This document shows, piece by piece, positions 1 to 32,000 of a DNA stretch of 32,000 nt. The stretch spans positions 570,001 to 602,000 of the forward strand of contig OZ007020.1 in the NCBI GenBank assembly GCA_963931495.1, written 5' to 3'. The position numbers were made by a program, and so were the translations under genes. Within the stretch, counting starts at the first letter, position 1. Every line of letters begins with the position of its first letter. Source of the DNA: an uncultured Alphaproteobacteria bacterium (GTDB lineage Bacteria > Pseudomonadota > Alphaproteobacteria > Rs-D84). The notes under the pieces were generated by a model that ran no database searches, was not told the DNA's origin, and saw nothing but the letters and a program-made list of their open reading frames with translations.

Positions 1-1
1 G

Positions 2-496
2 GTTGGTATTATTGTCGGCAGTGTTATGACCGGAATGGTGAATTCATTGGTCAAAGACATTATTATGCCGCCAATCGGATTGATGATTGGGGATGTTGAT
101 TTTTCTCAATTTTTTGTCGTTTTGGCGGGTGGCGCACCAGGCGAACATTATAACACTGTGGCCGAGGCCCAGGCGGCGGGTGCTACTACTATGAATATAG
201 GCGTTTTTTTGAATTCTGTGGTCAGTTTTTTAATCACGATGTTCGCGGTGTTTATACTGGTGCGCGCAATCAATAAAGTGCGCTCTAAACAAGCGGTTAC
301 AACGCGTGTGTGTCCATATTGTAAATCAACGATAAATATCCAGGCAACAAAATGTCCGAACTGTTGTTCCAAATTGGTGGCGGAAGAGATCGTTCCGCCA
401 CAGCCCAGTGACTTGGAACGCGGAATCAAAAATGCGGCAAAAATAGCCAAGGGTCAGATTAAGAAAATTGCAAAGTTGGGGCGGAAATCGCGGTGA
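2..496 (+). CDS. mscL: Large-conductance mechanosensitive channel MscL (5' end cut by window) with C-terminal zinc-ribbon-like extension
   Basis: The frame is open from the window edge. VGIIVGSVMTGMVNSLVKDIIMPPIGLMIGDVDFSQFF matches the conserved MscL TM1/loop signature (compare E. coli [38 protein letters not shown]). A second hydrophobic helix follows (FLNSVVSFLITMFAVFILV), then CPYC-x10-CPNC and a Lys-rich tail. Confidence 0.85.
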   Translation, partial: VGIIVGSVMTGMVNSLVKDIIMPPIGLMIGDVDFSQFFVVLAGGAPGEHYNTVAEAQAAGATTMNIGVFLNSVVSFLITMFAVFILVRAINKVRSKQAVTTRVCPYCKSTINIQATKCPNCCSKLVAEEIVPPQPSDLERGIKNAAKIAKGQIKKIAKLGRKSR

Positions 497-517
497 TTTT
501 ATTGATACGTACAAACG

Positions 518-546
518 AAACGGCGGGAAATATCGCCGTTTTTTAT
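518..546 (+). terminator. Rho-independent terminator after mscL
   Basis: 8-bp stem aaacggcg / cgccgttt (518-525 / 534-541) with an 8-nt loop, followed by a T-run to 545. Confidence 0.6.
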
Positions 547-2017
547 TATGGCGGCCATGGTTTTTGTAAAAAAAGTGAATTTTGGCGCCCACACGGCGTC
601 GGCGGCGTGCTGTGTGTGTGATGTGTTGCGGCAACGTTTTTTGCGCGTTGTGTGGCGGGCGGGGCGTTGGTTCGTGGTGAAATAGGGCGCCAGCCGCATT
701 TTTTGTGGTCTGCGCCGGATGGCTGGGCGCGTGGCCGATTGTTTAATGGAAATGTGCGTAGTATGGCGGTTTATTTTATATCACGTGGTGCCGAGGTTGC
801 GCCAAATTTTGTAAAAATTATTTTGTGTTGTTGGGGTTGCGTCACGTATTCAAGTCGTCTTTTTATTGCATAATGTTTCGTGGATAATTATGACGGTGTG
901 TTTGGGGCGCCGTTATTCATATTTGTATGAAAGTTTTTGCGTGCGTGGCCCATAAAAATTCGGTTTCCGGGCCCGCAGGGCACACGTAATTGCGGGCATT
1001 CACAAAAGGCGCATAATGTATATTATGTATAGTTTTGTGTGTCGGGGGGCAAAATTGTGTATAATGTTTGATTTTATATGTGGATTGCGTAAGCATAAAT
1101 ATAAGGCGTTCCGGTAAGTGCAATATAAGTAGTTTTTGTAGATGTACGGATGTTTGTTTTCTGGTTTGGTGCGTGTTGGCGTGTCAAAGAATTTGGTGGG
1201 GTTTGAAGATTATGCGACGGTCGTGTGCGGATGAAAATATATTTATTTGGATTGGATTTGTTTGATGTGTCACGTTGTTCATGGTGTGTAAAATTTCTTT
1301 GCTGTGTTTTGTATTATTGGCGTCTGTATTATTTTTTGTTTGCTGTGACGCAGACAAGCATATAAATATATGTTGAATAAATTTTATCTGGCTGTTACGC
1401 GAGTGAAATTTATTTTATCATGGGGTTTTGGTCGGTGTTGTTTTTAATCCAATTTGTTGTGTGGTTGTGTTTGTGTTCGGCGGCACTTTTTTTTGCGAAT
1501 AAATTTTATGTGTTATAAACGTGCAAAAGCATTGATGTTATTTATCAGAATAATATATATAACAAATTGTAATTACGGATTATATTAATTATTTGTATTG
1601 TTGGTTTTTTATATGTTTTTTGCTGAAAAATACGGGCTGTTATGGTGAAAAAAATGGTTTTTGTGCCCTGCTTTTTGACCTAAAAAAAACGTAAAAATGG
1701 CGGATTTCTGCGGTTTTGGGGCGTTTTTTGTGGTTTTTGCCCTGCTTTATTGTTGATTTTATGTATAAAATATAAAAAATAATATTTTGATTATTCTGAA
1801 TTTTACACATTGTATAGTTTAGTTGGTTGGACGTGGTTGTGATTTTTGGTGTTAAATGTAGTGATGATTTGCCGGAATGCATAAAAAGGTGATAAATTAA
1901 ATAATATATAAAAATAAATAGATATTTGTGTATGTTAAAGTAAATATTTAATGTTTTTTGTCGTCATTATTTGATAAAAATTTGATTTTGTATGTGGGTT
2001 GCTGTAGAATTTATGGC

Positions 2018-2728
2018 ATGAGATTAGATTTGGTGTTAGTTTCACGGAAATTGTATTCTACGCGGGCGCGTGCGGTGGCGGCAATCAAGGCTGGGTTGGT
2101 CACTGTTAATGGGAAAATTGCCAAAAAGCCAAGTATGGATGTTGCTGATACAGACATCGTTGTTGGGGGTGAATTACCCTATTCTGTGGGACGTGGCAGT
2201 TTGAAGTTGGCGGCTGCCTTGGATGCGTTTGATGTTAATCCCATGGGATATGTCTGTTTGGATGTTGGTGCCAGTACGGGCGGTTTTACTGAAACGCTGT
2301 TGGGCCGTGGTGCGGCGCGTGTAATCGCGGTAGATGTTGGGACGAATCAATTGGCGGAATCATTGCGTCATGATGCGCGCGTGACCGTACTGGAACAAAC
2401 GGACATTCGGTCGTTGCGCCCGATGTGCGCGGTGGATTTGATTGTGGTTGACGTGTCGTTTATTTCACTGACCAATATCAGCGATGCATTGGCCGCATGG
2501 AATGCGCCAAAAATAATTGCGTTGATAAAACCGCAGTTTGAGGTTTCGCGCAGTATTGCCGCCCGTCATGGTGGGGTTATTAAAAGTGAATCTGACCGGC
2601 AAAATGCGATAAGCATGGTGGGGCAAAACTTTGAAAAAGTGGGCTATAAACAATTGGGTATAATTGAATCGCCGGTTCGTGGTGGCAGCGGCAACGTGGA
2701 ATATTTATTGTACTGTGTACGTGGATGA
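2018..2728 (+). CDS. tlyA: TlyA-family rRNA 2'-O-methyltransferase (hemolysin A-like; S4 domain plus FtsJ-like domain)
   Basis: MRLDLVLVSRKLYSTRARAVAAIKAGLVTVNGKIAKKPS is an S4 RNA-binding N-terminus. LDVGASTGGFTE is a SAM-binding motif. VDVSFISL and GNVEYLLY are typical of TlyA. ATG at 2018 is preferred over the upstream TTG at 1958. Confidence 0.85.
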   Translation: MRLDLVLVSRKLYSTRARAVAAIKAGLVTVNGKIAKKPSMDVADTDIVVGGELPYSVGRGSLKLAAALDAFDVNPMGYVCLDVGASTGGFTETLLGRGAARVIAVDVGTNQLAESLRHDARVTVLEQTDIRSLRPMCAVDLIVVDVSFISLTNISDALAAWNAPKIIALIKPQFEVSRSIAARHGGVIKSESDRQNAISMVGQNFEKVGYKQLGIIESPVRGGSGNVEYLLYCVRG

Positions 2729-2731
2729 AAA

Positions 2732-3685
2732 TCATATCCGTATGTGATGAATTTTAATGCCGAACAGTGTTATTGTATTTCCGATTACTCGGACAAATGG
2801 GATGACTGTTTTGTTTGATTGCTTTTTTCGGTGATAGCGTTGCATGTCGCGTTTCATAAAATCTTCGGGATACAGGTTTAATTTTTTTGCTGTATTATAA
2901 AATCGCGAATATACATCATGTGGTGTGTTTGTGTAATCATATGGTTTTACTGTATAAAAATGCAAAATTGCATAATTGCCGGCCAAGACATCTTGTTGCC
3001 ATTGTGTGGGATATTTGATTGAAATCTTTACCCCGGGACCAAAATTGTACCGCAATGGTAAAGACAATATTTTCCCATCAAATGCCACATTCAGTAAATC
3101 TTGATCGGGATATTTTAACTCTATATCGGTCGCCCCGGGTATTAAGTGCCCGTATTCAGTCATTTTTTTTACATTTATTAACAAAACACCGGAATTAAAA
3201 TAAATATCATTTTTAAGATATTTTTGTGTAAATTCCGCGACATAAATTCCATTTGGGTTGTGTTGGCTTTCTGTTGGGGCCATGTCGCGCACTGCGCCCA
3301 TTACGTAATTTGTGATGTCCACAGAATATAATTCTGACAAGTCGTCGCATACCAAGGTATCAGAATCCAGGTATAATATTTTATCGGTGTTGGGAAAAAT
3401 TCTGTGTGCGAACAGCCGATAGAATATCACGGGACTCCATCGTGAAAAATCATATTTACGAAATGGATTTTCGCTGTGGCGTATAACGCGCCATGTTAAT
3501 TTTGTTCCGGGATACTGTTGTATAATTTTTAATATTACTTTTTGTCCGCGTGTGTGTGGCGGAACCATGCAGAAAATGTGGTACACCGTGTCGTCGCGTT
3601 TATTTTCCAACAGTGATAATATTGACACGGCGGCTTGGTCGCAAAATGCGGTATCAAATGCATATAAAATATTTATTTCAGACAT
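2732..3685 (-). CDS. Glycosyltransferase family 8 (LPS/LOS glycosyltransferase-like)
   Basis: INILYAFDTAF, YLDSDTLV (DxD motif) and NSGVLLIN are GT8 hallmarks. ATG at 3685 overlaps the upstream GT2 stop by 13 nt. Confidence 0.8.
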   Translation of the reverse strand: MSEINILYAFDTAFCDQAAVSILSLLENKRDDTVYHIFCMVPPHTRGQKVILKIIQQYPGTKLTWRVIRHSENPFRKYDFSRWSPVIFYRLFAHRIFPNTDKILYLDSDTLVCDDLSELYSVDITNYVMGAVRDMAPTESQHNPNGIYVAEFTQKYLKNDIYFNSGVLLINVKKMTEYGHLIPGATDIELKYPDQDLLNVAFDGKILSLPLRYNFGPGVKISIKYPTQWQQDVLAGNYAILHFYTVKPYDYTNTPHDVYSRFYNTAKKLNLYPEDFMKRDMQRYHRKKQSNKTVIPFVRVIGNTITLFGIKIHHIRI

Positions 3686-4620
3686 GATAAAAACCAACAT
3701 AAAAATTTTTGTTTCAGTCGCAGGTATCGTCGCGGAATTTCCCGGCATGATGCAATCAGTGCAGATTTTGCATCTGTTTGATATTGGCCGAATTTTTTTG
3801 GTTTATATATTGTTTCCAGCATCAAATACGTGAACGTGTTTTGGTAAAACATACGCCAGAATACAAAGTCATATTTGTCCAATAAGTCTTTTCGTATATG
3901 CCGAAAATACATTGGGAACCATTCAAAATATTGTGGTGAAAATTCTGCGGATGTTATTGTCCCAGGATGGGTCCGGTGATACACAGATATATTTTGTGTT
4001 TCAACAACCAGATTTGCCCGGTAACATATATCCAACATGAATGTTAAATCGTCGCCAAATGTTTTGAATTCTGGGCGAAATCGCGTGTTGCCAATTAATT
4101 CGCGACGATAAATGCGGCGCCATATCCAACACCATTTACTGGCCAGTGGTGCCAACAAAAAACGCGATGGGTTGTTTGACGACCCAGATATATTTGGAAT
4201 CCATGTATGATTTTTTGACGGGATAAATCTGAATTTATCGGCAACAATGTTTGTTGCCCCGCCCGCCATATCGGCCCCAGTTGTTTCGGCCATATGTAAT
4301 AACATTTCCAGCGCGTATTCTGTAAAACAATCGTCAGAATCCAGAAATGCAATGTAACGACCGCGCGCAATGTCCAGTCCCCTGTTCCGTGCGGCGGATA
4401 CACCGTCATGTGATGTTTGTTGAATCAGGATAAATCGTTTGTCTTGCTGGGTATATTTGCGAATAATTTGTATGCTGTTATCGGTACTGGCGTCGTCAAT
4501 GATGATGCATTCAATATTTTTCAGTGATTGGCATTTGATGGATTCCAAAGCATCGCCAATATATTTGGCGTAATTATAGTTTACGACGATTACAGATATA
4601 TCTGGTACTGTTTTTGACAT
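3673..4620 (-). CDS. Glycosyltransferase family 2
   Basis: ISVIVVNYNYAKYIGDALESIKCQSLKNIECIIIDDASTDNS and FLDSDD are the canonical GT2 N-terminal fold motifs. ATG at 4620 lies 8 nt after the stop of the upstream Cys-rich gene. The ORF-track TTG at 4641 is the alternative start. Confidence 0.85.
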   Translation of the reverse strand: MSKTVPDISVIVVNYNYAKYIGDALESIKCQSLKNIECIIIDDASTDNSIQIIRKYTQQDKRFILIQQTSHDGVSAARNRGLDIARGRYIAFLDSDDCFTEYALEMLLHMAETTGADMAGGATNIVADKFRFIPSKNHTWIPNISGSSNNPSRFLLAPLASKWCWIWRRIYRRELIGNTRFRPEFKTFGDDLTFMLDICYRANLVVETQNISVYHRTHPGTITSAEFSPQYFEWFPMYFRHIRKDLLDKYDFVFWRMFYQNTFTYLMLETIYKPKKFGQYQTDAKSALIASCREIPRRYLRLKQKFLCWFLSCLK

Positions 4621-4628
4621 TGTTTGTT

Positions 4629-5294
4629 TTAATACAGGCAACTGTCTATGTACACGAAACTGCCGGTGCCATCATTCATTGTTACATCTGGCCTGATATA
4701 GCAATCTGTTATTGTGTTCCAATATGCATTGGCCAGCGAACTGCAACTTATTTCAATAACTTGCATATATACGCCGTCCAGCATTTGGCCACCTGGGGTT
4801 GTGTATGAACAGAAATACAATTCGCTGCGGCCACCTGCGTCGTATATACCCTGTGGAAAAATAACTTGTCTTGATTCGTAGCAGTCGCCACGTACACTGT
4901 ACAGTGACGGGCAAGATGCACATTCATAGTCTGATGCGCAATCATAATAATTTTGTGGTGATGTAACTGTTGTGCCATTGGCATTTTTGCATTTTGATAA
5001 ATAGTACCCAGGACTGCATACGCGAATATAGGATTCTTCGGTGGAATAATCAGACAATTCTTTTAGAAGGCGAATAAATTTTCCACCACATGTTCCACCA
5101 TGGCATAGCTTAGATGCACTGCAATACTGGAAAAAAGACGTGTCGTTTTCGGGCATGCCGGTTTGGTTGTAAACGCGTTCACTGCTTACAACGCCGGTAT
5201 AGTTACACATCGCCGCGTTTACATCAGATTTGTATATTATGAATACAAATGAACTGATGATTCCCCAAATTATTTTGCCTATATCTAGTTTCAT
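4629..5294 (-). CDS. Cysteine-rich secreted protein P1 (uncharacterised; paralog of the 25509-26325 gene)
   Basis: From ATG 5294: MKLDIGKIIWGIISSFVFIIYKSDVNAA is a Sec signal-like N-terminus. The mature part carries many Cys, including VCSPGYYLSKC. The C-terminal motif ITDCYIRPDVTMNDGTGSFVYIDSCLY is shared with the 26233-26322 region. The track start TTG 5354 would translate through the regulatory box and is thought unlikely. Confidence 0.6.
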   Translation of the reverse strand: MKLDIGKIIWGIISSFVFIIYKSDVNAAMCNYTGVVSSERVYNQTGMPENDTSFFQYCSASKLCHGGTCGGKFIRLLKELSDYSTEESYIRVCSPGYYLSKCKNANGTTVTSPQNYYDCASDYECASCPSLYSVRGDCYESRQVIFPQGIYDAGGRSELYFCSYTTPGGQMLDGVYMQVIEISCSSLANAYWNTITDCYIRPDVTMNDGTGSFVYIDSCLY

Positions 5295-5322
5295 TGTTTC
5301 AGGTGCCCCTCCGGAATCCGAT

Positions 5323-5436
5323 GCCGAATCTAAACGGTGGTTTATTTTCAGCAAATTTTATATTGACTTTTTCTTGGTTTTCTTGATAAAATTCACACGG
5401 TTTGTAACCGAAAATAAACCACCGTTTAGATTTGGC
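5323..5436. repeat. Inverted repeat pair (27-bp arms, 1 mismatch, 60-bp spacer) carrying two copies of the palindromic box TAAACGGTGGTTTA
   Basis: 5323-5349 gccgaatctaaacggtggtttattttc is the reverse complement of 5410-5436 gaaaataaaccaccgtttagatttggc, except at 5326/5433. Box cores are at 5331-5344 and 5415-5428. Confidence 0.9.
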
Positions 5437-5510
5437 ATTTTGGTTGGTCGTAATTTCTTGTTTTAACTGCTTTTTTGTCTTTTTTACTTACGCCGGGATA
5501 TTTATCTTTC

Positions 5511-5540
5511 ATTGTAAAAATTCTTGAATTTATTGGGCAA
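5511..5540 (-). promoter_or_regulatory. Candidate sigma70-like promoter for the P1-GT2-GT8 operon
   Basis: On the minus strand, TTGCCC (5540-5535), an 18-nt spacer, then TACAAT (5516-5511). This would put both boxes in a ~210-nt leader. Hexamer match only. Confidence 0.3.
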
Positions 5541-5591
5541 TGTGTATAAAATACCACGAAGTATGTTTATTTTGAACCCCAGGTATAAGTT

Positions 5592-7991
5592 ATGGCAGAT
5601 GATATAAAGCAAATTCATGAACGTGAAGAAAAATGGCAACGCCGTTGGGCGGATGCCGGTGTGTTTACCCCCAAAAATGATGGCAGCAAGACGCCGTTTT
5701 ATATGTTGGCGGAATTTCCGTTTCCATCGGGCAACGGACTGACCGGGGGACATATGTTGATTTATTCCGGTTCGGACGTTATGGCGCGGTTTCGCCGTAT
5801 GCAGGGCTATGATGTTCTGTTCCCGATGGGGTTTGATTCATTGGGAATTTCGGCGGAAAACTATGCCACGAAAATTGGCAAGCATCCGTCTGTGGTTGTG
5901 CGTGAACTGATTGAAAAATTTACGCACAGTATGATAAGCATGGGTTGGTCTATTGATTTGAAATCGCAAATTGCAACGTCTGACCCTGAATATATCAAAT
6001 GGACCCAGTGGATGTTTATCCAGTTCTTTAATGCGGGGTTGGCGTATAAGTCTATGTTGCCGATGAACTGGTGTCCGAATTGTCGCACCACGTTGACCAA
6101 CGAAGAACTGGAAGATGGCAAATGCAATCGTTGTCATGGGCCGGTTGAAATTCGTGAAAAAATGCAGTGGAATCTGGCGATTACTAAATATGCCGAACGT
6201 TTGTTGGATGATTTGAAATTGGTTGATTATCCGGAACGTGTAAAGCGTGACCAGATAAACTGGATTGGTAAATCCACCGGTGCGGATGTTGATTTTATGG
6301 TCGGTGACGATGTAATGACCGTTTATACCACACGTGTTGATACTATATTTGGTGCGACATTCTGTGCGATTGCACCGGAACACAAATTGGTTGCCAAATG
6401 GCTGGCGGATGGTCGCATTAAAAATGCGGACGCGGTGCGTGCGTATATAAAACAATCGGCCGAAAAATCTGAATTTGACCGGACGGACGCAACAAAAGAA
6501 AAAACAGGTGTGCGTTTGGACGGCATAATGGCGCGCAATCCATTTACAGGCGATGAAATCCCCGTATTTGTGGCGGACTATGTATTGGTGAATTATGCGC
6601 ATGGTACGATTATGGCTGTGCCGGCGCACGATGAACGCGACTGGGATTTTGCGAAAAAATTCGGTTTGAAAATTATTCCTGTGATTGATGGTGGTGAACC
6701 CGACAAAGTCTGGACCGGGGATGGCATGCATATTAATTCAGGATTTTTAGATGGTATGAACAAGGCCGACGCAATCGCTGCCGCGATTAAGTATGGTGCG
6801 GAACATGGGTTTGCCCGGCCGAAAACGCGGTTCAAAATGACCGATTGGGGGTTTTCGCGCCAGATGTATTGGGGCGAACCAATTCCATTGGTGTATTGTG
6901 AAAAATGCGGTTGGGTGCCGGTGCCTGAATCTGAATTACCGTTGATGCAGCCGTATATGGAAAATTATCGCCCGACCGAGGACGGTGAAAGTCCCCTGGC
7001 CCGCGCGACAGATTGGGTTAATACCACGTGTCCAAAATGTGGCGCGCCCGCGCGACGCGAAACGGATACTATGCCGCAATGGGCGGGGTCATCGTGGTAT
7101 TATATGCGGTATCTGGATCCGCGTAATGACAAAGAATTTTGTTCGCGGGAACAAATGGAACGCTGGATGCCGGTAAATCATTATAATGGCGGCAATGAAC
7201 ACAATACGCGTCATTTGATTTATTCGCGCTTTTGGCACAAGGCGTTATATGATTTGGGATTTGTAAATACTGTTGAACCGTATAAAAAGCGGACCACAAA
7301 TGGTTTGCTGATGGGGTCGGATGGTAAAAAAATGTCTAAATCCGCCGGTAATGGATTCCAGGTTGATGAAATGGTGGCGCGCGTTGGGGCCGATGCTGCG
7401 CGTACGACAGTGTTATCGTTGGGGCCGTGGGATACGAATGTGAACTGGTCAGACGGTGCGCTGGCCGGGGTACAAAGATTCCTGAAGCGCGTGGAAAATA
7501 TGGCGGATAATCTGACCGATGATGTGATGACGTCCGAACAGGAACGTTTGGTTAATCAATTAATCGCAGATATGACAGAACGACTGGAAAATATGCGGTT
7601 TAATACGGCGATTTCCGCGATGATGGAATTTATTAACCAGTTCAGTGGCACTATGCCCCGCCCTGTGTACGAAGTATTGATTCAAATGTTGAACCCATTC
7701 GCACCGCATTTGACCGAAGAAATTTGGGAACGTTTAGGGCACGCGGATATGTTGGTGTTTCAACCGTGGCCAACATACGACGCCGCAAAATTGGCGAAAA
7801 CAACAATGACAATTGTTGTTTCGGTTAATGGTAAACGTGCGTCTGATTTTGTGGTGCCTGTTTCTGCCACAGAAGAAGAAATTGTTGATGCCGCCAAACA
7901 GGCCGCATCCAAAAAACTGGTCGGTGCCAGTATTATCAAAACAATTGTTGTACCGAACAAGTTGGTGAATTTTGTGGTTCGCAACAACTGA
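5592..7991 (+). CDS. leuS: Leucyl-tRNA synthetase
   Basis: 799 aa. Class I aaRS N-terminus FPFPSG...GGH, CP1 editing-domain region, zinc-like CPNC...CNRC, KMSKS loop (GKKMSKSAGNG) and the LeuS anticodon-binding C-terminus. Confidence 0.95.
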   Translation: MADDIKQIHEREEKWQRRWADAGVFTPKNDGSKTPFYMLAEFPFPSGNGLTGGHMLIYSGSDVMARFRRMQGYDVLFPMGFDSLGISAENYATKIGKHPSVVVRELIEKFTHSMISMGWSIDLKSQIATSDPEYIKWTQWMFIQFFNAGLAYKSMLPMNWCPNCRTTLTNEELEDGKCNRCHGPVEIREKMQWNLAITKYAERLLDDLKLVDYPERVKRDQINWIGKSTGADVDFMVGDDVMTVYTTRVDTIFGATFCAIAPEHKLVAKWLADGRIKNADAVRAYIKQSAEKSEFDRTDATKEKTGVRLDGIMARNPFTGDEIPVFVADYVLVNYAHGTIMAVPAHDERDWDFAKKFGLKIIPVIDGGEPDKVWTGDGMHINSGFLDGMNKADAIAAAIKYGAEHGFARPKTRFKMTDWGFSRQMYWGEPIPLVYCEKCGWVPVPESELPLMQPYMENYRPTEDGESPLARATDWVNTTCPKCGAPARRETDTMPQWAGSSWYYMRYLDPRNDKEFCSREQMERWMPVNHYNGGNEHNTRHLIYSRFWHKALYDLGFVNTVEPYKKRTTNGLLMGSDGKKMSKSAGNGFQVDEMVARVGADAARTTVLSLGPWDTNVNWSDGALAGVQRFLKRVENMADNLTDDVMTSEQERLVNQLIADMTERLENMRFNTAISAMMEFINQFSGTMPRPVYEVLIQMLNPFAPHLTEEIWERLGHADMLVFQPWPTYDAAKLAKTTMTIVVSVNGKRASDFVVPVSATEEEIVDAAKQAASKKLVGASIIKTIVVPNKLVNFVVRNN

Positions 7992-7993
7992 TA

Positions 7994-8021
7994 AAAAACG
8001 CCCGTGTGGGCGTTTCTTATT
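7994..8021. terminator. Bidirectional terminator between convergent leuS and rpiB
   Basis: Stem aaacgccc / gggcgttt (7996-8003 / 8008-8015) with loop gtgt. An A-run lies upstream and a T-rich tail downstream. Confidence 0.65.
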
Positions 8022-8467
8022 TAAGAGATTTTTTTCAGTCGGCGCACACGGCGTTCGTTTTCATCAAATGGACTTTCCAAAAATGCACGTGCGGTTAAAA
8101 ATGATACTTCTATATCAATATCATCCGCGGCCAACGCCAATACGTTGATGTCATCGTGAAAACGATCATCGCGTGCCTGGTCCGGGCGGTCACAGCGTGA
8201 CGCACGGATATGGCGATAACGATTGGCGGCGATTTGCATCCCGGCGCCTGTGCCACAAATTAATATTCCGCGTGATTTTTCGTCGTCAACCATTGCATCT
8301 GCCAGCGCTTTGGCAATGTCTGGAAAATCAACCGGGGTATTGGGGTCATCCGTCCCCAGGTTCACAACACTGTATCCGATTGCGTTTAACATTTCTGTCA
8401 GGTATAACTTTACACCAACACCACGATGGTCGGCGGCGATATATAACTTTGATATTGTTTTATTCAT
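8021..8467 (-). CDS. rpiB: Ribose-5-phosphate isomerase B (RpiB/LacAB family)
   Basis: LYIAADHRGVGVK...ILICGTGAGMQIAANRYRHIRA is the RpiB family signature. Its start overlaps the bactofilin stop by 8 nt. Confidence 0.9.
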   Translation of the reverse strand: MNKTISKLYIAADHRGVGVKLYLTEMLNAIGYSVVNLGTDDPNTPVDFPDIAKALADAMVDDEKSRGILICGTGAGMQIAANRYRHIRASRCDRPDQARDDRFHDDINVLALAADDIDIEVSFLTARAFLESPFDENERRVRRLKKIS

Positions 8468-8813
8468 CTTTTTTGCCCTTTCTTTTCGCCAATTTGCATT
8501 CCAGTCCCGTATTGCCGGTTATATTTAGTGTGTAATATGATAATGTTCCGGTCATTTGGGCATTGCTGAAAACATTTGCGGTATTGACAATTGCCGGACC
8601 ATCCAGGGTGCCGTGTAAAAACAAGTTTGTTGCCGTGATTTTTCCGGCCACACGCCCGCCCCGCCCGATTACAACAGTATCGGCGGTTATGTTTCCGATA
8701 ACGTTACCGTGAATTTGCACAGAATGGTCGGTTTTTATGTCGCCCGTCAGTTTGCACCCGGCGCCAATAATTGTTGGTGATGTTTTTTCTTTTGCGTTTG
8801 TAAATGCCAGCAT
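8460..8813 (-). CDS. Bactofilin (DUF583 polymer-forming cytoskeletal protein)
   Basis: Beta-helical repeat pattern IIGAGCKLTGDIKTDHSVQIHGNVIGNITADTVVIGRGGRVAGKITATNLFLHGTLDG is typical of bactofilin/CcmA. Confidence 0.85.
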   Translation of the reverse strand: MLAFTNAKEKTSPTIIGAGCKLTGDIKTDHSVQIHGNVIGNITADTVVIGRGGRVAGKITATNLFLHGTLDGPAIVNTANVFSNAQMTGTLSYYTLNITGNTGLECKLAKRKGKKDE

Positions 8814-8814
8814 T

Positions 8815-10101
8815 TTATTCTTCCTTTACAAATTTTGTTGGGTCAAAAGGTACACCCTTGTACCGAATTTCATAGTGCAAGTGTGGCCCCGTAGAACGAC
8901 CAGTTGAACCCGCCAGTCCAACAACAGTGCCTGGGCGTACCCAATCGCCACGCGTAACCATTATTTGCGACAGGTGGGCGTATAATGTTGTAAATCCCAA
9001 CCCGTGGTCAATTTCAACCGTTGTGCCGTATCCAACGCGGTCACCCGCAGATACAACGCGACCGGGGGCAACCGCAAACAATTCTGTACCAATTTTGCCG
9101 GCAAAATCAATACCGCGATGTTTCTTTTGTTCACTGGTAAATGGGTCGGTGCGTGTGCCGTACCGTGACGTTACGCGGACATTTTCAACCGGCGCGCCAA
9201 GCGGTAATACGCGATCCAGTTTAGACAGACCGTTCCACAGTTCTAAATCATCAGCCAATTTTTGATATTTTGGATCCAAGTCTTTATCAAATTCAATTGG
9301 GCTGAACGCGGCGCCAACCAATGGATTAGAAAATTTATTCGCATTACGTATCAAAACTTTTTGTGTCAGCCCCAGTGATGCAATTGTTGTATTGATGTTA
9401 TTCATACTGGCGCGTAATGCGTCAATGTTTTCGGTGGCCAGTTTTGATACAGTATCAAATATCTGTGCATCGGCCGCCGCAACACTTTGCATTTGTTCCA
9501 CTAATTGGGTGTTGCGTTTTTTCAGTTCCGCGTTTTCGGCACGCGTCAGTTCCAAATCAACAGATAATTCAGACAATTTGGTATGTTCGGGGGCATAGTC
9601 AGAATTTGTGAACATTTCGTTCAATCGCGTGCGCAGAAAATCCAGTTCGCCCCATGTTTTTAACTGGTCATTCATCAGGTTTTGTTTTTCGGATTCTGAT
9701 AATTCAGACGCGTTTAATATCTTGTCATCAATTATATTCAAATTGCGCGTCAGTTCGTTATATTTTTCCATATATGTTTGCAAATCTGTCATTTGACGCA
9801 CGTGCAAAGATTTCATTTCTTCCAGTTGCTGGGTGCGATGCTGTAACATTGGCCGGTGATAAATAAATACGTATGTTGACCATGTTGCCCATATAACCAA
9901 CCCAATCTTGCCGCAGAATTTGGTGAAACGCCAAAAACTGCTTTGCTGGAATGTATAAACGTTGCCACGTGGAATATCCATCACCGTGAATTCACGTGGT
10001 GGAAACACACGGCATATGGCGCGCCACAGCGCACGAAACGGCGATGTTATAAACGCCCATAATGATGTAAAATATTTCGTTATAAAGTTTATCATATCCA
10101 C
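8815..10101 (-). CDS. Bitopic M23 (LytM-domain) metallopeptidase with TM segment and coiled coil
   Basis: The C-terminus HRGIDFAG...GRVVSAG...GYGTTVEIDHG...TLYAHLS...GSTGRSTGPHLHYEI carries the HxxxD and HxH M23 motifs. There is an N-terminal TM segment (IGLVIWATWSTYVFIY) and a long heptad-like region. Confidence 0.9.
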   Translation of the reverse strand: MDMINFITKYFTSLWAFITSPFRALWRAICRVFPPREFTVMDIPRGNVYTFQQSSFWRFTKFCGKIGLVIWATWSTYVFIYHRPMLQHRTQQLEEMKSLHVRQMTDLQTYMEKYNELTRNLNIIDDKILNASELSESEKQNLMNDQLKTWGELDFLRTRLNEMFTNSDYAPEHTKLSELSVDLELTRAENAELKKRNTQLVEQMQSVAAADAQIFDTVSKLATENIDALRASMNNINTTIASLGLTQKVLIRNANKFSNPLVGAAFSPIEFDKDLDPKYQKLADDLELWNGLSKLDRVLPLGAPVENVRVTSRYGTRTDPFTSEQKKHRGIDFAGKIGTELFAVAPGRVVSAGDRVGYGTTVEIDHGLGFTTLYAHLSQIMVTRGDWVRPGTVVGLAGSTGRSTGPHLHYEIRYKGVPFDPTKFVKEE

Positions 10102-10778
10102 CCCAGTCTAGCCAAAGTGGAATTAATAGTCAAGCCATCACGTAATACGGGTTCATAGTTCATTGGCAGTCCGTTATACAGTTTGTCACCGCCACCTGTA
10201 CCAATGCGACAGCGTATCAAGACGCGTTCGGCGTTCTGTTTGGCACCAAACAGCGGCACGATTGTTATGTCGCCGCAGTTGGCGCCGCGCATCGCAAAAA
10301 CAGCATCAGACATTCGGGATGCATCAATTATGATGCAACAGTATCCACGTGGCCGAACGCGGGCAATGCATTTGCGCGTCCATTGAATAATGTCTGTGTT
10401 ATGGTGGGCGTTATGATGTGCCGGTGTGCCGGTGAAATATGGCGGATTGGTTATGACCGCGTCAAATGTGCGTGGGGTGCGCCACGACATTATGTCGGCG
10501 TTTATCAGTTCAATATCGCAATTATTTAATTCGGCGTTTCGGGCGCATTCGGTCAACATTTTGTCTGATATATCAATTCCGGTAAGTTTAATGTTCGGGT
10601 TGTGGGCGTTCAGGCATAATCCAACCCCACCAGTACCAATACCAACGTCCAGTACGGTTCTTATTTTTTCTGGGACAAATGCGGCCAGCCATGCGGCATC
10701 AGATGTGGCATTGTATTCACCGCGAAACATCCGAACGCGACCGCCCAGCATGGTAAAAATTGCTTGTTTTTGCGCCAT
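10092..10778 (-). CDS. Class I SAM-dependent N6-adenine methyltransferase, TrmN6/YfiC-like
   Basis: VLDVGIGTGGVGLCL is SAM motif I and ITNPPYF is the NPPY catalytic motif. ATG at 10778 is preferred. The gene end overlaps the M23 start by 10 nt. Confidence 0.7.
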   Translation of the reverse strand: MAQKQAIFTMLGGRVRMFRGEYNATSDAAWLAAFVPEKIRTVLDVGIGTGGVGLCLNAHNPNIKLTGIDISDKMLTECARNAELNNCDIELINADIMSWRTPRTFDAVITNPPYFTGTPAHHNAHHNTDIIQWTRKCIARVRPRGYCCIIIDASRMSDAVFAMRGANCGDITIVPLFGAKQNAERVLIRCRIGTGGGDKLYNGLPMNYEPVLRDGLTINSTLARLGWI

Positions 10779-10816
10779 ATGTATATAATAATTCAACAAA
10801 ATAAAAAGGCAAGTTT

Positions 10817-11824
10817 ATGTTTGATGATACCGTTATTGTGCAAAGTGCCATCAGTGCGTTTAATAACGTTGCGCTGGTTGCGCCGGGGTTCTTGTGGTCG
10901 GCGATTTTGTCAGTGCCGTTGTTCTTGATTGTGTATTATTGTGGCGACGCATTTATGCAGCGGTTTGGCTGGACCAGTGGGAATATAAATCGGCGGGTTT
11001 CAATCATAACAGTTTTGTTAATACTGGGGTGGTTATTGCTGTTTGGCGGAAATTATGCGGTTTTGCGTGATAATTTAACGGTTTTGCCGTTTGCAATGGC
11101 TGGGATGTTGTTCTTGGCGGCGATGTTTATTGGGGCGTGGTATAAAGAATTAAAAATACCACAGTATCGCAATCTGTCGCGGTGGGGAAAGTTTTGTGTG
11201 GTCATTGCGTGGGTAATCTTGTTTGCTGTGGCCGGGTTGTCAGATATGCATGCGTGGTGGGGGCCAATAATGCAAATCAGTGCGCTGGGGGTTGGTATAG
11301 TGTTGGGGCGCATGATTGGTGACAAGGTCCGTGATGTGCCATTTGTGCTGGTTTTAATGTTTGGTGTTGCAGTATTGTTGTTAATGCAGCCAGAATTTTT
11401 CCGGTTTGGGCAATTGGGGGCACTGACGCCATTTCATTTGTTGGCACTGGTTTTAATGTCAATGGCGGTAATGGCAACGTTCGCTGTGCGCATGGTGCGG
11501 CCGCGTGGGCGTATTCGTCACAGTGTGTATGTTAAATTAAAGTGGTTGTTGCGATTGATTTCTGTGTTGTGTATGGCGCTGTTTGTGCTGACAGAATCTG
11601 TGCCGGTCTTTATCGGAATGTCTGGGCTGTTGTTTGTTGTGTTCGTAATTTCTGTGTGGCACGCATCAAGTATTAATGCACATCTGGGCAATCGTATGTT
11701 TGCAATTGCGTTGATGCTGTTCGGGGTGTTGACAACAATGCCGGCGATTTCTGCGCTGGGGATTTTGCGTTGGGTCAGTTTGCCGACAGAAAACAGATGG
11801 CAGCAATTAAAATTCTTGTTATAA
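10817..11824 (+). CDS. Polytopic inner-membrane protein, unknown function
   Basis: 335 aa, hydrophobic throughout, with about 9-10 predicted helices. No motif recognised. Confidence 0.55.
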   Translation: MFDDTVIVQSAISAFNNVALVAPGFLWSAILSVPLFLIVYYCGDAFMQRFGWTSGNINRRVSIITVLLILGWLLLFGGNYAVLRDNLTVLPFAMAGMLFLAAMFIGAWYKELKIPQYRNLSRWGKFCVVIAWVILFAVAGLSDMHAWWGPIMQISALGVGIVLGRMIGDKVRDVPFVLVLMFGVAVLLLMQPEFFRFGQLGALTPFHLLALVLMSMAVMATFAVRMVRPRGRIRHSVYVKLKWLLRLISVLCMALFVLTESVPVFIGMSGLLFVVFVISVWHASSINAHLGNRMFAIALMLFGVLTTMPAISALGILRWVSLPTENRWQQLKFLL

Positions 11825-11837
11825 TTTGTTATATTTA

Positions 11838-11864
11838 TTGAATACACTTTTTTGCGCATATAAT
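11838..11864 (+). promoter_or_regulatory. Candidate promoter for lpxA-lpxB
   Basis: TTGAAT (11838-11843), a 15-nt spacer, then TATAAT (11859-11864). The spacer is short, so the call is tentative. Confidence 0.35.
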
Positions 11865-11913
11865 GTATCATTCGTTCCGATAAATATGTAAAGATTAAAC
11901 AGGCTGGGTTAAA

Positions 11914-12711
11914 ATGATACATCCAACAGCAATTGTTCATGATGGCGCCGTTATTGGCGCAGATTGTAAAATCGGACCTTTTTGTATCGTCGGACCAAAT
12001 GTTGTGTTGGGCGATCGTGTTGAATTAGTGTCTAATGTTATAATTGATGGGAAAACGTTCATAGGTGACGATTCTATTGTTTATCCGTTCGCCGTACTGG
12101 GGGTAATGAGCCAAGATTTGAAATGGCAAGATGAAGCAGCAATGACAGGATTGCGTATCGGTAAACGCTGTAAAATCCGTGAATATGTAACAATACATTC
12201 GGGAACACCGGCGTCTGATGGAACGGTTATCGGGGATGATTGCCAGATAATGGTTAATGCCCACGTTGGACACGACTGTAAAATTGGCAACAGTGTTGTT
12301 ATGTCAAATGTTGTTCAGGTGGCCGGACATGTTGAAATAGAAGATTTTGCAATATTGTCTGGGGGGGTTATGGTATTGCAATTCGCACGTATTGGGCGCA
12401 ATGCATTTATCGGTGGTATGTCTGGGGTTGGTAATGATGTGTTGCCATATGCAATATATGATGGTGCGCCACGTGCGGTATATCGCACGATTAATCGTGT
12501 TGGTTTGATGCGACACGGTTTTACAAACGAAGATATGCATGCCATACATACAGTGTATGCGGCGGTGTTTCACAGTAATGATGGTACTGTTACAGAACGA
12601 TTGGCCCGCATACGCAAAGAAGTTAAAAATAATAAATATGCCATGGACGCAATTGATTTCATAGAAAATCGGTCAAAACGTGGTATTGGTACATCGCGTG
12701 ATGCAGAATAG
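11914..12711 (+). CDS. lpxA: Acyl-ACP--UDP-N-acetylglucosamine O-acyltransferase
   Basis: MIHPTAIVHDGAVIGADCKIGPFCIVGPNVVLG shows left-handed beta-helix hexapeptide repeats. The protein is 265 aa with an LpxA-type C-terminal helical domain. Confidence 0.9.
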   Translation: MIHPTAIVHDGAVIGADCKIGPFCIVGPNVVLGDRVELVSNVIIDGKTFIGDDSIVYPFAVLGVMSQDLKWQDEAAMTGLRIGKRCKIREYVTIHSGTPASDGTVIGDDCQIMVNAHVGHDCKIGNSVVMSNVVQVAGHVEIEDFAILSGGVMVLQFARIGRNAFIGGMSGVGNDVLPYAIYDGAPRAVYRTINRVGLMRHGFTNEDMHAIHTVYAAVFHSNDGTVTERLARIRKEVKNNKYAMDAIDFIENRSKRGIGTSRDAE

Positions 12712-13849
12712 AAAAAAAATCAAAGTCTTTATTATCGCAGGTGAAGTGTCTGGGGATATATTGGGCGCAAAGATAATGCGTGAATTGCCGGATGCTGATT
12801 TTATTGGTGTCGGTGGCGAAAATATGGTTGCCGCGGGGCTGAACAGTATGTTTCCTATGTCTGATTTGGCAGTGATGGGAATTATAGAGGTTGTTGCCCA
12901 TGCAAGAACATTGACGCGACGCATTTCCCAGACTGTTCGTGCAATTATCGCTTCGCGGCCAGATGTTGTATTGACGATTGATTCGCCGGGATTTGCCAAA
13001 AGCGTTGTTGAAAAATTACGCAAGAATTCAGATGGAAAAAAACTGATTGCGGATGGATTGCGATTTCATCATGTTGTTGCACCCCAGGTTTGGGCATGGC
13101 GTTCAGGGCGTGCTAAAAAATACGCCCAGATATTTGATAAGTTATACGCGTTTTTTGATTTTGAAGTTCCGTATTTTACTAAATATGGATTAGATACTGT
13201 GGCGGTTGGCCACCCTATTGCAGACGGTTTAATTGGATATCAATCAAAGCATAAAAAAATAAATAATGAAAAAATTATTGCAATCATCCCAGGCAGTCGT
13301 ATGTCAGAAGTAAAAAGATTAATGCCATTGTTCCAGGATGTGGTTGGGCAACTGGTTGCAAATGGATATAACGATTATCGCTTTGTTATACCGACTGTTG
13401 AAACGACAGATGGGTTTATTCGTGAACATGTAAAGCGTTGGGGGGTGCAGCCGGAAATAATTCCGTCAAAATCACGGTATGATTTATATGCGCAAACTTA
13501 TATTGCAATTGCCGCCAGTGGAACAGTATCGGCGGAATTGGCGATGTTACATGTTCCGTCGGTGATTGTTTATAAAATGAATCCTGTGACGGTGTGGTTG
13601 GCACGACATTTGTTGCAAGTCAAATGGGTTTCGTTGGTAAATATATTATTAAATCGTTCTGTATACCCTGAATGTCTGGGGCCAAATGCAACGACAGAAA
13701 ATATATTAGATAATGTTCGCCAGTTAAGCATACCAAGTGTTCGTGAAAATATGATTTCTGGATTAAAATCAGCAGATAATTTATGGCGGCGTCCAAATGG
13801 TGCGCCGGCGGCGTTGATTGCCCAGTCGGTGCGAAATTCAGTGAAATAG
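12701..13849 (+). CDS. lpxB: Lipid-A-disaccharide synthase
   Basis: KVFIIAGEVSGDILGAKIM, SPGFA, PQVWAWR and PGSR are LpxB (GT19) motifs. ATG 12701 overlaps the lpxA stop by 11 nt. Confidence 0.9.
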   Translation: MQNRKKIKVFIIAGEVSGDILGAKIMRELPDADFIGVGGENMVAAGLNSMFPMSDLAVMGIIEVVAHARTLTRRISQTVRAIIASRPDVVLTIDSPGFAKSVVEKLRKNSDGKKLIADGLRFHHVVAPQVWAWRSGRAKKYAQIFDKLYAFFDFEVPYFTKYGLDTVAVGHPIADGLIGYQSKHKKINNEKIIAIIPGSRMSEVKRLMPLFQDVVGQLVANGYNDYRFVIPTVETTDGFIREHVKRWGVQPEIIPSKSRYDLYAQTYIAIAASGTVSAELAMLHVPSVIVYKMNPVTVWLARHLLQVKWVSLVNILLNRSVYPECLGPNATTENILDNVRQLSIPSVRENMISGLKSADNLWRRPNGAPAALIAQSVRNSVK

Positions 13850-13865
13850 ATGATAAATCATTGTT

Positions 13866-13907
13866 CAAAAAATAGTGTCAGTTAAACAATGACACTATTT
13901 TTATTTT
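13866..13907. terminator. Bidirectional terminator between lpxB and the convergent 861-aa gene
   Basis: 10-bp stem aatagtgtca / tgacactatt (13871-13880 / 13890-13899), with an A-run upstream and a T-run downstream. Confidence 0.7.
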
Positions 13908-13939
13908 GCGAACAATTATACGGATATGCGTTATTTCGT

Positions 13940-16525
13940 TTACATCACACCCAGTGGCAGATAGTCCAAAATCGCATCATCTGGGGTGGCGCATTTACCA
14001 TTGCTTTCATAACCATTTATTGGACATACCTGGTTTCCTGTTGTTGGTGCCTTGGTACACCAATTTTCCGATGGCTGGGATGATGTTATGGCGTCCGGAC
14101 TGGAATATGCCGAAGAACACATTGCATCATTCGCAGCACTGGTAACAGGTACAGCGGCAACGCATTTTGGTGATTTGCCCCATTTGCTGCGACGGCCACC
14201 GTTTTCCCAGCACAAACATGCGCCCCATGATTGGGTATCAACACTGGAATCATAGTCGCGCGGACACATGTATTCGCCGGTACCGACGGCATAGTATGCG
14301 GACAACGTTTTGTATTCCAGCGAGTCGGTAAATGTTGATTTGCAGAAATTGGTTTCATCGTACGCATCATATTTGATGATCTGGTATTCAACAAAGCGGC
14401 CTTGCAAGTTATTACACTGGGTTGTTAACGAGTCAATGATTTGACTGTAAATTTCTGTGGCCACCCCGGTTGCGCGTGGTATCCGGTGATCTATTGGTGT
14501 GGAATTTGCGGTGGATGCGAATGTTCCGTATACTTGCTGGGCGCCATTTGATGCAACGACAAAATCACTTTCGCCACTGCGGTTGGCGTTGATTCTGTCA
14601 AATCCACCAAATGCCTTGGTTATAATTTCGTCTGTATTGCATGTTTCTATGCTGGTCAGTTGTTCTGCGCATTTTGATAATATTACCTTGTTTCCATTTT
14701 TGTCATAATCGTATAAAGTGAACCAATCCAGTGCGGTTCCAGATTGGAACAATCCACTGTACGGGTAATAGAAGTTTTCATAGTTTGTGCCACCAAAGTT
14801 GTCAAAGCATTGCTTTACAACGGCACGACATGCGGTTAATACATCTTCGTCTTTTCTGTTGTTTACATAATCAACGATAATGTCATTGCCGGTTTCGTTT
14901 TTGAACATCAGGTTGCAAGAATTGACATAATCTGTACACATTTCTTGGGTCAGTGCGATTTTGTCCGGTTGCAAAACAGTTGTATATTCACCGACCAATT
15001 CTGCCATTGCGGCGGTTAATCCACTTTCACTGTTTGTGTAACATGCGGTTATGAAATCAAAGCATCCTTGTTTGATTTCGCGAACCTTGGATTGTTGGGC
15101 ATAGTATATGTCTAACATTGCCTTGTCCAGATATTCGGACCAAACTGTATCGGCCTGTTCCGTGCATTTATCCAGTGCGGGTTCAGCAAATTTCTTTACA
15201 CGTTTTTCAAAATTTTGTACGAATGGGCGATTTGTAATATTTTTTGCCAATTTTTGTTCGCTGGCTTCAACGCCATCGGCGAATTGTAACAATTCGCCCA
15301 ATTCATAAAAGTTTTCAACACCGGCAATTGGGGAACCGGTTGATACATCAATAAATTCGCCATTGTCCAGACATTTATGATATCCGGCGCCACAAACTTC
15401 TTCACTTAATATTGCAGATTCAACATTGGCGATACATGTTGCGATATCATCCGAGTTATGCTTTTGCCGGTTTTCAACGCGGGCTAAATCCAACAAAGCA
15501 CTGCTTTCGCGGACGGCAGATTTCATTTCTTTCTTTTTTAATTCAATCGCAGATGACACCGCGTTACAATCTTGTTCAATTGCCATCAGATATGCGGTAA
15601 CGGCGCGTTGCAACTGGGCATCTGTACAATCGTCGCGGACGGCGTTTCGGCACTGGGGGTATACCGCATTATATAAATTCACGCCGTTATATGTGGCGAT
15701 AACTTGGCCTGCATCGGTCATGCCAAATGCATTTGTGGTATCAAATGCCAATGTAATGCTGTTCAGGTCGGAATATCGCCCACCCACCGACGAATCTTCG
15801 CCACGAATAGAATTCATAATCGCCTGTAATAATTGTTTTGATGCAGATGTGTCAGATGTTAATGCATTTTCCCCTTCGGATGCGGTTTTCATGGCCGTTG
15901 CCTGGGCCGCCGTCATTCCGACAACATCCAGGTTTTCGGTAAATACAGTTAATTGATCACTGGCATCTTGCATAACGTCACGTATTTCCGTCAAATCATA
16001 TACGCGATCGCTGCAAGAACAACGGCGGTAATCATCATTTTTCAGTTCACAAAATTGGTCCATACATGTGAAATACGCAGTTTTGCATCGTTCGTATTCG
16101 GCACCAGTGCGCGTTTGCGACATCGCCGATGTTGTGTCATTGGTATCAGCCGCGCGGGCGACAACGTTCGCGTTGCTGGTTGTTGCTGTGCGCGCGTTTA
16201 CTGTTGTGCGTCCAGAATCACGCGCCGCACCACGTGAATTGGCCGGGCGACTTATAACATTGCCGTTTTGCGCACGTGTTGATTGGGTTGATTGGCGTGG
16301 GGTGGTAACGCCACGCGATATTACGGCCGAACGCGTGTTTGTGGCACCGGTGGATGTTGCGGAACGCGGTGTCGCGCCCGATGCGCGTGGTGTGGACACA
16401 GTGCGCGATTGTACCGTGTTTGTATTTTGCGATTGCCGATTTGTTGCGTTTTCATCACGCACGGCCGCATCAGCAATGCCGATGAACGCTGCAAAAATCC
16501 CGATAAAATAAAGAATCTTCCTCAT
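13940..16525 (-). CDS. Large (861 aa) cysteine-rich secreted protein, uncharacterised
   Basis: Signal peptide MRKILYFIGIFAAFIGIADA. About 115 aa of Arg/Thr/Ser/Ala/Asn-rich low complexity follow, then a long Cys-rich region including CGAGYHKC and VCPINGYESNGKC. It is flanked by a terminator. Confidence 0.7.
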   Translation of the reverse strand: MRKILYFIGIFAAFIGIADAAVRDENATNRQSQNTNTVQSRTVSTPRASGATPRSATSTGATNTRSAVISRGVTTPRQSTQSTRAQNGNVISRPANSRGAARDSGRTTVNARTATTSNANVVARAADTNDTTSAMSQTRTGAEYERCKTAYFTCMDQFCELKNDDYRRCSCSDRVYDLTEIRDVMQDASDQLTVFTENLDVVGMTAAQATAMKTASEGENALTSDTSASKQLLQAIMNSIRGEDSSVGGRYSDLNSITLAFDTTNAFGMTDAGQVIATYNGVNLYNAVYPQCRNAVRDDCTDAQLQRAVTAYLMAIEQDCNAVSSAIELKKKEMKSAVRESSALLDLARVENRQKHNSDDIATCIANVESAILSEEVCGAGYHKCLDNGEFIDVSTGSPIAGVENFYELGELLQFADGVEASEQKLAKNITNRPFVQNFEKRVKKFAEPALDKCTEQADTVWSEYLDKAMLDIYYAQQSKVREIKQGCFDFITACYTNSESGLTAAMAELVGEYTTVLQPDKIALTQEMCTDYVNSCNLMFKNETGNDIIVDYVNNRKDEDVLTACRAVVKQCFDNFGGTNYENFYYPYSGLFQSGTALDWFTLYDYDKNGNKVILSKCAEQLTSIETCNTDEIITKAFGGFDRINANRSGESDFVVASNGAQQVYGTFASTANSTPIDHRIPRATGVATEIYSQIIDSLTTQCNNLQGRFVEYQIIKYDAYDETNFCKSTFTDSLEYKTLSAYYAVGTGEYMCPRDYDSSVDTQSWGACLCWENGGRRSKWGKSPKCVAAVPVTSAANDAMCSSAYSSPDAITSSQPSENWCTKAPTTGNQVCPINGYESNGKCATPDDAILDYLPLGVM

Positions 16526-16637
16526 TTCTATGGAAATGGTAGCAAAATTGCAAAATTCAGGGCAAGTAAAATATGTGATTATTTACAAGAATTCTTTCCC
16601 GCAGACTTTTGCACATCAATATGATAGCGTTGCCAGC

Positions 16638-17237
16638 ATGAATAAATCAAGACTTGAAGCGTTTAGTGATGGATTGTTTTCGGTTGTGATTACAATTATG
16701 GTGTTGGAATTAAATCCGCCTGGGGATGTTACGTGGCAATCACTGAAACCGCTGATACCCATATTTCTTAGTTATGTGTTAAGTTTTGTATATGGGGCAA
16801 TTTTTTGGATAAATCATCATCATTTATTGGCGGCAACGCGACGGATAAACAGCGCTGTATTATGGGCGAATTTGCTGTTCTTGTTTTGGTTGTCGTTGAT
16901 ACCATTTTTTACCGCGTGGGTTGATGAAAATCATGCGGCACCAATACCGGTGGCGGCATATGGGTTGGCATTATTTATGGTTGTTGCATCGTACAGAATA
17001 CTGGAAATTGTTTTGTTTCGTATTCATGATACAGATGCGTTGCTGGTGCGAATATTACGCCCAGGACGACGGGAAAAGTTTTCAATGGTGGCGTTTTTGT
17101 TGGCGGTGCCATTGGCGCTGGTACATCCGTTCATATCAATGGGGATATATATAGCCGTTGCCGCAATTTGGTTCTTGCCGGAACGGGGGCTGGAACGCGC
17201 GCTGATGCGGCGCGATATATGTGCCACGCAACAGTAA
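16638..17237 (+). CDS. TMEM175/DUF1211-family membrane protein (putative K+ channel)
   Basis: MNKSRLEAFSDGLFSVVITIMVLEL carries the RxxxFSD TM1 signature of the TMEM175 family, followed by about six hydrophobic helices. ATG 16638 is preferred over the track start. Confidence 0.8.
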   Translation: MNKSRLEAFSDGLFSVVITIMVLELNPPGDVTWQSLKPLIPIFLSYVLSFVYGAIFWINHHHLLAATRRINSAVLWANLLFLFWLSLIPFFTAWVDENHAAPIPVAAYGLALFMVVASYRILEIVLFRIHDTDALLVRILRPGRREKFSMVAFLLAVPLALVHPFISMGIYIAVAAIWFLPERGLERALMRRDICATQQ

Positions 17238-17250
17238 GATAATTTTTATG

Positions 17251-17277
17251 TTGCAAAATATTCAAACATAATATAAT
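17251..17277 (+). promoter_or_regulatory. Candidate promoter of tRNA-Leu/Ala unit
   Basis: TTGCAA (17251-17256) and TATAAT (17272-17277) with a 15-nt spacer. The tRNA starts 14 nt after the -10. Confidence 0.4.
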
Positions 17278-17290
17278 ATACCATGGCGTC

Positions 17291-17377
17291 GCGGATATGG
17301 CGGAACTGGTAGACGCGCTAGTTTCAGGTACTAGTGGCAGCAATGCCTTGGAGGTTCAAGTCCTCTTATCCGCACCA
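17291..17377 (+). tRNA. tRNA-Leu(CAG), class II with long variable arm, CCA encoded
   Basis: Acceptor GCGGATA/TATCCGC. Anticodon stem CTAGT/ACTAG with loop TTCAGGT. T-arm GGAGGTTCAAGTCCTCT. Close to the canonical bacterial tRNA-Leu sequence. Confidence 0.9.
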
Positions 17378-17385
17378 AAGTTTTT

Positions 17386-17461
17386 GGGGTTGTAGCTCAG
17401 TTGATAGAGCGCTACGTTCGCATCGTAGAGGTCGTGGGTTTGAGTCCCATCAGCTCCACCA
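17386..17461 (+). tRNA. tRNA-Ala(CGC), CCA encoded
   Basis: Acceptor GGGGTTG/CAGCTCC with the G3:U70 Ala identity pair. Anticodon loop TTCGCAT. Confidence 0.9.
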
Positions 17462-17471
17462 AAATTTTATT

Positions 17472-17493
17472 GCCGCCGTTTGGCGGTTTTTTA
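17472..17493 (+). terminator. Weak terminator after tRNA-Ala
   Basis: Stem ccgcc / ggcgg with loop gttt, followed by a T6 run. Confidence 0.4.
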
Positions 17494-17523
17494 TTGACAA
17501 GTATGCCACGCACGCGGTAGTAT
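17494..17523 (+). promoter_or_regulatory. Candidate internal promoter for tRNA-Leu(TAA)/Val unit
   Basis: Consensus TTGACA (17494-17499), an 18-nt spacer, then TAGTAT (17518-17523). The tRNA starts at 17547. Confidence 0.5.
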
Positions 17524-17546
17524 ATTACGCAGATTTTTTAAGTTCT

Positions 17547-17633
17547 GGGGATATGGCGGAATGGTAGACGCTGAGGACTTAAAATCCTTTGGTCATTGCG
17601 ACCGTGTGGGTTCAAGTCCCACTATCCCCACCA
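17547..17633 (+). tRNA. tRNA-Leu(TAA), class II, CCA encoded
   Basis: Acceptor GGGGATA/TATCCCC. Anticodon stem GAGGA/TCCTT with loop CTTAAAA. Long variable arm and T-loop GGTTCAAGTCC. Confidence 0.9.
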
Positions 17634-17655
17634 CACAGGTTTTAACAGTGGTATT

Positions 17656-17732
17656 GGATGAGTAGCTCAGTTGGTTAGAGCATCACGTTCACATCGTGGG
17701 GGTCGTTGGTTCAAGTCCAATCTCATCCACCA
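17656..17732 (+). tRNA. tRNA-Val(CAC), CCA encoded
   Basis: Acceptor GGATGAG/CTCATCC. Anticodon loop TTCACAT. T-arm GTTGGTTCAAGTCCAAT. Confidence 0.9.
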
Positions 17733-17740
17733 ATGATAAA

Positions 17741-17770
17741 AATGCCCGCCGTTTGGCGGGCATTTTGTTT
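17741..17770 (+). terminator. Terminator after the tRNA cluster
   Basis: 10-bp stem aatgcccgcc / ggcgggcatt with loop gttt and a T-rich tail. Confidence 0.7.
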
Positions 17771-17783
17771 GAATCTGGGGGGG

Positions 17784-18104
17784 TTATCTTAATCCCTTGG
17801 CGCGACAACACGCGGATGCCGCACTGCGCCAATCAGAATATTGTTTATGCGGATTGCGCAAATCTTGCCACGGTTGCCAACCATTGCATGACATGTTTTC
17901 GCCACGCTGGGTACATTTCACATAACGACGCAATGTGCAGGTTTGATTTGATACCTTGCCCGTGTCAGTGGTGCACTTTACAACAACAGTTTGATTTTTT
18001 GCATCGTTTTTGCCCATTTCTTTGGATGACAATAACTGGTATGCATCAGCCGAGCATACAGATACAAAAATCATACACAATGCGATAAAGTATTTTTTTA
18101 CCAT
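17784..18104 (-). CDS. Small (106 aa) Cys-rich secreted protein, uncharacterised
   Basis: Signal peptide MVKKYFIALCMIFVSVCSADA. The mature part has 8 Cys. It is the last gene of a co-directional cluster. Confidence 0.5.
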   Translation of the reverse strand: MVKKYFIALCMIFVSVCSADAYQLLSSKEMGKNDAKNQTVVVKCTTDTGKVSNQTCTLRRYVKCTQRGENMSCNGWQPWQDLRNPHKQYSDWRSAASACCRAKGLR

Positions 18105-18163
18105 GGCGCGCTTCCTTTGTATTCAGATTATACAATATGTAAATAAAAAAATACAATTGGTTT

Positions 18164-19876
18164 TTATTCGGGATGGGTTTCGTGTGTTGTCCATGGTTCG
18201 TCATTCATAACCAGGTAATACAATTCGGCAAATTCTGTACCAGGGTTACGTATCACGGGGCGGACAACAAAAATATCAACATTGCATGCATGATTGCCCT
18301 GCTCTGATTGTATTGCCATTAAATTAAAATGAAACTTATCTGCGAAATCCATTGCTTGCAGATACGCGGCATCGTCGTCAGACGGACTGACCGAATCACC
18401 GGCCCACATCAACCACATTCCATGGTTTACAACATTTTCTTGGCCCTGTAAATCATCGGCCGACAGCAATGTCAGTGGTTTGAATTCAATGTCGTTTGTG
18501 AATTCACCAGTGCTGGTTTCGGTCCAATCATACATACCCCCAACAAATCGCAGGGCGCCGTATATAAATCCGCCAGTCCTTTCCATACGGGCCAATGCGC
18601 CAATATTAGACATTGTTGATTGAAATAACCAATCACGAATACGCCCAGAAAATGAACTGCTGCGTGCAATTTTTGTTGCGTTACGAATTTGGCGCCCACC
18701 AGTGTTGGCCGCCCGAACCGCACGCCATGCACGTGCGACAATGTTTCCGCGTTGTGCCGTGCGTAATCCGCGCAATGCCCGCCGGTATTGATTTAATGAT
18801 GCGAATGTGTCTGATGCCTGGCGATAGCGACGCACGTCATCAGTATTTTCCAATGTGCGCATTGTTTGTGCGTAATTTTCAACTTCGGATAATTTGCGCG
18901 CGTACCCCGTTGCGTCGGCCACACGGTCAATTTGATTCAATTCGGACATTGCGCGCGCGTATTGTTGCGATGTGCGAATATAATTTGTTACAGATTCTGT
19001 TTGGCGCAATGTGCGCATTGTTTGGCTCAGTCCGTTTAACGTGCGGGATGCGCGTGCGGCCTTGGTCGTTCCCAGAATCGCAGTCCCAGTTCCCATTGTT
19101 GCAACGGTTATCGCAACGTCCAGTCCAATTTCCATATATGATATCCACCGTAAATCAGCGTCGCCGGCAACGTAATAATCATTTGTGTCATCTGGGATAT
19201 TCACGGTTTCGTGCATCGCCAGATTTATCATTTCGCGATTACCGGCAATTGCAGATTTGCTGGTGCATCGGTTACCATGCGGAAATATTTTATCAATGTT
19301 GTCATTTATGTACTGCATTGATATGGTGTTGTTTTTGCCGGGACCGATAAAGTCATCCAGACTGCCTGATTCAACAACCATTATTGCATACCATGCAGGG
19401 TCGGTATTCGTCCAAATGGAATCGTCGCCAGGCCCGCCAATAACTGGATTTGGATTATTGTCAGATGCCAGTGTGCGTCGTTCGGCCAATTTTATACGCT
19501 GGTTCAATATCTTTGGTTGTGTTTCATAGTTTATTTTGATATTGCGGCCAGTTGGAAATGTGTATTGTATCGTTTGTAATTTTATTGTTTCGTCATCAGA
19601 TGCATTGGCAAATTCAGGGCATGCAATTACGTGGCGCAGTACATCAGCATTTTGAAATGTTTGATATATCCATTGTTGGATTTTTGTTTCATCGTCTGAT
19701 GCGTCAACGGTGTTTGCTGTTTTAGCCAGTGCATTTGCAAATACAGTGGTGGAACACGATGTGTCTGGTTGTGCTGTGTCGCGGTGTATGTCGGGTATTG
19801 GTGTATTATCTGCGCAAAGCGCCACATTTGTGGCGCCAACAAAAATAACAAAAAATGTCAAAATTTTTTGCAGCAT
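18164..19876 (-). CDS. 570-aa exported protein, uncharacterised
   Basis: Signal peptide MLQKILTFFVIFVGATNVALCA. Central hydrophobic stretch IGLDVAITVATMGTGTAILG, then an Arg-rich helical region with an internal QTMRTL duplication. The start lies 3 nt after the upstream gene stop. Confidence 0.7.
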   Translation of the reverse strand: MLQKILTFFVIFVGATNVALCADNTPIPDIHRDTAQPDTSCSTTVFANALAKTANTVDASDDETKIQQWIYQTFQNADVLRHVIACPEFANASDDETIKLQTIQYTFPTGRNIKINYETQPKILNQRIKLAERRTLASDNNPNPVIGGPGDDSIWTNTDPAWYAIMVVESGSLDDFIGPGKNNTISMQYINDNIDKIFPHGNRCTSKSAIAGNREMINLAMHETVNIPDDTNDYYVAGDADLRWISYMEIGLDVAITVATMGTGTAILGTTKAARASRTLNGLSQTMRTLRQTESVTNYIRTSQQYARAMSELNQIDRVADATGYARKLSEVENYAQTMRTLENTDDVRRYRQASDTFASLNQYRRALRGLRTAQRGNIVARAWRAVRAANTGGRQIRNATKIARSSSFSGRIRDWLFQSTMSNIGALARMERTGGFIYGALRFVGGMYDWTETSTGEFTNDIEFKPLTLLSADDLQGQENVVNHGMWLMWAGDSVSPSDDDAAYLQAMDFADKFHFNLMAIQSEQGNHACNVDIFVVRPVIRNPGTEFAELYYLVMNDEPWTTHETHPE

Positions 19877-19879
19877 TAA

Positions 19880-21067
19880 TTACAGTCCTGATACACTGCC
19901 GATTGATTGACCACATGTATCAATGATGCGTTGGCGTTCGCTTGATATACGCCGTATCAATTCATCATATGGATCTTGTGTCGGATTATTCGGCTTTGTA
20001 TATGGTGGAACCGGTACCGTTGTGCCCGATTGAACACATGTATTACCAGAACGTGTATAGCCATCAATACATGTCCATGTATAGCAAATATTTGTGGTGT
20101 CTGGAATATATTTTATATATGATTCAATTCCCACCGCAGGTTCTGTTTCGCCGGCACAGAAACGGGTTGTGCATTCGGGGGTCCAAAAATCGTTGCGGAA
20201 CATGCTTTGCGGCCAAGATGCTTCGGTATCAGACCATGTGGTGTTATCTTTCATTTTCCCTTGCAAGCATTGGCGGACCATTGGTTCAACAGGTGTCGGT
20301 GCAGCGGCATCGGCGGGTGCGCCACAAAACATATAATCACCAATGTTGGCCAGCCGTTCGCCCTTGTTGAATACGGTGTTGCAACATGTAAATTGTCTGG
20401 TTATCGGGTCGTATAGACAATCTGTTTCTGAAAATAATTGGGATCCAGCAACCAGTCCACCAACCAGTGCGCCGGCACCAACGGCGGCCCCATATCCAAT
20501 TTGACCAAGCACAGGTATTGCATTGACCACAGCGGCCCCACCCGCAGCGGCGGTGGCGCCACTGACCACGCCCTGGACAACGTCGCCCCACGAATGTTCA
20601 TCGTTACCAGATGCGGCATTTATTACACCGGCGGTTCCCGCCACTGCGCCAACCGCACCCAGTGCCCCGGTTGCAAGATTGCGTGCATTTATGCGGGGGC
20701 CGCCCTGGTTTTGTGGGGATGTGTTCCCCATGGGTGGAACAACGGGTGGAACATTGCCGGCGGATGTGGCCCCGGCGGCAACATTTGTGTTACCTGTGAC
20801 AGATGCGCCCGATGTTCGTTGTTGGGCCGGGATTGATTCATCAATGGATACAATTTTTGACCCGGCGGTGGTCGGTGCGTTAAGGCGCATCCCAGTGTCG
20901 CGATTACGATAATTTAATGTTTGGCCATCGTCACCAACGGTTAATGTTGCCTGGCGGGTTGTTTGCTGCCATGCATCTGGATTAGAAATATTTGATATAT
21001 CCAGTGCAAACGCCGATGATGTTGCGAATAATGCCACGACAGTGAAAGAAGCAATTTGATGTTTCAT
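19880..21067 (-). CDS. 395-aa exported protein with glycine-zipper region and Cys-rich C-terminal domain, uncharacterised
   Basis: Signal peptide MKHQIASFTVVALFATSSAFA. A Gly/Ala-rich zipper follows (GALGAVGAVAGTAGV...GAAVGAGALVGGLVAG). The C-terminal domain has 12 Cys, including TCIDGYTRSGNTC. Confidence 0.7.
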   Translation of the reverse strand: MKHQIASFTVVALFATSSAFALDISNISNPDAWQQTTRQATLTVGDDGQTLNYRNRDTGMRLNAPTTAGSKIVSIDESIPAQQRTSGASVTGNTNVAAGATSAGNVPPVVPPMGNTSPQNQGGPRINARNLATGALGAVGAVAGTAGVINAASGNDEHSWGDVVQGVVSGATAAAGGAAVVNAIPVLGQIGYGAAVGAGALVGGLVAGSQLFSETDCLYDPITRQFTCCNTVFNKGERLANIGDYMFCGAPADAAAPTPVEPMVRQCLQGKMKDNTTWSDTEASWPQSMFRNDFWTPECTTRFCAGETEPAVGIESYIKYIPDTTNICYTWTCIDGYTRSGNTCVQSGTTVPVPPYTKPNNPTQDPYDELIRRISSERQRIIDTCGQSIGSVSGL

Positions 21068-21070
21068 ATT

Positions 21071-21976
21071 TTAATACTTTCCATTTAATTGGGCCAGACA
21101 ATCTGAAATTGGAATCCCAGAATCACGACATTTTTGCGCCGTTGCCAAATCTGCATCAATTATAGACAGGCGGGCGATTTCCTTGGTACAGAATGCGTTT
21201 ACGCGGTTATTGTAATCTTCTTCGCTTTCAATGGTTATTGTGCGATATGCGGATGCGTCTTTGTACGGGGCGTATCCTGCCGCGTCATTTTGCATGCGTT
21301 CGGTAAATGATAAATCCGCCGCCGTTGTGGGAAATGCCGTTGCCACCAACACAGAATCACCGGTGCTGTTCGCAGATTGTAAATTTTTTAATTCTTGTTC
21401 GCGTTGTAATTTTTCCAGTGCCCATGGTTCGCCGTTCCATACCGGTAACTGTTGCTGGTACGGGTTTTGAAACTGAACCCCCTGTTGCGTTGCCGCGGTA
21501 TTCGGACCGGTTGCCGTTGGGAATGCAACCGTCGTTCCAGTTGGTGCCGCAATCGCATTTTCAGATACGTATTTTTCAAATTCAGTATCAATATATCCGC
21601 CACATGGTGTTACATAGTTATGATTTGGTAAACTGGCCAATTGGACGGTCAGTGTCGGGCGGGCGTCATCCACGTCCACACCAACACAATTATTGCGCGA
21701 CGCACAGTATGATGCCACCAGTGCACCGACAATCGCCTGGCAATCAGCGGTTGATACGTCAGTACCCTGGGCATATACGGGAACTGGCATGCGTTGGTTA
21801 TACGGACTGTCCGGGTTCCAGAATGGATTTGATGAATAATTCTGTACGTTCTGTATCTGGCCATACTGGGAAAATGGCGACGGTGTCGTTGTTGTATTAA
21901 TCGTTGTCGCAGTGGCCGAATTCATTATCCCGACAATAAATGCGCACACAGATGCAGATAAAATACGTATTTTCAT
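21071..21976 (-). CDS. 301-aa exported protein, uncharacterised
   Basis: Signal peptide MKIRILSASVCAFIVGIMNSATA. The mature part has 8 Cys. The gene ends 3 nt before the next gene start. Confidence 0.65.
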   Translation of the reverse strand: MKIRILSASVCAFIVGIMNSATATTINTTTTPSPFSQYGQIQNVQNYSSNPFWNPDSPYNQRMPVPVYAQGTDVSTADCQAIVGALVASYCASRNNCVGVDVDDARPTLTVQLASLPNHNYVTPCGGYIDTEFEKYVSENAIAAPTGTTVAFPTATGPNTAATQQGVQFQNPYQQQLPVWNGEPWALEKLQREQELKNLQSANSTGDSVLVATAFPTTAADLSFTERMQNDAAGYAPYKDASAYRTITIESEEDYNNRVNAFCTKEIARLSIIDADLATAQKCRDSGIPISDCLAQLNGKY

Positions 21977-22009
21977 TCCCCCCGTCCATTTTTTCTTTGT
22001 TTCATAGTA

Positions 22010-22477
22010 TTATATCAAAAACCAGATTATAATTAAAGACAAAATTCCACCACCGATAAAGAAAGGTGCAAACGGGATGTATTTTTGTTTTCGGGTTCCG
22101 CCCCATAACAATCCGGCAATACATGCCAAGGCCAGCGCGATTGCCAGTCCTGTTATCCCCAACCATAATCCGCCCACAGATATTAATTTTATATCCCCCA
22201 TTCCGATCGGAATATCGGACTTGTTGTGGTGTTTGTTTCGCATGCTGAATATCAAACCAATTACGGTGGTTAATACGTATCCAAAGATAGCGGCGATTAC
22301 GGCGTCGGCAATATCAATCGGCCACGGAAAGAAATTTATGATTGTTAATCCAATCAGCATCATCGGAAACAGGTATGCGTCGGGGATAATTCTGCGCCGC
22401 CAATCAGCAACAGAAATGCGCCATGCGCACCATGCGGCTGTGACCAGTAATAAAACAAAAAAGATGGTATAAAACAT
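22010..22477 (-). CDS. A24-family prepilin (type IV/Flp) signal peptidase, CpaA/TadV-like short form
   Basis: Polytopic, 155 aa. The first catalytic Asp sits in RRIIPD and the second in GMGDIKL (GxGDxKL), with a C-terminal IPFAPFF motif. There is no methyltransferase domain. Confidence 0.75.
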   Translation of the reverse strand: MFYTIFFVLLLVTAAWCAWRISVADWRRRIIPDAYLFPMMLIGLTIINFFPWPIDIADAVIAAIFGYVLTTVIGLIFSMRNKHHNKSDIPIGMGDIKLISVGGLWLGITGLAIALALACIAGLLWGGTRKQKYIPFAPFFIGGGILSLIIIWFLI

Positions 22478-22550
22478 ATTTTTCCCCCTTGCCTTTCGAT
22501 TCGAATTTATGTTACAATTATGTCAGTATGTATAACAAGGATTTTTTGAA

Positions 22551-23078
22551 ATGAGTAAAGGCTGGGACAGCGCAACACTGAAAAAATTAAAAGCATTAAC
22601 AGGCAAAGGGTTGTCAACATCTGAAATTGGCAGACGTTTGGGAATGTCTAAGAATGCGGTTGTTGGTAAATTGAACAGATTGGGATGGAATTCCAAGGCG
22701 GGCGGTGTCAGTGCCACAACCAAGGCGCCGGTGTCCAAAAAGGCGGACAAGGTTACATCAAAAAAAGGTGCCAGTACAAAGAAAACATCGGTCGCCAAAC
22801 AATCAACTAAATCTGGGGGCGCGGGCAAAAAAGCGTCTGGGGTGGCGTCGTCACGCGGGACGCGTTCTGTGAATAATAATCTGGCAATGCACCAGCGTAT
22901 CATCCAGCATTCATTAGAAATGGCGAACTTAAAGCCAAATCAATGTCGTTGGCCAATCGGTGATCCGGATTCCGAAGGGTTCCATTTTTGTGGTGCGCCT
23001 GTATTTGTTGGCAAGCCGTATTGTTACGAACATTGCAAACAGGCATATCAATTTACACCGCCAAAGAAAAAGCAATAA
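22551..23078 (+). CDS. gcrA: GcrA cell-cycle regulator
   Basis: WDSATLKKLKALTGKGLSTSEIGRRLGMSKNAVVGKLNRLGW is the GcrA N-terminal DNA-binding domain. A basic linker follows, then C-terminal CRWPIGDP...FHFCG...PYCYEHC, the conserved GcrA C-terminal motif. Confidence 0.9.
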   Translation: MSKGWDSATLKKLKALTGKGLSTSEIGRRLGMSKNAVVGKLNRLGWNSKAGGVSATTKAPVSKKADKVTSKKGASTKKTSVAKQSTKSGGAGKKASGVASSRGTRSVNNNLAMHQRIIQHSLEMANLKPNQCRWPIGDPDSEGFHFCGAPVFVGKPYCYEHCKQAYQFTPPKKKQ

Positions 23079-23093
23079 GTGGGGTGTCATTAT

Positions 23094-25310
23094 ATGACAA
23101 GCGAGAGGGAAAATATGAATTCTGTTTTAACACCGCGGGAATATGACATTGCCGGCAATTCTTTTCGTGCGTACCGTGATTCAGATGGCAAGTTGGTGTT
23201 CGTTATTGATAATACGTTAAATGAACGTAAAACGAATGTGATGCTGGTTATAAATCCTGTGGGTGACAGAAAATGGGATGATATTTTGGCGAATGATTAC
23301 GCCGTTGATTTAGAAACAGTTCGCCCAAAGAAAGATAATAAATATCAAAAACTGGATATTGAATACAGCGGATTGGCGGAATATGATGATTTAATTCGTG
23401 CATACGAAAACGGCGATGATTTAACCAGTGCGCTGGGGGCATTGGCGCGTTTTCGGGATGCGTCGGTGCGTCGGGCGGCGATGGAACGGTTGTCGGTGGC
23501 CGAAGCAAATGCCGCGCGTGCGCGCGATACAATATTAAAAACAAATGATTCAATTGCCGAATTGCGTGTGCGGTTGCGTCAGTTGCGTCGTACATTGGCA
23601 AATCAAAAAAATCAAATTGGGCGCGAGCCAACAAAACAATCTGCATCAAAAATATTACGAACAGATGCGCAAATTGATGCCATAAATGAAAAATTGCGTC
23701 GCGCGGAACGTCGCCTGGACAATGCCCAGCGGCGGTTGGTTGTCGCTGATGAAGATGCCGCAGTGGCACGGAATATTTTGGCATGTGACCCGGTCGCGGG
23801 GGATTCTGGGGTGGGCGTAACGTCGGTGATTGATGTTCTGCGTCCGCATGATGTGGATGTTCAAAACCAAAATTTGCCGGTAATTCAGCCGCGTAATGAT
23901 TTGATTGCAACAACCCCGGTCCCAGATGCGGATGTATCGGATGTGGATGCACCGGATGGCGATGTTGTTGACCCAGGTGCGTCTGGTGATGCGGAATATA
24001 ATGTTGACTATGACCAGGATTTTAATGTAAATATAACAGAACAACCAAAGGCGGATATGATGGCCGAAGAAGATGTAAAACCACTGTTTGATAAAAATCC
24101 AGAAATTCTGGACGAAGAAATTGCGTTTAAGCCAATTCAGTTTGGTGTTTCCAGTCCGGTGTCGGATGAACAAAATCAATCAGACGTGTCGTCTGGGGAT
24201 AATAATGATGTTTTATCAGGGGCGCCATTATCATTTACGCCGCCGGCGGAAAGTAAGCCCAGTGTAACGAATGATGCGTCGCCATCAGATAATCAATACG
24301 CGCAACAACCGTCCCCTGTGCTGGACAGTTTGTCTGCGGTTGGTGCAACCCCGGCCCCAGAAACAAATGTAGAACAAACAAACGATGTTGTACAACCGGC
24401 GGCGCCGTCGGCGGCCAACAGACCGGCACCTGTGATGCCAAATGTTGCGCCGGAAAATACGTTGGGCAACAACATTCCAAACAATAATTATGTTAATGAA
24501 AATTCACAGACTGTGCCTGCACCGGCTGGGGGTGCGCCAATTGCAAATGCGCCCCGCCCTGTGTCGCCAATAACTGGTACACCGGCACCAACAAATCCGG
24601 CACCACGTCGTCCGACGGCAATATATTACATAATGTTAGTATTGTTGATTGCGTTATCGGTATTTACGTTGTGGCTGTACCAGAAAAATACGAATGATGG
24701 TTCGCCTGACTTGACGGCAACGGTACCGCCAGCCGAAGAAAATGTTGCGGTGGATGTGGTTGTTGATGACGTGGACAGCCCGTTTGTGCCAACCATAACA
24801 ACAACGGACACGGAACCAGATGTGGTCACCACGGTTGTCGCAGATGTGGCCCCGGATACTGGGGACATGGTGGAATCGGTTGTTGCACCGGAAACTGTCC
24901 AGGATGTTGACATTGAACCGGTCGCGGAATTAATTCCAGAACCAGAACCGGTTGTCGTCCCGGAACCTGTGCAAGATGTCCCGCCGGTCATAGAAACAAC
25001 AACCGTGGCACCGGTTGTGACGCCGGCACCGATACTGGAACCAGAACCAGTTGTTATTGAAAGCGAAGAAGAAATATTGGCAAACAAGCCGGCATATAAT
25101 GTTTCACAAAATGAAAACATGTTTGTTGCCGACCCAGAATATGAAACAGAAACACAGTATACTGTGACGCAAGATTTGCCAAAATGCCCAGACGGTTCGG
25201 CACCCGATATGAATGGGTGTTGCCCGGGCGAGATATATACGGATCTGGGGGCGGCTGGGTTTAATTGTTGTCCGGAAACGGGCGGTGATTGTTTCCCGCC
25301 ATTGTTATAA
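23094..25310 (+). CDS. Large bitopic protein: coiled-coil N-domain, acidic/Pro-rich disordered region, one TM, PEV-rich spacer, C-terminal Cys cluster; uncharacterised
   Basis: The ORF abuts the gcrA stop. Candidate starts are GTG 23079, ATG 23094 and ATG 23115, the last preceded by agaggga. TM segment IYYIMLVLLIALSVFTLWLY is at about 24619-24681. The protein ends CPDGSAPDMNGCCPGEIYTDLGAAGFNCCPETGGDCFPPLL. Confidence 0.7.
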   Translation: MTSERENMNSVLTPREYDIAGNSFRAYRDSDGKLVFVIDNTLNERKTNVMLVINPVGDRKWDDILANDYAVDLETVRPKKDNKYQKLDIEYSGLAEYDDLIRAYENGDDLTSALGALARFRDASVRRAAMERLSVAEANAARARDTILKTNDSIAELRVRLRQLRRTLANQKNQIGREPTKQSASKILRTDAQIDAINEKLRRAERRLDNAQRRLVVADEDAAVARNILACDPVAGDSGVGVTSVIDVLRPHDVDVQNQNLPVIQPRNDLIATTPVPDADVSDVDAPDGDVVDPGASGDAEYNVDYDQDFNVNITEQPKADMMAEEDVKPLFDKNPEILDEEIAFKPIQFGVSSPVSDEQNQSDVSSGDNNDVLSGAPLSFTPPAESKPSVTNDASPSDNQYAQQPSPVLDSLSAVGATPAPETNVEQTNDVVQPAAPSAANRPAPVMPNVAPENTLGNNIPNNNYVNENSQTVPAPAGGAPIANAPRPVSPITGTPAPTNPAPRRPTAIYYIMLVLLIALSVFTLWLYQKNTNDGSPDLTATVPPAEENVAVDVVVDDVDSPFVPTITTTDTEPDVVTTVVADVAPDTGDMVESVVAPETVQDVDIEPVAELIPEPEPVVVPEPVQDVPPVIETTTVAPVVTPAPILEPEPVVIESEEEILANKPAYNVSQNENMFVADPEYETETQYTVTQDLPKCPDGSAPDMNGCCPGEIYTDLGAAGFNCCPETGGDCFPPLL

Positions 25311-25339
25311 AAAATCTGCGCGAATGCGCAGATTTTTTA
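25311..25339 (+). terminator. Rho-independent terminator after the 743-aa gene
   Basis: 11-bp stem aaaatctgcgc / gcgcagatttt (25311-25321 / 25326-25336) with a 4-nt loop and a T-run. Confidence 0.75.
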
Positions 25340-25369
25340 TCGGTATATCAAATATCGGATTGATTTTTG

Positions 25370-25399
25370 TTGATTTGTTTTTGGCAGATTTGGTATAAT
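25370..25399 (+). promoter_or_regulatory. Strong sigma70-like promoter with extended -10 upstream of Cys-rich gene P2
   Basis: TTGATT (25370-25375), an 18-nt spacer, then TGgTATAAT (TG 25391-25392, TATAAT 25394-25399). The predicted start near 25406 places both boxes in the leader. Confidence 0.55.
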
Positions 25400-25426
25400 T
25401 CACCGCGTGAAAGTGATGATATTTAT

Positions 25427-25537
25427 GCCTAATCTAAACCACCGTTTATAATGGCGATTTTTATTTTTGTAAAAATCCCAGAATTCTGCATTTTTTGTCC
25501 CCCACTTTTTGCCGAATCTAAACGGTGGTTTAGATTC
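25427..25537. repeat. Second inverted pair of the TAAACGGTGGTTTA box (18-bp arms; right copy is a perfect 24-bp palindrome)
   Basis: 25431-25448 aatctaaaccaccgttta is the reverse complement of 25519-25536 taaacggtggtttagatt. 25514-25537 gaatctaaacGGTGgtttagattc is self-complementary. 25511-25532 is identical to 5323-5344. Confidence 0.9.
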
Positions 25538-26325
25538 AATTATATTATGTGTGATGGCGATGTTGCCGTTTTCCGGATATGCGGCGGTATCTTACCCCGG
25601 GGACGAGGCGGGATCTTGGTGCAGTTCGGGTTTTACATGGTGTACCGATATGGCGGGAACATTTGGATGTTGTGCCCCCCAGACAGCGTCATGCGGGAAC
25701 GGTGCGTATTGTAAGACCGGTGGTGGCGGTGGTGGTGCCGGTACCGGCGGCAGTGCCACGTGTACACAAAAATTTTCATGCACCGGTTCGGCATCAGAGA
25801 TAAATTCTGTCAGTAATTGCGCGGTTTCGTTAACCAGTTGTTATGGTGATGCTGCAAGCAATCCAGTTGTGACGTGTACCAGATGTTTAACCGGGTATGA
25901 CATGACCGCAATGTATATCAGTCTGGATGGTGATTGTCGGAATGTATCCATACAGTATTTATTATACGTGTACCAAGGATGACGGTGGTGGTGGTGATGG
26001 CGGTGGTGATGGTGGTGGCGGTGACATCGGAACAATTTGTCAGAATTGTACCAATTCGGCGGGGGTGTGTACAATGACATCGCCAAAGTGTTGCCCACCA
26101 TGTGATGAAAGTGCCGTGGGTCCAGTGGAATGTCCGGCGGGACAGTATGGGTTTTCTGCATCAAACTGTCAACCATGTCCGGTGGGGCCAAACGGCGAAT
26201 CAACCACCAGTATAAAGGGGCAGAACAGAAGTATCACCGGATGCTATATTGCGGCGGGCACGGAATTTTCAGATGACACAGGCAGTGGTGTATATGTGGA
26301 AAAGTGTAGTTATTCTTTGATATAA
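25509..26325 (+). pseudogene. Cys-rich secreted protein P2, split by a +1 frameshift (two overlapping ORFs 25509-25982 and 25927-26325)
   Basis: The upstream ORF has a hydrophobic N-terminus and many Cys, and stops at 25980-25982. The second frame is open from 25906 and continues the same Cys/Gly-rich composition to a C-terminus homologous to P1. The start is uncertain (TTG 25509, GTG 25551 or ATG 25554). Confidence 0.55.
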
Positions 26326-26352
26326 AAAAATCCCGCATTATGCGGGATTTTT
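26326..26352. terminator. Bidirectional terminator between P2 and convergent acpS
   Basis: 10-bp stem aaatcccgca / tgcgggattt (26328-26337 / 26341-26350) with loop tta, an A-run upstream and a T-run downstream. Confidence 0.7.
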
Positions 26353-26734
26353 ACAGTTGTTCAATAATGACCATTGCCACAGAATAATTGTCTTGGTCGG
26401 TAATTGACAAGTGTATGTTGATATTATTGTTGCCGTTGGATTTTTCTTTTAATGCCGTTCGGGCACCACCGGCCAGCAATAATTCAGGGCATCCAGTGTC
26501 ATTATGTATGACCGAAACATCCGAAAACGCAATGTCGTCGCCAAATCCGGTTCCCAATGCTTTCAGGCATGCTTCGCGCGCAGCCCAAAAATTCGCCAGG
26601 TGTTTTTCAGCGTTCGCGTTATCGTTGTCGGCATATTCCAGTTCTTTTTTTGTAAATATACGCTGTTTTTTGAATGCCGACCAGTCCAGAAAACGATCGC
26701 ATTCAACCATGTCAATTCCAATACCCAGTATCAC
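26351..26734 (-). CDS. acpS: Holo-[acyl-carrier-protein] synthase (4'-phosphopantetheinyl transferase)
   Basis: ILGIGIDMVECDRF...FTKKELEY...FWAAREACLKALGTG...HLSITDQDNYSVAMVIIE is the AcpS family pattern. GTG 26734 is preceded by GGAGG at an 8-nt spacing. The longer track ORF runs antisense through tRNA-Pro. Confidence 0.85.
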   Translation of the reverse strand: MILGIGIDMVECDRFLDWSAFKKQRIFTKKELEYADNDNANAEKHLANFWAAREACLKALGTGFGDDIAFSDVSVIHNDTGCPELLLAGGARTALKEKSNGNNNINIHLSITDQDNYSVAMVIIEQL

Positions 26735-26820
26735 GGATGTATCCTCCCCTGTGTTATTGATTTTACGGTTATGGCATACTAGGCACTTTTTGCCGATTCG
26801 TGCAAGCATAAAATATATAC

Positions 26821-26849
26821 TTGCATTTAATACGGTGGGATTGTATAAA
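26821..26849 (+). promoter_or_regulatory. Candidate promoter of tRNA-Pro
   Basis: TTGCAT (26821-26826), a 17-nt spacer, then TATAAA (26844-26849). The tRNA starts 12 nt downstream. Confidence 0.5.
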
Positions 26850-26860
26850 TATGTGCATGT

Positions 26861-26937
26861 CGGGGCGTAGCTCAGCCTGGTAGAGTACTTGCATGGGGTG
26901 CAAGGGGTCGCAGGTTCAATTCCTGTCGCCCCGACCA
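26861..26937 (+). tRNA. tRNA-Pro(GGG), CCA encoded
   Basis: Acceptor CGGGGCG/CGCCCCG. Anticodon stem CTTGC/GCAAG with loop ATGGGGT. T-arm GCAGGTTCAATTCCTGT. Confidence 0.9.
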
Positions 26938-26955
26938 TTTTTGTTTATTAAACGA

Positions 26956-27390
26956 CTATTGTGTTGTTGAATCGTCGTACACAGAATACGTTGTATTTCC
27001 AATACGGATTTTTACATTCCCTGTGACATTTGGTGACATGTCGCCATAGAATAATTTATCTGAATATTCCAGGACCAATGACGGTGTTGTGCGGCGCGCA
27101 CTGCGCATGTGTACAGTTTTGTCACCAATGTGCAGTGTTCGCCCACAATCATTAATATCATCCGCCCCGGTCCCGTATCCAATTGTTGTCATGCCGCCAC
27201 CGCATGCGTTGCGTGTGCCGGTTGCGCCATAGTTTGTATAATTTTCGCCAATCCAATATTCTGGGCCAACGTTTATACAGACATCTGATTTTGGGGTATC
27301 AATGTATGAACCGCCATTAATTTGACGGATATTTTTGTACGCAATATATGTTGTTATTTTTCGCCCAATGCGGTCAAAATATTTTTGAAA
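26956..27390 (-). pseudogene. Start-less open frame (145 codons; only ATG at 27192), possible remnant of a Cys-containing protein gene
   Basis: The frame is open from the stop at 27391-27393 down to 26956, but there is no ATG, GTG or TTG before 27192. The upstream part overlaps the adk 3' end in another frame. No signal peptide and no recognised motif. Confidence 0.3.
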
Positions 27391-27911
27391 TTATCATCAA
27401 CCGCGCCCGTCACATCAATATTTGAAAACTTTATATTTGGTACCGTTTCCATCCATTCAATTGCCGGCATGGTGGTCTTCCAAAATATGTCCAGCCGTTT
27501 ACGTACCGCATTGGCGTCGGCATCATCTGTACGACCGCCGCCTTCGCGGATACGCTTTTGAATACGTTGAACCATGATTTCTTCGGGTACGTTCAAGTAT
27601 AATACATGTATATCAAATTTGTCGGCATAGTTGGTGATTAACCATTCAGCCTGGTCCAATGTGCGGGGAAATCCGTCCATCAGTATATCTTTGTCACCCG
27701 TGATGTTTTCCGCCACCAGTTTGACCAGCATGTCAAACGGTAACAATTCACCGCGCGCCATAATTTCGCCAATCGTTGGATTCGTTGCCGCGGCATCGCG
27801 CAGCATTTTTCCGGTTTCAATATATGTGTATTCGTGGCGTTCGCGCAACATGCGTGCAAATGTGCCCTTGCCGACACCCTGGCCGCCCATTAAAATGATT
27901 ATCTTTTTCAT
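27354..27911 (-). CDS. adk: Adenylate kinase family nucleoside-monophosphate kinase (short form)
   Basis: MKKIIILMGGQGVGKGTFARML is a P-loop. TGKMLR, LMDGFPRTLDQAEW and RxDD (GRTDDAD) are Adk-family motifs. ATG 27911 is preferred because the longer start would span a terminator hairpin. Confidence 0.8.
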   Translation of the reverse strand: MKKIIILMGGQGVGKGTFARMLRERHEYTYIETGKMLRDAAATNPTIGEIMARGELLPFDMLVKLVAENITGDKDILMDGFPRTLDQAEWLITNYADKFDIHVLYLNVPEEIMVQRIQKRIREGGGRTDDADANAVRKRLDIFWKTTMPAIEWMETVPNIKFSNIDVTGAVDDNFKNILTALGEK

Positions 27912-27918
27912 GCCTGGT

Positions 27919-27947
27919 ATTATATCATAAAAAAATAAATCCGGCAA
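27919..27947 (-). promoter_or_regulatory. Candidate adk promoter embedded in the rpsA terminator
   Basis: On the minus strand, TTGCCG (27947-27942), a 17-nt spacer, then TATAAT (27924-27919). The -10 ends 7 nt before the adk ATG. Confidence 0.45.
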
Positions 27948-27958
27948 GTGCCGGATTT
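27929..27958 (-). terminator. Rho-independent terminator after rpsA
   Basis: Stem aaatccgg / ccggattt (27937-27944 / 27951-27958), followed on the minus strand by a T7 run. Confidence 0.65.
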
Positions 27959-27990
27959 ATTATTAATAACCATGGACCCAGTCCAATGGA

Positions 27991-29679
27991 TTATTTTTTG
28001 CTGTTTTCAATGGCCGCGCCCAGAATATCGCCCAACACAGAACCACTGTCGGCCTGGTTTGCATATTCTTTGACAGCCTGTTTTTCCAGCGTTACTTGTA
28101 ACGCGCGCACGGACAGTTTTACCACGTTGTTATCAACGGATACAACCGACGCTTCCACGGTGTCGCCCACGTTGTATTTGCTGGTATCCTGTTCAGATTT
28201 TTCACGTGACAGGTCTGTGCGACGAATAACACCACGAATGTCGTTTGGCAATGCCAAAATCAATTCGTCTGGGGTTATTTCGGATACAGTGCCAGATACA
28301 ACCGCGCCTTTCTTTAACGATGCAGCGTTGCTGTCGGCACCCGCGGTTAATTGTTTAATGCCCAATGTAATGCGTTCTTTGTCCGGATTGATGTCCAAGA
28401 TTTTCGCAGTGACTTCTTGGCCACGGACGAATTTTTTCAATTCTTCTTCGTCCAGTTTGTTCCAAGACAAATCGGATATATGAACCATGCCGTCCAATTC
28501 TGGCGTTAATGCAATGAACAATCCGAATTCTGTGGTGTTTTTAATTGGGCCGGTTACAACGTCGCCAACATTGTGCGTTTCGGCAAACTGTTTCCACGGA
28601 TTTGGTTGCAGTTGCTTGTAACCCAATGAAATACGGCGTTTTTCTTGGTCAATCCCCAACACGACAACGTCAACATCTTGGCCAACTTGTAAAACTTTAC
28701 TTGGGTGGATGTTTTTGTTTGTCCATGACAGTTCAGACATGTGAACCAGTCCTTCTATGTTATTGCCCAAGTCAATGAATGCACCGTAATCTGTTAATGA
28801 AGATACCTTGCCTGATACTGTGTCACCAACATTGAATGCGCGTGACGCGTTTTCCCATGGGTCTTCTTCCAGTTGTTTTGCACCCAATGAAATGCGGTGT
28901 GATTCTGGATCAAATTGAATAACTTTGACCTTTATCTTTTCACCAACGTGCACCAGTTCGCGTGGATGATTTACACGTTTCCATGACAAATCTGTGACGT
29001 GCAGCAATCCGTCAATACCGCCCAGGTCAACAAACACACCGTAATCAGTGATGTTTTTAACCGTGCCTTCAATAACAGCGCCCAATGAAATGTTTTTCAT
29101 TGCTTCTTTTTGTGCGGCGGCGATTGAATCAGCCTGGATTGCGCGACGTGATACAATTGCGTTTGTACGTAATGCATCCATCTTTAATACGCGGAATTTA
29201 TCTTTCAATCCAATCAGTGATTTCGCATCGCGCACAGGTTTATGATCAACCTGGGATGATGGCATAAATGCAAATACGCCGTTGATGTCAACCGTGTATC
29301 CACCACGTACAACGTCAATAATCGTACCTTCGGGGTCAATGCCGGCGGCAACAGTCTTTTCCAGTTCTTTCCATGCTTTTTCTGCACGGGCCTTGGCATA
29401 AGATAATACGGCCGTACCTTCGCGGGATTCATAGCGTTCAACAAAAACGTCAATGATGTCACCAACACTGGGGACGGATGCGCCAAATTCTTTTAATGGA
29501 ATGCGCCCTTCGGATTTCAGGCCGACGTCAACAATCGCAAAATCACCACGAATATCTTTGATTGTGCCCTTGGTTGCGTAACCCTGTAATGTTTCTTGGG
29601 TGCCATAGTCGTTGTTAAACATCTGGACAAAATCTTCGCCAGATAATGGATTAAATAAATCTTTGGATAAATCTTTCAT
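27991..29679 (-). CDS. rpsA: 30S ribosomal protein S1
   Basis: Six S1/OB repeats, for example G.V.G.V......G.FVD.G...GL.H.S. ATG 29679 is preferred; GTG 29691 is the track alternative. Confidence 0.95.
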   Translation of the reverse strand: MKDLSKDLFNPLSGEDFVQMFNNDYGTQETLQGYATKGTIKDIRGDFAIVDVGLKSEGRIPLKEFGASVPSVGDIIDVFVERYESREGTAVLSYAKARAEKAWKELEKTVAAGIDPEGTIIDVVRGGYTVDINGVFAFMPSSQVDHKPVRDAKSLIGLKDKFRVLKMDALRTNAIVSRRAIQADSIAAAQKEAMKNISLGAVIEGTVKNITDYGVFVDLGGIDGLLHVTDLSWKRVNHPRELVHVGEKIKVKVIQFDPESHRISLGAKQLEEDPWENASRAFNVGDTVSGKVSSLTDYGAFIDLGNNIEGLVHMSELSWTNKNIHPSKVLQVGQDVDVVVLGIDQEKRRISLGYKQLQPNPWKQFAETHNVGDVVTGPIKNTTEFGLFIALTPELDGMVHISDLSWNKLDEEELKKFVRGQEVTAKILDINPDKERITLGIKQLTAGADSNAASLKKGAVVSGTVSEITPDELILALPNDIRGVIRRTDLSREKSEQDTSKYNVGDTVEASVVSVDNNVVKLSVRALQVTLEKQAVKEYANQADSGSVLGDILGAAIENSKK

Positions 29680-29782
29680 AAAGAAATTCACACAAAGTTT
29701 GCCGTCGCGATATATTTATAACTGCGCGAGGACTTGTGGGGTTAATCGGATTCGTCCCGCGCCCACCCGCGAAACTGTGCCG

Positions 29783-29811
29783 ATTATATACGAAAATTTT
29801 TGAAAAAGCAA
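29783..29811 (-). promoter_or_regulatory. Candidate rpsA promoter
   Basis: On the minus strand, TTGCTT (29811-29806), a 17-nt spacer, then TATAAT (29788-29783). This gives a ~95-nt leader. Confidence 0.5.
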
Positions 29812-29851
29812 GTATTTATAACAAACAAGGGCGCGTCGGCGCCATTATTTG

Positions 29852-30307
29852 TTATTTCGCAATTATACGTGCGCGTTCGCCATAGTCGGCATCCAGAACA
29901 TATACAGATTGCCCCACAGAAAATACAGTATCGTCACCCTGGGTTAATGTGACAGATTTGCCAGAATCCAGTTTAACAATGTATTCCAGGCCACTTTGCG
30001 CGGACAGACCGGCCTGGGCTTTACCACCCAGGTAACCGCCCAACACCGCGCCACCAACCGCGCCAATTGTCTGGGTTAACCCGTTGTCGCCCAGCATACT
30101 GCCGGCAACACCGCCAACAATCCCACCGGCCGTTTGACCGATTTCTGTATCGTCGTCGGCAATGGTCACAGGACGTGCGCTTATTATCGTGCCACTGGAT
30201 ACCGTGTTTACCGCCCCTGTGCCACTGGTGGCATAGTGATTTATGTCTAAATCAGCCCCGCATGCCGCCAGTCCCAGTGTTGTTATTAATAATAAAACTT
30301 TTTTCAT
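29852..30307 (-). CDS. Outer-membrane lipoprotein with glycine-zipper domain (SlyB/Pcp/17-kDa-antigen-like)
   Basis: Lipobox LGLAAC after MKKVLLLITT. Glycine-zipper region GGIVGGVAGSMLG...GAVGGAVLGGYLGG. Confidence 0.8.
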   Translation of the reverse strand: MKKVLLLITTLGLAACGADLDINHYATSGTGAVNTVSSGTIISARPVTIADDDTEIGQTAGGIVGGVAGSMLGDNGLTQTIGAVGGAVLGGYLGGKAQAGLSAQSGLEYIVKLDSGKSVTLTQGDDTVFSVGQSVYVLDADYGERARIIAK

Positions 30308-30335
30308 TGCGCCCCCCGTGTTAGTTGTGCATTTC

Positions 30336-30806
30336 TTAGCGTGAAAATTGCACGCGTGTGTTGTTGTGCAATACGTTCTTTAACGCCATTACTGGAATAC
30401 CCGACATTGCCGAGTTGTGGTAAATACGTAATACCTTGGAATACATCAAGTTATTTGGGTTGATGATATTGCCGCGCGAATCAATTATGTTACGCAATTC
30501 GTCCGTTTTCAGGGCATGGGCCAAATCCATAACCAATCCGGGATTCAGACCAGTTGATTCAAACGGATTTGCGTGTGTGGTATACGGCAAGTTATATTTT
30601 GCGTGCACCTTGGTATATCCCGGCAGATTTTTGAACGATGACCATGACACAGGATTTATTTCATATATATCCCCAGATAAAACATAATCCTGGGCCGCCA
30701 AAGATGTGCGACGAATCAAATCGGCATTGCGCGCATAGTATTGTGGACTTAATGTTTTCAGGCACATCGCGCGCAGTTCAAATATAGGCATTAATTTTGT
30801 TTCCAT
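30336..30806 (-). CDS. Hypothetical cytoplasmic protein (156 aa)
   Basis: ORF from ATG 30806 (METKLMPIFEL...). The longer track start would run through the upstream terminator hairpin. No motif recognised. Confidence 0.5.
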   Translation of the reverse strand: METKLMPIFELRAMCLKTLSPQYYARNADLIRRTSLAAQDYVLSGDIYEINPVSWSSFKNLPGYTKVHAKYNLPYTTHANPFESTGLNPGLVMDLAHALKTDELRNIIDSRGNIINPNNLMYSKVLRIYHNSAMSGIPVMALKNVLHNNTRVQFSR

Positions 30807-30877
30807 GATACAACACCCCCATTGGTCTGTTAATTGCCATGTTGTGTTATAGCACCCATAACGCCATTGGTCAATAT

Positions 30878-30905
30878 TAAAAAACACCCCCGAATTCGGG
30901 GGTGT
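30878..30905 (-). terminator. Terminator after the OMP gene
   Basis: Perfect palindrome acacccccgaattcgggggtgt (30884-30905), followed on the minus strand by a T-run. Confidence 0.7.
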
Positions 30906-30925
30906 AATTCATGCATAAAAGATAC

Positions 30926-31621
30926 CTAGAATGTATATCTTAACCCCAGGTATACTTGGTGTGAACCATCAACGGCGATATCCATAGAATGTTCCTTGTT
31001 ATCAAATATCGTGTCCAGCATTGGGTCACCAGAATCGGCAAACGGATTTTCAAAATTTATGGTGCCATTGTTTAAGTATCTGTACCCTAAATCAATCGCA
31101 AATGCATCGGTTACATTATATGCGATACCGGCGCCAACCTGCCACGCCACGCCTGTGCCACCGGTCAGGTCCATATCGCCATCGGAAACGCTTGTCCAAC
31201 CATAACCAATACCGGCGGTTACATATGGTGTGATTGGTGTGCCTGTTTTGATGTCACCAGCCAGGTTGAACAGTGCGGTATGATTAAATATTTCCAGCGG
31301 TTCTGCATCGTCTGTTTGCAAGCCGTTGTATATGTATTCTAATTCCGCGCGGGCATTAAAATAATCGCTGGTAAAGAATGTTGCACCAACGGCGCCGCCA
31401 ACCATAAAACCACTTGTTTCCCATTCCAGGTCGTCGCGAAGGAAAGCTTTAAGTTGGTCGCCCTTCAGTTCCATAGATTCCCTTGTGAAAGAATCTACAC
31501 TCATATTCGTTTGGATGTCGTATCCACCGCGTACCGTAACATATGGATCAAATCCCACCGCGGCGTTTGCAGATGACACGGCGAAAACTGCTAATAAAGA
31601 GGTTAATAAATATTTTTTCAT
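30926..31621 (-). CDS. Small outer-membrane beta-barrel protein (Omp25/Omp31/OmpW-like porin family)
   Basis: Signal peptide MKKYLLTSLLAVFAVSSANA. Alternating amphipathic beta-strand pattern with Gly/aromatic girdles. C-terminal YLGLRYTF, ending in the terminal Phe typical of BAM substrates. Confidence 0.8.
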   Translation of the reverse strand: MKKYLLTSLLAVFAVSSANAAVGFDPYVTVRGGYDIQTNMSVDSFTRESMELKGDQLKAFLRDDLEWETSGFMVGGAVGATFFTSDYFNARAELEYIYNGLQTDDAEPLEIFNHTALFNLAGDIKTGTPITPYVTAGIGYGWTSVSDGDMDLTGGTGVAWQVGAGIAYNVTDAFAIDLGYRYLNNGTINFENPFADSGDPMLDTIFDNKEHSMDIAVDGSHQVYLGLRYTF

Positions 31622-31697
31622 ATTTTCTCCTTTTTATAAATCGTGCACTGATTTTAACCAGTACGATATTATTATGGAGTAAAAATTCCTGGTTGGC

Positions 31698-31723
31698 AAG
31701 AAAAAACGCCCATGCGGGCGTTT
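31698..31723 (-). terminator. Terminator after thyA
   Basis: Stem aaacgccc / gggcgttt (31704-31711 / 31716-31723) with loop atgc and a T-run on the minus strand. Confidence 0.65.
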
Positions 31724-31730
31724 CCAGAGC

Positions 31731-32000
31731 CTAGCGCGCGACATCGCCGCGTAATTTTTCATGACAGATATAATTTTTTAACTTAAATCCGCCGTTGGCC
31801 GACCAATCCAGCATGCCACGCCAATTATCATCCGGAATTTCAACCGTGGGCAATTTGTATGGCGTGCGCTTTAACTGTTCCCGAACCTGGGGGATATGAT
31901 TGGTATAGATATGTGCGTCGTGCAATTCGCCCTTTAATACGCCGGGTTTCAGATTGGCTTCTTTGGCGTATAACAGTAACAATAACGCATAACTGGCAAT
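31731..32000 (-). CDS. thyA: Thymidylate synthase ThyA, C-terminal part (5' end beyond window)
   Basis: IASYALLLLLYAKEANLKPGVLKGELHDAHIYTNHIPQVREQLKRTPYKLP matches the conserved ThyA C-terminal region (compare IASYALL... GDAHLYSNH). The frame is open to the window edge. Confidence 0.9.
   Translation of the reverse strand: MASYALLLLLYAKEANLKPGVLKGELHDAHIYTNHIPQVREQLKRTPYKLPTVEIPDDNWRGMLDWSANGGFKLKNYICHEKLRGDVAR

Follow-up and report, generated by a model that had tools for sequence, protein, structure and literature searches.

Among the closest described relatives of the element reported here are the classical invertons, catalogued with PhaseFinder and PhaVa, which include fimS of Escherichia coli (FimB/FimE), the capsule promoters of Bacteroides and the switches of Clostridioides difficile. 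In these systems inverted repeats surround a short promoter segment, and both orientations coexist. Their targets are surface structures and glycosyltransferases, and one family of sites serves many loci per genome. Classical invertons measure about 150-300 bp or more. In one published inverton set 75% are 'under 300 bases' (PMC11602134). Partial intergenic invertons and shufflons have also been described, the partial invertons being the longest class (Chanin et al., bioRxiv 10.1101/2023.03.11.532203).

A common plan underlies the recombination sites of Cre/loxP, Flp/FRT and Dre/rox, each about 34 bp long with two inverted arms of 13-15 bp around a short, asymmetric core that determines direction and has to match between partners. 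The rox site is laid out as 14-4-14. Tyrosine recombinases cleave with a stagger of 6-8 bp. The hix and gix sites of the Hin/Gin/Cin/Pin systems are palindromes of the form ..AAAC(C) / (G)GTTT.. around a short asymmetric centre; Hin inverts a promoter. The Hin/Gin/Cin/Pin systems require a Fis-bound enhancer, invert about 1-3 kb and carry the invertase gene inside or next to the inverted segment. Mycoplasmas, with their reduced genomes, keep sets of variable surface proteins and switch them through site-specific inversion. Each mpl gene of Mycoplasma penetrans has its own small invertible promoter, and in the vsa system of M. pulmonis recombination takes place at a site within the 5' part of the coding sequence. 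Xer-like recombinases are known to drive phase variation in Mycoplasma and Ureaplasma, for example at vpma (Xer1) of M. agalactiae (PMC2268961) and at mba of U. parvum (PMC3599477).

The DNA analyzed here, referred to as the window, is a stretch of 32,000 nucleotides from an uncultured gut alphaproteobacterium with a genome of about 1 Mb. The sequence covered comprised these 32 kb of the source genome and flanks of about 10 kb. The source is a metagenome contig of 958,617 bp, and a 'c' in its name may mark it as circular. Positions 5321-5438 of the window very probably constitute a site-specific DNA inversion switch (inverton) for phase variation, hereafter switch 1. Functionally it is an inverton like fimS or the Bacteroides promoters, in an unusually compact form: 60 bp separate the repeats and 84 bp the crossover centers, both smaller than in classical invertons. 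Its host and the lack of an adjacent recombinase set it further apart from them.

Two orientations of a 60-bp spacer upstream of P1

Switch 1 lies between leuS and the divergently oriented gene of a small exported protein, P1. The features of this region are as follows.

2732-3685, minus strand: family-8 glycosyltransferase (GT8), third gene of the operon
3673-4620, minus strand: family-2 glycosyltransferase (GT2), second gene of the operon
4629-5294, minus strand: P1, first gene of the putatively switched operon, coding for a Cys-rich exported protein of 221 aa (signal peptide predicted)
5306-5312, minus strand: ribosome-binding site of P1, GGAGGGG
5321-5349: P1-proximal recombination site (inverted-repeat arm), with the 14-mer TAAACGGTGGTTTA at 5331-5344 and the asymmetric core GGTG at 5336-5339
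5350-5409: 60-bp invertible spacer, present as the window sequence or as its exact reverse complement, depending on the assembly
5363-5392, plus strand: predicted sigma-70-like promoter TTGACT-N18-TAAAAT within the spacer, facing leuS in the window (OFF for P1)
5410-5438: distal recombination site (inverted-repeat arm), with the 14-mer at 5415-5428 and the core CACC at 5420-5423
5592-7991, plus strand: leuS (leucyl-tRNA synthetase), divergent neighbor, with its own promoter-like site at 5524-5552

A repeat search of the window delimited the two arms, 29 nt each, 97% complementary and 60 nt apart, with a single mismatch at 5326/5433. The 27-bp repeat with one mismatch and a 60-bp spacer described in an earlier note on this DNA falls within these arms. 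The 14-mer is found exactly four times in the window (plus strand at 5331-5344 and 25519-25532, minus strand at 5415-5428 and 25435-25448), where 0.41 copies are expected; none of 100 shuffled sequences reached four, and no further copy exists in the window even at up to two mismatches. The core centers are 84 bp apart in both pairs, and the earlier note was right both on this spacing and in locating the only other pair at 25435-25532. There is no sign of REP- or MITE-like dispersal, the 32-kb window holding two pairs only and no single copies. The arms of switch 1 belong to a palindromic site of about 34 bp, ATGCCGAAAATAAAC-GGTG-GTTTATTTTCGGCAT, and the outer half-site of the P1-proximal copy, ATGCCGAATCTAAAC, agrees with the family consensus given below. 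The start of P1 lies 28 nt beyond position 5323; the figure of 29 nt given previously was the coordinate difference. The proximal arm contains GAATC (5326-5330), which is missing from the distal arm of the window strain. This asymmetry, pointed out in the earlier note, is strain-specific, as a second lineage and one further assembly (L006) have GAATC in the distal arm as well. A link through GANTC to GcrA, as then envisaged, or to CcrM was considered and rejected: GANTC is no conserved part of the site, many copies of which read GAAAA, and the asymmetry varies by strain.

The exact P1 protein is encoded by 23 contigs from independent samples, six of which were retrieved for alignment of the region upstream of P1 with the window. 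In three of the six (L002, L003 and L006) the 60-bp spacer reads exactly as the reverse complement of that in the window, and the arms and outer flanks are unchanged. A second strain lineage, P0001 (96% identical), adds five assemblies. Among the resulting 12 metagenome assemblies, compared between samples at assembly level, the two orientations are distributed as follows.

Window orientation, promoter facing leuS (OFF), 5 of 12: window, L001, L004, L005, L059
Flipped orientation, promoter facing P1 (ON), 7 of 12: L002, L003, L006, L055, L056, L057, L058

Both orientations are present in each of the two lineages, and the inversion is thus recurrent rather than a single fixed event. A lineage-specific SNP in the spacer flips with the segment: in the second lineage it is found on the opposite strand in L059, the one member with the window orientation. 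The spacer of switch 1 therefore occurs in nature in both orientations, which have arisen repeatedly, and the locus has two hallmarks of an inverton, namely inverted repeats flanking a short segment and both orientations of that segment between unchanged flanks. A small invertible switch had been the third of three roles suggested for the repeat, with the reservation that 60 bp is short for known invertases. The recovery of the spacer as an exact reverse complement between identical flanks bears out the suggestion, and the flipped assemblies contradict the reservation.

The putative promoter within the spacer consists of TTGACT (5363-5368) and TAAAAT (5387-5392) separated by an 18-nt gap; 10 of 12 positions match the consensus and a TG precedes the -10 box. 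It is the element previously read as TTGACT-17-ATAAAA, one base off, and its direction away from P1 in the window had been given correctly. A comparable promoter occupies the same position within the element in 11 related switches. From its match to the consensus, the spacer promoter is predicted to drive the P1 operon in one orientation only. A weak promoter-like site is also present on the minus strand at 5540-5511. The genes for P1, GT2 and GT8 share a strand and overlap or adjoin at their ends, and switch 1 probably turns this surface-protein and glycosyltransferase operon on and off. P1 itself belongs to a tiny, fast-evolving orphan family, with 16 relatives among 1.84 billion cluster representatives and 13 invariant Cys residues. 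It has no Pfam or NCBIfam match, and its AlphaFold model (pLDDT 64) has no fold match in the PDB.

A second cargo and the site family in related genomes

The second pair of sites in the window, switch 2, lies at 25422-25537, at the 5' end of another gene for a Cys-rich exported protein. Its features are the following.

25370-25399, plus strand: fixed promoter-like site TTGATT-N18-TATAAT upstream of the switch
25422-25448: left site (ATGCCTAATCTAAAC-CACC-GTTTA), with a degenerate inner half-site
25449-25518, minus strand: cargo module in the OFF orientation, with ribosome-binding site GGGGGA (25498-25503), ATG (25491-25489) and about 14 codons
25519-25537: right site (TAAAC-GGTG-GTTTAGATTC), which would be translated as ..NGGLDS.. 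if ON
25509-26325, plus strand: P1-like Cys-rich exported-protein gene downstream of the switch

The reverse-complement repeat of switch 2 spans just 18 nt (25431-25448 and 25519-25536), since the outer flanks are in direct orientation and the core alone is inverted; two of its four half-sites are degenerate. Flipping the module in silico yields MQNSGIFTKIKIAIINGGLDSIILCVMAMLPFSGYA.., in frame with the downstream open reading frame through the right site. The P1-like gene is represented in the window by two open reading frames, split by a 4-nt insertion near 25950; it has a different frameshift in another strain and is intact, encoding 257 aa, in a third (P0122). Switch 2 has shown no orientation variants: it is OFF in all six assemblies that span it (the window, L007, L008, L053, L054 and L081), and two further contigs that end just inside it agree with this state. 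Both orientations between unchanged flanks are therefore a property of switch 1 and not of switch 2 in the material covered, and the latter is read as a parked or decaying copy in this species. Its invertibility rests on paralogous loci in other genomes.

The switches of the window and of related genomes fall into two classes by cargo. In class 1 (5321-5438 in the window, L017, L032, L027, L034/L035, both cassettes of L036, L022, L030, L060 and L061) the cargo is a putative promoter. In class 2 (25422-25537 in the window, L016, L025, L067 and probably L033 and L019) there is no internal promoter, and the conserved module consists of the ribosome-binding site GGGGGA, an ATG and 11-14 codons. 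Promoter-like sites stand upstream of the class-2 switches in fixed positions, at 25370-25399 in the window, at 6354-6383 in L025, and in L067. The module is oriented in L025 and L033 opposite to that in the window and L016, and the CACC..GGTG arrangement of the cores is unchanged; this is exactly what inversion at the cores predicts. The module of L025 is in the ON state and encodes MQISGIISKIKMPILNGGLFTAILTVIILFSHSANA.. The existence of two cargos, a promoter or a ribosome-binding site with a start codon, also explains the 'non-conserved interior' remarked on in the earlier note. Like partial intergenic invertons, class-2 switches (switch 2, L016, L025 and L067) overlap the 5' end of a gene, and the flip would alter translation. 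They differ from partial intergenic invertons and shufflons in that the flipped piece, a ribosome-binding site with ATG and 11-14 codons, would turn a translation start on or off and swaps no protein domain.

The wider family was sought in 185,579 species genomes by a scan for TAAAC-SRYS-GTTTA sites occurring in pairs with 55-85 nt between them, which returned 22 loci. Twelve of these belong to metagenome-assembled genomes (MAGs) of uncultured gut Alphaproteobacteria from human and deer, and the outer arm ATGCCGAA..TAAAC is common to these 12 pairs except two from a deer-gut MAG. A scan of JGI metagenomes returned unrelated palindromes only, and a viral scan returned nothing. The consensus of 44 half-sites, ATGCCGAA(A/T)(A/C)TAAAC, flanks an asymmetric core of 4 bp on either side, and the full site is a palindrome of about 34 bp with the layout 15-4-15; the family pattern can be written ATGCCGAANNTAAAC-N4-GTTTANNTTCGGCAT. 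Core centers in 18 pairs, most of them from a scan that permitted spacings of 69-99 bp, are 84 bp apart in nine, 85 in five, 83 in one, 95 in one and 97 in two. The spacings thus cluster at eight helical turns, with a few near nine. In 7 of 12 switches the A-tracts of the spacer are phased at close to 11 bp, above a composition-matched background, which suggests intrinsic curvature of the spacer.

The cores match between partner sites and differ between species: GGTG/CACC in the window, GGAG/CTCC in L060, GGAC/GTCC in L061-63 and GATC/GATC in the deer-gut MAG (L022 and L030). At the orthologous leuS/P1 switches, TAACC-GGAG-GTTAC is paired with CTCC at 84 bp in L060, and GGAC with GTCC at 95 bp in L061-63. 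The arm end next to the core reads TAAAC with GGTG, TAACC with GGAG and CAAAC with GGAC. A core that is matched between partners and free between systems is expected of a strand-exchange region. The earlier note had proposed looking for the motif near Cys-rich exported genes in relatives, and most site pairs in the related gut Alphaproteobacteria MAGs indeed lie at the 5' ends of such genes. In L032 one switch stands between two divergent paralogues, and in L036 three sites and two putative promoters lie between two divergent genes. The carriers of the site family are relatives of Ca. Enterousia / Rs-D84; one MAG with the same switch sites encodes an Xer-like recombinase whose close homologues carry the annotation Candidatus Enterousia avicola. 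The order Rs-D84, of which Enterousia is a member, comprises gut Alphaproteobacteria whose genomes measure 0.75-1.0 Mb (PMC12306168). A search of the literature returned no account of invertons or phase variation in Enterousia or Rs-D84.

Candidate recombinases and alternative explanations

No recombinase gene was detected in the 32-kb window by Pfam and NCBIfam searches of all large open reading frames, with unannotated frames checked by eye. Nor was one detected beside most switches in relatives by phmmer with approximate XerD and Hin probe sequences. The probes returned one candidate, an Xer-like tyrosine recombinase gene in L035 whose product scores under both the XerC and XerD equivalog cut-offs. 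The gene has a conserved housekeeping synteny (trpS-SIMPL-xer) and is 80-93% identical across its closest 120 homologues. In L067 the end of the Xer-like gene is followed after 77 bp by an intact class-2 switch with a promoter of its own, inside which two other contigs end; L035 has a decayed switch at the matching place beside the gene, and a third species (P0060) has no switch there. These arrangements are no more than suggestive of the Xer-like enzyme as the switch recombinase.

The layout of the sites bears on the type of enzyme. Each has a short asymmetric center set between two inverted arms of about 11-15 bp, as in the core sites of tyrosine recombinases, and the center is identical in partners and free between systems. 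In its 15-4-15 layout the site is especially rox-like; it has no sequence similarity to loxP, FRT or rox. By analogy with these systems, a tyrosine recombinase is somewhat favored as the enzyme of the switches, and a serine invertase is possible. Serine recombinases likewise need a matching central dinucleotide, and a matching center therefore does not discriminate between the two. The sites also resemble hix and gix in their palindromic motif. No resolvase-like open reading frame was found in the window or adjoining any switch (Pfam; phmmer with the Hin probe), and the segment has neither an invertase gene in or next to it nor an enhancer, as a Hin/Gin-type system would have. Compared with Hin-type elements, the centers are only 84 bp apart and the 60-bp spacer is filled by the putative promoter, leaving no room for an enhancer.

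Recombinase-independent flipping would make the switches an accident of repeat structure, the 29-bp repeats causing occasional inversion of the spacer through homologous recombination or through a template switch at a hairpin during replication. The null result of the recombinase search would be in keeping with this, and close inverted repeats are known substrates of template switching. Such an origin is nevertheless very unlikely, given that the 34-bp site recurs with conserved arms and spacing beside unrelated cargo, both at unlinked loci and in different species, that the 4-bp core covaries between partner sites, that the sites are placed specifically at the 5' ends of exported-protein genes, and that the repeat at switch 2 is 18 nt only. 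Taken together, the recurring site, the covariation of the core, the placement at gene starts and the short repeat at switch 2 indicate recognition by a protein and selection. A second origin for the two orientations, mis-assembly over a short inverted repeat, has in its favor that short-read assemblers do break at switch sites, and short-read contigs L009, L013, L064, L065, L068 and L069 end inside or right beside them. It must be considered extremely improbable: contig names imply k-mer sizes (k87, k141) above the 29-nt length of the repeat, so that the orientation is set by the reads, and also suggest the use of several assemblers; each orientation was seen in several samples, and the spacer SNP flips along with the segment.

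The role preferred in the earlier note was that of paired operators, in which a dimeric regulator would bind palindromes eight helical turns apart and act on the P1 leader by looping or as a roadblock. Palindromic sites with helically phased spacing would suit such a regulator, and a site-bound recombinase could repress transcription too. Between the operators of a looping repressor the DNA is static, and protein contacts alone define such sites, whereas here the segment between the sites physically flips in nature. An asymmetric core matched in partners and variable across species is moreover a property of strand exchange and not of operators, and at switch 2 and its related switches the site falls inside coding sequence; as an explanation of the sites, paired operators are very unlikely. 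Also raised at that time was an RNA element, the arms forming a 27-bp stem in the 5' leader that would be processed by RNase III or block translation. A transcript crossing both arms, which might start at the site at 5540-5511 or at the fixed promoter of switch 2, could fold in this way. The predicted ON-state start lies inside the spacer, however, and only one arm would then be transcribed, while the pairing is already accounted for by the symmetry of the site at the DNA level. In Rfam no family reached threshold, generic hairpin (miRNA-precursor) models scoring far below it on both strands, and an RNA role is accordingly regarded as highly improbable.

Proposed mechanism and biological meaning

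For the inversion switch, the proposed mechanism is that a recombinase exchanges strands at or near the cores of two inverted sites of about 34 bp, thereby flipping the 60-bp spacer. In the flipped state the promoter would read through the proximal site and the P1-GT2-GT8 operon would be ON; in the window orientation it would read towards leuS, leaving the operon OFF. At switch 2 the flip would place a ribosome-binding site, a start codon and about 14 signal-peptide codons behind a fixed promoter, so that translation rather than transcription would be switched. An intrinsically curved spacer or an HU-like protein may help to close the short loop. The minimum distance between sites has been reported as 82 bp for Cre and 74 bp for Flp (PMC4929723). 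The sites described here are separated by 50-60 bp and locked to about eight helical turns (nine in some); this is below the Cre and Flp limits, so that the geometry of the mechanism must be unlike that of those models.

A broader model is put forward tentatively and with limited confidence. It envisages a minimal, helically phased inversion module in which a recombinase, possibly a moonlighting Xer-like enzyme, joins 34-bp sites about 50 bp apart, below the Cre/Flp limits and perhaps aided by spacer curvature from A-tracts and by an HU-like protein. The site pair would be reused genome-wide with either promoter or ribosome-binding-site and start-codon cargo, giving relatives of Ca. Enterousia / Rs-D84 with genomes of about 1 Mb a combinatorial network of surface variation on a par with that of mycoplasmas. 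Mycoplasmas, with their phase variation through Xer-like enzymes, offer the closest biological analogy, as there too reduced genomes carry families of variable surface proteins switched by site-specific inversion, and class-2 switches share with vsa of M. pulmonis a site in the 5' coding region. The two differ in phylum and in site sequence, and the proteins here are not lipoproteins but exported, Cys-rich proteins. The link to Xer is also weak here by comparison, the gene residing in housekeeping synteny and its adjacency to a switch not being universal.

What is unusual with respect to known invertons is the size, the helically quantized spacing, the presence of two cargos on one site family, and the host group. 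The distance of 84 bp between crossover centers, locked to whole helical turns, challenges the loop-size limits of Cre and Flp. At about 120 bp in total this is a very compact natural DNA switch, which could serve as a genetic memory element once the recombinase is in hand. Two cargos on one site family illustrate how one recombinase can govern both transcription and translation starts. These loci are the first evidence found of phase variation in a widespread, uncultured and genome-reduced group of gut Alphaproteobacteria, the relatives of Ca. Enterousia / Rs-D84. If surface variation is the purpose of the switches, then even gut commensals with genomes of about 1 Mb would devote resources to switching surface proteins and glycosyltransferases stochastically, probably under immune or phage pressure.

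Strain variation at switch 1, and features of switch spacers and sites

At switch 1, the invertible promoter in front of the operon whose first gene, P1, encodes a Cys-rich exported protein, strains differ in more than orientation.

5306-5312, minus strand, ribosome-binding site of P1, GGAGGGG

A second strain lineage has GGGGGGG here, and L006 (assembly ERZ1682843) has GGGGGGGG; the length of the G-tract at this site differs between strains, which could constitute a second, slippage-type layer of variation. In L006 the P1-side outer half-site of the proximal recombination site is GTTTAGAAACAAC, replacing GTTTAGATTCGGC, and the switch is ON; this may be a naturally phase-locked variant. The spacer between the sites (5350-5409 in the window) contains A/T tracts that repeat about every 11 bp, as do the spacers of the related contigs L016, L017, L027, L033, and L036, and this periodicity exceeds that of composition-matched sequence from the same loci, which suggests that the DNA of the very short loop between the sites is intrinsically bent. 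Short-read contigs repeatedly end inside switch sites or within a few bases of them (L009, L013, L064, L065, L068, and L069), as expected if one sample holds both orientations.

Arrangement of switches and neighboring genes

L036 7054-7252, three recombination sites (cores GGTG, CACC, and CACC) at spacings of 84 and 85 bp
L032 3496-3622, and also in L017, 97-bp switch
L067 7936-8180, class-2 switch with fixed promoter, on a related 866-kb contig
L035 5140-5300, decayed copy of the class-2 switch, in the same place as in L067
L067 2315-2587, HU-like gene
25509-26325, window, P1-like gene downstream of switch 2

The three sites of L036 enclose two outward-facing promoter cassettes and lie between two divergent Cys-rich genes, making this a nested, shufflon-like double switch. 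The 97-bp switch also lies between two divergent genes, here paralogs encoding Cys-rich proteins of ~520 aa, and one promoter could alternate between them. In L067 the class-2 switch lies 77 bp downstream of an Xer-like recombinase gene, and the contigs L068 and L069 both end inside the class-2 switch that follows this gene. Behind switch 2, the P1-like gene is intact in L053 (P0122, 257 aa), is broken into two ORFs in the window by a 4-nt insertion near 25950 (..CAGTATTTATTATACG..), and is frameshifted elsewhere, in a GGT/G-rich tract near 25730, in the L054/P0123 strain. These frameshifts could represent independent decay or, possibly, repeat-mediated frameshifting.

Other genes in the window

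22010-22477, prepilin-peptidase gene, adjoining gcrA
22551-23078, gcrA
23079-25310, gene for a 731/743-aa protein
25307-25340, terminator hairpin of that gene
26861-26934, tRNA gene (Rfam, 59.7 bits)

The region 18164-22477 encodes the prepilin peptidase and then three exported proteins of 301, 395, and 570 aa. No family match was found for these three, nor for the 731/743-aa protein. In the latter, the N-terminal part is coiled-coil and the C-terminus is rich in Cys (..CPDGSAPDMNGCCPGEIYTDLGAAGFNCCPETGGDCF..); the protein also contains a long stretch of low complexity and a single predicted transmembrane helix. The long ORF 26351-26938 overlaps the tRNA gene in its 5′ part, and the real ACPS gene is therefore shorter; as called in L007, it encodes 127 aa.

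Similar palindrome pairs in other organisms

Paired TAAAC-N4-GTTTA palindromes with similar spacing and other arms, for example GTCGGTATTAAAC-GATG-GTTTAAATCCGAC, occur in unrelated organisms from JGI/ENA metagenomes (L052 1018-1115, L048, and L045). These pairs may represent related switch families elsewhere.

Follow-up and report, generated by a model that had tools for sequence, protein, structure and literature searches.

Genes and features of the locus

The stretch of DNA analyzed (the window, 32,000 nucleotides) encodes GcrA and two proteins designated P1 and P2, both Cys-rich with signal peptides and a common C-terminal motif, for which no Pfam family was matched. P1 (4629-5294, minus strand) is a secreted Cys-rich protein assigned to the control of the first of two paired-box elements, locus 1. 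P2, which follows locus 2, is read from the plus strand in two parts: a 5' part (25554-25982) comprising the hydrophobic part of the signal peptide and the Cys-rich domain, and a 3' part (25927-26325) with a C-terminus paralogous to that of P1 (E = 2e-5 over 28 aa). The P2 of the window is frameshifted by a 4-bp duplication near 25955-25962 which cuts the 5' part short. In other strains P2 is a single intact ORF of 248-257 aa; it is intact in at least 10 other strain variants and therefore under selection. Gene callers assign three different starts to P2 (MAMLPFSG, MLPFSG and MPNLNGG), and one long contig is without any P2 call.

A hairpin of sequence ATCTGCGC-GAAT-GCGCAGAT with A/T runs on both sides (25315-25339) likely serves as a bidirectional terminator insulating the P2 unit from the upstream gene encoding 743 aa. 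Terminator-like Rfam matches to the hairpin were below threshold, and it is absent from the list produced by a simple terminator scan. A sigma-70-type promoter, TTGATT-18-TGgTATAAT (25370-25399, plus strand), matches the consensus at 10 of 12 positions and has a TG extension. As originally predicted, it reads through the box pair of locus 2, outside of which it is fixed, and it is conserved in four other strains.

The sequences of the window were found again in gut metagenomes of humans and animals, among others on a circular contig of 958,617 bp. Members of the order Rs-D84, to which the source organism belongs, have genomes smaller than ~1 Mb (PMC12306168). The Rs-D84 and Enterousia bacteria are common in the guts of humans and animals, uncultured and hardly studied.

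Box pairs and the site family

The cores of the locus 2 boxes, TAAACCACCGTTTA (25435-25448) and TAAACGGTGGTTTA (25519-25532), start 84 bp apart, the same as the cores starting at 5331 and 5415 in locus 1. The positions, the spacing and the correspondence between the two loci given in the original prediction were all reproduced and lie far beyond chance. At two or fewer mismatches the core matched four times in the window versus 0.41 expected, and none of 100 shuffles reached four. When a weight matrix was built from the sites of other genomes only, the four window sites scored 35-51 bits and the rest of the window 12 bits at most. Positions 25511-25532 and 5323-5344 are identical at 22 of 22 nucleotides, as had been claimed. 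The claim of a perfect 24-bp palindrome holds for the 10-bp arms of 25514-25537 (GAATCTAAAC-GGTG-GTTTAGATTC) but not for the 4-bp centre, which is non-palindromic; this asymmetric centre is the important feature of the boxes.

A box forms the core of a longer site of 34 bp, ATGCCGAATC-TAAAC-GGTG-GTTTA-GATTCGGCAT, whose arms are palindromic and whose centre is asymmetric. The distal site of locus 2 (25425-25458, minus strand) scored 34.8 bits, with a good outer arm (ATGCCTAATC) and a degenerate inner arm, and the gene-proximal site (25509-25542, plus strand), which reads PNLNGGLDS in the frame of P2, scored 39.5 bits. The corresponding values at locus 1 were 50.7 bits for the gene-proximal site (5321-5354, plus strand; core 5331-5344) and 42.0 bits for the distal site (5405-5438, minus strand; core 5415-5428).

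The 18-mer AATCTAAACGGTGGTTTA occurs at 26 places in 185,579 species genomes, of which 20 are in gut alphaproteobacterial MAGs (human, deer, goat and chicken) labelled uncultured Alphaproteobacteria or Candidatus Enterousia, the order being Rs-D84. The six matches outside the clade are all lone, compared to ~17 that we estimate to be expected by chance for that much sequence. The partner cores were inverted relative to each other in all 19 pairs examined, with a spacing of 84 bp (n = 9), 85 bp (n = 8) or 97 bp (n = 2, the two loci being orthologous). The partners differ from each other within positions 9-14 at a minimum of eight loci, and several partner sites that deviate there from the standard core (GGTC or AAAACGGTCCTTTG) retain the spacing of 84 or 85 bp. 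The consensus of 38 sites is TTATGCCGAATC-TAAAC-GGTG-GTTTA-(G/T)(A/T)TTCGGCAT-AA, in which the centre CGGT is almost invariant and the central GT is present in 38 of 38 sites. The consensus has the architecture of a recombinase core site, readable as either 13-8-13, as in lox or FRT, or 16-2-16, as in the crossover sites of serine recombinases.

The difference between the distal arms (GCCTAATC and GCCAAATC) and the proximal copies (GCCGAATC) at the G of GANTC was found as predicted. Nevertheless, GANTC did not hold up as a feature of the boxes, for it is not a conserved part of the site. The position of its G was occupied in 38 arms by G (26), T (7), C (3) or A (2), and the window contains 72 GANTC versus a dinucleotide expectation of 71.5 ± 8. 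Since the arm GANTC is not conserved and its frequency in the window is at expectation, the idea of a CcrM/GcrA-regulated promoter was rejected.

A paired pattern with a degenerate centre, also used to scan metagenomes, was not specific enough, and this clade seems to be missing from the JGI collection. The matches to the paired pattern were mostly unrelated palindromic repeats. Matches in viral contigs were unrelated direct repeats within a repetitive gene. No relevant paper on the core sequence was found in the searchable literature library.

Inversion of the interior of locus 1

The invertible interior of locus 1 (5345-5414), referred to as type A, carries the promoter TTGACT-18-TGATAAAAT on the plus strand (5363-5392), which in the window faces away from P1 (OFF). 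The P1-leuS intergenic region was aligned for seven contigs of the same species. Within a haplotype, no base outside the boxes differed. In three contigs (L001, L003 and L072; ON) the 60-70 bp enclosed by the boxes were the exact reverse complement of those in the window and three others (L002, L071 and L073; OFF), and in the flipped contigs the interior promoter faces P1. Two haplotypes were distinguished by SNPs in the outer arm, in the Shine-Dalgarno sequence of P1 and in the interior, and both orientations were present in each. The interior SNP moves with the flipped segment and the outer-arm SNPs stay in place. The presence of both orientations in each haplotype together with the flipping of the interior SNP shows that the inversion is not an artefact of assembly and did not happen just once. 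Thus, locus 1 undergoes recurrent site-specific inversion with the crossover inside the conserved core. Inner arms are degenerate at this active locus as well.

The boxes stand as a dedicated control device shared by paralogous genes for secreted proteins, as first proposed. The long-range RNA stem or DNA-binding regulator that had been considered as the mechanism is contradicted by the physical inversion of locus 1 DNA between natural samples. Control at the RNA level, in which the boxes would pair in the leader as an 18-bp long-range stem governing translation or termination of P2, could account for the folding of the leader with this stem (-43.7 kcal/mol, z = -5.6) and for the upstream promoter transcribing both boxes. 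However, such folding is automatic from inverted repeats, and the z score is that low because recombination sites are inverted repeats. The arms are conserved as sequence and not through compensatory changes, no Rfam family was matched at gathering score, and at locus 1 it is the DNA that inverts, with the boxes placed on either side of a promoter and not within a leader. Control by an RNA stem is considered very unlikely on these grounds. Even so, the stem may have a secondary, modulating effect on expression.

The palindromic arms of each box, the spacing of 84-85 bp and the promoter-like sequences within the pairs would also suit operators at which a dimeric repressor loops 84 bp (8 helical turns) around a promoter. 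A looping repressor is nonetheless highly improbable: it leaves unexplained the invariant asymmetric centre that is always inverted between partners, the physical inversions, by which it is already refuted for locus 1, and the fact that a reading frame runs through the box; moreover, pairs spaced at 97 bp do not share the helical phase of those spaced at 84 bp.

Proposed inversion of a translation start at locus 2

The 70 bp between the cores of locus 2 (25449-25518), designated type B and OFF in the window, had been reported to bear no similarity to the interior of locus 1, and in either orientation the similarity was indeed not above that of shuffles. The whole element (25421-25537), interior included, shares 74-86% identity with elements from other MAGs, at 11 loci whose flanks are unrelated. 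It had been anticipated that in the leaders of relatives the spacing would stay constant while the interiors drift. The first part was borne out (84-85 bp in 17 of 19 pairs) but not the second, the identity to these 11 loci indicating that the interior of locus 2 is not free to drift.

When aligned in a common orientation, the type-B elements share GATTCGGCA-N-GGGGA-N5-7-ATGCAGAAATCTGGGATTTTTA-AAAATAAAAA, which corresponds to a Shine-Dalgarno sequence and start codon. The minus-strand TTTACA-17-TATAAA originally proposed as a promoter is present, but it fails the -10 hexamer rule of the scan and is not conserved in related elements; the conserved element of the interior is instead this ribosome-binding site and ATG. 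In locus 2 the cassette reads GGGGGA-N6-ATG on the strand opposite P2. The Shine-Dalgarno-like GGGGGA (25498-25503, minus strand; GGGGA, AGGAG or AAGGA in related cassettes) points away from P2 in the window, and the ATG (25491-25489) opens a dead-end ORF of 20 codons, MQNSGIFTKIKIAIINGGLD (25429-25491, minus strand), that is terminated by a TAG of the outer arm. A palindrome, CAGAATTCTG (25479-25488), lies exactly midway along the element between A5 and T6 tracts and is kept even in cassettes without an ATG.

Flipping locus 2 in silico placed the cassette ATG at 25476 on the plus strand, in frame with P2. The resulting ORF reads AAC GGT GGT TTA GAT TCA through the proximal box and continues in frame into P2 (MQNSGIFTKIKIAIINGGLDSIILCVMAMLPFSGYAAVS...), joining MQNSGIFTKIK…LNGGL to the hydrophobic part of the P2 signal peptide. 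An equivalent fusion ORF with its own Shine-Dalgarno sequence and ATG (MQxSGIFSKIK..LNGGL) was obtained by in silico flipping at ~5-6 other loci, including L019, L021, L036, L037 and L044. Each flipped type-B fusion begins with a lysine-rich segment, followed by the LNGGL that the box encodes, and continues into a long ORF with a hydrophobic stretch and an AxA-type cleavage motif. Related type-B loci were found in both states relative to their genes, two (L032 and L039) being naturally ON as assembled; the product of L039 has 193 aa with the P1/P2 family motif at its end. Near-consensus promoters also lie just outside the distal site at most type-B loci (L019, L023, L036, L039, L040, L043 and L044). 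A third class of elements, with the 97-bp spacing (L020 and L041), carries the promoter, Shine-Dalgarno sequence and ATG together.

Recurrence of the complete unit, with its interior, in many places whose flanks are unrelated is a property expected if the ~118-bp unit were a MITE with terminal inverted repeats, scattered through the genomes with only an incidental regulatory effect. This explanation is extremely improbable, as the unit is always at the 5' end of a gene and type B is in frame with that gene, several unrelated interiors have common ends, no target-site duplication was seen in the flanks, and the element inverts in place. The spread of the cassettes could be the recombinase's own doing.

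These results are best accommodated by a reading of 25425-25542 as a miniature site-specific inversion switch (inverton), one of a family that depends on a single unlinked recombinase and is found in gut Alphaproteobacteria with small genomes (Rs-D84, Candidatus Enterousia and relatives), a reading to which we assign a probability of roughly 0.8. In the proposed mechanism, strands would be exchanged within the cores of the 34-bp sites, each comprised of two palindromic arms (ATGCCGAATCTAAAC) around the asymmetric GGTG, and the 70 bp between the cores would flip. At locus 1 the flipped piece carries the promoter. At locus 2 the promoter is fixed outside the switch, and the piece to be flipped carries the ribosome-binding site and ATG together with 15 of the first 16 codons, with the core supplying part of codon 15 and codons 16 onward. 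With the switch ON, translation would start in the cassette (MQNSGIFTKIKIAII), cross the proximal site (NGGLDS) and run on into the hydrophobic core of the P2 signal peptide. In the OFF state of the window the backward cassette would yield only the 20-codon dead-end ORF, and P2 would be left with neither a ribosome-binding site nor the charged start of its signal peptide.

The interior signals, a promoter at locus 1 and a Shine-Dalgarno sequence with ATG at locus 2, are thus expected to make expression dependent on orientation. The fixed promoter combined with a Shine-Dalgarno sequence and ATG that can be flipped would make locus 2 a switch within a transcribed leader, in which the DNA orientation of the translation start is what is switched and orientation would control translation of P2. 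That locus 2 itself still flips is suggested by the sharing of its sites with the rest of the family and by the conserved geometry.

The ON orientation of locus 2 was present in none of seven independent contigs of the species, gathered via GcrA, P2 fragments and three P2 variants (the window, L004/L068, L005 and L045-L048 were all OFF). The junctions predicted for the flipped locus are CCACCGTTTA joined to GATTCGGCAAAAAGTGG and CGCCATTA joined to TAAACGGTGGTTTAGATTCAATT, also given as TAAACCACCGTTTA joined to GATTCGGCAAAAAGTGGGGG and AATCGCCATTA joined to TAAACGGTGGTTTAGATTCAATT. An exact-sequence look-up of ten predicted ON-state P2 proteins in ~15 billion proteins revealed none. A protein search with the in silico ON form of P2 returned only clusters whose members begin at OFF-state starts, and a search with the naturally ON protein of L032 gave no match.

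The most serious rival explanation takes locus 2 to be a relic of the inversion system, frozen in the OFF state, with the boxes being recombination sites by descent and P2 silent or decaying. The seven OFF contigs, the absence of the ON-state protein from the records, the degenerate inner arm of the distal site and the frameshift in the window P2 are all in agreement with a relic. On the other hand, both cores are perfect and the outer arms good, the gene is intact and hence selected in the strain variants described above, and the Shine-Dalgarno sequence, ATG and frame of the cassette are kept across strains. Furthermore, consensus assemblies report the majority orientation only, so switching at locus 2 is compatible with seven OFF contigs out of seven. 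Among the strains, the SNPs in the interior of locus 2 comprise only one tolerated codon change and a change from GGGGGA to GGGGAA, with the Shine-Dalgarno sequence, ATG and frame preserved. On balance a frozen relic is unlikely, and a functional inverton remains the preferred reading of locus 2. The same four observations were counted against locus 2 as an inverton, along with the outcome of the search for a recombinase described below.

Short-read contigs stop at reproducible positions within locus 2. One such stop coincides with a three-allele SNP at 25457. The remaining stops match neither known SNPs nor the positions predicted for a simple mixture of ON and OFF, and were therefore not counted as evidence.

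Search for the recombinase

No ORF resembling FimB/E, XerD or Pin was found in the window, in the 10 kb on either side or in the loci around 20 other sites. When the ORFs from every locus (~350 kb of related sequence) were searched by phmmer with FimB, FimE, PinE, XerD and the recombinase of L027, no recombinase gene was revealed; a Pfam scan of 90 flanking ORFs also showed none, but it listed only 25 families and was uninformative. The lone serine recombinase beside a box is that of L027, a Pseudolabrys MAG, where the box lies 27 nt upstream of the gene. Three plasmid homologues of this recombinase are without the box, and the L027 enzyme is therefore a weak lead. The differences between partner sites at core positions 9-14 are more easily reconciled with a 2-bp overlap at GT than with an overlap of 6-8 bp, a pattern compatible with a serine recombinase but not diagnostic of one; the sites weakly suggest an enzyme of the serine type that would cut at the invariant central GT.

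Comparison with known systems

The invertible segments of Bacteroides fragilis are roughly 170-230 bp long and carry promoters only, with no start-codon cassette. These invertible promoters were reportedly placed under a global serine invertase, Mpi, by Coyne et al. in 2003. Multiple invertible capsule loci are described for this species (PMC11868660). The system here is similar in that a gut commensal has many small invertons with one inverted-repeat consensus, a recombinase that is mostly not adjacent, and surface structures as the target, but it differs in the 84-bp length, the repeat sequence and the start-codon cassette. A second parallel is the mpl genes of Mycoplasma penetrans (P35 family), for which promoter inversions reported by Horino et al. 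2003 are summarized in PMC10502178. There, too, in a reduced-genome, host-associated bacterium, each paralogous surface-protein gene has its own small invertible element and is turned ON or OFF independently. Unlike the translation start proposed to flip at locus 2, the mpl elements carry promoters, and the lineage, sites and cargo are different.

The cwpV switch of Clostridioides difficile is 195 bp long and forms a terminator in the OFF orientation. This invertible element is located between a fixed promoter and the coding sequence and exerts control after transcription initiation (PMC2784873). The element of locus 2 likewise lies between a fixed promoter and a coding sequence; in contrast, it is 84 bp long and appears to supply or remove the Shine-Dalgarno sequence, ATG and N-terminus. 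Inversions in the 5' coding region are reported for mba/UU172 of Ureaplasma (PMC3047005) and vsa of Mycoplasma pulmonis (PMC10502178), and as "partial intergenic invertons", the longest inverton class (PMC10028968), into which locus 2 falls. As in Ureaplasma and M. pulmonis, the site is in or near the N-terminal coding region, where inversion determines the body that follows the expressed 5' end. In those systems large segments are exchanged among two or more genes, whereas here a 70-bp cassette would be turned in place with a dead-end ORF in the opposite orientation.

Sites of the Cre/loxP type are built as 13-8-13 and those of the Hin/hix type as 12-2-12. The 34-bp site shares with both the palindromic arms and a short asymmetric centre that sets directionality, but in sequence it resembles none of lox, FRT, dif and hix. 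Recombination across a loop as short as 84 bp is near the limit of what is known, which counts against the inverton reading. The minimum reported for efficient Cre recombination is 82 bp (PMC11260471), and the spacing here is just above it.

Features that set locus 2 apart from these known systems are the size of 84-85 bp, the near-fixed spacing, the translation of the site inside a signal peptide and the use of one site for interchangeable cassettes. We propose tentatively, at slightly less than even odds, that these are the smallest natural invertible switches described, that the spacing acts as a selectivity filter, and that the flippable start cassette produces phase variation of translation and secretion rather than of transcription. 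The crossover points would be 84-85 bp apart and the 34-bp sites themselves separated by ~50 bp. Only partners one tight loop apart would be substrates of an unlinked recombinase, and sites scattered around the 0.96-Mb chromosome would never cross-recombine. An interchangeable start cassette, consisting of the Shine-Dalgarno sequence, ATG and charged N-terminus of a signal peptide, would be flipped in and out of genes with the site translated as LNGGL.

A genome-wide set of such miniature switches on Cys-rich secreted proteins, possibly including a pilin, would lead to surface variation, which is expected of bacteria in intimate contact with host or other cells. Flipping a translation start together with the N-terminus of a signal peptide would be an unusual design for turning a gene ON and OFF. 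So short a switch with near-invariant spacing offers a natural test of how tightly DNA can loop in a recombination synapse, and the 34-bp site with its enzyme would be a compact new tool for recombination. Elements of this kind also break short-read assemblies and mislead gene callers.

Features within locus 2

The exact midpoint of locus 2, the proposed 84-bp invertible switch upstream of P2, is occupied by a perfect palindrome, CAGAATTCTG (window 25479-25488), with A5 and T6 tracts on its flanks. The motif (CAGAAATCTG or CGGAAATCTG) survives even where a related cassette no longer has its ATG, so a role at the DNA level is possible, for example as a bend or as a site for an accessory protein. 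Short-read contigs from several samples end at identical bases inside locus 2, at window 25452, 25456, 25502 and 25541 (ends of L006/L012, L008, L014-17 and L018). Among these stops, only that at 25456 is accounted for at all, by a SNP at 25457.

Strain variation at and beside P2

In the window, the P2 gene is frameshifted by a 4-bp duplication at 25950-25966, which reads CAGTATTTATTATACG, whereas CAGTATTATACG is present in L045, a contig from the same species. Other strains encode an intact P2 of 248-257 aa. The GGT/GAT (Gly/Asp) repeat tract of P2 (25981-26030) differs between strains in both length and pattern, the variants including GGGGDGGGDGGGGD, GGDGGGDGGDGGGGD and GGDEGGGGGDGGGGD among others. 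In some strains the place of the 78-aa ORF that follows the ACPS gene (26956-27192) is taken by a 656-aa gene, for which a faint TNFR-like Cys-rich match was obtained (same-species contigs L045/L047/L048, 2896-3768). This region adjoins P2 and is strain-variable.

Cys-rich ORFs and GANTC sites

A series of Cys-rich secreted ORFs encoding 106, 570, 395 and 301 aa is located at window 17784-21976, adjoining a prepilin peptidase (A24). No Pfam family was found for the four ORFs, based on a scan for the 570-aa ORF and on precomputed calls for all four on contig L004 of the same species, and no box, the 34-bp putative recombination site, lies 5' of any of them. Clustered GANTC sites lie at the gene-proximal boxes of both window loci (5314-5330 and 25514-25537), and a GcrA gene is located at 22551-23078. 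The frequency of GANTC in the window equals expectation, and across the site family the G of GANTC is not conserved.

Boxes and switches at other loci

An exact box, AATCTAAACGGTGGTTTAGAG, precedes a gene for a serine recombinase (Resolvase domain match, E = 4e-31) by 27 nt in a GC-rich Pseudolabrys MAG (L027, 782-1491). The box is absent from three plasmid homologues of this recombinase. Both L036 (1109-1542) and L044 (1984-2069) contain a type-B switch, in which flipping would fuse the SD and ATG of the interior in frame to the downstream gene. The switch is OFF and lies 5' of a small ORF that matches TrbC/VirB2 pilin weakly (E = 0.008), which suggests that the product is a type IV secretion pilin subject to phase variation. 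In one MAG, two contigs (L021, 4014-4281; L028, 5893-6156) have an upstream flank in common (269 bp, 88% identity) with the asymmetric core beside it in opposite orientation, which hints that sites at different loci have exchanged with each other in the past. In L043 (1440-1640) and L023 (6229-6420) a consensus promoter is followed by a box pair and then by a gene with its own SD and ATG; the product in L043 does not appear secreted.

Core variants and related inverted pairs

The only sequence common to all sites is AAACGGT. A variant partner core, GAAAACGGTCCTTTG, occurs in three different MAGs (L024, 4951; L026, 504; L038, 1451), always with a standard core 84-85 bp away. Pairs of inverted TAAAC-N4-GTTTA motifs were identified in other metagenome contigs (L067, 1018-1115; L063, 201-310; L060, 2267-2378) with spacings of 84, 96 and 98 bp. 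Their arms and centres are different, and they possibly represent sister systems in other lineages. The arms of the L067 pair, TGTCGGATTTAAAC, are similar to those of sites in the family found in the window.
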